Part shown: positions 1 through 64,000 of the stretch, one piece after another
Numbering within the stretch: the first letter of the stretch is position 1
How the letters are laid out: the number at the start of each line of letters is the position of its first letter
From: Catajapyx aquilonaris
Taxonomy: Eukaryota
DNA length: 64,000 nt
Assembly: GCA_000934665.2 (NCBI GenBank)
Contig: KZ538016.1
Span: 62,001-126,000 of the forward strand
Direction of reading: 5' to 3'
Translations under genes and position numbers: made by a program
The notes under the pieces: model-generated
Told to the model about the DNA's origin: nothing
The model's database searches: none
The model's input: only the letters and a program-made list of their open reading frames with translations

Positions 1-18
1 GTCAAAACGCGGTCTCAC

Positions 19-170
19 CCAATAGGGTGGCAGGATTGAATTGACAGCCAATAGCATGGCTGGATTGAATTGACAGTAAATAGCATAGCTGGATCAAAAC
101 TGACAGCCAATAGCATAGCTGGATCAAAACTGACAGCCAATAGCGATTTAGTAGTCAATCGACCAATAGG
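19..170. repeat. Minisatellite, about 5 copies of a 29-30 bp unit (CCAATAGCATAGCTGGATCAAAACTGACAG-like)
   Basis: Units start at 19, 48, 77, 107 and 137, with a final CCAATAG at 163. Confidence 0.9.
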
Positions 171-3100
171 AAAAGGCCTACTGTCGTCATTTGGCAATTG
201 GGCTTGTGACGTCACGACCATTCACGTAATGAGTGATGGCGAGTGTGTCCTCATTTTCTCCAGTGTTCGGGGCCATTCAGAGCCAAGTATGAGCAGTCGG
301 GTTGAGGAAATGAATTCCGTTGAAGGACGTAGACTACTGGAGACGAGGACGGGTGGGTACCGTGGGGGGAGATCCGTCTGCGGTTGCGCTGCGCCTAAAT
401 AAACAAGCGAGTCAATGTTTACATCATGTCTAACCATGCAGGGTGTCGATGAATCACGTATCCTGGATGGAATGCAGACTATACACTCAGCATTGCTCCA
501 CATTGACAACTGGTAAGAAAGGACACGGCCGCTCCCCCCGGCACACAGATGGCCAACAAGCCAGGAAATTCGGCCCATTAGGCCCGCAGTTTGTAGCCTT
601 TTGCCGAGCATAAAATATCCGAAGCAGAACCCCCCATCCCAACCAATGCCATCTGCAGTTTGGCTCGTATATATAGCTCCCCATGCTATGGGAACACACA
701 CGACACACTGACCCTGCCCACCTATGACAGAGGGGGGGTTCCCTTTCCAATGTTGATGCTGCAAATATTTGCATAGCCTTTCAATTTGCATAAACACCAG
801 GACCCCCAAGTTCTGACACGCCGTTCGATCTGAGTGTCATGGTTACATCTGCAAAATGTCGATCGGCCCCCGTAAAGTGTGACGCACAACCCGCATTTCG
901 CCATCTCTCCTTTTTTCCCCGAGACAATCGGAATCGAAGGTTATCTGCAGGAGAAGATCTGTCCTTTGGCAGGGAGAGAAATATAATAATATAGGGGCTT
1001 GCATCTGACATCGATCCTGTGTCTAAAAATGGCGTTCCTAGAAGCAGCAGCCGGGTGTGTTATGTCAACTGGTATATATGGTCATGCCTCGATTGGCTCC
1101 ATGATATTAAATGCGCCTTCTATCTGAATAAACACTGCTTGGATAGGTCGAAATGTGACTAGTTGTGCCAGTACATATCAAAGTCCAACTGGTCGGATTC
1201 ATTTGTAAACATGATTCGGCCTCGAAGGTCACCGGTTTGACGCCGTACCGTCAAGAGGACACGTGAACTGGTTTGGTGGAAAATTGATCAGCCGAGAAGC
1301 TGGATGGGAGATAAGTCTTTTCATCTGACCAAAAGACTTCCGGGTAGGATTCGCTTCTCTGACAGTGAAAAAGTGCGTCTGTCCGATGTAAATGAGGTCA
1401 GGATTGAGAAACAACACGGACGGAGTGGGGCACGTACTGTATCGGCAGCGAGCGAGAAGCCCAAAACGTGCCCCGATAGCGCAAACCCGGCGACAAAAAA
1501 GTGCTTATGTGCAACAAATTCCTCCAGTCGGCAGCAGGAAAAGCCAGCCTCAACTGGTATCAATGTGCAAAAACTGCAAACCGACATACAGTCGCCTCTC
1601 GCACAGCAATGTGCCACGCTGTAAATGTACAGCACGCTGCACCTGCCTGATCATCGGCATGCAATAAAACGACGATTTGTCACTGACAGACAGGCCTCTT
1701 CAACTTGGGGCGATAACCTGCAGGGACTATGATCCGGCCCTGAATAGGTGGTGGAATAGAGTCTAGAGATAGAGAATAAATAGGGGGGGGGGGGGGGGGA
1801 ATAAGCTGACTCTCTGATCTTTCGACTGTCTGATTACTTCAGTGTTCCCGTCTGCTGTACATGGATAAGAAAATGTACGATGATTGCATATTACGGCACT
1901 ATTTTAAGAGACGGACTTCACCCGACGTAATCTGTGATGTGGCAGCACTAATTTGGAAGGGACAAACCTGGAGTCCTGGTTATAATTATCTGGGAGAAAA
2001 AACAGATAATTGGTGGTTGGCCTCGATTTGCTATCTGTGGTGATTACTTGCACTCACTCAAAGAAGTGCGAAAATCAGGCAGGAGCATATTGCTCCATAT
2101 TGAGAATAAAATCACCTTATATGAAGTAAATCATGTTGCACTTGCAACACAGAGAAAACTATCTCCTATATACATCATGACAGGTTTGGCTAGAGCCAAT
2201 AGAATTTATTATAATATTTTCTATACCTTAATATTACCTTATGCAATATACATTGAGTGCATCCCCATGAGGCCTTCTCCAGATACTGATCATTCTCTGA
2301 ATAATTGATCAAGGGCAGCCTGAAAGGGCAAAGGCGATTTGTTTGTTCCTTCCCCAACAACACGGTATATTTGTGAGCTTTTGTAATGCACCTGATTATT
2401 TAAGCCGCAACTTACCAAACCACCATTATACGCAATACAGCCTCCAGGCACTTGACTAATTCATAAGGAATCATAATGTAAACAACTCCGTGCCAGCATC
2501 GCATCTCCTGTAATGTATACTTCACCCTTGGATACGTCGCACGGGAACTCGAACCTCTCAGGATGTAAAGCAACACCTAAATCGTGCTCTATCCCTTTTT
2601 TAAAAAAATAGTAAGGCAGACGGTTCACCTCGTATAACCTCCCATTAATCGGCTCCATATAATCAGCAGTCCCTATAGTGGCAGCCTAAGCATACTGGCT
2701 AGACACTTTAACGCTATAGACGTTGGCAGTGGAAAGGAAAAAATAGTGGGGCCCACTAGAGCAGATGAGGTGGAAAAATCCTTTGGATTCGTACAAGTTA
2801 GGACCCATTTCCAGGCTGGTAATGGGCGGTAAATCAGGAGGTGGGAAGGAGAGATAAAAGGAGGGCCTGGAGGAGATATGGAGTGTGTGTGGTTGCGACC
2901 AGACTCTATAGTTGGCTGGAGGAAACTGGCTGGGGCCATGTTTAATTCATCTGCCTGCCTGCCTGGGGATCCTATCGTCCTGCGGCAGTGCAAATCTTGG
3001 GGGCTAATTCAGAAAAGGAGGCCGTTACCACCAGAATCACTTTTCCTGAGGCTCCTGGTATGAAAGGGGGCAGGCCTTCCGGTCCCCAATTAAAGCCGCC

Positions 3101-6100
3101 TATTAAGATGACGTAGGGGACGGACGGACAAGAGGCGGCCGCCATTTGGGCCGACTTTGTATTGCCACCCTCATGGCGGGGAGTCTTCCGCCTACACGAC
3201 TTTTCCATCCCTCATGCCGGCTCCTTCTGTCTCTTATTATGGGGGCTTTAGAAGGAGCCTGCTGAGGAAGCGCCTCTCTTCTTAGGCACTGAGGTAATGG
3301 CGGATCCGGCACTTCCACATCTTGGATTTTTCTGCAGCTTTCGCCATCCACGCCCTACCTTTTCTTGCTCAATCCTATACACGCATCAGACATATACCTG
3401 CTCAACCCCTCATCCTGTTCAGAGCCCCAACCCTCCTTGATGGACATATCCTGTGGATGGACATGTGCTGTAGCGGTCTGAACAAAAAGGTTTTCGCGTG
3501 TAACTAGCATAACACTTATTGTACGGAAATGTTTAAAACGCGCGTGCTGATTTTTGGCACAAAAGGAGTTGGCATTGTTGCCAATGTGTCTGTGTCACGA
3601 AAGGTGACATCTTGTCTTATAACTATACCCATCCTCTGAAATTATTCCAGCATGCCAAAGACACACTATGTCACTTGCATGTCGTATTTGGTGCTGCTTT
3701 TCAATTTTAAAAATGTTCACACCGAACAGCCCGCAGTCAAAAGAATGCAGCATCAGGAGAGATGGGTGAATATTGGATGTGGGGTGGCCATGGTTACCGG
3801 GGAGGCTGATGCTGAGGTCACATCTGCTACATGTGCCGCATAGTTCCGATTTTGTTTTCTCTTGGGTTGAGGACGCCCAGTGGAGAGGTGCTATCTCGAT
3901 ATATACGGTGACAAGACCGCGATTCAAGGGGTGGACACCGCGGTCCTCCGCAATCGCGGTTCGTGTCACACACTTGTCACAATGGCCTTGTCACCCGTCT
4001 GAGAACTAGAGACGCTCCAGGAAGCCTGGAATTTTCCGATCCAATGTTGCGCAATGTAGCAAAATATATATAGCCCACATAATGCGATAGTAAAATAATG
4101 ATATCTACATGCCCACAATCCCAACAAAGTAGTCGGCCCTACGCGTTAAATTGAAATTCCGCATAAAAATTTTCTCTCTAATAATATCAGCAGTACATAT
4201 TTGGTAGACTAGCCGTAGGGCCTACACACCACGTCTTTTGGACGCCTGCTAAAATTCCAAGTAACGATTCGCCCGATTCGCCCTCCCCACTTTTTAAATT
4301 TTAGTTTGACTCACCATGAAAATCTAGGTAACGCTGATGAAACCTCCCATAACTTTAACCAGAGGAAATGCCCGCCAACCACCTGGGACCACACTTCCTT
4401 ATGTGCTGCTCTAGCCCCTCCCCGAATATCCGGCTATTAAAAGAAACTCCCCACAAATTTTCTGAAAACTGTGGATTTTTGTTGGACACCGGACCATCCG
4501 CTGGGGCCCCGATAAGAAAGAAAACTGGCTTCCAGAAGGCTTTGGTCAGCCGAAAAGGAGGTTGGAAAGTGGCGAGATAATGCTGCACCGTAATAATTAT
4601 AGAGGGCCTTTAGGAATGATTTAGACTCGACCAGCAAACTATGTATGGCCCTCTAAATCAGGCGGGGTTGAACAGGGGGAAGCCATGACAGGGTAAAAGA
4701 AGTGCTTAGTACCGTGACGCCGAAGGCCGCATGAAGGTCGGTCCACAAGCTTTTACGGCTTTGCACGTGGAGGATAGTTTTACAGGAAGTGCCGGCAAAG
4801 TCTTTAAGTACGTGTCATTATTCTGGGAAATATCATTTGGAGGTAGTAAACCCCCTTTTCTGGGGAGCCCAGTCTGTTTACTCGGTGCTTGGTGTTTCCA
4901 CGATGCATTAGAAGTGATGGCGCAATACATAAATATAGTAGTGCCATTCACATTATAGATATCCACCTGCCAGGACATGGCGCCAAAAGGTTACAAATTG
5001 CGCGGGAAGGGAGACTAAACACTCACAGTCCAAGTTCTTCGCATTTCGGGGCTTCAGGAATGTGTAAGTCGGAATGTCCTCATTATGCGTAATAGTGTGA
5101 GTCAAAAGATGGTTCAGAAAATTCGACCATATAAAAGTGTGTAGTCAATGACTTTTCAGCGATTACAAAATGCTAATTATGCAATGTGGGCATGCTGCCA
5201 GTGTGGTTGCGGGAAGCTTACAAAAATGAACCTGCCATATAACTATAATGCGCATATCTACCTGGAATAATTTTTGCAGAACACACGTGCACTTGCATTT
5301 TGAAACATTGCAGAAGATAAGGCCAAAGACAAAAATTGCTTTCTTCCCCGAGCAAGTGCACCTCATGGGGAGGCTAGAGCAATATTGTGATAACCCTGCT
5401 GATGGAATGAGAGTCCAAGGCGACATATGGGGCATTCTGCTCGGATTTTGTGTTTATTTGAAAATGGGTTTCTGGCAAGGCTGAGAGAGGTAGCATTACT
5501 AAATAGGAATAATGACTTTTTCAAGGTTCTGCGCTATTATCGGCCAAAGTACCCTCGTTGTGTACATATGAAGCGGAGTTTCGAGTACAGCCCCAGTATA
5601 TATACGCATATAATAATATGAGAGTATAGCACCTCACTAATTAATTTGGAAGCCGGCTCAAGAAAGATGGAGCTCCATAAAAGTTGGCGCTTTTACCTCC
5701 ATGGGGACCTGTTAGCAAAATTAAACCGGACAAGATGAGCTCAGTCGAGTGTGTATATTCTAATAACATGCCGTGTCGATTCACACGCGCTGCGGCCAAA
5801 AGGCAAAACAGGGTGCTATGTATGCGAACAAATTGATGTTTATGAAAGGCCACGTTCTGGGGGTGCCATTTCTGGGCTATGTCCGACCAGAATCATCCAT
5901 TAGCTTAATGGTAAGAGGGTTCCTCCATATACACGCAGACAAAAGTTTGCCCCCAAATTTGAACCTCAAATGTTATCTTATTTTGTACGGATCCGATTAA
6001 TATTTTTAAAATTGATAAAGAACGTGTTAGATGCACTCGAATTGCAATGATAGTGTGCTTGTTTATGGCTTGCACCAAAGTGCACGATTGCAACCAGTGC

Positions 6101-8328
6101 ATATGGCCAGAGCTTATCTGCATCTTGCAGATATGTCCGGTGCAATAGTCTTTTGAAAGCGAAGTAAAAACAAGTGTGAGATCTGCACTAGTCGTTATTA
6201 TCTTCAAACAGAAAAATATATTGTAGGAATGAGAAAAAAATATTCGACTAACAAGAGTCTTGGCAATATTTTTGGTCCCTTTTTTCCACTTCAACTACTG
6301 ATAAGCAGAAAGATGGACAGTGCTGATCTAATGAAAATTGCAGGTTTGCCCTGACATTGAGATATGGTTTATTTAATCACGTGGAAGAGCATCTAGACTG
6401 AATCCCTTATAAGGGTGGTGTAAAGGTCTGTAATTTTTTTTTAAAATCCATCCAGAAGTGATGAAAACACCGATGAGTAATCGCTATTTCTACAGCCGGC
6501 GATAAAACCGATGCAAAATCCTCTATGTAAGCCTAGTCTTAGGTAAGGCGAACTGAGCCTCGCAATCACATAATAAACCATGGTATAATCTCCATAAGGA
6601 AATTCAGCCCAGTATTTTTAAAAAATATTCATATTTGCAATATCTGCAAATAAAATGCGGGATATTTATCTCTGCCAATAATTTAAAAAATCGGCTAGTC
6701 TTCACACCGACCTGGCAAGTGTAAGGCTCCAATCTACTTGTAAATAGGTCAGATATTTCTTGGCGAGCAAAACAAGCGCGGGCATTTATTTCCTGGGAAC
6801 TATTTTGGTTTGACAGCTTCGTGATGCTCTAGCAGCTGGCTCAAAAAGAACAGAAAAGAGATGGGTGGTGGGGAGGAGATACAGAAAGTTGTCTCAACCG
6901 TGTAAAAATTCCGTTTCCTGAGGGAGGTATGATTACAGGCATCACGTCCTTCTATTGCACCTCTGAGAATCCATATAGTTGGTTCATGACGTTGCAGGAG
7001 ATAGTGCGTGAGGAAGCTCGGCCAGCAAAAAAACAGAAGCCAAAGTTCATCAGACATGAACTTGGCGAGTCGAAAGTCTAACAGTGCAGGACTACCAGAC
7101 AGATTCGGCACATCAGATTTGCTGTAATGGCTGGTTCAAATTCACTGATTTCTTATCACATATCACATAACACACGCTGGAGTAAACAATCTGCGACTTT
7201 TTCAGGCCAGTGTACCATCCTAACACATATACATCAAAAAGTGTAGGAAGCATATGATTTGCTTCGTGCAAATCCCTAGGTTGAAGTGCAGCATTGGAGT
7301 GGGTCTCACAGAAGCAAGTAAAGAATCGGAGCACGTAGCAACATTCTCGCAAACCTGACATTTCCTTAAAAGGTCCATTTTCTGGTGGGCTTGAGCCCCG
7401 CTCTTTTCCTGACAGTTGAAGTTATCACAGAGGTAAAGCCCCCATTCCTAGTGGGCAAGAAAATAAGTAGCAATAAAACTCCTTCCCAAAGAAGGAAGAT
7501 TTACAGTCGACCTTCCGATCCTTCCACTGAAGGTATCAGAGCAGCAGGCAAGTGATGGCAACATCTGTCTCCATGACACATGGACACATTCACCCCCACC
7601 GAAATTTTGAGCAAAAATAATACTTCCCATTCGGCTCCTTGACACCAGCTCCGAATGACGCCATATAACACCCACAATCCTAAAAGTCCACGCATATGAA
7701 GTTCCTCCTCCAAAAGGAATGGGGGGGAAAAAAAAGACTTTTCTTCCCTCATGGTCGTATAAGATGTTGAACTTGCTGGATCCTTTGCAAAGCCTGTTGA
7801 GATGGTCGTAAAACGATAAGTTTCGTTCCGGGATAAGACAGGGGCCGTCACTCTGCTCTACAAAACGGACATGTCTTGGAGGCATTCGCACTCCCTTACA
7901 TTTTACAACGGTGTATCCCATCCTCCACTAGACAAGCTCATCACGTTACGTGATACGCACATAAGCCGGTCTTATATATGCAACGAGGACTTTAAGGCTC
8001 TCTCAGGATTGGAGTTTACACAGTGCTCTACAGACTTTTAGGAGGTCAGTCAGGACAGGTGCTGGGAGTTGTTGCACTTGTCTTGCTCCACTGGGCCAAC
8101 TCGGGAGGTAAAAAGTTTGACCACTTCCTAAAGTTCCGGAGGGGTCAGAAGTTACTGGGGAAATGAGGGCCAATTAATTAAACAACAGAGCACTTGTTGG
8201 GAGATGAAGGTCCGGCCATCCAGCAAAAGGGGCTTGCAGACCGAAATAATTATCAAAGTACGGAATAAACTTTGTCTCAAATTTCAAGAATATGCTCACC
8301 CTATAAGTCTGTAAGTACTGTTTATACC

Positions 8329-8661
8329 AGGGTGTAGGCTGTAATTCGGGACATACTTATACATGGTATATGTAGGGGCTGCCAAGAGAAGCAATTTGAG
8401 ATTGGACACCCAGCATGGTCGGAAACCCATCTAAACGGAGCTAAGGAGTCTCCAAGGCCCATTATTGTAACAATATTTCAATTGTTGGATGAAACTGTTT
8501 ATAACAAAAACACAACAATAGTGTTACAACAATGGGATGACAATGGGCCTAGGAGGCTCCGTTGGGATGGGTTTCCGACCATGGGTGTCCTATCTGAAAT
8601 TGCTTCTCTTGGCAGCCCCCACATACCCTGTAAGTCTGTCCCGAATTACAGCCTACACCCT
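8329..8661. mobile_element. Fold-back MITE-like element with imperfect terminal inverted repeats of about 150 bp
   Basis: The left arm AGGGTGTAGGCTGTAATTCGGGACA...GGGGCTGCCAAGAGAAGCAATTT...CATGGTCGGAAACCCATC...CCCATTATTGTAACAATATT is mirrored by 8517-8661. TA dinucleotides lie a few bases outside both ends, and the (C)AGGGTG termini resemble Tc1/mariner-type ends. Confidence 0.8.
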
Positions 8662-11600
8662 ATGTATATTGCTAAATGCTACCGTGACCTTTTCCAGCAT
8701 CTCCCAACTTATTCCTGGATGAAATTCGTTAGAAAGCGTAGGCTTAAGTTTCATCCTAAGCAGCTTATTATTAATAGTAATGGGAAAAATAGGTTACGTA
8801 ATTCTCAACGTAAGTATACCTGAAATATACTCTCCCAGCTCATTAATTTCAACTGATTACGTTATTGTACGTTGATTTTGTGCAAAATACGCTGGCGTTC
8901 TTATGACAATATATTGCTGGTCGTACATGTTACACATATTTGGAATAACACGGGGGTATTCCAGTGTTGAACCCGCAGCCTCAGGTGTTGTATTGATTGA
9001 CGTGGACCCGCATTGTGTGTGTGCGTACCGAACTGCTGCACCGATCCGACCCCGGAGTTCAAACAAGTGATTCCGCTTCCTGCATATCACTCGCTTTTGT
9101 GCCGAATTACGTCCTCTCTCGCCCTAATGAAATATTTGGCGACTACACCCAGTGATTAGCAAAATTAATTGATGGGACCCACTGGAAAATTCATGAATTT
9201 GGGGGCGGCCGGTTGCATCCAGCCGGGTGACAACAAATTGGGAAAAAGCTGGAGCGATGCTCCATGTCCCGGATTGGTCGTTGACCGGTTCAGAAGCACC
9301 CCCAGAAAAAGAGATTGAGAGACCCCCCCNCCCCCCCCCGGATTTTTGCCAGCAAAAATCGAAATACACCTTTGAGCTGCTCCGAAGCATTCAAAAGCAA
9401 CCCCCTCGTTAGAGCCCAGATCAAAAGAGAGGGCCTCCAGGATGAAGCGGACTATTTCTCGGGGAAAACATATTTTTTTCCCTCCTCCACACACTGCTTC
9501 TAACCTTTCAACACTTCTTTTTATATCCACAGAAAATGGTGGCACCCACAGTTCACCGCAGTATTGTTCGGGAAGATCACAAAAAATGATCTGCAGTTTA
9601 TATATACACAAGAGTTGAGTTTCCCGCGGCGTCACACAGAATTCACCTGGCTTCTGTTTTCCTCATTCCCACGTAAACGAAGCCACTGAAATTCACAAAA
9701 ATGGGAAAGAAAAAACTCCAGGCATCCATGGCAGCTCGGTGTTTGATATATGCCTCCAGAGTTTCTGCGTAGTTTTTCCCCATGCCATTACCCATTCTGT
9801 CTCTTCCTTTTGTATACTGACGTGATCATTTGGTGCACTCTGCGGCTTCTGTATATACCTGGGACGTATATATACCGCCCGGAAACAGGGTGTGTCGTAA
9901 TTATACATGCAAAACTTCCCAGACGAGTTCGTGGGCTCACAAGTAACATTTTACGTAGAGGTATCAGAATTAAGAAGCCTTAATATCAAAGGAGCAGGCA
10001 GTTTATGTTTGAAGAAGGAAAAAAATATATAGTAACAGTGCATGATCCCGCGTAATACTCAAAAACCTAACAAGTTCGTTTGAATCATTATACCGAAACC
10101 CTTATGTGAAGCTTGAAAAAATACTGTAAGAAACGTACTTTCATCATAATAAAACAGCATACAGAGCGAGTTGCTAATTGGAGGTGGTACTAAAAATAGG
10201 GGTTCAAAGAAAGTTTTTTTTTTTTGAATAAAAACTCTCGTGGGAAATTCGTAGGTACTTTTACATCATCATAAGTTATTACCGGAAACTGTCCGTGTTT
10301 TAACTTACACTGCGTACTTGCATGTGCTGCAACTTAATGTGCATCCTGACCTTAGTCAAGTTTGGGCTGGTTACATAAGCATGCCGATTAAAATCAAGGT
10401 TGTATAGCCGTGTGGTGGGAATAAACCATGTTTATGTATAAATGGTGATCTCACTGAACATTTTTCAACATGTTTCTATAGGATGAAAACTGTACGTTAT
10501 TTTAAATATTGCACAGATACTTTATTTATCCAAGGCTATCGGCTTAAGCACCTAATCGACTCATGCCATAAATAAAAGAGCGCTAAACCGATTCCGCCGA
10601 TTAATAACTAAAAGAAACGCCTATACATTTTAGCTAAAAGTAGCTTTCATAAGTATTTTAACTAGCTATCGGCAGCAATAATTCATGCATCAGGTGCACT
10701 TTCCAACATTTATGACGCCCAGTTAGCCCGAATACGAATGTACCTCACATAAACCACAGGCTGTAATAGTTACGTGCTCAGAATAATCTATCGCAACACA
10801 ATTTTTTTTTTAAATCCAATTATTCTCACCACGTTCAGTGACCCGACATTATTTTGGCGATGGCATACACGTGTTTTGGAACTGCCCTTCTCGTGTTCTG
10901 CTCCTTCCCTCCCCCCCTCTCAGTTCAATTACACACGTTGAAAAGCGTGCATTGTGTTCCACAAATAGCTGCTCTCCATTTTTGTCATCGAATTACAGAT
11001 TATGATCATTTTGCTGGGCGGACCGCAGTTGGCAACCCATCTCTTCTCCTTAATGACACATAATTTATGCCCTCTCATAAAGTTAATAACCGACGAGGAT
11101 CTAGCAGCCAAGGTATAAAAAATGGCAATTTAAACTAATTTTCAATATGGCCCAGGCTTGGATTTGCGTGCGTAAAGGTAATACAATTTAATGGCCGCGG
11201 GGTCGTAAACGTAATAAAACAATTTGGAGGAGAATCATCATCAATTTTGCTTCACAAGACGGGAGATGTGCTTGGTAATGATCAACGGCAGCCATTTTGG
11301 AGCAAACATTTTTTTTTTTTAAAGGAAGGGTCCAAGTTTTAGCTTGAAAACCAGGAGTTAATTCAATTCTCCGAGCACGTTGGCTGTCGAATACTGTAAT
11401 TACGTTCTGTCATTGAATGTTTCAACACCATTTCGAGAGTTTCCCTGTGTCACTGATGGGGACGGCCCCCTTTATGCACCTGGCAGCAGCCTCTTTCTCC
11501 GCGATAATTACGAATCGATTGAATTTTCATTTTGCTGCCTCCATAAACGGCGATTACTCTAGCGGGAGAAGTAAAGACAAATTTACAATTAATATTCATC

Positions 11601-12438
11601 ACGGATGTCTGCTCAGGGAACCGCCTTCAAATATGATGGGACCTAAAGAGGAAAATATCGCCACCTGGTATAGTATGAAATTGTTCGATATAAAAATGGA
11701 TGCAATTTTTTTCAAACATTTTCCCCATAGAGCTAGTACGGACGTCATTTGCAGCTTCCTCTGGCAATGTATCACTCAGCTGAAAGATAAAAGAGAAACC
11801 CTCCCGGGGGCTAGTTGAACAAGAAGGAATATTTTGGCTGGCGGGACACTTTTGCAGCCGCTAATGAAATACCTCCCAGTGCTTTTGTTATCAAGATCCA
11901 TCACGATGCTTGAAAAATCGGTCTGGCATTGTGCGAGTTGCAAGTGATACCCGGATTCTCCACGGGATCCCTATCGACCGCAGTTTATTTCTTGCCTTTT
12001 ATTCTTTCCTCTGAGTGATAACACGACTCGCCTTTTTCGTATACATAAACAGGGTGATGCAAAACCAACAACCGGATAGTCCAATGCAATTGAAATAAAA
12101 TTATGTCGATTACAACATTTGTCACTTTTCCAATTTTTTTTGTTGCAAATGACTAACGTGTGTAAACATTGCAACTAAATAATTTCCTTACCATTTTCTT
12201 GAACTTCAGGCCACCCTTGCGATGAATGTCCCGCAATAAATATCGCTCAGACATTTTTATTCAGGAGCCAAAGTGATTTACACATCCAGGCTCCGTTTTA
12301 GGAGGCAAAATTGAATCTGTTCTCGGCTAAAATAGCCTTTTTTTTAAATATTAATTTTTATACAAAGCTATGCGTGTCGAGCCAGCACACATGTTTCCAA
12401 AAAAAGGGGGACCATAAATATCCCGAATAACAATTTAA

Positions 12439-13156
12439 GTAAGTTTAAACACACTCACGTCTCAGATATACGATTTGACATCACGCCATTTTGCTGAGCA
12501 GAATTTTTTTTTCTTCCTTTTCCAGCCAAGTAATATAGCGGCTATCAATGTCCGCGCAACCGGACAGGATGGCGGGGTGCGAGCTAGGAAAATGGGCTAA
12601 TCTCGACTCCCACATTGAGAATTCCACTTGGATCGTCTCATTTTCTACTAGGAGAGCAATAGGGAAGTGAGTGGATGCCAGACGAAATGTAAATGGCCAG
12701 CATTAGACAAAAGGTTTCTTTTTCTTCTTCTTCTTTTCCAACAGATTTCAGGATGGACGGAACCTGACACTGGCAGAGAAGTGTCCTATATATAGTTGGG
12801 GGTTATCACACGGACCTCTTATCGTGTTGCCCGGACACCGATCATCTCCGGAAACTATGAAGAAGTCAACTCTTGGAAAGATTCCCAGAAAGTTGTTTTG
12901 ACCCCTTCTGCACTTGACGTTTTCTCCGTGTTTTCGTTTGCTTTTACAATTTCGTTCTTTGTTGTTCGGACTGGAGTATCTGGTCCAAAGAAGACAGGGT
13001 AAACAGCTCTCTCTTTCTGTAATTCACTCAAAAGGGCTGCTGGTTTGACGGTATCGGAAGTGAACGGTGCTGAGATAGAAGTTTCTGCAGCGTCTTCTGC
13101 GCTGTCATTTCTAAACGCTGGAAGCAAATATCAAACGAGGTTCATGACCCGTAAGT
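12439..13156 (+). other. Candidate spliced plus-strand transcript (lncRNA or small-ORF gene): introns 12439-12525 and 12667-12744, exons 12526-12666 and 12745-13150
   Basis: Three consensus donors (GTAAGT 12439, GTGAGT 12667, GTAAGT 13151) alternate with two strong polypyrimidine-CAG acceptors, giving 87- and 78-nt introns similar in size to the short aPKC introns. Confidence 0.5.
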
Positions 13157-13474
13157 ATTATCAAAATGGAAGTGTTGTGCAAGACGCAGATCTCAGTATG
13201 TAGGCCTCTAATCTGAATAAGATGCCAGCAGAAAATGCTGTCCAATTGCACTTTGTTATCAGGAATTTGCTTCTGCACACGGGTTCAAGTTGGTGTTGAA
13301 CGAGGCAAACTTTAACCCAGACATGGCTGATTTTAAAAACATTTTTATTTTTATGACCAAATGAACAATAACTGTACAGTGTTGGACATTAATCGCGTCA
13401 TACTGCTTGCGACATTTTCTGATGCGGCAGAAGTGCAAATCGACGTGATAGAGTAAGAAGACGTAGGCCTTGAG

Positions 13475-13531
13475 TGACGTCACCGGCTGGGGGGAAATGG
13501 AGAACAGGCTTATCACCAGCCAATGACGTCA
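13475..13531. promoter_or_regulatory. Pair of perfect CRE palindromes (TGACGTCA), the second overlapping a CCAAT box
   Basis: TGACGTCA at 13475-13482 and 13524-13531; GCCAATGACGTCAC at 13519-13532. Confidence 0.45.
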
Positions 13532-15915
13532 CCTAAGGGCTACCATTTTTTACTCGCACAGCTCGCAGTTCGATTTGCACGTCTGCCGCATCGGAAACTG
13601 TCGCTAGCAGTATGACGGATGTCCAGAACTGTACAAGTGTCTTATATATAGGACGCTAGGCATATATTATGAACACCGATCGAACCCCACTGAACCTGAC
13701 TTATCCGTCTGACCCATTAGCTGCGATAGGACGATAGCAATTTGTGATGCTTGCTACTAGCTGGCACTTTGGACATCTAATCCGACCTGGAAGAGTCTGG
13801 AGGGAGTCCATTTCTTGGATGGATAAGGTATAGGGTGGAAAAAAAACTTCCGACATTGCCCGAAATGATTTATGGCATCCAGGCAAAACTGGGTCTACAA
13901 ACTCCAGGAGTCTCAAGACTCCAGGAAAGAAGGCACAGAATTATTCTCATGCCCCCAGCAGAGATAACAAGGACTTTTCATCATCACAACGCAAATATTA
14001 GAGCACGAGTAAGATTTTTTTTTTTTTTCTAATTCGGAGAGCGGGGCCATATAGTCTTCTTAACTGTTTGAGTTGGATAGCTCCATATTGGACAGCTGTC
14101 AAGTTACTCTCTCTTTGATCGGGCAGAGATTGAAGACCCCCCGACATGAAAGGAATTTGAAATGAAAAGACTGCAGTGCACGCGCGCCTTGAAATGGAAG
14201 CATAAACGAGGGGGCGGCAGCGATGAAAAACACCCCATTTCAGAAAAAAAAGGAGTCGCCTGGAGGAGTAAAAAAATGGCTCAAAAAGACATCGGGAAAA
14301 ACTTTTTCCTGATGAAATGTTCGGTAATGAGCTCGGATTATTCCTTTGCAAAAGAGTTCAACGTCTTTTCAACGGTGTGTGTGTGTGTGTCCAGTATGTG
14401 CTTTTATCCTGATTTGCATAAGGCCACGTGTGAACACACTTTTCCTCGTCATGTTATTGTTGCAGGTGACAGGACCCTAGAGAGGCAGAAAAAAGAGAAG
14501 AGGAATGATTGCACACATTTTCAGCCTGGGGTTGAAGGTTCAGATGGGACTACAAATTGCAGTCGCAGACTGGTCACTGAAATAGCAAGCTCATCGTTGT
14601 AATCCACGGGTCACACTCAGGCGCCCATCAGTCGCTGTGATCAGTAATGACGATACGAAAAAAAAGGGTCGGTGAAATATTTCTCTGCCTACATATTACA
14701 CACGTGCCATATGTAGGATGAGCACCAGTAACACAATATGAATATTCATCTCAAATACTGCTTTATGAAATTACAAGTCGAGTGACATAATGCAGCAGTT
14801 GCTTTGTGCATGTATTACATACGAATCTCCAAGAGAATCAGTAACGCACCGAGCACACACAAAGCGCATACTCTGCAATATGCCGATGCAAATGTACAAA
14901 GTGCTCCGCGAGTGTCAAATATACGTCATACATACACAAACATATACGCCATGGTTTAATTACCAGGATTGTATAGGACAGAGATCGGTTCCAAGTCCTG
15001 GGATGAAGGTCGATATATCACGTGCATATATATCTCTCCCAGGGCGGAACATTCGGGGAGATAAAACAGACGACATATATACACATTGTCCGCGTGTATG
15101 TTACATCAGAAGCAGTGTTTAGCCTCTAATTTAAGCGCATGATAAATCGGTATACAAAAGTACTGCTCCCAGGTTCGTTGAACTTGCGCGACAGGAAGTT
15201 CATCAACTGTGCTAAATACTTCAACCCCATTTTGGTGGAATCAAACCATCATTATAAACTAACATTTTAAAAAAATAAAAAAGCGAGTTCATTTAACTGC
15301 AAGGTGACTGCTCCATCAGGAAAAGATCTTTGCCCTACCATTTCGCCTGAGGCCTAAGCACTTTGCTCCTCTCAGATTAGCCGTTAAAAAAAATGTCCGC
15401 AGCACGTGTACAAGTACTCACCTTCCTATTGTAACGAACCCAAACACGTACCGGAATCTTTCACACCCCAAACCCCTCGCATCAATCAAAGCACATCATT
15501 CGGAAGGTATTTAATTAAATTGAGCGTGCTGACTATTCCGCACGGTATTTCCCCCCGCAACATGTAAAATTGAATGGCTCGCAGAATCGAGGCCTAATTT
15601 CCAGGCAAAATGCGGCGGAACTCAGTTAAATCTGGCCAGTTGCAAAAATGGTTAGCCTCCCCACATGTATATGCTATAGTAGCCTCGATATAATTATGGG
15701 CGATCGTTCATGTGCTGTCCTAACATTGCTAAAATAATGTGGCGAACGGATCAATAGACTGCAGGCACACCCATTGCACGTGAGAGGGTGGTTTAACACG
15801 CTACATGTGATGGAAAGCATATATTTATATTTAGGCAAAGTTCGGAATTGTTGACTTTAAAAAGTATGATTTTAAGTGAAATAACTGAGCCTCAATCTGA
15901 GCAAAATAGTTCCAT

Positions 15916-16010
15916 CCACCAGAGGCGCTGCCTTCCCCATTGCGCATGCGCAGAACGGGGGCCAATCCGAAGCGTCTCTCAAACAATATAGAGCGGGCCA
16001 ATCAGAAGCC
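15916..16010. promoter_or_regulatory. Motif cluster: NRF1/EWG-type palindrome TGCGCATGCGCA and two CCAAT boxes
   Basis: TGCGCATGCGCA at 15941-15952; GGGCCAATC.GAAGC occurs twice with CCAAT at 15962 and 15998. Function is not shown and it may be TE-derived. Confidence 0.35.
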
Positions 16011-19000
16011 TCGGTTATACAACGGGAAGGATTTTAATATTATAGACAGATTTTTTTCATTTAAAAAATGCGTATGGATAAAATATTATACCGCTGACTT
16101 GAGTTATGTAGGTTTTTCCAGGGGCGTAATAAATGCGATTTTTTGAGACTGTTTATTGGCGTGCCTTATGACACATGTCGCCCATGCATATCCATCATTA
16201 CTTTGCGAGATGAAAGGAAAGGGAATAATAAAAAAAAGGTCGATTCATTCTTCAAGCAGACGTTTTAACTAATGCGACACGACGTTCTATTTGCATCTAT
16301 TTTCCAAGGAAATACAGTTTTCCATTCGACAGGTCGAATTCCGGCTTTTTTGTTGAAGCTGACATGGAGTGACTTGGCAAGCAAATGTATTAGATTTTGA
16401 AAATTAATTGTCCTCTTCTTGGTCGCCCTGGCAACTTCCTTTTGAAAGCTGTACACACTATATAGGAAAAGAAATCAATTCAGTTCTGGCATATTTTCGC
16501 AACAAGAATATAATCTAGAGAGGTCATCATAAGTGACGGAAGTGACGTAATTTTAACCCATCTTTTGTGCACCGGTTGACGCAGTATGTCCCCATTCTTT
16601 CCGATGCCCTTTGCCCTCCCTATGCATGCCTTTTATGCAGTCAATGCCACACCTGAGGATCCGCCTCAGATAAAAAGAAAAAAGAACCTACTTGCATACA
16701 TGGTAGGCTAATGTGATATACAAAAAAAAATGAGTGACCTTCTCAAGGGGAAAGGCATCAGTGTGTGTGTCTATATAAAAGGTGACCTCCTTTCCATTGG
16801 AAATTCGCAGACTGGGGAGTCACCCGAAAATTCAGCATATTCATAGGGACATTTTGAAATACTGTCATAAAAACAGGATGCTAAATTATGTCCGGTTCGT
16901 GAATACAACTGATCGCAGTCAACCCAGACTGAGCATCAATTTGGATAATTAGTCTCATTTGGATAATGAAGAGATTCCCAGTGCACAGTCAGTCCCCCCC
17001 AACCTTTTACTCTGGGCGGTCTCCTCCCCACATTTTACCCTCGTTTTTTTTTTAGCGGAGGTTTTTGGTGCTATCTTCACTTAAATGTGCTCGTCACATC
17101 CCCTCGCGATTGCCCGCTTCATCGTGGCAAATTGCATTTCTGCACATTTATAGCCTGGAAGTCCCCAATCCAATTGGCGAATGTAAGAGTAAGTGCTCCG
17201 GAATTTTGTGGACTGCTCCAGCTACTTTGGGATTATCATATATGGGCTTAAAAATAGATTTTTTTTTTCCACCCCCACCTCACGAACAAATCCCTGTTGG
17301 TTAAGTGATGTTTCATCCGGTTGCATTTTTATCGCTGCTGTCCACATAACTTTATACGCTAACAGTTGATCTAAATTTTCTCCATCAGCACCATTTCAGG
17401 CTGAAAGTACAGCACGATTTACGTTCATGTAAAGAGTGGGGGGGATGGCTATAGTTTAAAAAAACAAAAAAACGGCGCCCTCATTGTTTGTATCTGATAA
17501 CCATCCAGCCGTAATGGAATTGTGCTGTTTTTGCCATCCCAGCTATTGCGATTCAACAGTTGTTTCTGTCAGCCTAAATGATGATTATTGCCTCTCATTA
17601 CTGATAAAAATCTCGACTACCTTACTCTGCGCCAGCTACAAAATCCCCCATAATGTCTACTACGTAGTACATACTGATCCTTCTACAGGGTGTTTCAGAA
17701 AGAAAAAAAAACTGTTGGTCATTGGGGAAGAATTCTATGCATTCTTGCCTATACTTAGTGACAGGCATCTATTTGTTAACAATGAAAATGGGCTAGAATT
17801 CCGAGCTGCCAGGCACTGAAATTAGTGTTTTCCCCTCCGCATTTCCGAATTTTAGAATGTGTTCCAGGACACAACAAATTGCGGGCAATTCGTCGAAAAC
17901 AGTTTTTGGTCAGAAAGCCAGCTGGAGGCACGTGTAGGCTTAATTTTAGCCGTTATTTCCGAGGAACATAATTCAGATTTCGTAGCGTGACGTTTTGGAC
18001 GACGCCAGACACTTACGTATCGGCGACGCAAGATAAAACCGAGAGATTACTGTGGGCATGAAATCACGAACAAAAAATACCCACCTCTTAAACGTAATGT
18101 CTGGCTTGCTTATACATTAAGCGATTGATTGAGTTCAATCACACCATGTTTTAATCCGAGTGATTATACAGCTTACTCTGCGTATAGCACCCTGGTGGGA
18201 TTTATCCGCGGAGTGACTCATCACCAACGTGCATGTGGTACATTCCTTTCCCCCTAGGCACGGCACACATCTACAGAAAAATGCTTGAAGAATCAAGAGT
18301 CTTGGAGCCTCTCTGCATATCAGGAAAGTGCTTCCCTTGCACTGCACCCGATAAATGTCAAATGCAGAAGGCATCGATCGCTTCCAAATGACTCCCCCCC
18401 CCTTTGAAAAGGACATGAACCCCCCCTCTCCCTCTCAGTATCTCATGAAGCCACATTATGTACAGAAGGGGGTAAGAGCACCACGAAAATAAAGCCTACT
18501 TCATCACCAACATACTGCGCCCAAGAGACTGGGTTTATCCACGCACTAGGAATATATAAAAAAACCGGACTGAAAAAAGGGTCCTGGTTTTTTTTTCTCC
18601 CCTCCTCGTCGACATAGTGCCACGTAAGTTGGCATGCAGCGCATTCATATAGCGTCCCATAGGAATAAATGGTGTACTCATATTGCTCAAACCAGGCTAA
18701 AAGGGACGCACTTTTTCCATCAACACTTGGATTTTTGAAAATTAAAATATGAAAATTAAGTTAAATTTATGAAAACGTATAATTATGCAATTGGGCCTAT
18801 GAGCAGAGTTTACGGTGTCAAATCACGGTCATACTGAGTCCGGATTAATTAATATCACATCGTACGAGCTCCACGTAATTCTATACATAGATGCCCTATA
18901 TATACACACACAAGCTTCCGCTTTCAAAATGAGAGAGAAAAACAGAGGAGCAATGTTCATGTAAAATATCCGGTATAGGCCAGGTTGAGTGTGCTTGACG

Positions 19001-19263
19001 ACAAAGTAATGACATGGCATCGCATGTGACGCCAACTTTCATTCATAATTAATTCGTGGAATAATGAGTTCAAAAAACGCCGCCGCCTTTTGCTGGAGGG
19101 CCACTCCATGGCAACACAAGATGTCTTGGCGGCTCAGCTAGGGAATTTTAGGCATCATTTTTTTATATAAACGAAATCTCTTGGCCGCATGTACCGCTTA
19201 ATTTTGTGTGGTTCCAGGCAAGACCCTCCAACTTTTTTATCATAAAAAAACGAGAGATGAAAC

Positions 19264-20540
19264 TAAAAATCATTCAAGACGATAAACAGTGCCTGGCAGG
19301 GCCACATCGCATTTTCTACTCTGAAATAATTATAATAAAGTCGGTACGACAAGACTAGTCAAAATTGTGCTATGTGCACGTTTTAGGAAATAATATTCAG
19401 TAAAACGGCTTAATATTATCGGATTGTGCTGCCTACATCCGGCAGCCAACAACCCCTACCATGCTGACTAGACCCGACTTGGAGACTTACCAAATGACTG
19501 CCCCACTTCCACCATCACACATTCACACACGCATGTATACACACAAGGGACGAGAACAGGCCAGAAAAAAAAATCCAGAGTGGAAAAAAAAATGTCATCC
19601 CAAAATGAACTCGGGGAAATTTTAGTGAGTTGGACCCCACAGACTCACTTCGCTAAGGTCAGGGGCAAGTCAGCTCGCATTTATTTTTGGAACACCCTGT
19701 AGCTGGTCGCTAGAGGCAACACCCCTTTTGCAGAGAGCAAATTTGAGCTTTGATCTAGCAGTGATTTTGATGAGAAAGTGGCGCCAAATTCGCGTCGGAC
19801 TGACTGATGTCACGCGTCCAGCGGATATTTGCAGAAATGGGGAGCATGTGACTCAACTTGGGAAGATTTAATCGCAGGCAATATTTGGTCACCATGGCGT
19901 CGAGGGGACCTCTATAGTAGCTGCTCCTAACGGTTATGGGCAAGCAAAGGGGAGAGCCGGGGCCCCCCCCCCTCTTTATTAAATGAAATATGACTTTTGC
20001 CAGCAGCACAGTGTAAAGCAATAATTACTAGTCCCCCCTCTCCCAGCAAGTAAAGTGACTAAGTGTAAGTTACTGCAAAACTTCCAATGGGGGCATTGCA
20101 GTTCAAAACGACCATCATGGCGGAATTAATGAAATTGAAAGTGCTGAAAGTTGCACTAGTTTGGCCAGAAAAGAATATCAAGTTTATAGTGGTCGTAGCA
20201 TAAGTCTAGCGCGTTTAATTGCTCTTAGTTTTAATACGAGCAATTCCACAGGGTAGTCTGAAAATGACTGTTATTTGGACGAATTATTATGATGATATAA
20301 CCATCTCTTATCTGTCTAAAACCGGCATTGTTTGTGACAGGACACCGATATTTTGACAGGCAGTGACACTGACACTGACAGAATGATCCGATTTGCGGCC
20401 TAGTGGCGTCAGCCACAATAACGTTCGTTGGCCTGCGGCGCACAATGAGGACCGCATTGCTGCCGGATTCAAACCCACAATACGCGCCTAAAATTAGTAA
20501 AAATCATTCAGGGCGACGAACTGTGCCTGGCAGGGCCACA
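19264..20540 (+). repeat. Two dispersed copies of a ~43 bp repeat (19264-19306 and 20498-20540)
   Basis: TAAAAATCATTCAAGACGATAAACAGTGCCTGGCAGGGCCACA versus TAAAAATCATTCAGGGCGACGAACTGTGCCTGGCAGGGCCACA. Confidence 0.7.
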
Positions 20541-21901
20541 AAGAACAGTATTGTTGCAGTAACAAAAATCCATACAGAAAACCCAACACAAATCTTTCCA
20601 AGTAGATCGCGATAAGAAAATTCAACTTTTAAAAAGGGCAACACATTTTTTGACTCCAGATTTGACCCTCCCTTTTTTGGTCAGTGCACCACCCTGTATG
20701 TTGCATGTGAGCGCCGCATTTATATCTGAGACCAGTTTCATGGCGCGTGCAGGAATGACCCACGCGAATATGCCATCCACTGTGTGTCTCACAAACTGTC
20801 CGATTTTTTTCCCCCCAAGTGCCAATTGGCATCATTGTTACATCCTGCCAGATATGCATTGTGGTAGACATGTCGACTAGGTTCCAGAGGATAAAGCCAG
20901 GGCTCAGGCAGAATAATCTCCCCCCCAAAAAAGGACCCTTGTTGTGGGTTGGACTCACATACTGCAAATGATTATACAAAAATTTTAAAACAGTGGCCCT
21001 CCCCCGATACATATCGATTCGTACACGCACATTTTGCTGGAATTGCGTGCCATGTAGATAGACCTTAGAGCCATTGATGCTCTCTGGTGGTACCGAGATT
21101 AGCATGAAATACAGCCGGACTACAAATAACTCAGAGGACTGGCCTAAGCACCCAGTTTCATCCAGGCGTTAATGATGGCAGTGCAGAGGGGGGGAAAAAT
21201 AGGATAGGGGATGAAGCACGGATGGCTTAAATCACGTTGTTATATTGCAACCTGACAGCTCTAATTTGCCAACAGGACTGAGGGAAAAAGAAGGGCGATT
21301 GGATGGGAGGGTCTGGCAGACAGGACCTCACTGAAAATGAAACCGTTATTTTTTTGTCTTTCTAAAACGTGGATTAATTAGCAGCGTTTCCATGCTGGAA
21401 TTGTGAGCTTTCCTATATAGAGTGAGACTCATTAACTGGGGCCTGCCATATTGATTATAATACTTGCACTAACTGGTCTTTAGTATTGATTGTGTGGAAT
21501 CTTAGATGTACTTGTCCATATAAATTATTCTACTCATTGGTGACATTAATGAAATGTCACATTGTGTGGCAGAACATGACACACCACGACATGTGGCGTC
21601 CGCACCGCTATTTGAACAAGGCATTAAATAATCATGCCTCAAGTGCCAAAAGTGGCTGCCCTTTGCCCATTTCCAAATTAGCAAATTAAATAATTAGGGC
21701 CCGAAATTTTTTAAGTATATGACCCGACTATGGATTGATTGGCTTTTGCAGTACTTTTAAACTAACACACAGAAAACACAGTCTGATAAATGCACATATT
21801 AGGTACCTCTTGAGCATCGGCGGAGAGCAGTTCAATCCAAACTTGCCGAAATCCAAGCGATGCAGACCATAGAAAATGCAACATGTACATATACACATCT
21901 G

Positions 21902-21907
21902 TTTATT
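21902..21907 (-). terminator. Candidate aPKC polyadenylation signal AATAAA, implying a 3' UTR of about 1.9 kb
   Basis: AATAAA on the minus strand followed by GT/T-rich sequence (GATGTGTATATGTACATGTTGCATTTTC), near where the CpG-poor gene-body character ends. Confidence 0.45.
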
Positions 21908-23507
21908 TCATTTTTTAACACTACAAAAAGGAGGTTAAATACATGCGCATGAAATGTTTTAAAATAAATTGTTCATGAATTTTCCTTCACTCGAGTTGTA
22001 TCCATGTCACGAACTACACAAGTGGCATGTTACTTTGGCAGATACAATAGTGCTCAGCCAGCTTTTTTGATCAGAAGGATTGCATGGTGTCTTTTTTTTT
22101 TTTGGTCTCTTACAAAAATTAAGTGTGCACCTGATGGATTTAGGGCATATGAACACATGACCACCCAGATGTTGCGGCATTTGCAGTGAAAATGATTCTT
22201 TGTAGCAGTGATTTTTGGTACTGGGTGAGCAACATCTGGACAGTCCAAACCACAACTTCAGGACAAATACACATCGTCATGTGCATCATTTGTTCTTTTT
22301 TGGAGCACGATACAGCCAATGAAATAAAGCTTACTGCACCCTTTTCTCTTTTTTTAAACTACACAAGCCATGTGATTTTTACGTGTCACTACACCTACAA
22401 TAACCTCTGGGTGACAAGGGGAGTCTGCTGGGAGAAGTGACGTTTGCATAGAACTGAGGAGAGGAGTCGGGTTGGCCTGGCCAAAAAGCAAGTCGTAACT
22501 CAAGGATCTTCAGACGCTGTGCCTATCTCCCAAGTACGCTAACTATTTCGCTAACTGACAAAAACGCCAGGCACCACTCTGTAATAAAGCAATGGAAATT
22601 GCTGCCGTAGCCAGCACTTGTCGTAACTGATTCCGCAACATTTGTTAACAGGCGTCTTCTAATGTGATAGCCCACAAAACCCGGCGTGTTTGCACAAGAA
22701 ACCCACCCTTCAAAGAAAAATAAACCAAAATATTAAATCTGGAATGTATTGAGATGCTGCTTTGCACCTTAAGTAAAAACACAACAAGTACGTAAATGCA
22801 ACTGTGCAACCTGATGAGCAACTGCCGACAAAAAAAAATTAAAGACTGACATCATACTGAGCATTATTGGCCATTGTGGCATACGTGTGACACTACTGAA
22901 AAGGTGGTACGTTTCCCCTCTTGGAATGTGGGGTGCGAGATAAAATGAAAAACTCCAGATTTGCCTAGACTCTAAACTCCGTATCTCACCCGAGGAGAGT
23001 AATCAAAAAGGCAAGGCATCTGAGAGATGAGCTCACGAGCTGCCAAATTACACTTTGGCATCCAGCCGGCGGAAGAAACCACGACATGCACAAATATTAA
23101 AATACATTCTCCGCTATGATTCATCTCACCTACTCATTTGTTCTCTCATCGCTCTCTCTCACTCTCAGTAATACTACCTGAACTAAGCTTTAATACCCTT
23201 TCTTAAAGGAATGTGTACCAAGTCACTGTTTACAATAATAATACATGACAATATTGGAATGGGAAAGAGGTATTAATACAATAATAATAATATATAACAT
23301 TAATGTATTCATAATTAAATACTTGTGAATCTCGGTGTAATGAGGGAAAAAAATATAAATGAAAATTGTGCATCCCGATTATGGAAGTGATGGAGGAAAA
23401 AGGCACCACTATGGACAAAATGTATAGAAAAAGCAACTCATCATAAGCTGTGTATCACAATATTTTTCCCTGTGACTACTAACTCCTCAGTTATCATATT
23501 CTGTTAC

Positions 23508-23558
<51 letters not shown>
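23508..23558. repeat. (AAT)17 microsatellite in the aPKC 3' UTR
   Basis: Perfect trinucleotide run read directly from the sequence. Confidence 0.95.
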
Positions 23559-23811
23559 TGGACATCTCTTTTGAATATGCTACTTAAGAAATTATAGACA
23601 GGGGAAAAGAAATATGCCTTGACTGCACCATGTGATATGACAAGGCTAATAGCTACCTCTAAAGCGACTCATGTGTAGACACAATAGAAAATAAAAGGGT
23701 TAAAGCAAATTGGCAAAGAGGAAGAGGAAAGACTTCTGAAGACGAGAGTGGGGACAAGGCAGCAGAGATGCGTTGACAGAGTAATTACTCCTTCAGAGAT
23801 TTTGCATCTTT

Positions 23812-23899
23812 TCACACGCAGTCCTCCAGAGACATGAGCAAGGGATTCACATACTCGAATCCTTCAAATTCCGACTGGTCGATCTTCTCTATCACTCGT
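23812..23899 (-). CDS. aPKC: aPKC terminal coding exon [28 protein letters not shown]
   Basis: 88 coding nt; acceptor CTTTCAG; TGA stop at 23812-23814; hydrophobic motif with Glu and a PDZ-ligand-like C-terminus. Confidence 0.98.
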
Positions 23900-26800
23900 C
23901 TGAAAGTAAAAGGAAAGCTGGTTGAGACGGTCGTAAAAGAGTGTGGTAAACTACGCAATGTGGGTTCGGTGTAGTTAAAGCAGTGCTGACCAAGGCCATA
24001 ATATGACCTATGACAGGTGTACAGGGTGAAGATATCACTTACCTTCTCCCATGAACATGACCCAATTTTGGATAACCTTTCAAAACCTTCAGGAGTAGCT
24101 AAATTTTAGCGTACCCTTCCACAACTGGACCCGAAATGGGGCAATGAAACATACAGCACCAACTTACGGATCATCAGGAGTGAGCTGAACTGGCTCCTCA
24201 GTGAACTCGGGAGGGAAGTTGGCCAAGTCATGTTCAGAGTCTAGGCGAGGTTTGTACGGAGGTATCACCTGCCTCTGCTCCAGCTATGGGTAGTTTGGTC
24301 ACGGATCGGGACAGGTGAAGGAGGGGGCGGAAAAAAAATAAAAGGACAAGTGTGAAGGCATGCTTGCACTTACGAGTCATCAGGTGTGAGCTGCACTGGT
24401 TCCGAGGTGAACTGGGGATCAAAGTTTTCCAGATCCTGATCATAGTCCAATTTAGGTTTGAAAGGAGGGGGGATATGTTTCCTCTCCAGCTGCAAGGAAG
24501 AAATGTAGACAGACCACGCCACAAGCACAAGGTAGGAAGGGAAGAGGAATGCACAGGGTGTCAAGCTAACATCCAACACAAGTGAGACTACACACATAAT
24601 GGCACATGCAGTGGTGTCTCATCATTAGTCGAGTTATCACAGCAACTCTATTTTCAGCCCCCACAAACAACACACTTCCAAATGTTACTGAATAAGAGAG
24701 TTAAGGAAATTAGCTGTTTCGTTGATGTTTGCAACTTATTTGATATTTCATGACAAATTTTTTAAAAGCCATAGCCGCTGTTGTAACCAGAGGACAATTA
24801 AAATGGCTAAGCCAATGTAACCTTATGTCAAAAATGCAAATTTATGACAATCCCACCCATTTTTGGGGCAACCCTGCATTTAAACATTAATAAATTTACC
24901 AATGAACGTAACTGTTATTGCAGTTATCTATGACATTAGTGCGAACAAACTGGTAGTATACTGAGTCAGGTTAACTCTGTGAAATGAATTATTATGAGCA
25001 GCACATAATGATGAGTCAACACAAGTGTGATGGTAACACAAAACAATTAGGATAAATCATGCACGAACACACACACACACAAAGTTGTAAGCCATTCAAT
25101 GTTAGTAATGGGATGTATGTTAAATTAGGCTGACAATGTGACAACACTGACACACAAAGGATATGAATTTAGGGAAAAGTGGACTCTTTTCAAAAAATTA
25201 ACTTAAAAAAAATTGTCAAAATCCAGCCTTGTACCAGTGCAACTGCAAATCATAATAGAAGCATTTGGGCACAAGCAATAGTAAGTGACAAAGAAATTTC
25301 TTTTCATGTTACATTCTCCTACCTCAAGGTTATCAGTAGATGTTGGCCAAAAAAATAGCAATTTCGAAATAGTGTCCAAATTTTTTTTGTCACTTAATTC
25401 AATTGGACCACATTGGACCCAAAGGCAACAATATTACACTAATAAATCCGTATATGTCGTCTTAAGCTTAATGGAGGAGCAGAAAAAAAATAAAATGCAA
25501 TGAAAATGCATTGTAAATAAAAATTCTTGAAACAGCTCTGGAAAAGTTTCATGTTGAAAAAATTGCGGCACAAAAGGCTCACCAGCTCCCAGTCAATGCT
25601 CTTGAAGAACGGGTGGTGCATAATATCAAGGAATCCAGTGTCTTGGTGGCACCCCAGGCGGTCAGCTGGGTTCTTGTTGAGAAATCCCTTCAGGACGGAG
25701 GCTGCCTTCACAGACAGGGAGCGGGGAATTCGAATCGTCTTCTCCAAAATCACTGCAAATCACAACAGAGGACCCTTGACTAACAGAACTAGCAGGTTTA
25801 ACTTCCTGCACATTTTTTTTACTGTTGGTTGTGAACAACAGGCAAGAAAAATTTGATCAGTGTATCACTTTACCTTGGAACAAGTAGTCTTCAGTGTTTT
25901 GATCTGGATTCTCCGAGGCTCCAACAATATCAAACGGACTCCTTCCAGCCAACATTTCATATAGAAGTACTCCAAGGGCCCACCAGTCCACACTGCATGC
26001 ACACACAACACATGATTAGTTTAACATCACAATATCATTCACAGAAACAAAGCAAACAGAAAATTTTATCTCCTGCCATGTTAGTTACATGAGTTCATAA
26101 CAAAAAATGAAATAAATAATTAAATGCCCAGCATATTGGATGCGCATTGCCATTCCATCACACCAAGGGCAATGGAAACGTGAGCATAATAAACCCAAGT
26201 CACAAACAGTGGAATTTCTCAGAGCCTGCCTGGCCTTGCCATGCCCTACTGGGATGCCCTACATTGTTTAAATTTAAAAAGCACTAAGCATTATACCAAC
26301 TGTGCAGACCAGATATGTTATGTGCTTCAATTCTGGTTCCTAGTTAAATATTGTCCGACATCCTGGAAACTAGCCATTTACAGAACATCTTTGTGAACAA
26401 TATATTCCATTACAGGGATATGTTCCACTCGATTATCAATGTGTGCCCCAGCTATCTAAACTAAGCTTTTAAAATTGATTGCATTAAAGTCAAGCCCAAG
26501 TAAATTAACCCCTTGCAAACAACAAATCCACTGGTAAAGCCATGCTAAAAACACTAACTTGTACGTCTCTTTTACAGGCTTGAACACCTTACTGATCTGT
26601 GGTGGTATAAATCATCCCCTGGTAAAGTGTAAGAGCCATTTCTTATTGACAATCATGCCTCAAACAGATATAGTCTAACTTTCATTGATGGCACAATATC
26701 TGAACACTCGTAGAGACAGTGTGAGTTAACACTTGTTACACTTTACTAGCATATTGCAACTAGTATCCAAATAAATTCAAGAAAGAAATCCCAGAGGACT

Positions 26801-29696
26801 TTCGAATGCGTCTCTCGTCTCACACTTATTCACTTGTTAGGGTTCTCGCACTCACAGCACAAGTTCTCACACTGCATGTTAGTTCGACTCAATCCAGACT
26901 ACATGCTTCATATCACATATCTGCTAGCAAGTGCCCCTCTCCTCTGAGAGACATGTATCTTACAAAATTTTATGAGTACAGCAAAATGTTCACCTGAATC
27001 CATATTCTTCGCCCCTGAGGATCTCGGGAGCAATGTAGTTTGGTGTCCCACAAAAGGTGGAGGTGGTGTCTCCTAGTCGAATTCCTTCCTTGCACATGCC
27101 ATAATCAGTGAGCTTAATATGGCCCTCATGATCAAGAAGAACATTGTCCAGCTTTAAGTCACGATATATGATTCCTGAAACACAGAAGTGCAAGATTTTA
27201 GAATATCTTGTCACCAATAATAATGTCAATGCCATACTGAACAGGAGCAAAAACATACCTTTCTCATGGAGAAAGTTTAACGCCAAGCTAATCTCTGCAG
27301 CATAAAACCTTGCATGTTCTTCTGGTAGTCGCCTCTGCCGCTGCATATGGAACATGAGGTCTCCACCTCGAACGAACTCGATCACAAAGAACAGGCGACT
27401 TGGGGTTTGAAAGCAAGAATGCAGTCCCACCAGGAAGGGGTGGTTTGAAGCTGTCTCAAACACATGCTTCTCGGTCTGAACCCAGTCAATATCCTGAAAT
27501 CAAGCAACGCCATATTAGAAATAGGTCTAATGTCAGAGGAAAACCATCTTAGAGCACCTCACATCATCCTGAGGTCTTTCCACCACAATTACTGATCAGA
27601 AATAATCCTCACTAAGTTATACTCGACTCAATTTGCCAGAAATGACAAAAAGTTGACAATTTGCACAGTAATAAAGCTTTCATTTTTGAAGGTAGCACGT
27701 ATTAATATTCAGTTGTCAACAAAGTCTAATGTGCTTCATTTGCTGTTAAGTTCAGTGGTACGGTAACATCAAAACAACAACTTGACAGTGATTTTTTTCC
27801 TCCTCCAGCAAGGCACCAAAATGGATGGCAAAGATATCTTACAGACGCTGAAACTCCTGAATTCTATCAACAAATTCTATTCTTGGAAAGTAACTTTTTG
27901 TGAACACTGCACTGTAATAGTGATTTCGCTTTTTCCCCCCCATCCAAGTAAGTTTGCTGCGACAGAATATTAACATGTTTGGGAAAATGATAAGGGATTT
28001 CTTCTATAACGTAACTTCTACAATCTAAACTCAATGTGTCTTTTGCTGAAACTTTTCCCTCGTCCCACGGGGATCCCAAAAATAACAAAAGTTTTGCAGA
28101 TGCCCAAGAGGAGGGAAGAAGTCCTACCTCATCATCAGTTACCAAGGCCTTCTTAATGACCTTCATGGCGTATATCCTCCTTGTCTTTTTCAGTTCCACC
28201 ATCAGCACCTTTGCATAGCTGCCACGTCCAATCACCCGGATGAGGTCAAAGTCGTTCAGAGAATACTGCCGTTGGGTACCAGGTTCCAGTGCTTCTTCAG
28301 CTGAAAGGGAGGGCAACACAGTGCAAACAAGCCATGCAACTTAAAGACTTGGTGGCAGGGCAAGGGTAAACAGGGGTTTTAAAAGGGAAGGTCAATTACC
28401 TGCCTTACTTTCATCCACTGCTACAGATCCAGTGGTCTGCTCCAGAGATTCGTCGATGACATACTTGTCTAAAGAAGGTGGCTTCGGGTCTAGGTCTGCA
28501 AGAGGCAGGTTGATAGAATATGAGTGTTGAGGTTCTTCAGAACCAATTGACTGACAGTCAATCACAAGGATAAAGAGGATATACATCAACTTTGGCCAAG
28601 AGAGGTTTCAAAGCAAATACGGTGTACTCCACTACACACTCCACAAGCACGATCACATAAAAACAGTTATAAGACCTTTTTGTACAAGTAACAGATTCAC
28701 ACCACGTCTAAATAACCACTCCACACACTTCTCTCTCTCTCCCTCTCTTTTCAGCATTCATACACTTGGACAAACACGTGATCTTACAAAATCAAGGACG
28801 TTACTGTACAAAGAGGTCATTTCTGCCTATTGACACAAAGTCTCACCTCCGTCTACTTTGCTAGCATCAGGACAAGTTTTGAAGGGACTCTGTTCACCTG
28901 GTGATCGCTCCTCTCTTTTCCCTGCCAACGGAATGTTTGCTTCTACATATACTATGGCAAGGTCTTTTTTTTAAAAAAAAAAATCAAGTTCTCTTGTGTG
29001 GGTGGATATTAAAAACAAAACTTCAAGGGGCAGAAAAGGAAAAAAACTGCAAGACTAACCACTACAGGCCACATCCAGGTTGTCACCATTCTGCCTCCCT
29101 CTTTCGTCATAGGTTGCTGCTACCTGCTCACTATTGCAGGTGATCTTAACCAGCTTGTGACATTTCTTGTGCACCAATAGCTTGCACTGGATGCACTTGA
29201 AGCCCTGCCTGCCCAGCCCCCATATCCGATCATGGCAGAAGGCACAGAAAGCACGCTGAATGGAGGAAGAAAGTGGGCATTAAGGGCCATGAAACATTGC
29301 AGGCACTTTGCAGGTTCCTCCCAAGACACCTACTCTATTGAAACGCTTGGCCTGAAAAATGTGGCCGTTAGCCCTGTAGAGCTTCCTCCACCTCCTGGCG
29401 CCTCGTCTGTATATGCTTCCTGGAAAGTAAATATTTCAGTATTAGGTTCAGGTATTTTGCGCAAGCTGCTTTGCAGCACTACTACTCTCAATGCCTCAGC
29501 TTAAAAACAAATTTGCATGTGCTAATTTGACAGCGCATCGTTTCATTAAAGCTCACCAACACCGCTTCCATGGGAGCACTTTTGGTAACATGGGGTTAAA
29601 ATATTGAGCTACTTTTGACCCTCCCTGAGAAACCTTGGTACTTACTGTCTTCTCCCTGACATGGCATGCCGGGTGCAGGAGGAACATTGGGAAAAA
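23812..29696 (-). CDS. aPKC: Atypical protein kinase C (PKC iota/zeta family), multi-exon, 5'-partial (main PB1 exons not in window)
   Basis: The exon chain 29646-29696, 29334-29419, 29060-29255, (28847-28921 or 28942), 28400-28495, 28128-28300, 27259-27493, 26994-27174, 25874-25992, 25583-25752, [24374-24489 or 24168-24283], 23812-23899 is phase-consistent with GT-AG introns. aPKC hallmarks are present: pseudosubstrate [13 protein letters not shown], a single C1 domain, [27 protein letters not shown], turn motif LTPDD and a Glu-containing hydrophobic motif FEGFEY. Confidence 0.98.
24168..24283 (-). CDS. aPKC: aPKC C-tail exon, variant [39 protein letters not shown](P)
   Basis: 116 nt; acceptor CCCATAG, donor GTAAGT; phase 0-2; 24 of 38 residues identical to variant A by hand alignment. 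Confidence 0.92.
24374..24489 (-). CDS. aPKC: aPKC C-tail exon, variant [39 protein letters not shown](S)
   Basis: 116 nt; acceptor TTCTTCCTTGCAG, donor GTAAGT; phase 0-2; contains PPxKP, NFD and the turn motif. Confidence 0.9.
25583..25752 (-). CDS. aPKC: aPKC kinase C-lobe exon [16 protein letters not shown]...[11 protein letters not shown]
   Basis: 170 nt; acceptor TTTGCAG, donor CTG|GTGAGC. Confidence 0.97.
25874..25992 (-). CDS. aPKC: aPKC kinase exon [39 protein letters not shown]
   Basis: 119 nt, translated by hand (not in the ORF track); acceptor GCAG, donor AAG|GTAAAG. Confidence 0.97.
26994..27174 (-). CDS. aPKC: aPKC kinase exon: catalytic and activation loops, [10 protein letters not shown]...DYGMCKE...[12 protein letters not shown]
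   Basis: 181 nt; acceptor GTTTCAG, donor CAG|GTGAAC. Confidence 0.98.
27259..27493 (-). CDS. aPKC: aPKC kinase exon [13 protein letters not shown]...LNFLHEK
   Basis: 235 nt; acceptor ATTTCAG, donor AAG|GTATGT. Confidence 0.97.
28128..28300 (-). CDS. aPKC: aPKC kinase N-lobe exon (glycine loop [16 protein letters not shown])
   Basis: 173 nt; acceptor TCCCTTTCAG, donor GAG|GTAGGA. Confidence 0.97.
28400..28495 (-). CDS. aPKC: aPKC hinge exon, (D)[31 protein letters not shown]
   Basis: 96 nt; acceptor CCTCTTGCAG, donor CAG|GTAATT; phase 1-1, open and in frame with the kinase exons. Confidence 0.75.
28847..28942 (-). CDS. aPKC: Candidate aPKC hinge cassette exon (...[25 protein letters not shown])
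   Basis: Good donor GAG|GTGAGA. Two possible acceptors give 96 nt (from 28942) or 75 nt (from 28921); both are stop-free and phase 1-1. The peptide itself is not recognisably conserved. Confidence 0.55.
29060..29255 (-). CDS. aPKC: aPKC exon: C1 zinc finger, [36 protein letters not shown]...DVACS
   Basis: 196 nt; acceptor TTCTTCCTCCATTCAG, donor G|GTTAGT; C1 Cys/His pattern. The 3' boundary is less certain than the 5' one. Confidence 0.92.
29334..29419 (-). CDS. aPKC: aPKC exon: pseudosubstrate and start of C1, [28 protein letters not shown]
   Basis: 86 nt; acceptor CTTTCCAG, donor GTAGGT; canonical aPKC pseudosubstrate. Confidence 0.97.
29646..29696 (-). CDS. aPKC: aPKC exon: end of PB1 and linker, (V)[16 protein letters not shown]
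   Basis: 51 nt; acceptor TTGCAG, donor A|GTAAGT; phase 1 at both ends. Confidence 0.95.
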
Positions 29697-31611
29697 CTGC
29701 AATCAAAAACGAAGCGAAAGGATGCATGAGTTGCAGAAAACATGACAAGGCAAGACCTTGAGTCTTTTTAAAATTTCTCTGACTCCATCTGGCCCAGCGA
29801 GACAGAATTTCACGGGGCAAATATTACCTACTGTCACCGACTACTTCTGTCTTTACAAGCAAAAAAGCTACAGCTTCAAGCCAACTGCATTAAATATAAC
29901 TGATATCAAGTTCTCAAGCCTGGCAACATGCTGTGGCTCAGAATATACAGTGCAGGCAATAAGCTGCAGGCCTTTCTAATGGGGGTTCAAGTTTCAACCC
30001 TCTTCGTCTATAATCAAGATTTCATTTTCAGTTGGGGATTTACTGGCAGTGGGCCACCAAGTGGTGTTCGTAAAACAAATGGGGGCTACAAGCACTTGTT
30101 CTCTTGCCTTATTATTCCACCCCCAGTGAAACTATTAATTCTCTTGTTTCAAGTGGCCATTCGGCCCACAATGCTTCAAGTCTGGCTCTAGTTGACTTCA
30201 TGGGCAAAGCAAATAGGGCAGTCAAGGACATATAATAACCGTGGTGTCGGGTTATTATCATAGCACAGTGCATTTAGGAACCTATGAGGCCTACAAGGGG
30301 CACCTATGCTATAAATAGGGTGTTTACATAATGATTCAGAAAACATTGGGAGTGAATTCCTGGTAATCTTCATTATGTCAAGATGTAATTTGGTTTCCAC
30401 ATACTGTCCCCTCTAAATGACACTCGAAATAAAATGCCCAGAAGTTCACCCTCTAGTATGTCAGTATCACTATAAAACACCCTGGAGATTCTACACATTC
30501 ATCATGTCAGTAAGCTATGGAGGATCACCATTCCAGGGAATCTAGCCTCCCTCCCTCCTCTGGGACTTCATTGTAATAGTGTTACCAATGCATGATTTAA
30601 TGATTAGCTGGCTCATTCATGCGACAGAGAAAATTCCATGTAATCTGCGAGTCAATTACTCAAATGGATAAAAAATAAAAAATAAAGCCTCGTCTCTGCA
30701 GCCATGCAGATGACCCGCCAGGACCTGTCAAAGCCATTAATTGTAACCGACAGTCACACCGGATAAATTTTTTAAAGGCATAAGCGAGCAACCATTTGCA
30801 AGCATGCCGATCTCATTGTCAGCTGCATGAAGCGAATTAGAGGCAAGGTATGGATCATTACCACAAAAAAAGCAGGTCCCTTCCAGGGGATGGCAATTTG
30901 AGAGCCTCCTGTGGAGGATCCAAAGGGCACAATAAACCAAGGAAACTGCAACCCATCTCGATCTAATCCGCTCCTTTTCTCAACCTAATCATCCATCCTC
31001 TGAACGTAATGATCCTTCTCAGAGCATGAGGCCCGTATAAGAAGGCAACTTGGGGAAAAGCTTGAGAACAGAACCACCTTTCCCTCATTTCCCTGCTTTT
31101 GCACTTGGTATTGATTCAGTGCAGGAAGACTATTTAACCTCCCGTGGAAATCAGCTTGACTTTCCAATTTGGACGGGGGCTCGGCTCCGTCGGTCGTGGA
31201 TCACAACCTCTAGTACGTGCGGGGATCAGCCCCGATTGTTCCAAGTACAAGTGTTCCTACCACACCCTAAAACCTGTAAAGCCGACGTATGAATAAATAG
31301 CAGGGGCATGTTCCTTATACCTGCGGTCGTCCGCGATTAAGACCCAACCCCTGCTGGGGCAATCGATTTTCATAAGGAACATTGTTTCGGCCACGATGCT
31401 GCAGTTCGTTACGTGCATGTTACGCAATATTTCCCTCCCTTCCAAAATTACGGTTTATTCAGCTGCCCCAATAAATATTTTCGATGCCGCATCGCGCGTC
31501 GCATCCCACGTCAACTATACTACTCTTAAGAATATATGGGTAGAGTGTGTGGGGGTTGTGTGGGGGGTGGGTGTCACAAAGAGTCCCCCGACATTGTTGT
31601 CCTGTCCTTAC

Positions 31612-31726
31612 TGGCTTTGTGTGGTCGGAGGAGCACAGGCGCAAGAGAGAAACCATTGGCAATCCTCCGGAAGGGCAGAGCCACCTCTGAGGAATCCAGG
31701 TCCACGGATCTTCCTCCTCCGCCCAT
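31612..31726 (-). CDS. aPKC: Candidate alternative first coding exon of aPKC, MGGGGRSVDLDSSEVALPFRRIANGFSLAPVLLRPHKA
   Basis: ATG in GTCATGG context with an upstream in-frame TAA. Donor A|GTAAGG is phase 1 and matches the phase-1 acceptor at 29696. Lies in a GC/CpG-rich patch. Confidence 0.6.
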
Positions 31727-34700
31727 GACGCAGCATCCGAAGACCCCCTCCAGCACTTACACCCTACCCGAGAAGAACCATCCACACACTAGCACTGTGG
31801 GCCATGAGGGGCCGCGGAAAACAAGAGGCCTGGCTTTTGCTGGGGTCTAGTTCAGGGCGGGACAGCAGTGGTGGGGGGTCCTGCTGTGCCTGGGCTATAG
31901 CCGGTAGACATCGATCCGCAGCCTGCCTCTGCTTCCGGAGCCCTAGTTGGAAGCTGCCGCCTGCAGGCCACCCCTGTCTATCGGGGAGGAGCCAGGGTGG
32001 GGCAGAGGGGAAAGGAGGGGGCCACCCACACTATAGACGATGATGGCTGGATAGGAGGCGCTTCTGGCTTGTTTTCGTCTTATCGCTTCCCTGTCGATTC
32101 CTTGCGTGTGCCACCACCCGTTAACATGGGGGCACTTGCTATCAACTCACTCGGTCAATCAAAAAAAATGGACTCCCCCCGTGACGTAACCCCTTGCCAA
32201 ATAGTCGCCCCACACTCCCATCAACCGGCCACAAAATGCGCCTGTGCCCCCATATATGACCAAATAAAACAGCTGGATATACGCTTATTTGAGAACTAAC
32301 ACGCTGTCAATATTGCACCCACTGCAGTCGATGTTGCGGGGGGCTGCAAGTCAGCCACGTCTGAATAGGGTCGGCCCCCCTTATCAAATTAATTGTGAAG
32401 TCAATGTTGCGGGAGTGAACACCGAGTCATTACACAAGTACTCGAATTACAGCTTGCAACTATCTGAATTACTCGTTGAGCACACCAACACGATGTACAA
32501 TCTACCAATAAAAATTAAATGAAAAAATTCCCTCAGCAGCTCCGTAATCAGCAAAAGTGATTAGCATCAGACGCTGCTAATGAGATGTGAAAGGCACGTG
32601 CATCTAAACCACAAACGGTGGCAATAAAAACTAATTTGAAAGGTACCATCCATTCTTCCCCCCTTCTCTCGACAAAGTTCCCCCTGTGCAAAGCGAATGG
32701 AATGGGAGCGGTTTTCCCCACAGTTGATGAAAACAGCGACGTGTAGGTGGTGCTCGGGTCTACTATAAGGCATCTCTCTTTATACAAGCACTGTGGTTGC
32801 TACTCCGATTGTCCAAAATAAATCGATGTCATGTAATCATTGAATTCCTCCCCACCTCAGCTCCGGCATTAAAAAGTCGTCAGGTTAATTCAACTACCGG
32901 TATGCGGCATACTTGACACGTGTATCACGTACAAACCCCCCGTCAAAATCTGATCGATCCCCGCGGAAATTACGTCCCTCTCACTCAGGTGGAAGGGGGA
33001 AAAACCTGTGACAAATTCGCCAAAAAAATCGATGGCTTAACCGAAATTACTGCCATGCACACCAGCATTGTCCCACGCACAGATTGTGCATTTCGCACCC
33101 AGGCTTTCAGTTGCACGTGCTAATCTTCAGGATTTTGCGAGCCGGCGGCGGGCGTCAGTAGCCATGGATACAGCAGTTTTAAAAACACCGTCTATTCCTG
33201 GACGTCCTCTGGGTGTCCTTCCCTGCGAAGTCAATCATCCCCCTCGGTCCCCAAGAGTGTCGTACAAATGTCTATACAAAAAGAAGCGTCCGAGGTGCGT
33301 GCTTATTACTGTCCAAGGTTGCCACACGACGTGGGTCGAATTCATGTCAGGGAGGTTTTCCGGAATAATCGGGGACGCCGCAGTGTCCATTAACATTCTT
33401 ATGCAAACTTGCCGTCCCAATAATTTGACCCGCACATCACGTCTGATGTCATAGTAAAGTTTGGACTGGCCACTTGGACAGTGCTTACAGAAACACTCCT
33501 CTGCCCCAATTCCCAGGAGCGGCCTTGATATTACCAATTCCGGGTAATGCCAAAGGCTCGAGAACTACTTATTCCTAAAATAGAGACGGCAGGCCCAGCG
33601 TGAAATGCGGCGACAGGTCCAATTTCGCGAATATTAATCCCTCAACTGGGCAAGCTGACGAGAGGCGTCATCTGCGGCAACCTCTGAACCACCAGCTCCA
33701 GCTATGAACGTGGAGGGAGAATCTCTCACCAAAGTCGATACGAGAGAACCTCACTTTCCACAGAAATGTACCAGCCACATTTCCCAATGATGATACGCAG
33801 CAGCCCATGTGATAGTACACAGACATTTGCGCATTTTCTAGACGGAAAGTATTCAAAAATTTTCATCCAGCTATATGTTGACGTAATAGTATTCGGCTAT
33901 TAGCGTGGCAACCGAAAATAAATCTTCAGACCAAATTCCTGCAGACATAATTGAGATGGGAGTGGGCGGGTTTTATAATAAAAAAACCCCGAGCAATTTC
34001 TCCTTCCATAATTTAGTGTGGGAGGACACCCTTCCCCCCCAATAGTGTCGCAGCTTTTGCAATATCCTCGGATCTCTTTCACACCCTCGTAGCTATGTTA
34101 TCTGGAGCATAATTTACAGCGGCGTCACCCCCTTATTGCTGACGGAGGCTCCTCATTTCCTCCCTCCCCCGCCTTAAAAAAAAAAGAATGCTGTTAGGAT
34201 TCACGTCGCAAACGAAACGTCAATGAAGTCGCTCGTTTCTGCAGAATTGCACTCAATTCAAGGAGAGAAAGGCCGTATCAAATAATATCAACTTTAGGAA
34301 GTGGAGCACCCATTCCATTATTAGTATTAACACCCATATCGCACAATTAGGGAATTTAAAAATACGCGAGTAATTTCCTGGGAATAAGCACTTGGCACGT
34401 CGATCCAGTACAACTGGGACTGGCTGACTTAATTAAGCCTGTAATTTGAATGGGATATAGCACTCTGGAGTTAGACGAAGGGGTTTCTGCTGGCCCCTTC
34501 AAAACTTTCTGCTGTTGGCAACACAAAGGGAAAAGGCTTTCTTGGCTCATCTCCGCACCTCGTTTCCTCCTTTCGGAGGCTTCGACTCATCTCAACGCAG
34601 TAATTCGGAAACCCATTTCCGCTCGTTATGGGCCCAAAGTGAAGGGGCTAGAGATCAAAGGTTCTCACGTAGACGGCCGCCTCTTTTTTGAACCCTCCAA

Positions 34701-37700
34701 AAAAGCACTCATTAAAACGAAATTCCACACTCGAGGGAGAGGCCCGCCACTTTCACAGAAATCAAGTCCAGTGTACAAGAAGTTATACAAGAAAATTAGA
34801 GCGCGAAAGGAATTTCCTTTGAAGGGACTACACTTGACGAATCCCAACTTGATCCCTCCAACCGCGCGTTACTTCTAGGCAAAAAGACGCTTTGTTCCAA
34901 AACATTTGCTTCCAGAAAGTTGCTTCCAATAGTTAAAAAAAAGAGAGAGCTAGGTTCTAGTTTCAAGGCAGTCCGCAGTCTGATCGATTGCAGAAAAAAA
35001 GTGCTTATATAAAGAAAGCAGGCCAGTGTCCATTCACGAATCTGGCCAGGGGCACTTCATTAATTTCGGCGTAGCACCGCAGATTTCTTTGATCGTCGGC
35101 AGTGAGAGGGCCCAGATTTTGTAACAAATTCCAGTGGGCCATTAGAGGCAATTCGGCTGATCCGAGCGGACCCGGCTTCCAAAGCCCCGTAGCTCCGGTG
35201 ATATGTGTCGCCACCAATGTTCCGCAAGTCCAAACCCACGACTCGAATCGGACTATACGGTGGTGCCACCAACTAAAATTCGCTGGACATACTGGCTCTG
35301 ACAAAAACTAGTCGTGGACAAATACTCACAAGGAGGTACGTGCAACAGCTTGGAATTTCCTGCGAAACCTGCCTAGACTGGCACAACTTCCTGCACGAGG
35401 CATGTGTACTTGTCTCTTACGTAAATCGCGTTGTCAGGGAGTTGAATAACGCTATCGCTCAAAAGCACACAAGGGGAGCCGAGAGATAAGATAATGTATC
35501 CTTCGCGATTCATTAGCGGAAAAGGCAGAGATTTCGGCCCATTCCTAAACTGCCAGTTAATCCGAGCTTAATGAAAATCCACGCTACTCACGTCCGTTCC
35601 GCACAATGCACTGTATATAATACACCCGGCGGGCATCCATTTTTCACCCTGAGGGAGATTTTAACGCGCCGCAGAGCTGAGTACCAGGCATTCATCTTGG
35701 GGAAAATTTTCAAACAGGAGGAAAAGCCTTTTGGAATTGACCGGAGACGTAGCCATCATGGCATAAACGACGTAGACAACAGCCCCTGAATTGCTCCCAT
35801 CCCCTCCCTCCTCCACTGGAAATCGCTTCGTCTCCGAAGAAAAATGACGGCGATAGCGAGCTCCATTCGAGACCCAAGATTTACTTCCGCCGGCTATTCA
35901 TCAGAGTATCATAAAAGCCGAGACTACGAGCCACATTAGCGACATGCACTGTGCAAAGATCGCTATTTACGGCTGTGAATTTCGGGGGCTTCGAGGGATT
36001 GGTTCGTTTCCCATGCTTTTAGGTGCGGGCCCGGAGGATAAATAAATCACGAGGTGGGGGGGGGGGGGGGTTGCATGGAGGGCATCGCAATGCTGCTAGA
36101 AGCTAGAGGACACCAATTTAAGGGGGAAGTCCAAGAGATGGATAGGTTGGCGCCTCCAGAGGAGCCAGCCTTTGATCTCCCAGCCTGAGGCTATCCATCT
36201 ATCTGCCTTTCCTTGGACCTCCCCAATTCCCACCTTCCCATATATGTCACTGGCTGTGTGTTTAACTCTTTTCCGATGGCCGTCTCCAAATCATGCATCA
36301 TACATCAAAGTCGAATGTACTTTCTGCCCTCTGCACTCCCCGAAATGTCACACGCGGCCTCTTTAAAGTTTTCTGTTGCAACATGCAGCCTTCTATACAT
36401 GGTCAGTACTCTATCCATGTAAACGCTGCTGGGCAGGTGCTGGGGAAGGTTATGGGTAAGGCCAACCGGGGCAAGGTCAGTTCGTTTTATGTCAGCCGTA
36501 AAAAGCCTGCAGTGTCCATTCCAGAGAGGTGTTACTGTATCAAACCCGAGCTGCAAGAAGCCGATTCGAAACACACGGGCTCATCCTCCCACCGGGCACC
36601 CAATGAATTAAAACGAAACAAATGATTCATTAGAAAAGCGGCTAATAAAACCACACCAGGCCGTAACTCACCAGGGGATTATGCACCGCACTATTTGCGA
36701 CGTAGACTGCTGTATAATTCACGCCAAAATGTGGGTGCGCGGGCCGGAGCTCCGCTAGTATTCCCCTCTGAATGTAATGTGACTGCGAGCAACAAGTCTG
36801 AAGGTTATGGTAATGGGACAAAAGGAAACCAAATTAACCTGGAGCAAGGTCCATTTCCCGTACCCCTAAACGCCGACTTTCCCCCTGCAGAAATGAGCCC
36901 TCGGCCATCGGTCCCAAGTCGGCCATCGGTGACGGAATGCTCATCGGCTGCAGCTCCCAGCACTAAAACCTAGTCATAACATTAAGAACCACTTGACGAG
37001 TGTCCTGGTGTGTGTTCGCTCCGTTCCTAATGAAATGGTTCCGTGCAAGCTGAACACAGTAGCGCAGGCTGCCAAGGGATGGAACGGAAAGTCCTCATCT
37101 ACTTACAGCACGCCTCAAGATATTTCTTAGGAGCACAACAGAAAGGCCCGGCACGCTATACGACCTCCCCCCCCCCCCCCCCAACANATAATATTGGCCG
37201 AAAAACCATGCGGCATTTTCTACCTGAAAGGTCAGCCGCAGCGGCATCCCATTCCATCAGCGTGGCGGATGCGATAAAAAAATTGCGGCGATCATGAAAG
37301 GGGGGCTGCGGTTTTTAGACAATTTACCTATTGGGTGGGCTTATGTACAGGGCCAGAACCAGGTGCAGAGACAAACTTTTTAAGATGATTTCCGGAATCT
37401 TATCCGTTTTTTTTTTCTTTTCTTGCCCCTTTATCGAGGAGAAGTCCGGAGCCTGGCACTACAAACCGTCCTCCAAAAAATCGTTCAACTTTTATAGCCC
37501 CAAAACTTACGAATGGAATATTTTTACACAAATACTTTCAGCCGCATTGGATTCAGGACTCCAAAGTTAGTGTGGTTCGACTTCCAGCAATCATGCCAAT
37601 TCTTTTTTATGGCACCAGGGAAACTCTTCCACAAAACACTTCGCCAGAAAGTTTAGGACTACTGCTCTCCACAATAGCGTATGACACACACTGAAACAAT

Positions 37701-40700
37701 TTCATTCATTAACAATTTTCTCCAGCATTTCTGTGCCTTTTGTTGTATTTACGAGTAGATCTGCAAAACTTTGCGACTAAAGGTCCAGAGGGGAAAACAA
37801 GAACAATATTTCAACATACCCGAATGCACGTGGTGGCTAACGATACTGCAACTTCCACAAATTCCGTGCAGTTTGAGAAACATGATATACGATTGGGGCG
37901 ATTCCGCAGCACCGACACAAGTCAAACCGCACCATTGTTTGCCGCTTGTTTCAGGGGCGCCTGGATATCAACGTTGCTTGTAGCAAGGGCGGTATCGTCA
38001 TGGTAACTGGAGCAGATGCTAGGCCCCGCAAAATCCCCAAGTGCCTTTTGTGCAAGCGAAAATTAGCCGTGAGCCAAAGAAGGAAGGGGGGGGGGGGCAG
38101 TGTTTGCAGCTTAATATGCGCATTAAATTCGTTGCTGCACCTCGTTAGCTAACAAGCACGAGCCTCCGTGTCTTTGTATGTAAACAACTTGATTTCCTGG
38201 ACGCCCCACCTTTGACCCCATGAGGGGAGAGGGGGGGGGGGTCCCAAATTGCAAAACGAAGCCTTGCCTGGGTCCCCTTTGAGTCGCCCAAAAACACAAC
38301 GGCACCGACAAAGGAAGGGGGCGGATGGGGAGGGGACCTCGGAATGGAAAACAGCACATTTTGCTATTTTCAGAAACACCACGAGTTAATCCATCAAGAT
38401 GAATATCTAGCTGCGACTACGCCTGCGGGCAGCTTTGTACATGCAAAAACATCCGCAAAGTACCACCTGGGAAGGCAGAAAAAACGATTAAAAAATCGGG
38501 GATAATTATGCTGCGTCCAACTATGGTATATGGAAGCGTGATTGCTTGTGTAAAAGTACCAGGCGTATAAATAAGGCCCCGTGTTACAGGCTCGTGCATG
38601 GAAATAGCTACCATTTGAATCATAATTGCGTAACACGAAACGGAAGAGTGATCATTCCTGTAATAGTTTCCAATAACGGCACCAATAATTCAGCGATTGG
38701 ATTGCAATCTATACCGCAGGGCTGTCGCGACTACAAATGAAACCTAAACAAGCTAAACAATAATGAGGAATATTAAACTTCATTTATAAGCCACTGGGCA
38801 CATCGCGTTGATTTGCAATAACTAATGGGAAAAATAGTCCACATTGTTAGTCCAGTTTCACACCTATCTGGCCAATAATTACGGAAAATTAAAGCTATCA
38901 AATGGACAAGCCACGTACAACTCCAGCTGATTATGCAACGTGAAAAAAACTCCGAGTGTTTCAAGGTGCTGCCCCACCTTTATTTAGCCCAGGATTATCT
39001 TGCGGATAGTGCAACTTATCGTCCTCATACATGACTGAATCAACAAGCGAATGCAATATTGGTATTGCGCTCCTAAAGCAATGGTTGGAGCCAACCAGGC
39101 ACTGGCAGACTAAATAAGCTGATACGCTTCCAACCGGATCTGTACAGTTACAATAACACTGCAGCGAAAGTTCGTTCACTCCTGTATATAGGCTATAATT
39201 ATATAGCAAGTAGCTTGCAAATTAATGGCCATTAACTTTCTGCTGAGACATGTCTTGAGCATGCAAACCTTGTCACTGATTTTTCCGCGAAATTTCCAAC
39301 CTGCTGGGTAAGCATGGCACGACGCAACAATGTTCCCCGCGCGTAGAAAACAATACGTCAACATATAGTATCGATATGCAGGGTATACCGCCAGTACCTG
39401 AGAAAGGTCACTTTCCAAAAAAGCCCATTTCTTTGTCCGATTATCGAACAACAGTCACGTTTCCCCTTCTGACGGCTCTAGGCACAAGCGGCACCGGCTG
39501 AATTTTAAAGCAAATCTGCTGTGGAGAACTAATGACCTACGAAATTTCTTTACATTGTTTCTTTCTCTCCGGCTCCTTATATTTTTAAGCGTGTCGCCCC
39601 CACCGCAATCCTTGGGAATACAAAACAAAAAAAAAAAAAGGTGTGCAACCCTATCGAAGTTACCCCAGTTTCCCCAACTTCCCCACAAAGGGTCCCTCCA
39701 CAGACACCCTCAACTTTGAGCGTAATTGTCTCCAATTTCCAATGTGGAGGGAGCTAATTCTGGCACGTACGACTGTGGGGAATCCCTCTCGTGAGACTCC
39801 TTTTGCCGACTAGCTCCATTCCATAATCTCTCCCAGCTCGTACTCGACCCATAACAAGGATGGGTAGTATAGGACCACCGTTTTTTCCCGGTCCACGAGA
39901 GTGAAGCCTTCCGATACACGCACCCGCATTTTCTGCTGTATTGGGGGAAATGGTGGTGGCCCGCTTTTCCATGCGGATATGGGGCACTTGGGGGCCAGGA
40001 AATAAGCAAAGGCTGCTGCTGGGAGAAGAATTAACATGGCAGGGGACCCATGAAATATGCTGTGTGGAAGGGCTCGTAAAGGGAGGCAGAGTCTAAAGGG
40101 GATGAGACCTTTCGTGCCAAGTAAATTTGGTGGGCCCATCACCTCCACGATGCGATGCTCACACACATTTTAAAGCTTCTGACACACACACAGATCGATC
40201 GAAATAGATCCCAGATGAGCAAAAATCGAGGATGGGTCACGTAATTACGCTCAACTTCGTCTTAATTGAAATATAGTAGAGTCGAACTTTCTCCGACAGA
40301 AGGCTGATTAGTTCGTTCACTCGGAAGAGACTCGGGGACTTTTTTTAAGCGAGATATCGGGAATGGAAGTCAGGTAATTCCCCACGACTTAATTTGGAAG
40401 CAGCGTCCTCAAGGAGAAGATTAGTATCATATAGTCCGACCCGATCGATAGCTAGAGTGTAATGAGAAATGGCATTAAGAATAACACTATTGATCAGCTC
40501 ACTTGCTGTATGGAGCACTCAGCACTGTACGGCGATAACCAAGTTTTCAACTTGTGATTAGAGCCATGTCTCCCCTTTCCAAGCAATTTGTCAAAATGAG
40601 AGCTAGGCCTACATGTGATGAAGACAAACAACCCCGGAAATCGGATGCACCATGTGACGTGTCCACTCCAATAAAACCGTCTGGTCGACCTTACTTAAAT

Positions 40701-43700
40701 TTGCATTAAGCCAGCACTATTCAACCAGGTCATCCCCATTCAGCTCGGCGGGCGGATTTACTTGAAATATAGACCCCGAGTGACGCCAAAGACAACCGAA
40801 GTATAGACGTTCGCAGTAAATCATCCGTATGTCTTCTCTTTCCGACTCCCTCCGACTTGAAAAGAAGAATACCTTCCTTCAGATGGCTCTGGCCCATGTG
40901 TACAATAGGACGGGAAAAATCACTCCACGAGGTTTGTCAGGCAGGTCTGCTCGAGAAAGTTATTTCGCAAAACATTTGGACGGAGCAGTGATTTATTCTC
41001 CTCAACTTTCCACTTCCAAGCTCACGTTACGTACATCAAAGAAGGGGGGTCGGGAGAGAGAAAAAAAGGGAATTGCAAGGATTGGTTCCTTTAAAAAGCA
41101 TCATGAACGAAGTCGTGGCGCTGGCAATTCCCTTTCTGTCTATAAAACTGGGAGCGGAGAAGGGTTTATTTTTACGCATCATTTCTGAAACGGCGACCCA
41201 GAGTAGTTTGAAAGGACCTGGATCATCGGACACAGGACCGCAAACGAGACGAGAAAACCCCCCCTTTTCTGAGCATAGTGCACAGGCGGATATACAGCAG
41301 GTCCGCGGTATAATATGAGCACTTAAACCGTCTGAAGCATGCATTAAATTCGATTAGGCACTCGCCAGAAGCCCGAAGGCCCTATAGTGAGGAGGAAATA
41401 TTGGGGCGCATAACCATTCACAACCTCCCCTTGAAAATAGAAGTGGATCCGGATGCTGCTCTTTTTGGACGCTCCACTGCATTTCACGGTATCAATTTGC
41501 ATTAATTCAGAATACGCTTTTTTCGTGAAGAGCACCACTTCTCTCTTTACGACCCCCAGGTCTTTTCCAGTACATCACAAAAGGTGAAAAGAAGTGGTCG
41601 CGATGCGGGCCAAGGAACGATGAGAGAAAAGAAATATCTAGAGAAACTACCTGCCAAAGGGGGCTTATATAGACCGCAATTTTTCAGAGCGTAAGGGTGA
41701 GATATGAAAGGTGCAGACACCGTCGTGCTTTATTCTGGGGACGCGCGAAATGAAGGCCCCGGGGAGATGATGTTTCAAAGTTTAGCTGGACGTGGAAGAA
41801 AATCTTATTGGTTTATTGGGTCCGCCACTCACACAAACAGCGCCATCTTGGACTAACCCCCAGGATATATAGCCAAGTGAAGCAAACACGTTCGTTGGTC
41901 CCCTCCTGAGATTCATGCTCAAAGAGAATGCAGGGACATGAATGAAACATGAGGCAGAAGGGAAAGAGGGCCCATGGCGCTTATGTCAGTGTTCGACAAG
42001 GAACGGCTCTTCACTCCAAACTGCCGTATGCAATGTCGCACCCAGAGAAAAAGGCACCCGAGTGGGCCTCTCCAAGATGGGGGTTCCATCAACTGAAACG
42101 TGGCGGAGAATCCAAGCGGTGGATAGACTTCCTGGAGGTTCAGGCCTCGAGTGTATTTGCCCGCCTCTAAGGTCTATTCGCTTCCGCAAACATGAAGTAA
42201 TCTAATTTTCATTGGGGAGGGAATCGAATTCGCAGAGGTAGCGATTGTCCCGATTACAAACCCACGGAACAAAACAAACTCTGGACAGGAGAAGAATGGA
42301 GAGGGGCGGCTGCAAACGGATGGGTTTTTCCTCCCGCTTCTCGCACGTATCACGCTTGGAAATCATACTAAATTCATTCCCGCCCCACTCATTTACCACT
42401 GGGGGTAATGCCTGATCGTAATTTATTGACGACAGTCCCCGGTACGTGGCGTGATCCCCAATGTTCCTCCACTATATGGTCCGCTCACAACTCCGAACGA
42501 AAAAGGAGAGAACCCACCCAAAGAATAGTGAAGAAAAAAAAAAATAGTGCTTGGGGTTCGAGATTTACGTCAGATGAATGTCGATCTCTCCTCCTTTTCG
42601 GTTAAGAGCTCGTAAAATCCCAGCCTTCTCTTTGCAAGTTGTAAATGGAACGGGTGTAACGAGCTTCGGGAATCATCAAGTGAATGTGAACACGACGCTA
42701 TGCATAGAAAATGCGCGGGGGTAGAGAAGAACATCCAGATAAATTTATGAAGATTGCTTATTAAAGCCTTAGAAGCGAGAAGGCTAGAGAGTGAGTACTA
42801 ACTTTTTCTCTCTCCCAACCATCCAAATCGATGGTATGCATAATGTAATTTTGCTGGAAAAAAAATGAGGGCTTTGATTATTTAATTGTCAAACAAGCCT
42901 TAAGGCAAATCAACGCTTAAGAGGGGGGGAATCAAATTAACCGGTGCACGAAAATGGTTTCTGATCACATCTAGCCCTAGGCCCCTGCAGTGTATAACTG
43001 CGCGCTTAAACCCAATTGGAGCCGATGATTTAGTCGCGATCGGCGACCGTGCTCGCAAATTCTGATCTGAATCAACGCAAAGTCCGCCGATTTGTGGCCT
43101 TCAGCGGCTGAATGGGAATGAAGCCCTAGGTTGGCGGCAGCAGCCAGCAAATTGAATTCCTGGACACTCAGCGACACAATAGGAAAAAAAAAAAGTAGGG
43201 GAACGGAACAAAAACCGGGCAGGGGAATTCTGGGAATCCGTTTCTCTCATTACAGGGCAAGCTTTTTCATTTATATATACCGCACACGTCGTGCGGCCAA
43301 CATGCAAAGACAGTAAGGACTTGCCAATTTTTTGCCAGGCTAGATCAAACGGTTGATGCAAGCGGGGGCCTCTTTTTTTTCCATAAATTCGAGTGACCTC
43401 TCTGTCCCTTTGTGGAGATGGGCATCATCCAAGTTATACACATGATGACGGCGGATCCGCCAAATGTCTGTTTCCCAACTCGACGGGGGTCACCTCACTC
43501 ACCTGCTTTTGCGAGCTAGTCCGGATTAACGAGCGGATCACAATGTGGGGGATGTTCCGGCATCATCTCTCCTGACAGATAACATACTGCAATGCAGTAG
43601 ACACTAAAAATCCAAAACACGGGGGCTGGAAAAAGAATTATGATGGGGGAGATCGGGTCCTCCCTCTCCTGCTGGGCAATTCTTCTTGCGTTTACGATAA

Positions 43701-46700
43701 GGTCATTTCTCCCCAATCCATCCCCGCCCCCTTCCCATCCATATCGGCTGATTTCCCAGCGGCACGACATGCTTATTGGCTCGTCATCCACAAGAATTAA
43801 GACATCGGGGAGTCCCCCAGCACAGATATAAAGCGACAATCATTTAATAAGGGCAAACTATCTCGAGGCAGTCACTCCTCATTATTTTGGAAAATTCCAC
43901 GAATTTTCCAATAAACCGCCCGGTACTGGTTCTCGAGTTTTCATACACAACTTCAACTGCAATATTCAATTCGATTTAGTTCAGGTAATAGAAGCACGCC
44001 GCAACATTTCATTAATTTTCTCATAGTGAAACCTGCTGCCTATATGACAAGTAATTCAACGTAAATATAACCAGACACTGCACTGTGTCCCTTTGGTCGT
44101 GTTTGACAAGCAGCCACTCCAATTCAGCAGGATATATTATTGTAAGCTCATCTGACAATCGTGATAAAATCTTGGTCACGCTGTTTACGACACCGCAGAA
44201 TTCGCGAAGGGGATAAACAGGGGGCAAGAAGAGCTGCATTCCGTCTTTCCGTCCCGAGGTCCCCCAAGCCTTTAATTATGCAAAATTCCGCGCCAACAAC
44301 GATACGCCCCGGAATTTGGGGAGCATTAATCCCTCATTTTTATACCTCGGCATAAAACCTAATTGAGGACCGGGACTCAGCAGCAGCTGATTCCAAAAAA
44401 CGGCAGGAAGAAAAATTGCAAATGAGATAGCCAGGCAAATGGAAACACGGTGGTGGGGGAACCACACCGTACCTCACATTTGCTCAGACCATCGGCCTAA
44501 TCTCATGAGGGTAGCAGGTATCCGGTATGCATTCCGATGGCTCCTGACCGCCAGAGTAAAAACCCTTTTTGCCGTCGCCCCACGAATATATTTCCGCAGC
44601 CGTAGGTAGTGTAGAAAATGCGGCCAGCTTCAAAACTTTGCTGGGCAGAAGGAAGCCTTTTGGGGGGAGTCTCGTGTGATGCGTGAGCTGTATCTGTCCT
44701 GCCAACGAGCTGACGTGGGAAATTCCAGCTTGGAAAGTTTTTATTTTTTACGACTTGCTGGAAGTTGCCGAGAATTGGGCTATTTTTAATTTTGGCTTTC
44801 ACGCCGCGCTCATCAAGCGCCCGTAAGCGCGTGCAATGTGATACGGTCCGCTCTTTATTCTCTATTTATTTTTTATTTTTTATTCTGCGCAAACAAAAGG
44901 CCAGGGTAGGAATTTCTGCCAAACATGGTCCTCGAGCGGTGGTGCCTCACTCGATTTCGAAAATTAAACTCCTCCTGAAGTTTCAAACTCGATTAACTGA
45001 CGATGCCGAAATGTCTCCCAGGCATCGGTGGAACAAAAAAGGAGCTGCCTTTTTTCAAGTCTTGTGGGATGGAAAAATGACAAACTACGAAAAAAAAAAA
45101 AAGCTAGACTGCAATCCAATTACTATAGAAACGTTGCTTTTAAAAAAAACATCGCAATTAAAGCATTTATCTATGAAATTACCTGCCGAATGAAAAGTCT
45201 TGCTCTTCAGCAACATGGGAGACAAAAAGGGGTCCAATTAGCGAGATTTTACCCGGGCCGGCTTGTATGTAACCTACTTTCGCCAGGATTAATGCCAAAA
45301 GTTTCCGCAAATTCATTTTCTTGGACAACATAAGCTGTCTTGCTCCACAGTTGCAAAGAATAATCGATTATCGGGTACGGTAAGATTCTGAGGATCTAAG
45401 ATATAGCTCCACCTATAATATTATCACTTGGTTTAGTCGCGAAAGGTGCTGGCTTCCAACAATAAATAAGTAGGCAGGAAATAAAGTGAGAGTATATTTC
45501 CTATGCACGCTCCAGCCTTCCCCAAAAAAAGCGAACAGATGACGTATAGAGAAGATTATTGGATTTCTTAGTGCTGAAGGAACGTCGCCAAGCTGGTTAC
45601 AAGGCCGGGGCGTTGTGATGTCTCTATAGAGGACTGGACACTCACTTTACGGTTGGTCACTTCCCTTCGCTGCCATCTCCTCGAATTTTCCATCGCCGGC
45701 CTTCAAAACGTTTCGGGGGGGCCCCCCTAGATTTACGGCCTGGTTTCCTCGCGATGAAGCTTCCGACGCGCATTTCCTCTGTCCTTCCTCTCCAGGCGAA
45801 AATTCAGGGATACAACCGACCAAATCTTGTCTGCGGGTCGCGACGTAGTCCATCACAAAAATGATTCGCCCTCCGCTCCACTTCCTTTCCATTTCTTTTT
45901 GCACGGTTTTTCGCAGAAAATGTCGAACCTCCGACCCACCCGACAAAAACTAAAGGGCTCCTGGCGGCGCTGTTGAGGAGGAAATGATGCCTGGAACCGC
46001 ATTGCATTTCCATTCCTCCCTGGATACATCTGTGAGTAGGCACACACAACAGATGCTACAGAAAGCGCTACGGGGAACATAACCGCCGCAAAACTAGCCC
46101 ACTTTGTTGTAATGTGCCTCCGATTGCCGGGGATTAATTGACTGGATATACAACTCCTTAACTATCGGTCAGTTGGTTTTACAACTTTACATAACGCCAG
46201 AAATTGCGCACCGCAGAACATATGCGGCCGCATGACAGGCTGTGACATGTTTATCGCGTCATTATTGTGCAGTCGACACCCACTTGTAAAAAAGTCCGCC
46301 TGCATTATACTTGCAAAAGGTACGGCTGTCACAGTCAAAATGCGATGCAGAGGCCACACCCCTCGCCATACGCAGTACGAAACTATGCGGCAACATGACC
46401 CAAACCGTTAGGATGTGACTAGCAGTTACCTGACCAGCTAATTCCAGGCAGAGCCACGCTTCTGATCAGACTCCACTTCGCTGAATTACATGCAAATGCA
46501 GTTGTCCATTACTGAACATCAATAGCGAACACAATAGTAACGCCTATTATATGCTAATTCCCCGTCGCGCTGATGGGAACCACAGGGTGAATTAGTACAT
46601 AATGCTATTAATTATGTAAGTTATCCCAAGTGGGCAGTAGCCTGGAAAATTAACAGTCTTCGAATTTGCCCCTTTACGCGCAATGCAAACGCTCAAATTC

Positions 46701-49700
46701 GAAAGACGGCTCATCATCACATGGTTGAGGAAGATTCCCATCCCCCGCAGCATATACACCGTAATCTTGGCGGCCAAGTAATCGGATTTCACGCAAAGGT
46801 ACTACGTGTAAGATGTGACGAAAGGTTCAAGGCTCCACCCTTTTGGGTCCTGGAACCGTGCTCTTCCTGCAAAGTGCTAATGGGAACCCTTACTCCTCAG
46901 GGGCTCATTTACTTTCTTCCCACTAATATAATTTTATGTAGCAGGGCGGGCGGAAGGAAGGGAAAGAGCAGATTCAGGACTCCATTACAGTTTTCCTCAT
47001 GTTGAATGGCCGGGAATGGGCTTGGGTGACAGTGACCGAGAGCAGTTCGTGAGACCCTAATGATTCGCTATCCCACCCCCTTCCCAGTCATTATCGTATT
47101 GGCAATTTGGAAGCTCTGCTCAGATCCGGTATGTAGCTCGGTTCAATACAATGCAATGAGACGAGGGGGCTTTTCCCAAGTGTTTACTCGGACCAGCGCC
47201 CTACATATTTTTTGGCGGCGAAATGAATGTGGCGGGATTCTGCAGAGACACCTCACTTTCCCCCCCCCCCCCCTTCCTCTCTCTCATGAAAGGAAAACAC
47301 AGCCCTGGAGAAGAACCCGGGTTCTTTTCGCGTGGCATTTACAAGGAATGGAGTGAGCTGGCGACAACCCAATCCTGTGGGTTTAAAGGTTTAGACCGCG
47401 CATCTTCCAACGAATTTCTGGCGAAAGCTTCCACCGACGAGTGGGGATTTCTTCCGATATCTCCTACTCTACTCTCGACTTTACGACCGGAACATATCCA
47501 CGGTTTCAATGCATTTACATACGCCCCGCAAATGCGACAACGCGCAAACAAACCCATATTTACTCTCCCAATACTGCGGAAAGTATAAAAAAAATCGCCC
47601 GGGTTTACCCATCATTCTGTCGAAAGCTCCATCAATATGCGAATTGCACAAATGCAAAACACAATTACACTGAAAACATTATTTATGATTTCTGGTGCAC
47701 CACACCATACCTCCCACATGCGCTAATTATACCAGCATTCGCGTTGTACTGGCACCCGCACAGATTCTTCCAGTTTTGCCGCCATTCCATTCATATTATT
47801 CACGAGATGTTTGAAAAAAAAATAGGACCCGCCACAAGGATTATGTAAATGTTCAACACACCAATGTACAACACTGCCACAGGACATGGCCTGGATATAC
47901 TGATAGAGCTGATGACGCTTGAGTGCAATATAATAACAATGTGGATTGTCTGCACGACTGCCAACATTGTAATGCCATTAATAATGAAGCCATGCGCAGC
48001 ATAATATGAAGTAAACTGTCCACAATGACAACTGATGCGATCAAATGCTGTGGTGTGTCGTGCACCAAAAGTAATTTCAAAATATTCGAAACCAGTCGCT
48101 CGAAACTTTTTTCCCACCACAAAATTCCAAATAGATTTCCCCTGGCTCACATATCTGCATAACTTATATAGGCAATCAGTTCCTATATTTCCCGCTCTCC
48201 CGGTCATTTCAGTTACGGAAGTTTGCCTGTAGCAGTAATAAAGACGAGCAAAATGTCAAGGTTCTTCCCCAGCAACCAGTATCAATCGATAACAACAACA
48301 AAAACACTCATAAAAAATGGCAAAAATTACGAGCCAATCAAGAGTCCCTTTGAATTGCGGCAAGTGCACTCCCGCCTGCACAGATTTATTGTCGGAGAAT
48401 AATAACGCAAAACTTCCAATCAGGCATCTAACGGACGCGCATACGAGCAGCGTTCACCACAGAATTAAAAGTGTAGTGTATACACCAGCAGCGGTTATTG
48501 GATTGTGCCCTTTGTGCGTGCACGCTTGTCGCCAATCACGTTTTCCATGAGGGGTGGACACGGCCCAGATTAGCCGCGTTAATCCGTGCGTGAATAACCA
48601 GGACATATCTCCTGAGATCAGGGAATAAAACGATCACTCCCCCTATACCACTGCAGATAAAAATAGTTTCATATTTCCATACACTGCAGGGGCCTCTGGG
48701 CGTGTCCGCTGCAGTAATTTACCGCTTCCACTTTTACGCAATTTGATACGCCAATGGTGGTCAGGCGAGGGAGAAACCCTGTACAAAAAGGGGGGGAGGG
48801 GGGGTTTCCGTTAAAGGTTTAATCCGCTTCCGGCTGGTTAATAGACGCCCTCTGTAGTCCGGAACGTGCCGGGCGCCTGCAGGGAGATATCAGACACTCT
48901 TGATCACACTGGAGAGCTCGCAACGTCTTTTCCGGGTCGGAAAAGGCCGGCATTTCGCCTTTTGGGAGGGAAGGTTTACTGCCCCAGTCCCTGGCAGTAT
49001 ATCTTCGGCTGCTGGGCACCCGGTGTCGCCGGAACATAACTAATCATTCCGGGTGGACGTGGATTGAGCGGCCCCCGAGTACATCTCTCAGGCTCGGGGC
49101 CCGGGGAAAAATGCATGTGGCAAATTCCCACATGCCTGCTAATCTGGACGGGCCTGCAAATGAAACTTCAATCCACTTCCTTCCCCACGCCACCACCTCA
49201 TTTACATTCGCTCCTCAAAGCCTGGTCGGAGGAGGACGGAAGCCGTTTGACTCTATAAGAAATTCCAATTACACGCGCCGCAAGGTCCAACTTCCTGGTA
49301 TCGATAATGCTCTTAGAACCCCTGGCGAGGAAAAGAGACAGGGGAAAAGTAACCAATTGCGCGGAACACGAGGAGCTAAATTATCCAGGCCAGTTGTGTT
49401 ATTTCCGAGCAAACAGCACAATTTGTTATGGCCAAATTTCTTGCCAATTATTTATACGGTTATATACTGTGAAGCCTCCCGAGGTTCTCATGTGGCGGGA
49501 AAGGCCTTCATGATCCTAAAGTTGCTATGGTCCATTGGTTAACTAGACTCGTGAACGTGATGCGCTATTCATTGGAGAGACACTATTCCCTGTCGCACTT
49601 GTCTATAGTGGGGCTTAGAATCTCATTAGAAACCCAACCCTTCCCCTGCTTGGGCGCTCTAATGCACTACACATGCGAATTTACACACCTATCCCTTTGC

Positions 49701-52700
49701 AGCCCAAACCGCGAGTCTGAATAATGGAACCATCCACCATTTCGAATGGCTTCATTTCCACTTCAAGGACGAGCGATCCGAAACTATTTCTCTGGACAAA
49801 CCCCTGGTCCCCGACAATCACACATTCCGAATGGAACCAAGAGCTGTGATAGAAGTGATCTGCCGACCTATACACTGTTCATCACACGCTCCACTCCAAA
49901 AGTTGTAACCTATCGCGCCCACCTTCCATTAATTTACACACTTTAATCAGGGCGGACATTCGTCCCATGTAAATGCAAACAAGTATCGCACAGGCTTAAT
50001 TAGTGCGCATAAGTATGAGCCGAAGTGGACTGGTGCATATCTGTCGCAATTTCTGTAACACTAATTGCACCTACTCTATTACAAAACCAACAGCATGGGC
50101 ATGGTCTACAACATCAGTACCCGAATAAAATGTGGCAAAAAACAACACTGTGCTTCCCAAGGTACACGAGTCGGGCCAGCCAATATTATTTTGTGCATAA
50201 CTGTACTGAGATTGTACTGTTCTGGCGCAATTCAAAGCGCCTGCCTGTTAGGCATCCTATAGAACAAGCGAGGCTGTTGGGTAGCCCTGAACAGCCAGGA
50301 TGAAGCAGCCGCATTTGAGCAATCTCCCTAATGCATAACATACAAAAAGGACGCAACACAGTAATTTTGAAATCTAATCTGGTGCTACCTCCCACGCATT
50401 TTAGTAACTGCTGCCCTCAGGAGCAGCACCAAGAAGAGTGTATGGCTCCAAAATTCGGCGCGAGAAAAAGCCAGGCATCCGAGAGGATAACGTGCAGTTT
50501 TAAGGAGCATTAGATTGCAAATGAGAGGGAAGATAAGTAGTCGCAAGCGAATTAGGCCAGAATGTGTAAATTGGGTACGCCGGGCGACTGCTCGATTAAC
50601 TTGACCCCGGTGGGCACGTGTTTTGCAGTGCCCGGTTCCTAAAATGACGTGGACATATCGACGCTGGACGCCCACCAAAAAACCTTGACACTGCGCCAAA
50701 GTGAACCGGCCCTTTTGCTCAAACTGATGATACCTTTTATACTCAGGCCGGCATTTGTTTCAATGTCAGACTAAATTGGGGGTGGTCGTTCTGTTCTCCT
50801 GATACTTTTGAGGTGCCATCAGGGAGCCATTTATTTTCAAATGTTGGGGTAGAGAGAAAAAAACAAAAAGGGGAAGAAAACATGTCGTTTATGGCCGGCA
50901 GGAAATCGCAAAAGTTGGGCTCAATGCATTTGTAACAGAACGAGGATGGATGGGATTGCATTTCGGTGAGGTCCACCTCTGCAGGTCCCTGCGTTTAATG
51001 GCCGACGTGGTGCGGTGTACACATCCACGAAATGAAGCTCCAGCTAAACTTGACGTGATTTTCGGCCTTGACTCCCCGCCGAGCGTTATTATCCGGCTTC
51101 ATTTATCCCCACCGCGCGCGAAATTAATCCCTGGCCAACTTGCATAGTTTTGTTACTGCTACGAAGCAAATCAGCCTTCCGCATTACGGTCACTACACAA
51201 ACCCTGACGAACCGTCAAAGTTGCTCCCCTGATTCTCGATAGCGAGAACATCCGGAACGTGAAGCGTAAGATAAATAATGAAAAAAAAAAAAAAAAACAA
51301 CTTCCAGGTTTTCCACCGGAGATCGTTCGGGATGGTGAGCTCGAGCCGTAATATTTCGGATCAGTTTTCGTCAGAAATTGTGTGTGGTTTGGAAATCCTC
51401 ACGTCCTTTTCTCGACGCGTCTGTCGTTTCCGGGCTCTCGCGGCATGGATCTACTGCAGCTGCGTTTCGATAACGATCCCTTTTCGGGCCTTCTCTCCTC
51501 GCTTTCTCGGAGACATCTCCCCATCAAGGCTCTTTTCTGGAGGGACAAAATTCCAGCACCACAATGTGTCAGTCGCACAATCAGGCCCAGCACGCCGCTG
51601 CCCTCCCCTTGATAATGGCTTGCACTGGGGACCTCTCCCGGCTGAAATATCAGCTGTTGCCAACGCCCACACCCTTCTCTGGGTAAAAGAGACAAGGACC
51701 CCCAGGATAAGGGGACAAGAGCAGAGGAATTGGGATCGAGTCGAAAAGGTCGGGAAGACAAATTCAATCTCACCGCTCGTTTGGTGAGGGGCTCCAGACT
51801 AAAATCATACCGGGGGGAAAAAACGAGAGCCAACCGCGAAAGAGAGAATTTAATTGAATAACCCGGAAATTGAGTTTGATTCGTGGGTGCTCGATATATA
51901 GTGACGATTGTTATTTGTTCAAAGAGAAACTGCCAATGCTTTAACAATACGTGCGCACATAGGAGCCATTTCTAATTTCGTATTCAATTTACTTAACCTC
52001 TATTACACTAGACAGAAACAATCAAGCGCAAAGTGATTTTACTTCTCTGTTATTGCGAAAAGACCATAATTAATGTGCCTATAATGAACGTGCTGGTTAC
52101 TTTACTTGATTACAAAAATTAAGGCGCCATAAAATTCCAAACAACCCTGTCACACAACTTTCTCAAACGCATCCCCCCACTTTGCTTCATTTTATGAATA
52201 ACTACGTTATTAGCGTTTTTAAAAGCCCAGCAAGTTCTTTGACACTCCAAATTCCTGCTGGGCATTTAAACATGCACACGCTAGCCGATAATGAGCAAGC
52301 CCTAATTACAGTGTAGGTGCTCAACATTTTTTGCCGAATTAACACGCTGTCGACAGACGTGTGCTTTCAACAGAAAAGGTGGTGCACATACGCGGTTTTG
52401 TTAACACCACTTTTTTTTTGTAAAAAAAAACAATGTTTCGTGGGAATCTCCGCTTACAAAAATGTGCAGTGTACGGAGGTGCAGTTTCAAGGCTTCTCTT
52501 GCTCCACCATAATAATTCTCCATGAAGCATGCGAAGGGTGGAAAGGTGGCAGAAAACCTGGTGGGGATGCTCTGGGAGGCCCTTGTGCATCCAATGCTTT
52601 TAAGGCACTCCCTAGGAATAAATCGATGTTAATTCAGCGGTGTCAAACCTGACGCATATAACTCTTCACACTTCCATAATGGATTCCGCATGGGAACATT

Positions 52701-55700
52701 AATAAACTGCGTTATCCATCAAGCTCTCGGAAAAGAAACGGAACCGCATGTGATTTATGCTTTATGGTACATTACAGCCCGCATTTATCTCGTGATCAGA
52801 AGCTGTCAATTCTTATCATCATATATACCCTCGTTAATATTCTCCGACCCTAAAACCAGTTTCATAGCCTTCCAGTTTTCCCGGGCATGCGACTCTTCCT
52901 GAAACATTAGTGATGCGGGTCGTAATCCGCCATAACAAACTTAATTACAAGGTAATAAGAGGTGCATCACTGTCTGTCAGGTTGCATTTTTAAAGCCCTG
53001 AAGCTGCTGACGTAAGTAATTAACTGCCATTGCACATATTATCCTCAGCCTCCAGTTACTTCATTAGCTCCCTTTGTTAAGGCTCCAGGCGATATTAAAC
53101 ACCTAGCTCAACCAGACATCAATTTCGGGTTGCTCAATAAAACACACCCCCGGTAAACAAGCTGAACTCGTTGAGCGGGAGTGCTCAACATTAACTAACA
53201 TGTTCTACATGACGTCAGGTGGCCGGATCGTTAAAGAATCATGCTTTTCGATCTAATCCCTCCCTCCCTCCCTCCCTCCCTTCCTCTCAAATAGACGACG
53301 ACCCGCGGGTCTGATGCTGCCGGTTTTCGCACATCAACCCCTGCCTGTCCACATTTAGTGTACAGCTTGGGAACCTCAGCAGTTGATTCCCATGAGCCCC
53401 ATCGCTCACAGTACGGCAGCAGTTAACCGCCCGGGCCGGGGAAGAAAAATACCTGCATTTTCGCTCTGGAATCATTTGCGCTCGCGCTGCGAAATTAACG
53501 GGATGGCACACTGGGCCCAGACTCGGGGTCTTATTATTCCGCATTCACTAACGTTCAAGCCGCTCTGCCCATTACCCGTATAAATCGATGTGGAGAACAT
53601 CTCATTCAGATTGGATAATGGAGATTATGCCCATTATAATTACCAATGGGCTGGATAGCTGGAGGGGGAGGCTGACAGTGGTCGGATTACATCCTTAACC
53701 ACGATATACGATATCCTTCGTCACAATCCTATCTAATTACGGAGAGCCCCGTCTATTTAACGTTTTTCTGCGAATATTTCGTAGCTAAGTTATTGTGTAG
53801 TTGCATTTAACACTTGCGTCGAGGCTTATCCGTCGAGTACAACAATACCCTATAACTGCTGTCGTCAGTTCCAATACGTGCGTATAGGCAAATCTGATAC
53901 GGGCCCGGTGCCAGTATGCATACCATTAATGTGCAGGCTATTGCGAAATGGGACACACGCTGCGTCTGAGAGATATGAGGTGATGGGGCACATTCGATCT
54001 GCCAATAGTTTTTCGTTCATTTTGACCCGAGGGCGGTAATAGTGACGATAAGCGTGGGCAGAGCCCGAATGTTTGGCTATTTTTGAAGAAAAGTACAAAA
54101 TAAATCTGGCTTTGTGCGCTTGCCAGCATTCACCCGGCCTTCCAAGCTTTCGCACCAGTCTCCGCTAGGCTTGAAAGCCAGTGTGAATTCTGGCAGCGTG
54201 CAAGGACAAGATTTATTTGTTCTTTGTTCAGAAATGGCGGATAATAGAATGAGATAGCGCCACTCGGTTCAGTTTCTCACCTGCAGCACGAGGCGAGGCT
54301 GGAATCAAGCCACATTGGTGTATAGAGTCAGAATTTCGCGAATATGCTTGTAAACCGGGTCTATTACTCAAACAGTTCCTAAAAACTCTCGCTTGAACGC
54401 TCACAACATATTGGATGTCGGTATAACAAAGTGATTAGTCAAGCCGCCCGGTTCTGGCACGTTCACAAAGACTAGCACCTGCAGGTCATAAAAATTACCT
54501 GCGACTAATCATGTGTACCGCGACGGCTGTATAGGTACTAGTCAACATCAAAGCAAACTGCCTCTAACCCGACGCCATTATTCACCAATAAGCACTCTAT
54601 TTCAATGTCCAAAGCCTAATAATCTAGTCACCTCTATTTTGTCTCTCCCATTGATGCATATGCCGCAAATGTGGAAACCCAATCCCGGATAAAAATATAT
54701 ACGTAATGGACTGAACAGGTCATCAAAATGTACTTAGTCAATCACTCGGTGTCAGGTTTTGATCCTGTGAGAGCTCCCTCTTGAACTAACGACTTGAGCA
54801 GAGCACCACCCTGTACACTGCCTCGTTGCTGAATTTTTTAAAAGCACCCAACATGCGCCCCTGCAAAAATCTGATCCCGTGAGTTGATTACATGAGCCAT
54901 ATTACTCCTAGGTACCTTACGCAGGCTGCTTTCCCTGAAACCAGCAGTAACATGGAGGCGTCGGTTCAAGGCTGTCTCATGAATGTGCAATTTCCTAGCT
55001 TTCTGTAAATGGTGACTCGGAAGCCCCGTTTGCCATGAGGAATTCCACCGGGAGGAGAGTTCTCGGCTCGACGAACGCTCTTCATCGTAAGTAAATTTCC
55101 GTCGAGAAAAGCTCCTCCGCCACCGCCCCCTTCCCGCTTTCTCCTACAGTACGTTCCGCCTAACTATACCCCGCTGTCAGCAGTTCACTGCAATATAACT
55201 ACACAGAACCATTCACTCCTCCGGTTAATGCGACTTGATAATCTCGGTCAGGGACGAGTTATGCCGGGTCGCCAGGGAGCAATACGGACTATCAGAACCA
55301 TTGTCGGCGGATTATCGCACACAAATAAACGTACGCAAATATCAAATGTCAACCGCTAGGCCGCAGTTAACGCCTGAATTCTGCTTGCTGTTTGGTTACG
55401 GCAATAAATTCCTCGCTTCAGAAACCACTCGTCAGGTCCAACTGTGTGGTAGGAAACCGCCAATAACAGTTCCGCTAATCGAATCACCGAATTTTGTGCG
55501 TCAAGTAATTTTGTAACGTTATACGTCCACGAAGACAATATGTCGGGTTACAAACGGAACTTATCCACTGACATAAACTATATGCCGTCCCTAAGTGCTG
55601 TCACTGTACGTAACTGTACAGTGCAAGTTCTAGGATGGCTTAATCAACGTTCCGCAGCGGGCGTTTCTATTTCCCGCAGATTTACGTGTTAATCGGCCTG

Positions 55701-58700
55701 TATGGTTCAGGCGACTGCCATTTTCCATTAGACGCGAGACTGGCTAGGGAAAAAAATAATCCCGGAGCTATACACCTCCATAGCAGAATTACTGTCCGTA
55801 CATCCCACGCCTATACATCGCCCCAGGGAATTCCCAGCATTTCACATGTATTACCAATCCAGCTATACTCTGAAAACAGCAAACATGAAATTGAGGTTGC
55901 TGTATGCGGAATAATCTGCTTTGCTGTCTTCATTCCTTTCAGACAGCAGCGAATCACCGCGGAAATGAAAATGTGAAATAATAAAAGATGAGAGAGAAAA
56001 AACTCAAAGCCCAATTCCACCGGTTTTAAATTGCCTAGTCCTGGACGAGGAGGCACGTTTATTACGAGGCTCACTTACATTGGCACGTTCCTCATACACG
56101 TATTCATCTGCTTCAGTCAGTGGAAATCCTCCTGAATTAAACCTCGCAGGCACGTCTTTTTATCAACGGAGAGAGAGAGAGAGAAAAAAAGGAGAAGAGA
56201 CTCGCACCTCCTCGGTTCCTCAAATTTACCTTCCTGTTTTTTCATCAGTAGACTGCAAGCAACTAATGAAAGCGGCACTTGCAAATCCGGGGAAAGAGAA
56301 GCGCTCAGATATATTATCCAAATGATGGGCGGGAGATCCGTTCTTCCCGCCTGAGAAACACGAATGCAAGCCATTTGTTTGCACTCGCCACCCATAACTC
56401 CCCACTTGGATATAATTTTCAGAGCAGGTAAGGATTCTGCTTCTTGGCACATTTACTTTTATTGCAGTCAAAGGTTTCTAGGCGCCCCTATACCCTTCCG
56501 GCTCGGTAGGCATTCTTTAAGCGACATCTATGCGCCGCCATAACTTTTTCATGGTGACAGTTACTATTTTACAAAGCTCATTCCCTGCACGGGAAGCGCA
56601 GAGTTATAGGCACAATTCCAGAGCGTAAAATTCCCCCATACTGGATATGCGAATAAATGGCAAGGGGCAACAATATCACGGGACAACTTAATAAAATGCA
56701 TTCCGCTGATAGCAATAATCTCGCAAAGGGCGGACATGCACGTTCATTAATCAATACGGTTGCATCTTGCTCCTTTCAAGCGGTGCGACCACATATCACA
56801 TTCCATTACCATCGGAAAACGTATATTGTTTCCCGAAAGACAGACGGAGTGTACGTATATAGAAAATCGCTGAAGGCAGTGCAGGAAAACGATATGGGAG
56901 GGAAAAAAACCTATTTCCTTGGAAGCTCCCAAAATGAGGAACAGGATCCATTTCCGTGATATCTAACACTAGTCCTACATAAAAAGACATCGAGATCCTT
57001 GCAAAACTTGGACCTGTTTGGCCCCGCCCCCTCCTGCAAATTGAAAATAGTGACATCCGAGATTCTTCGATATCCGAATACATCCCATAGTTCACAGTCG
57101 TTCTCTTGGCACCCGAAAACGAAGCTGTACAAAGAACGAAGAATTTCGTTATCGCGGACACAGCCATTATTAATGTAGCCCTTGCGACGCGAGTCATCAA
57201 TTCACGTCTCGTACTCCTCCGCCGTTCCGAGACGTGAATATTGACTTCGCACTATACCTAATCAAATACAACTTTCTGTGTGTTTTTTGCGGACCTTCTT
57301 TGAATGGAGCTCTTTTCACAGGTCACACCGACCTTAATTATGCAGCGGGAAGGTAGGGAGAAAAAAAGGCTGGAAATATATTCAAGGCATGTGAACGTGG
57401 CTGGTGACTACCCCTCTCCTTCGCCGAATTTTCTCCAGGAAGAGAGAAAAGAAAACACAAGAAATGGAATTTGATGCCACCGAGAAAAAGTTCGCCCTCT
57501 GGCAAGCGGGATCCGCCACTTGAATACAATTACTGACGACGTGGGAAACTGGAAGGCAACTTTGTTTTCCAGCCGGAATAAGATGGTCTCAAGGAGGCGT
57601 TATATTTGTGACCAGACGGGTAAGAGCGTCAGGACCAAAACAAGATTCAGGAGGATTCAACCTGTCAACTACCCTAACCATAAAAAAGGCAGAGAAATTC
57701 CAAATATTTGGACAGTCTTTTTCGGCACTGACGGAGTTGAACCAAAACACCACCTTTACACTGCCACTGAAGGACTTTTCGTGGCGACGCGACGAACGCA
57801 CTTTAGTTACCTGGTGGCCAAACACGCAACTGCAGGCCAATTACAGTAATCTATTCCGTGCTTGTGCGTATTACATCTCTGCCATCATCTGCCTCTCGGT
57901 CTAATTCGCAAATGAAAACCATAATCAGAAATTAAATTACATGCGGGGTGCATTAGTTGGGAAAGCTTTCAGTAGATGTGGATGAAATAATAATCCTGCG
58001 TATACCGCTTTTGCAGAGAAAAATGAGCAACCAAATGAAAACCTTCCCTCCGGTGATAAACGCGGGGGCCTAAATTATTTGGAGGCAGTTAGACTGCAGT
58101 GTGGCAACGTGAAATAATTTAATTCCGGACCCCCCAAGGTACCTGCACGACGTAGTTTTCCTCCCTGTTGAAGAATCCCCTCCCATTCCAGTTATGCTGC
58201 ATCTAAGCTCTCCCCTCTTCCCTTCGTCTCGAAACCTGGCTATTAATTTTAATTACTACAACGCGCCACTAGAAACCGGCAACAGTGCACTTTTCCCCTA
58301 GTCACATATACTGCGTCTATATGATAGTCCGGCCCGGGCTTTATTTCCCCATCCAATCTCCAGGGAAGGGGCGAGAGCGAGTTGAAATCCAAACACCAGG
58401 AATACGAGTGTGTACCCGTACAAATACATTAGGCATTGGCCAAATGTCAACTTGGAATAATAAAATGCTGTTCGAGAGAACCCGCGCTTTTCTGTTGTCT
58501 CTACGGGCCTTTTTGAAACGTTCACTATTTCAGATCTTCCTCTGGATTCGAAATTATTGTGCCAGGACCATGCTCCGCAATCCAGCAAGTGGAGGCAAGA
58601 ATGGGCCAACCAACCACTCCTCTGGCATCAATTGTTGACTGGGAGAACATTAGGGTACATAATTCACTGGTGATGTGATTACATCGGACAGGGCACATCC

Positions 58701-61700
58701 TGCCAACCGGTATGCTACTGTCGACGTCATTCGACTAAACCAGCAGTGCCGTGACGTCAAAGTTACCGGTCGTTTGCACGTGAAAAGTCGCAAACTGAAT
58801 TCTGAAGTACTTACTCCAGCCTGCATTGGTCCCAGAGCGGCTTTTCCTTGTGATGGGATTCGCACTTTTTTTTCCTCGCAATTTTGGTATTTCCAAGGAA
58901 CTCGTTACACTCCAAAGTTTGGTGTTAAATTCCATATTGGAGCGGTTACATGCAGTAGTTAACGTTTTCTCTATGGTCCGATTGTGTCAATTTGAACGAA
59001 GGGAAAATTTTCTATAACGCATTGTTAATATTAGGCATAATTGGAAATTTGCCATTAACTTGCGTTCATAAGCTAATCGATGTAATATTCAAGTTATTTT
59101 CGCAAACTATGCCTGAGTTCTAGTAAAGAACTTGGGTACTTTACAATGTCGTCACCAATTGTCGCAATAATTAGCATATAAACCGCTCCACACAACCATC
59201 CGACAACGTCCCGCAGGAATGAAACTTAAACGTGACTAGCGACTAAACTACTGGTTGAAAATGAAAGCGGTCGTTACATTTCAAGTTACGTCACATGCCC
59301 TCTTACCACCGATATCAAGAAGTACGAATGTATGCATAAAGTGGTGCTAGACTTAAGTATTCAGAGTAAGATTGAACGTCAGTTTTTTTTTTGGCACTAT
59401 TATGTCAGCATAAAGAGGTCACCTATATATGCCTTGAAATACGACCACTTTCATTTTCATTATGCAGTGAGTTACATTTCACATCATTTTGCTGCCTAAA
59501 GACAAAGGCAAGGTCAAGGGTTAGTTCCTGAATTTTATGTTTACATACCAGACCACACTAAATCAGTACAAAACAAGCGCAATTCAACAACAATCATCCC
59601 GCAGATTCCGGACTGGTTCTCAGAATCCCCTAGTAGAAACGTGCCCCCATGAAAGTCATGCGCCAGTCATTTGCATAATTTTGACAGGGGGATGTGAAAC
59701 CGGATGAAATTCATCGCCGGGGACTGCGGTCCCGAGCCCGGACACTAATCACTCAGAGCTCAGAACGAATAAAAAAAGAGGAAGGAGTAAAAAAGTGTCT
59801 GCAATGCCCACGATTGAGGCCACAACACGCATATTCAAGTACAGCACGACCAAAGTGTCGCTAAAGCCATCAACTCTTTGGAGGTTTTATTTTTATTTTT
59901 TAGAGTTGTCGTGTTTAGCTCTCCGGCTGTACAAAATCGACCAGCACAAGTTATTTTTACCGCAGTCGCCAAGCAGCAGCGCAGTTAACAGCTACTCGGG
60001 GACTGCTGCCTTGCCTTAATATAAACCAACCCAATGTCTGAATAATCCAAGGAGGCCTATAGTGCGCCTCTTCAATGGACATGGCTTGTGGGGAGATGAA
60101 AGGGAGAGAAAATTCGAGGGGGCCGGGCGCTGTAACAAAGCCAAATTACCGAGATTGTTACTGGAGTGAGTGACAGGAATAAAAGTGGTATATAAGGAGA
60201 AATAGGTAACCTCGAAGGAGTGGACAAAAACTCAATATTTCGCCTCTTAAGTTCTCCTTCCCCCATGACAGTGCCACGCTAGGTTGTTAAGACGCTTGAA
60301 AACAATTACTCCTGATTGCAATTAAGAAAACGAGGATTAGTCCAGATTTTGGGAAACTTTTACAATTACCGTCCTTGTCAGGTCAGGACACATAACAAAT
60401 ACAATACATAATTGCGTACTAGAAAGTTAGTAATTGTTACTTTTTTGAAGTAGCCACTGCTACTAGCTGTCCGACCAAAGCTGTAATAGGTTTCAGCATT
60501 ATGGGTAGGGCCACCTAGTCACGTAATTTGCTGCTGCATTGGCAATGTTCCCTCAAATGATGGCATTGTGGCACCGAATTCAGAATAAAACTAATCTGGA
60601 ACATTGCTGGAGCGCGCCGCACCATACGACGCTCGAGTTGGTCCATTTGACCACTTGGTCCTAAGCACTTACGGTGAACATGTGAAATTAAACATCAACA
60701 ATGGCGACTCGCCATGGCGTTAACTGGCAAGGTTCCAAGGCTTTTCTGTTCCCTAAGGTGCACTGATGGCACAGCCTGAATGAAAGTTGATATTAAAGAA
60801 ACATCCTCCGGAGCCAGTTGGCCTACTGCTGCTTACCACACGAATCCAGTGTATTTCTAAGGCGAGACCCAAACGTCACTTTGATGCTTCGACTGCAAAA
60901 CATCTGCAAAATGTGTGGCATTTAAACCGTATCCTACTATGCAGGCAGCCTTGACTCATGTCATGGGGCTAGCTAAATTTGCGAAATATATGATATAACT
61001 CATGCTGTTTTCCACGCAACAGAATAATTATGTCGACTCCTGCGAATTATTTTCGTTGTCAAAATCAGCTTGTCATGGTTTCTGAACTCGTTGCATTCCT
61101 CCCTCCCACACGCTTGATGTATCTGCGCTGTATTTAAATTGCATCAGCGGGTAGGGCGGCCAAGTTTCCACGACCAGTGTAGAGTATTACCTTAATTTAG
61201 CATGCGCAGGTCAGTGTGTACCTTTTCCCCCATGGCGAAATGAAAGGAGACCTCCCATAAATTACATGCGTGCTTGCCAACGCCGCCTCCTGAATGAGTG
61301 GGATTGGAGGGATGATTCATTTCCACAGGTAATAACACATTGCGGCGTCCATTGGATAGACGGCGGCAGATTCGCAGCGGAATGAACAGCTCGGCCAAAT
61401 TAGAAAGCCTTGCTTCCCCGTGGCTCCCAAAACACAGGGCTTCTCTAATGGAAGATGAAAGCGAAACATGTCCTACGGTGATGAAGGAAACTCACGTGAA
61501 GATGATGAACCTTCCCCCCTCGCACACACAACCCATTTTGCATCATTACTCAGCATGCTACGAGCCATAAATCGAGTCTCAACCAGCAACATTATTCATG
61601 AGGAACGCGCTACCTTTCAGCCAAATTTGATATGAGCTTGGTTGACGAAAAGGAGGCAAGCAGGCATGTTATACACATGTAATCTCCAGTTCAAACTCCC

Positions 61701-61788
61701 ATCAGTTGGCCTAATACAAGTGGATGAGTGACCTGGAGATCTGCATTGTTATGGTGGGTCTCTGATTGTCCCGACTGGGGCAACTAAC

Positions 61789-62176
61789 CGTCGTGGTCTT
61801 CGTCCATGTCGTCGTCCCAGGCAAAGGTGCCGTCGGATTCGTCCCAGCACTTGGGTATGCCCATGGGCATGGGTGGAGGTGGCGGGGGAAGGCGCGCCTG
61901 TTGGGCAACATGTTGGTGGTACTGGCACTGCGGTTGATGCTGGTAATGCTGGACCGGCAACTGGTGCTGAGACGATGAGGATGATGAAGAGGAGGATGGA
62001 GCCGGCGGAGGTGGAGGAGGTGGCGGAGGAGGCGGAGGTGGTGTCGGAGGGGACGGCGGGGCATGATGCCCGCCGGACACCTGGTTGTGGTGGTTCCCCT
62101 TTGCCTTTTCGGTCACCACAGACGCCGCGCGACACTTCTCAGTCACCACCGTCACGCTCCAGTATCCCCAAGCCAT
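61789..62176 (-). CDS. aPKC: Candidate alternative first coding exon of aPKC; Pro/Ser/Gln/His-rich, ending WDESDGTFAWDDDMDEDHD
   Basis: ATG in ACCATGG context with an in-frame TGA four codons upstream; 129 codons of coding-like low complexity. Donor G|GTTAGT is phase 1 and regenerates V-FPNVPP when joined to 29696. Assignment to aPKC is an inference. Confidence 0.65.
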
Positions 62177-62618
62177 GGTCCTAGCTCACTTTTGACGCCC
62201 AGTCTGTCACGTCCGACAGAATCGAAAGCCCTGCATCTGACAACAAGACATCGCTATAACCTAATCACCTGGCCCTGTTTAGCCCTGGACGAAACATTTT
62301 CCGGATCATAACCGGCGGTAAGTGGGCAACGTAAAGTGGGACCGCAACGTAGAGGCTGCCAGAAAGGCAGGCAGGCAGTTGGCCTGGAGTTCAGCCAAAA
62401 CGCAACCACCACCACTACCTCGGCCCCACCTTGAAAGAACATGCAGTCGATCACCGAGCTGGCTTTAATTGGCCGAATGGAGGCCCTTTTTGAGGGGCGG
62501 TCACGAAACCTAAAAAGGAGGTTGGTAACGCGCCTGCACCGACAAACCGCGCCTGACCCACGCAATCGCCCCTCGTTTTATATATACATACACATACACA
62601 CACGCATTCACTTGCAAA

Positions 62619-62629
62619 CACTGACGTCA
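62619..62629 (-). promoter_or_regulatory. CRE palindrome overlapping an arthropod initiator-like TCAGT, upstream of the distal candidate first exon
   Basis: The minus strand reads GTGACGTCAGTGTT, about 450 nt upstream of the ATG at 62176. Confidence 0.35.
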
Positions 62630-64000
62630 CCGGGGTCAGACCCAGTGTGAAATTTGCATGTTTAACAAACAGGCACGTAAATGTGCAGCTGACTAGCTTG
62701 TTTTGCTGATGCGGTGAGACATAACGCGGGCTCATTTTCGCAAGGAGATATAACTCACAGCCGTTTCGCATTCCTTCCGACAGCTATTGCTAGTTACTTG
62801 TAGCCGGATAAGGCCCATCGTCTTAACCTATCTGATCAACCGCAAGCAATAAAAAAGAGCGTTCAAGATGACTTTTTTTTTTTTTTTTCCTCTTTCTACC
62901 CGAAGCAGCAGGAACTACGCCGGTCGGCTTAGCAATACACGTCAGAGTTACGTGATGTATATTTATTAACATTAATCCCTACTCAAACACCCACAGCCCT
63001 CGGCGAAGGCGCTCATCCATCATGTTTCTATCGGCCCTTATTCCGCAAATACTTTCGACGCCTTTATTACCATTAAAATTTATCTTACCGGAAAGGGGAT
63101 TACCCGCCGCTGAAAATATCGGCACTTTTAATCAATTCCCAATCAATTTGAACAAATGCACAATGTGCAGGAGCAATCCACGGCGCATCGATCAAAGTCG
63201 TGGAACTTTCAGATAATGGCTTCTGAAGCACGTGTCATCTTCGCGTGACAGTCGGAAGGTACAAACACTGCGATTTCTGATATGCCACTTGTAACACGTG
63301 CCTGACAATTGGTCTGCTTCTCCTTTTTTGTGTTTTTTTTTTAAACGCCGCGCCTTCGATTGGCTGCATGCACTTACGTATTATTGATCTGAACGACAGC
63401 CGACCTGACTAGACCAACACGAACTCACGTGGCGAAACGTACATATCTACACCTGTCAAGGTTGACTGATCCGCCTATCGCACATTGATCGCACACCACA
63501 AAACTTCAGCTGCACTCGCTCACAAACCGCGCACAGGGCCAGGTGTGACCTCGAGTCTAACCTGCTAGTGTCGAGGGTATGTTAAGTGTGCTATAACAAC
63601 GCAGTGTAGATCCCCGCCTGTCCGGCTCCCCTGGCTTCCTCCAGCTGACTGCAGGCAGGCGGGTGGTGGCAGGGTGGGCCTCGGCAGAGGTGGGCATGGG
63701 CAAAGTGGGTGGGTGGGTGGGAGGGAGGGCACGAGAGGAGAGTCAGTGCGACGCGGGTTGCGAGCTGGGTCGGTGGCGAAAATTTCAGACTCTCCTTCAC
63801 CCAGACCAAGCTCATTTTTCCAGGGGCTTTTGCTACATCGCACCCATTTCGAGGGAGGACCCCCCGAAAAAAAAAACCCGCAGTTGGAACATCTGCGACT
63901 TACTTCTTCACTAACGATATCTCTGCAGATGTGCGCTCAAACTGGGCACTATCTGGCTGTCCACTAAATTAAATAACACGTGTACTGGCGCAAGGTGGTC

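Follow-up and report, generated by a model that had tools for sequence, protein, structure and literature searches.

The question raised by this locus is why a gene for atypical protein kinase C (aPKC) should carry two homologous short exons side by side near its 3' end, and whether these encode alternative versions of the same part of the protein. Within the PAR polarity system, aPKC acts as the core kinase, and Drosophila is the main model for its study. The exons were found in Catajapyx aquilonaris, in a stretch of 64,000 nucleotides (assembly GCA_000934665.2, contig KZ538016.1, positions 62,001 to 126,000), which is referred to here as the window and within which all positions are counted. 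The locus is very probably a tandem-duplicated, mutually exclusive aPKC exon pair of a pancrustacean, most like that of insects, which provides two versions of the kinase tail.

The gene and all its features discussed here lie on the minus strand, and similarity at several of its parts identifies it as an aPKC. The best named matches of the exon upstream of the pair are insect aPKCs, with 92-93% identity to polyneopterans. The kinase domain is 84-86% identical to that of many insect orders, 80-83% to that of decapods, Daphnia, collembolans, myriapods and a horseshoe crab, and 79% to that of a tick, a gradient too shallow to point to one order. Upstream aPKC exons with C1-like and kinase-domain pieces occupy 25874..29715, where tblastn gave aPKC matches at 29715-29611, 29417-29019, 28301-28128, 27496-26996 and 25994-25875, and where the Pfam domain PF00069 (Pkinase) was detected at 26993-27499 (E 9e-34). 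The piece at 29417-29019 is matched by three aPKCs in tblastn and, by this similarity, would encode a single atypical C1 domain with the pseudosubstrate. With residues 1-86 of three PB1-bearing aPKCs as queries, tblastn found no match in the window at E below 1e-3; the PB1 exons could be short or be situated past the matches at 29715. At the other end of the gene, the coding part of the last exon (23815..23899, with the stop codon at 23812-23814) encodes a 28-residue tail that shows 100% identity over all 28 residues with the aPKC of Bacillus rossius, and the 3' untranslated region extends at least over 22800..23811, where it has transcript contig cover. Both spliced forms contain LTPDD and FEGFEYVNP, corresponding to the turn-motif Thr-Pro and to a hydrophobic motif (FEGFEY) with an acidic Glu. 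Acidic residues are described in the hydrophobic motif of atypical PKCs in PMC10903481, and the Glu in both spliced forms supports their assignment to this class.

The exon pair is located between a constitutive kinase-domain exon (25583..25752), which ends in FFKSIDWEL and has a GTGAGC donor available to either alternative exon, and the last exon. An intron of 1093 nt (24490..25582) precedes exon A (24489..24374), which is separated by a 90-nt intron (24284..24373, GTAAGT...ATAG) from exon B (24283..24168), and a further intron of 268 nt (23900..24167) leads to the last exon. Both exons are 116 nt long, run from phase 0 to phase 2, begin with the same six bases (CTGGAG), end at a GTAAGT donor and have a coding frame without stops. 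Exon A encodes an ancestral-type tail with ENFDPQFT, and exon B encodes a derived pancrustacean-type tail with ANFPPEFT. The acceptor of exon A (ttccttgcag) has a strong pyrimidine tract before its AG, and that of exon B (ctacccatag) has a purine-rich stretch just before the AG, with a weaker polypyrimidine tract there. The two peptides are identical at 24 of 38 residues and positive at 31 of 38 without gaps (BLASTP, E 2e-17 for a single comparison), and 80 of the 116 bases are shared. This likeness fades in the flanks past the splice signals, and tblastn with both peptides found only these two copies in the whole window, with the next matches at E 0.2 or worse. The resemblance between A and B is far beyond chance. 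The preliminary description had reported two homologous exons of 116 nt with the same phase, intact splice sites and 24 of 38 identical residues, flanked by exon ends at 25583 and 23899, and the sequence bears this out in every particular; the 23899 end is also found joined to 24374 in a spliced contig.

The swapped block had been assigned to the C-terminal tail of AGC kinases, an assignment that is confirmed by the Pfam domain Pkinase_C, which each exon reaches alone (28.0 bits for A and 30.6 bits for B; curated cut-off 20.9), and by a gap-free alignment of each exon to residues 530-567 of human PKC iota. This block carries the PxxP stretch, the NFD segment, the F-x3-F-T TOR-interaction motif (TIM) and the turn-motif Thr-Pro, of which P-P-[FY]-K-P, N-F, F-x3-F-T and L-T-P-D-D are common to A and B. 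In ATP-bound structures, the Phe of the NFD segment contacts the adenine ring (PMC12687424), and the TIM, which adjoins the turn motif, is a target of mTORC2 (PMC10903481). Three columns of the alignment separate the two types. The column before N-F is Ala in 20 of 20 B rows and in none of the 29 A rows, which have Glu or Asp; the column after N-F is Pro in all 20 B rows and Asp in all 29 A rows; and the third column is Glu in 20/20 B rows and 0/29 A rows, the latter having Gln. The reading of variant A as vertebrate-type agrees with its NFD.QFT motif, which is that of vertebrates and outgroups, and variant B has the same motif as Drosophila melanogaster isoforms E and F (P0215, P0225), as its description as fly-type had implied.

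The reading frame allows only one of the two exons in a full-length product. When either A or B is placed between the IDWEL exon and the last exon, the protein ends in SLEDCV followed by the stop codon. Inclusion of both exons gives an end in DDSWSRGR, with a stop six codons into B, and skipping of both gives a stop after 11 codons. As 116 cannot be divided by 3, the reading frame breaks in both of these cases, and this makes the pair exclusive at the level of the protein. Concerning structures that could enforce the choice at the RNA level, 13 inverted repeat pairs were found in 23880-25600, and the best of those that touch an exon spans 16 nt with 88% (24418-24433 paired with 25537-25552). 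This is about chance level by a rough estimate, and no selector or docking structure above chance was detected. Exclusivity of the steric-hindrance type was also considered and set aside since the 90-nt intron between A and B is long enough, exceeding minimal arthropod introns.

The RNA basis in this organism is one transcript-like public run (X1), small (32 million letters) and of unrecorded kind. Record 2 of this run, a contig of 417 nt without mismatch, covers exon A and connects 23899 with 24374 across GT..AG ends, thus skipping exon B, and another spliced contig joins 25583-25752 to 25874-25995. Contigs without mismatch also cover 22800-23495 and 23599-23899 over the 3' untranslated region, the gap between them coinciding with a skipped repeat. 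In this one small run, no contig covers exon B (24168-24283) or bridges 25583 to exon A or B, and the intron upstream of exon A is likewise without contig cover; this blank speaks neither for nor against the use of exon B. Of the four junctions that had been listed for the two splice forms, 24374>23899 is therefore seen in one contig, and 24168>23899, 25583>24489 and 25583>24283 have no contig cover in X1, the only run. The ancestral NFD form is the one assembled in this only available transcriptome of the organism. Contig record 3 extends past 25583 by six further letters, and exons A and B share their first six bases; an assembly branch past 25583 would fit the presence of both forms, and no inference was drawn from it.

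The pair is not peculiar to this genome. In 11 of 11 RefSeq isoform pairs of relatives (Penaeus vannamei, Homarus, Periplaneta, Bacillus, Aedes aegypti (two), D. busckii (two), D. hydei, D. montana and Teleopsis), which are mostly computed RefSeq/Gnomon models, the isoforms are distinguished solely by a block of 32-41 residues in this position. Together with the frame breaks and the contig that has A without B, these pairs lend support to the mutually exclusive behavior that had been proposed. Pairs of the same gene such as Bacillus rossius X5/X6, Homarus americanus X1/X2, Penaeus vannamei X7/X8, Periplaneta X2/X3, Aedes aegypti X3/X4 and D. busckii X4/X5 resemble the present locus in having the exon directly before the 28-residue last-exon tail, NFD.QFT versus NFPPEFT, and A followed by B. 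In addition, 11 gene models run both exons together (Gryllus, Timema, Aedes albopictus, Homarus, two Frankliniella, Periplaneta, Penaeus chinensis, D. busckii, Armadillidium and Cloeon), with A before B in 11/11. Among the annotated proteins compared, only the A type was found in Folsomia and only the B type in Daphnia, aphids, Hymenoptera and Lycorma; in named chelicerates, myriapods and molluscs, in a brachiopod and in a sturgeon, only the A type was seen, and B was seen only in named pancrustaceans. The preliminary description had implied that flies have only the fly-type tail. This contrast is not supported, as A-type isoforms are annotated in several Drosophila (busckii, hydei, montana, the nasuta group and arizonae/mojavensis) and in Teleopsis, tephritids, Musca and mosquitoes. 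For D. melanogaster, the 15 members listed from its cluster of 66 are all B, with no A-type isoform among them, and a search seeded with the A exon of D. busckii matched only that exon among three candidates and is uninformative. The dipteran A exon is two codons longer and has 40-50% identity to outgroups, whereas the A exon of the window has 79% identity to that of a centipede.

The relationship between the two types can be followed in the alignments. Mean pairwise identity is 84% among B exons and 58% among A exons; on this measure, B is the conserved copy and A evolves faster. Exon A of the window is 82% identical to the A-type segment of Folsomia and 79% to that of the centipede Strigamia, and exon B, which has 84% identity to that of an aphid, falls inside the B clade (99/97 support). 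With all columns, all 20 B rows form one clade at 99/97 support. When eight motif columns are removed, a free tree search does not recover a single B clade (3 changes), while the AU test does not reject a tree in which B is kept as one group (p-AU 0.57), and this tree lies 0.91 log-likelihood units higher than the free tree. A single origin rests largely on the motif and the exon order, because the B clade is lost without the motif columns. Both copies are under purifying selection, as indicated by the 82% identity of A to Folsomia, by the 84% identity of B to the aphid and by the distribution of the A/B differences over the codon positions (9/9/17). The most likely source of the NFPPEFT tail is a single duplication of the exon in an early pancrustacean, which would have given B from an A-type ancestor; the proposal that the fly-type tail originated by exon duplication fits the restriction of B to named pancrustaceans and the constant order of A before B (11/11).

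Other explanations of the locus have to be weighed against this reading. That the tandem copy is an assembly artefact is hardly conceivable: 36 of the 116 bases are not shared between the copies, their flanks are unrelated, and the same pair occurs in many independently assembled genomes, so the pair is real. It is unlikely, if the least unlikely of the alternatives, that only exon A is used here and B is a silent relic that still looks intact. Such a relic would agree with the only run, in which A is joined to the last exon and B is without cover, and with the weaker polypyrimidine tract just before the AG of B. However, exon B retains the exact length, the phase, the AG, the GTAAGT, an open frame and all three B residues, and it has 84% identity to B exons of insects whose divergence dates back hundreds of millions of years, a time over which a neutral stretch of 116 nt would not last; moreover, contigs lose rare variants, and a run of 32 million letters is small. 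We infer that exon B is also used in this organism.

Concerning the origin of the pair, the alternative to one ancient duplication is that the exon duplicated separately in different lineages and the copies then converged on NFPPEFT, or that the pairs were homogenized by gene conversion. The failure of B to form one clade without the motif columns could be taken in favor of independent origins, as could the A exon of Bacillus, which is nearer to window B (71%) than to window A (67%). However, a fast-evolving A may look nearer to B because B is highly conserved (84%), and independent origins or homogenization are made very improbable by the three columns fixed in opposite ways (20/20 B rows against 29/29 A rows), by the order of A before B in all 11 run-on models with the same exon length and phase, and by the 99/97 clade on all columns together with a constrained tree that is not rejected without the motif columns. 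There is equally little to recommend the idea that the pair serves chiefly for regulated unproductive splicing, in which transcripts with both exons or neither, truncated or targeted by NMD, would set aPKC dosage, with the protein difference between A and B being secondary. Both non-canonical combinations do meet early stops, and public models with shifted tails exist (Bacillus rossius X2, Nilaparvata X3/X4), but these models may be annotation noise, and the long conservation of three type-specific residues in both types argues that both proteins matter.

The tandem-duplicated, mutually exclusive pair can be compared with known splicing systems. The Mhc clusters, Dscam and 14-3-3 zeta similarly have neighboring homologous exons, equal in length and phase, from which one is chosen; the aPKC pair differs from these in having only two alternatives, in that the reading frame alone can explain exclusivity and in that no docking or selector pairing was found. 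In vertebrate PKC beta I/beta II, a choice between alternative terminal exons of the C-terminal (V5) region exchanges the turn motif, the hydrophobic motif and the extreme C-terminus. As in the window, splicing there alters the AGC C-tail while the catalytic core is shared, but in the window an internal exon is swapped and the exon with the hydrophobic motif is common to both forms. Exons 6a and 6b of JNK (MAPK8/9/10) are also mutually exclusive duplicated internal kinase exons of the same length that alter a functional surface; JNK belongs to another kinase family, and a substrate surface of the kinase core rather than an AGC tail is affected. A genome-wide Drosophila survey by Hatje and Kollmar in 2013 may list the aPKC pair. 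Literature searches on aPKC splicing, exons and tail motifs found no paper on the tail exon pair, and the main text of PMC3228551 does not mention aPKC. In PMC12464824, aPKC is among the Anw-dependent splicing targets tried as mini-genes, with the event detailed only in its supplement. Tandem mutually exclusive exon clusters can be conserved across Metazoa, according to PMC3912159 and PMC12464824. The pair is visible in databases and apparently undescribed, and the splicing device itself is well known.

In the proposed mechanism, splicing would join the IDWEL exon to either A or B and then to the last exon, resulting in two full-length kinases whose AGC C-terminal tails would be unlike at 14 of the 38 exon-encoded residues. 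This switch would tune the active-site tether, through the nucleotide pocket, maturation or partner contacts, without abolishing activity; the preliminary description had named ATP binding, TORC2 priming and PAR-complex behavior as properties that might be affected. It is possible, and is proposed here tentatively, that pancrustacean aPKC has kept such a tether switch for about as long as the group has existed, in which case the fly form on which nearly all polarity studies rely would be a derived NFP form without the otherwise invariant Asp of NFD, and the NFD form would be an unstudied second isozyme. No new kind of mechanism is revealed by the pair. At least 11 public gene models wrongly run both exons into one protein. 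The fly-type tail would be the product of an old exon duplication, and flies, mosquitoes, cockroaches, stick insects and decapods retain the ancestral-type tail in an annotated alternative isoform. The three fixed A/B residues around the ATP-contacting Phe offer a concrete natural variant pair of the AGC active-site tether. If the two tails indeed differ in nucleotide handling, in mTORC2/TIM priming or in their partners, isoform-blind genetics of arthropod aPKC would average two enzymes.

Exon A (24489..24374) and exon B (24283..24168) of the atypical protein kinase C (aPKC) gene lie on the minus strand. Both are 116 nt long, start with CTGGAG after an AG, are followed by GTAAGT and are open in the frame imposed by the upstream exon U, which ends in ...IDWEL at 25583. 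Each exon has 38 complete codons, and the encoded peptides align without gaps, with 24 identical and 31 similar residues (E 2e-17, single comparison). The nucleotide sequences match at 80 of 116 bases, with 9, 9 and 17 differences at codon positions 1, 2 and 3, and the likeness stops at the splice signals. A tblastn search of the whole 64-kb window with both peptides returned just the two copies. The exon coordinates, length, splice sites, open frames and 24/38 identity reported in the preliminary description were borne out in every checkable detail.

The best named matches of exon U are insect aPKCs, with 92-93% identity to Gryllus, Periplaneta, Timema and Bacillus and no 100% match among the matches listed. 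Using full-length aPKC queries in tblastn, aPKC exons were located from 29715 down to 23815, and the large exon bears the Pfam protein kinase domain. This domain is 84-86% identical to that of many insect orders, 80-83% to that of decapods, Daphnia, collembolans, myriapods and a horseshoe crab, and 79% to that of a tick, which marks the organism as a pancrustacean closest in character to insects but does not single out an order. A tblastn search with three PB1-bearing aPKC queries (E below 1e-3) located no PB1-coding exon in the window, including 29716-64000. Pkinase_C (Pfam) matches A and B individually, each above the curated cut-off, and both align ungapped to residues 530-567 of human PKC iota (full-length chain, 9ejk). 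Counted along this alignment, the NFD motif is N551-F552-D553, and the Thr residues of F-x3-F-T and of the turn motif are T557 and T564, respectively.

Exon combinations were joined by script from the window sequence. Joining U to A or to B and then to the last coding exon D (from 23899) gives a full-length tail in either case. Inclusion of both exons leads to a stop six codons into B (...DDSWSRGR*), and joining U directly to D leads to a stop after 11 codons; a complete kinase is obtained from the one-exon forms only. Frame-shifted tails are found in RefSeq isoforms X2 of Bacillus rossius (P0021) and X3 and X4 of Nilaparvata (P0073, P0343; P-numbers are working handles for public proteins). 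These tails match the out-of-frame last exon given by the window when both exons are skipped (25583>23899), and could reflect either unproductive splicing or errors in the models.

The introns between U and A, A and B, and B and D measure 1093, 90 and 268 nt, respectively. An A-B intron of 90 nt is too long for exclusivity through steric hindrance to be invoked. Inverted repeats in the region occur at about chance level. The 16-nt, 88% complementary pairing between 24418-24433 in the middle of exon A and 25537-25552, located in the intron about 30 nt 3' of the U donor, is also about chance by a rough estimate. The acceptor AG of exon A directly follows a strong pyrimidine tract. Exon B looks like the more regulated acceptor, judging from the tract layout, because a purine-rich stretch precedes its AG and the pyrimidine run lies farther upstream.

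Transcript data from this organism consisted of one public run, its kind not on record, kept as contigs and placed on 22800-26000. The run behaves like a transcriptome, with three contigs, all at least 99% alike, and two joints, both GT..AG on the minus strand. Contig record 2 (417 nt, no mismatch) runs from 23599-23899 into 24374-24489, joining the last exon straight to A and skipping B; therefore, the A form is present as RNA. Contig record 3 joins 25752 to 25874. Among these three contigs, none covers exon B or links 25583 to A or B. The repeat at 23498-23566, inside the 3' UTR, was passed over in read placement, and contigs appear cut there.

The tail motif was classed in every protein fetched as A type (the ancestral-type NFD.QFT tail) or B type (the NFPPEFT tail). 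In 11 gene models a single protein takes in both exons, with A before B in all of them: the insects Gryllus bimaculatus, Timema cristinae, Aedes albopictus, Frankliniella fusca, Frankliniella occidentalis, Periplaneta americana (ANN_05011), Drosophila busckii and Cloeon dipterum (CAB3365230), and the crustaceans Homarus americanus, Penaeus chinensis and Armadillidium vulgare (together P0006, P0010, P0123-P0130 and P0356). These run-on models are annotation errors, yet they show both exons in A-B order in those genomes. In addition, 11 RefSeq isoform pairs have identical prefixes and differ solely within a 32-41-residue block at the A/B site; where the lengths are unequal, the final 28 residues are identical. 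These pairs (A form/B form) come from Penaeus vannamei (X8/X7), H. americanus (X1/X2), P. americana (X3/X2), B. rossius (X6/X5), Aedes aegypti (X3/X4 and X1/X2), D. busckii (X4/X5 and X1/X2), Drosophila hydei (X1/X2), Drosophila montana (X3/X4) and Teleopsis dalmanni (X1/X2). More A-type isoforms were observed in Anopheles, Culex, Malaya, Culicoides, Musca, tephritids, Nilaparvata, lice and Cloeon.

Other groups show one type in their annotated proteins, which says nothing on the absence of the other exon from the genome. B alone was observed in all 15 members listed for each of Hymenoptera, aphids, a calyptrate cluster and Daphnia, in Lycorma (9/9 with a tail) and in Caligus, and A alone in Folsomia (5/5 with a tail), Allacma and a barnacle. 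Drosophila melanogaster isoforms E and F are of B type, and no A-type protein of this species occurs among the 15 listed of 66 cluster members. The named non-pancrustaceans (horseshoe crab, ticks, mites, centipede, millipede, molluscs, Lingula and sturgeon) have the A type alone. The aPKC 90% clusters also contain oddly named proteins, all without the kinase tail: 'putative lysozyme-like protein' (Teleopsis), 'NF-kappa-B p105 subunit-like' (Tenebrio) and 'splicing factor, proline- and glutamine-rich-like' (Ochlerotatus) (P0056, P0201, P0134). It is wrong to regard this genome as exceptional for having kept both exons, since pancrustaceans in general, flies among them, have the pair.

Three positions separate the two types. 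The residue before N-F is Ala in 20/20 B sequences and E, D, T or C in the A type (Ala 0/29); the residue after N-F is Asp in 29/29 A and Pro in 20/20 B; two positions further on, A has Gln in 25/29 and Glu in none of 29, and B has Glu in 20/20. P-P-[FY]-x-P, F-x3-F-T and, with rare exceptions, L-T-P-D-D are common to both. Among 12 taxa with both exons, mean pairwise identity is 58% for A and 84% for B. The dipteran A exon, with 40 codons versus 38, exceeds every other A or B exon in divergence by a wide margin and is just 40-50% identical to outgroups (e.g., P0071, P0111, P0241), suggesting that selection has been relaxed or redirected in flies and mosquitoes; A in the window and in decapods is 76-79% identical to the centipede sequence. 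On these figures, B is the conservative copy with a derived motif, and A has kept the ancestral motif while free to drift in insects.

In a tree of 49 exon-sized segments, with A/B labels assigned from the motif, all 20 B rows, B of the window included, form one group set off by a branch supported at 99/97. Because the labels came from the motif, the tree was rerun without the eight motif columns. The free search then needs three changes. Holding B together raises the score by 0.91 log-likelihood units, and such a tree is not rejected (p-AU 0.57), on 30 columns that are too few to decide the B grouping alone. A single duplication in an early pancrustacean is most likely, since the A-then-B order is constant, the exons are equal in length and phase, B is seen in named pancrustaceans only and three columns are fixed differently between the types. 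The proposal of a mutually exclusive pair arising by exon duplication is supported by frame logic, isoform pairs, A-B order, taxon distribution and fixed columns.

PMC12687424 describes the Phe of the NFD motif as contacting the adenine ring in ATP-bound structures, in a segment that can flip outward. The TOR-interaction motif adjoins the turn motif, is an mTORC2 target and aids PKC and Akt maturation, according to PMC10903481. Given these roles, the swap exchanges the residues framing the adenine-contacting Phe but retains this Phe itself, both phospho-acceptor Thr residues and the PxxP stretch. On the best reading, the two isozymes would share substrates and partners and differ in tail closure over the nucleotide pocket, and they may also differ in the ease of tail priming.

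Mutually exclusive exons formed by tandem duplication are a familiar device, known from the arthropod genes Mhc, Dscam and 14-3-3 zeta. The nearest kinase analogies are JNK exon 6a/6b and the C-terminal choice of PKC beta I/II. The aPKC pair is already visible in RefSeq as unnamed isoforms in many species. Full-text searches, with the supplements of PMC3228551 (an MXE prediction paper), PMC12464824 and a 2013 Drosophila MXE survey outside their scope, found no paper describing it; PMC12464824, on Angel wing, names aPKC as an Anw-dependent splicing target. The pair is real and ancient and is, apparently, an undescribed case of a well-known mechanism, of moderate interest, chiefly for researchers of aPKC and of AGC kinase tails.
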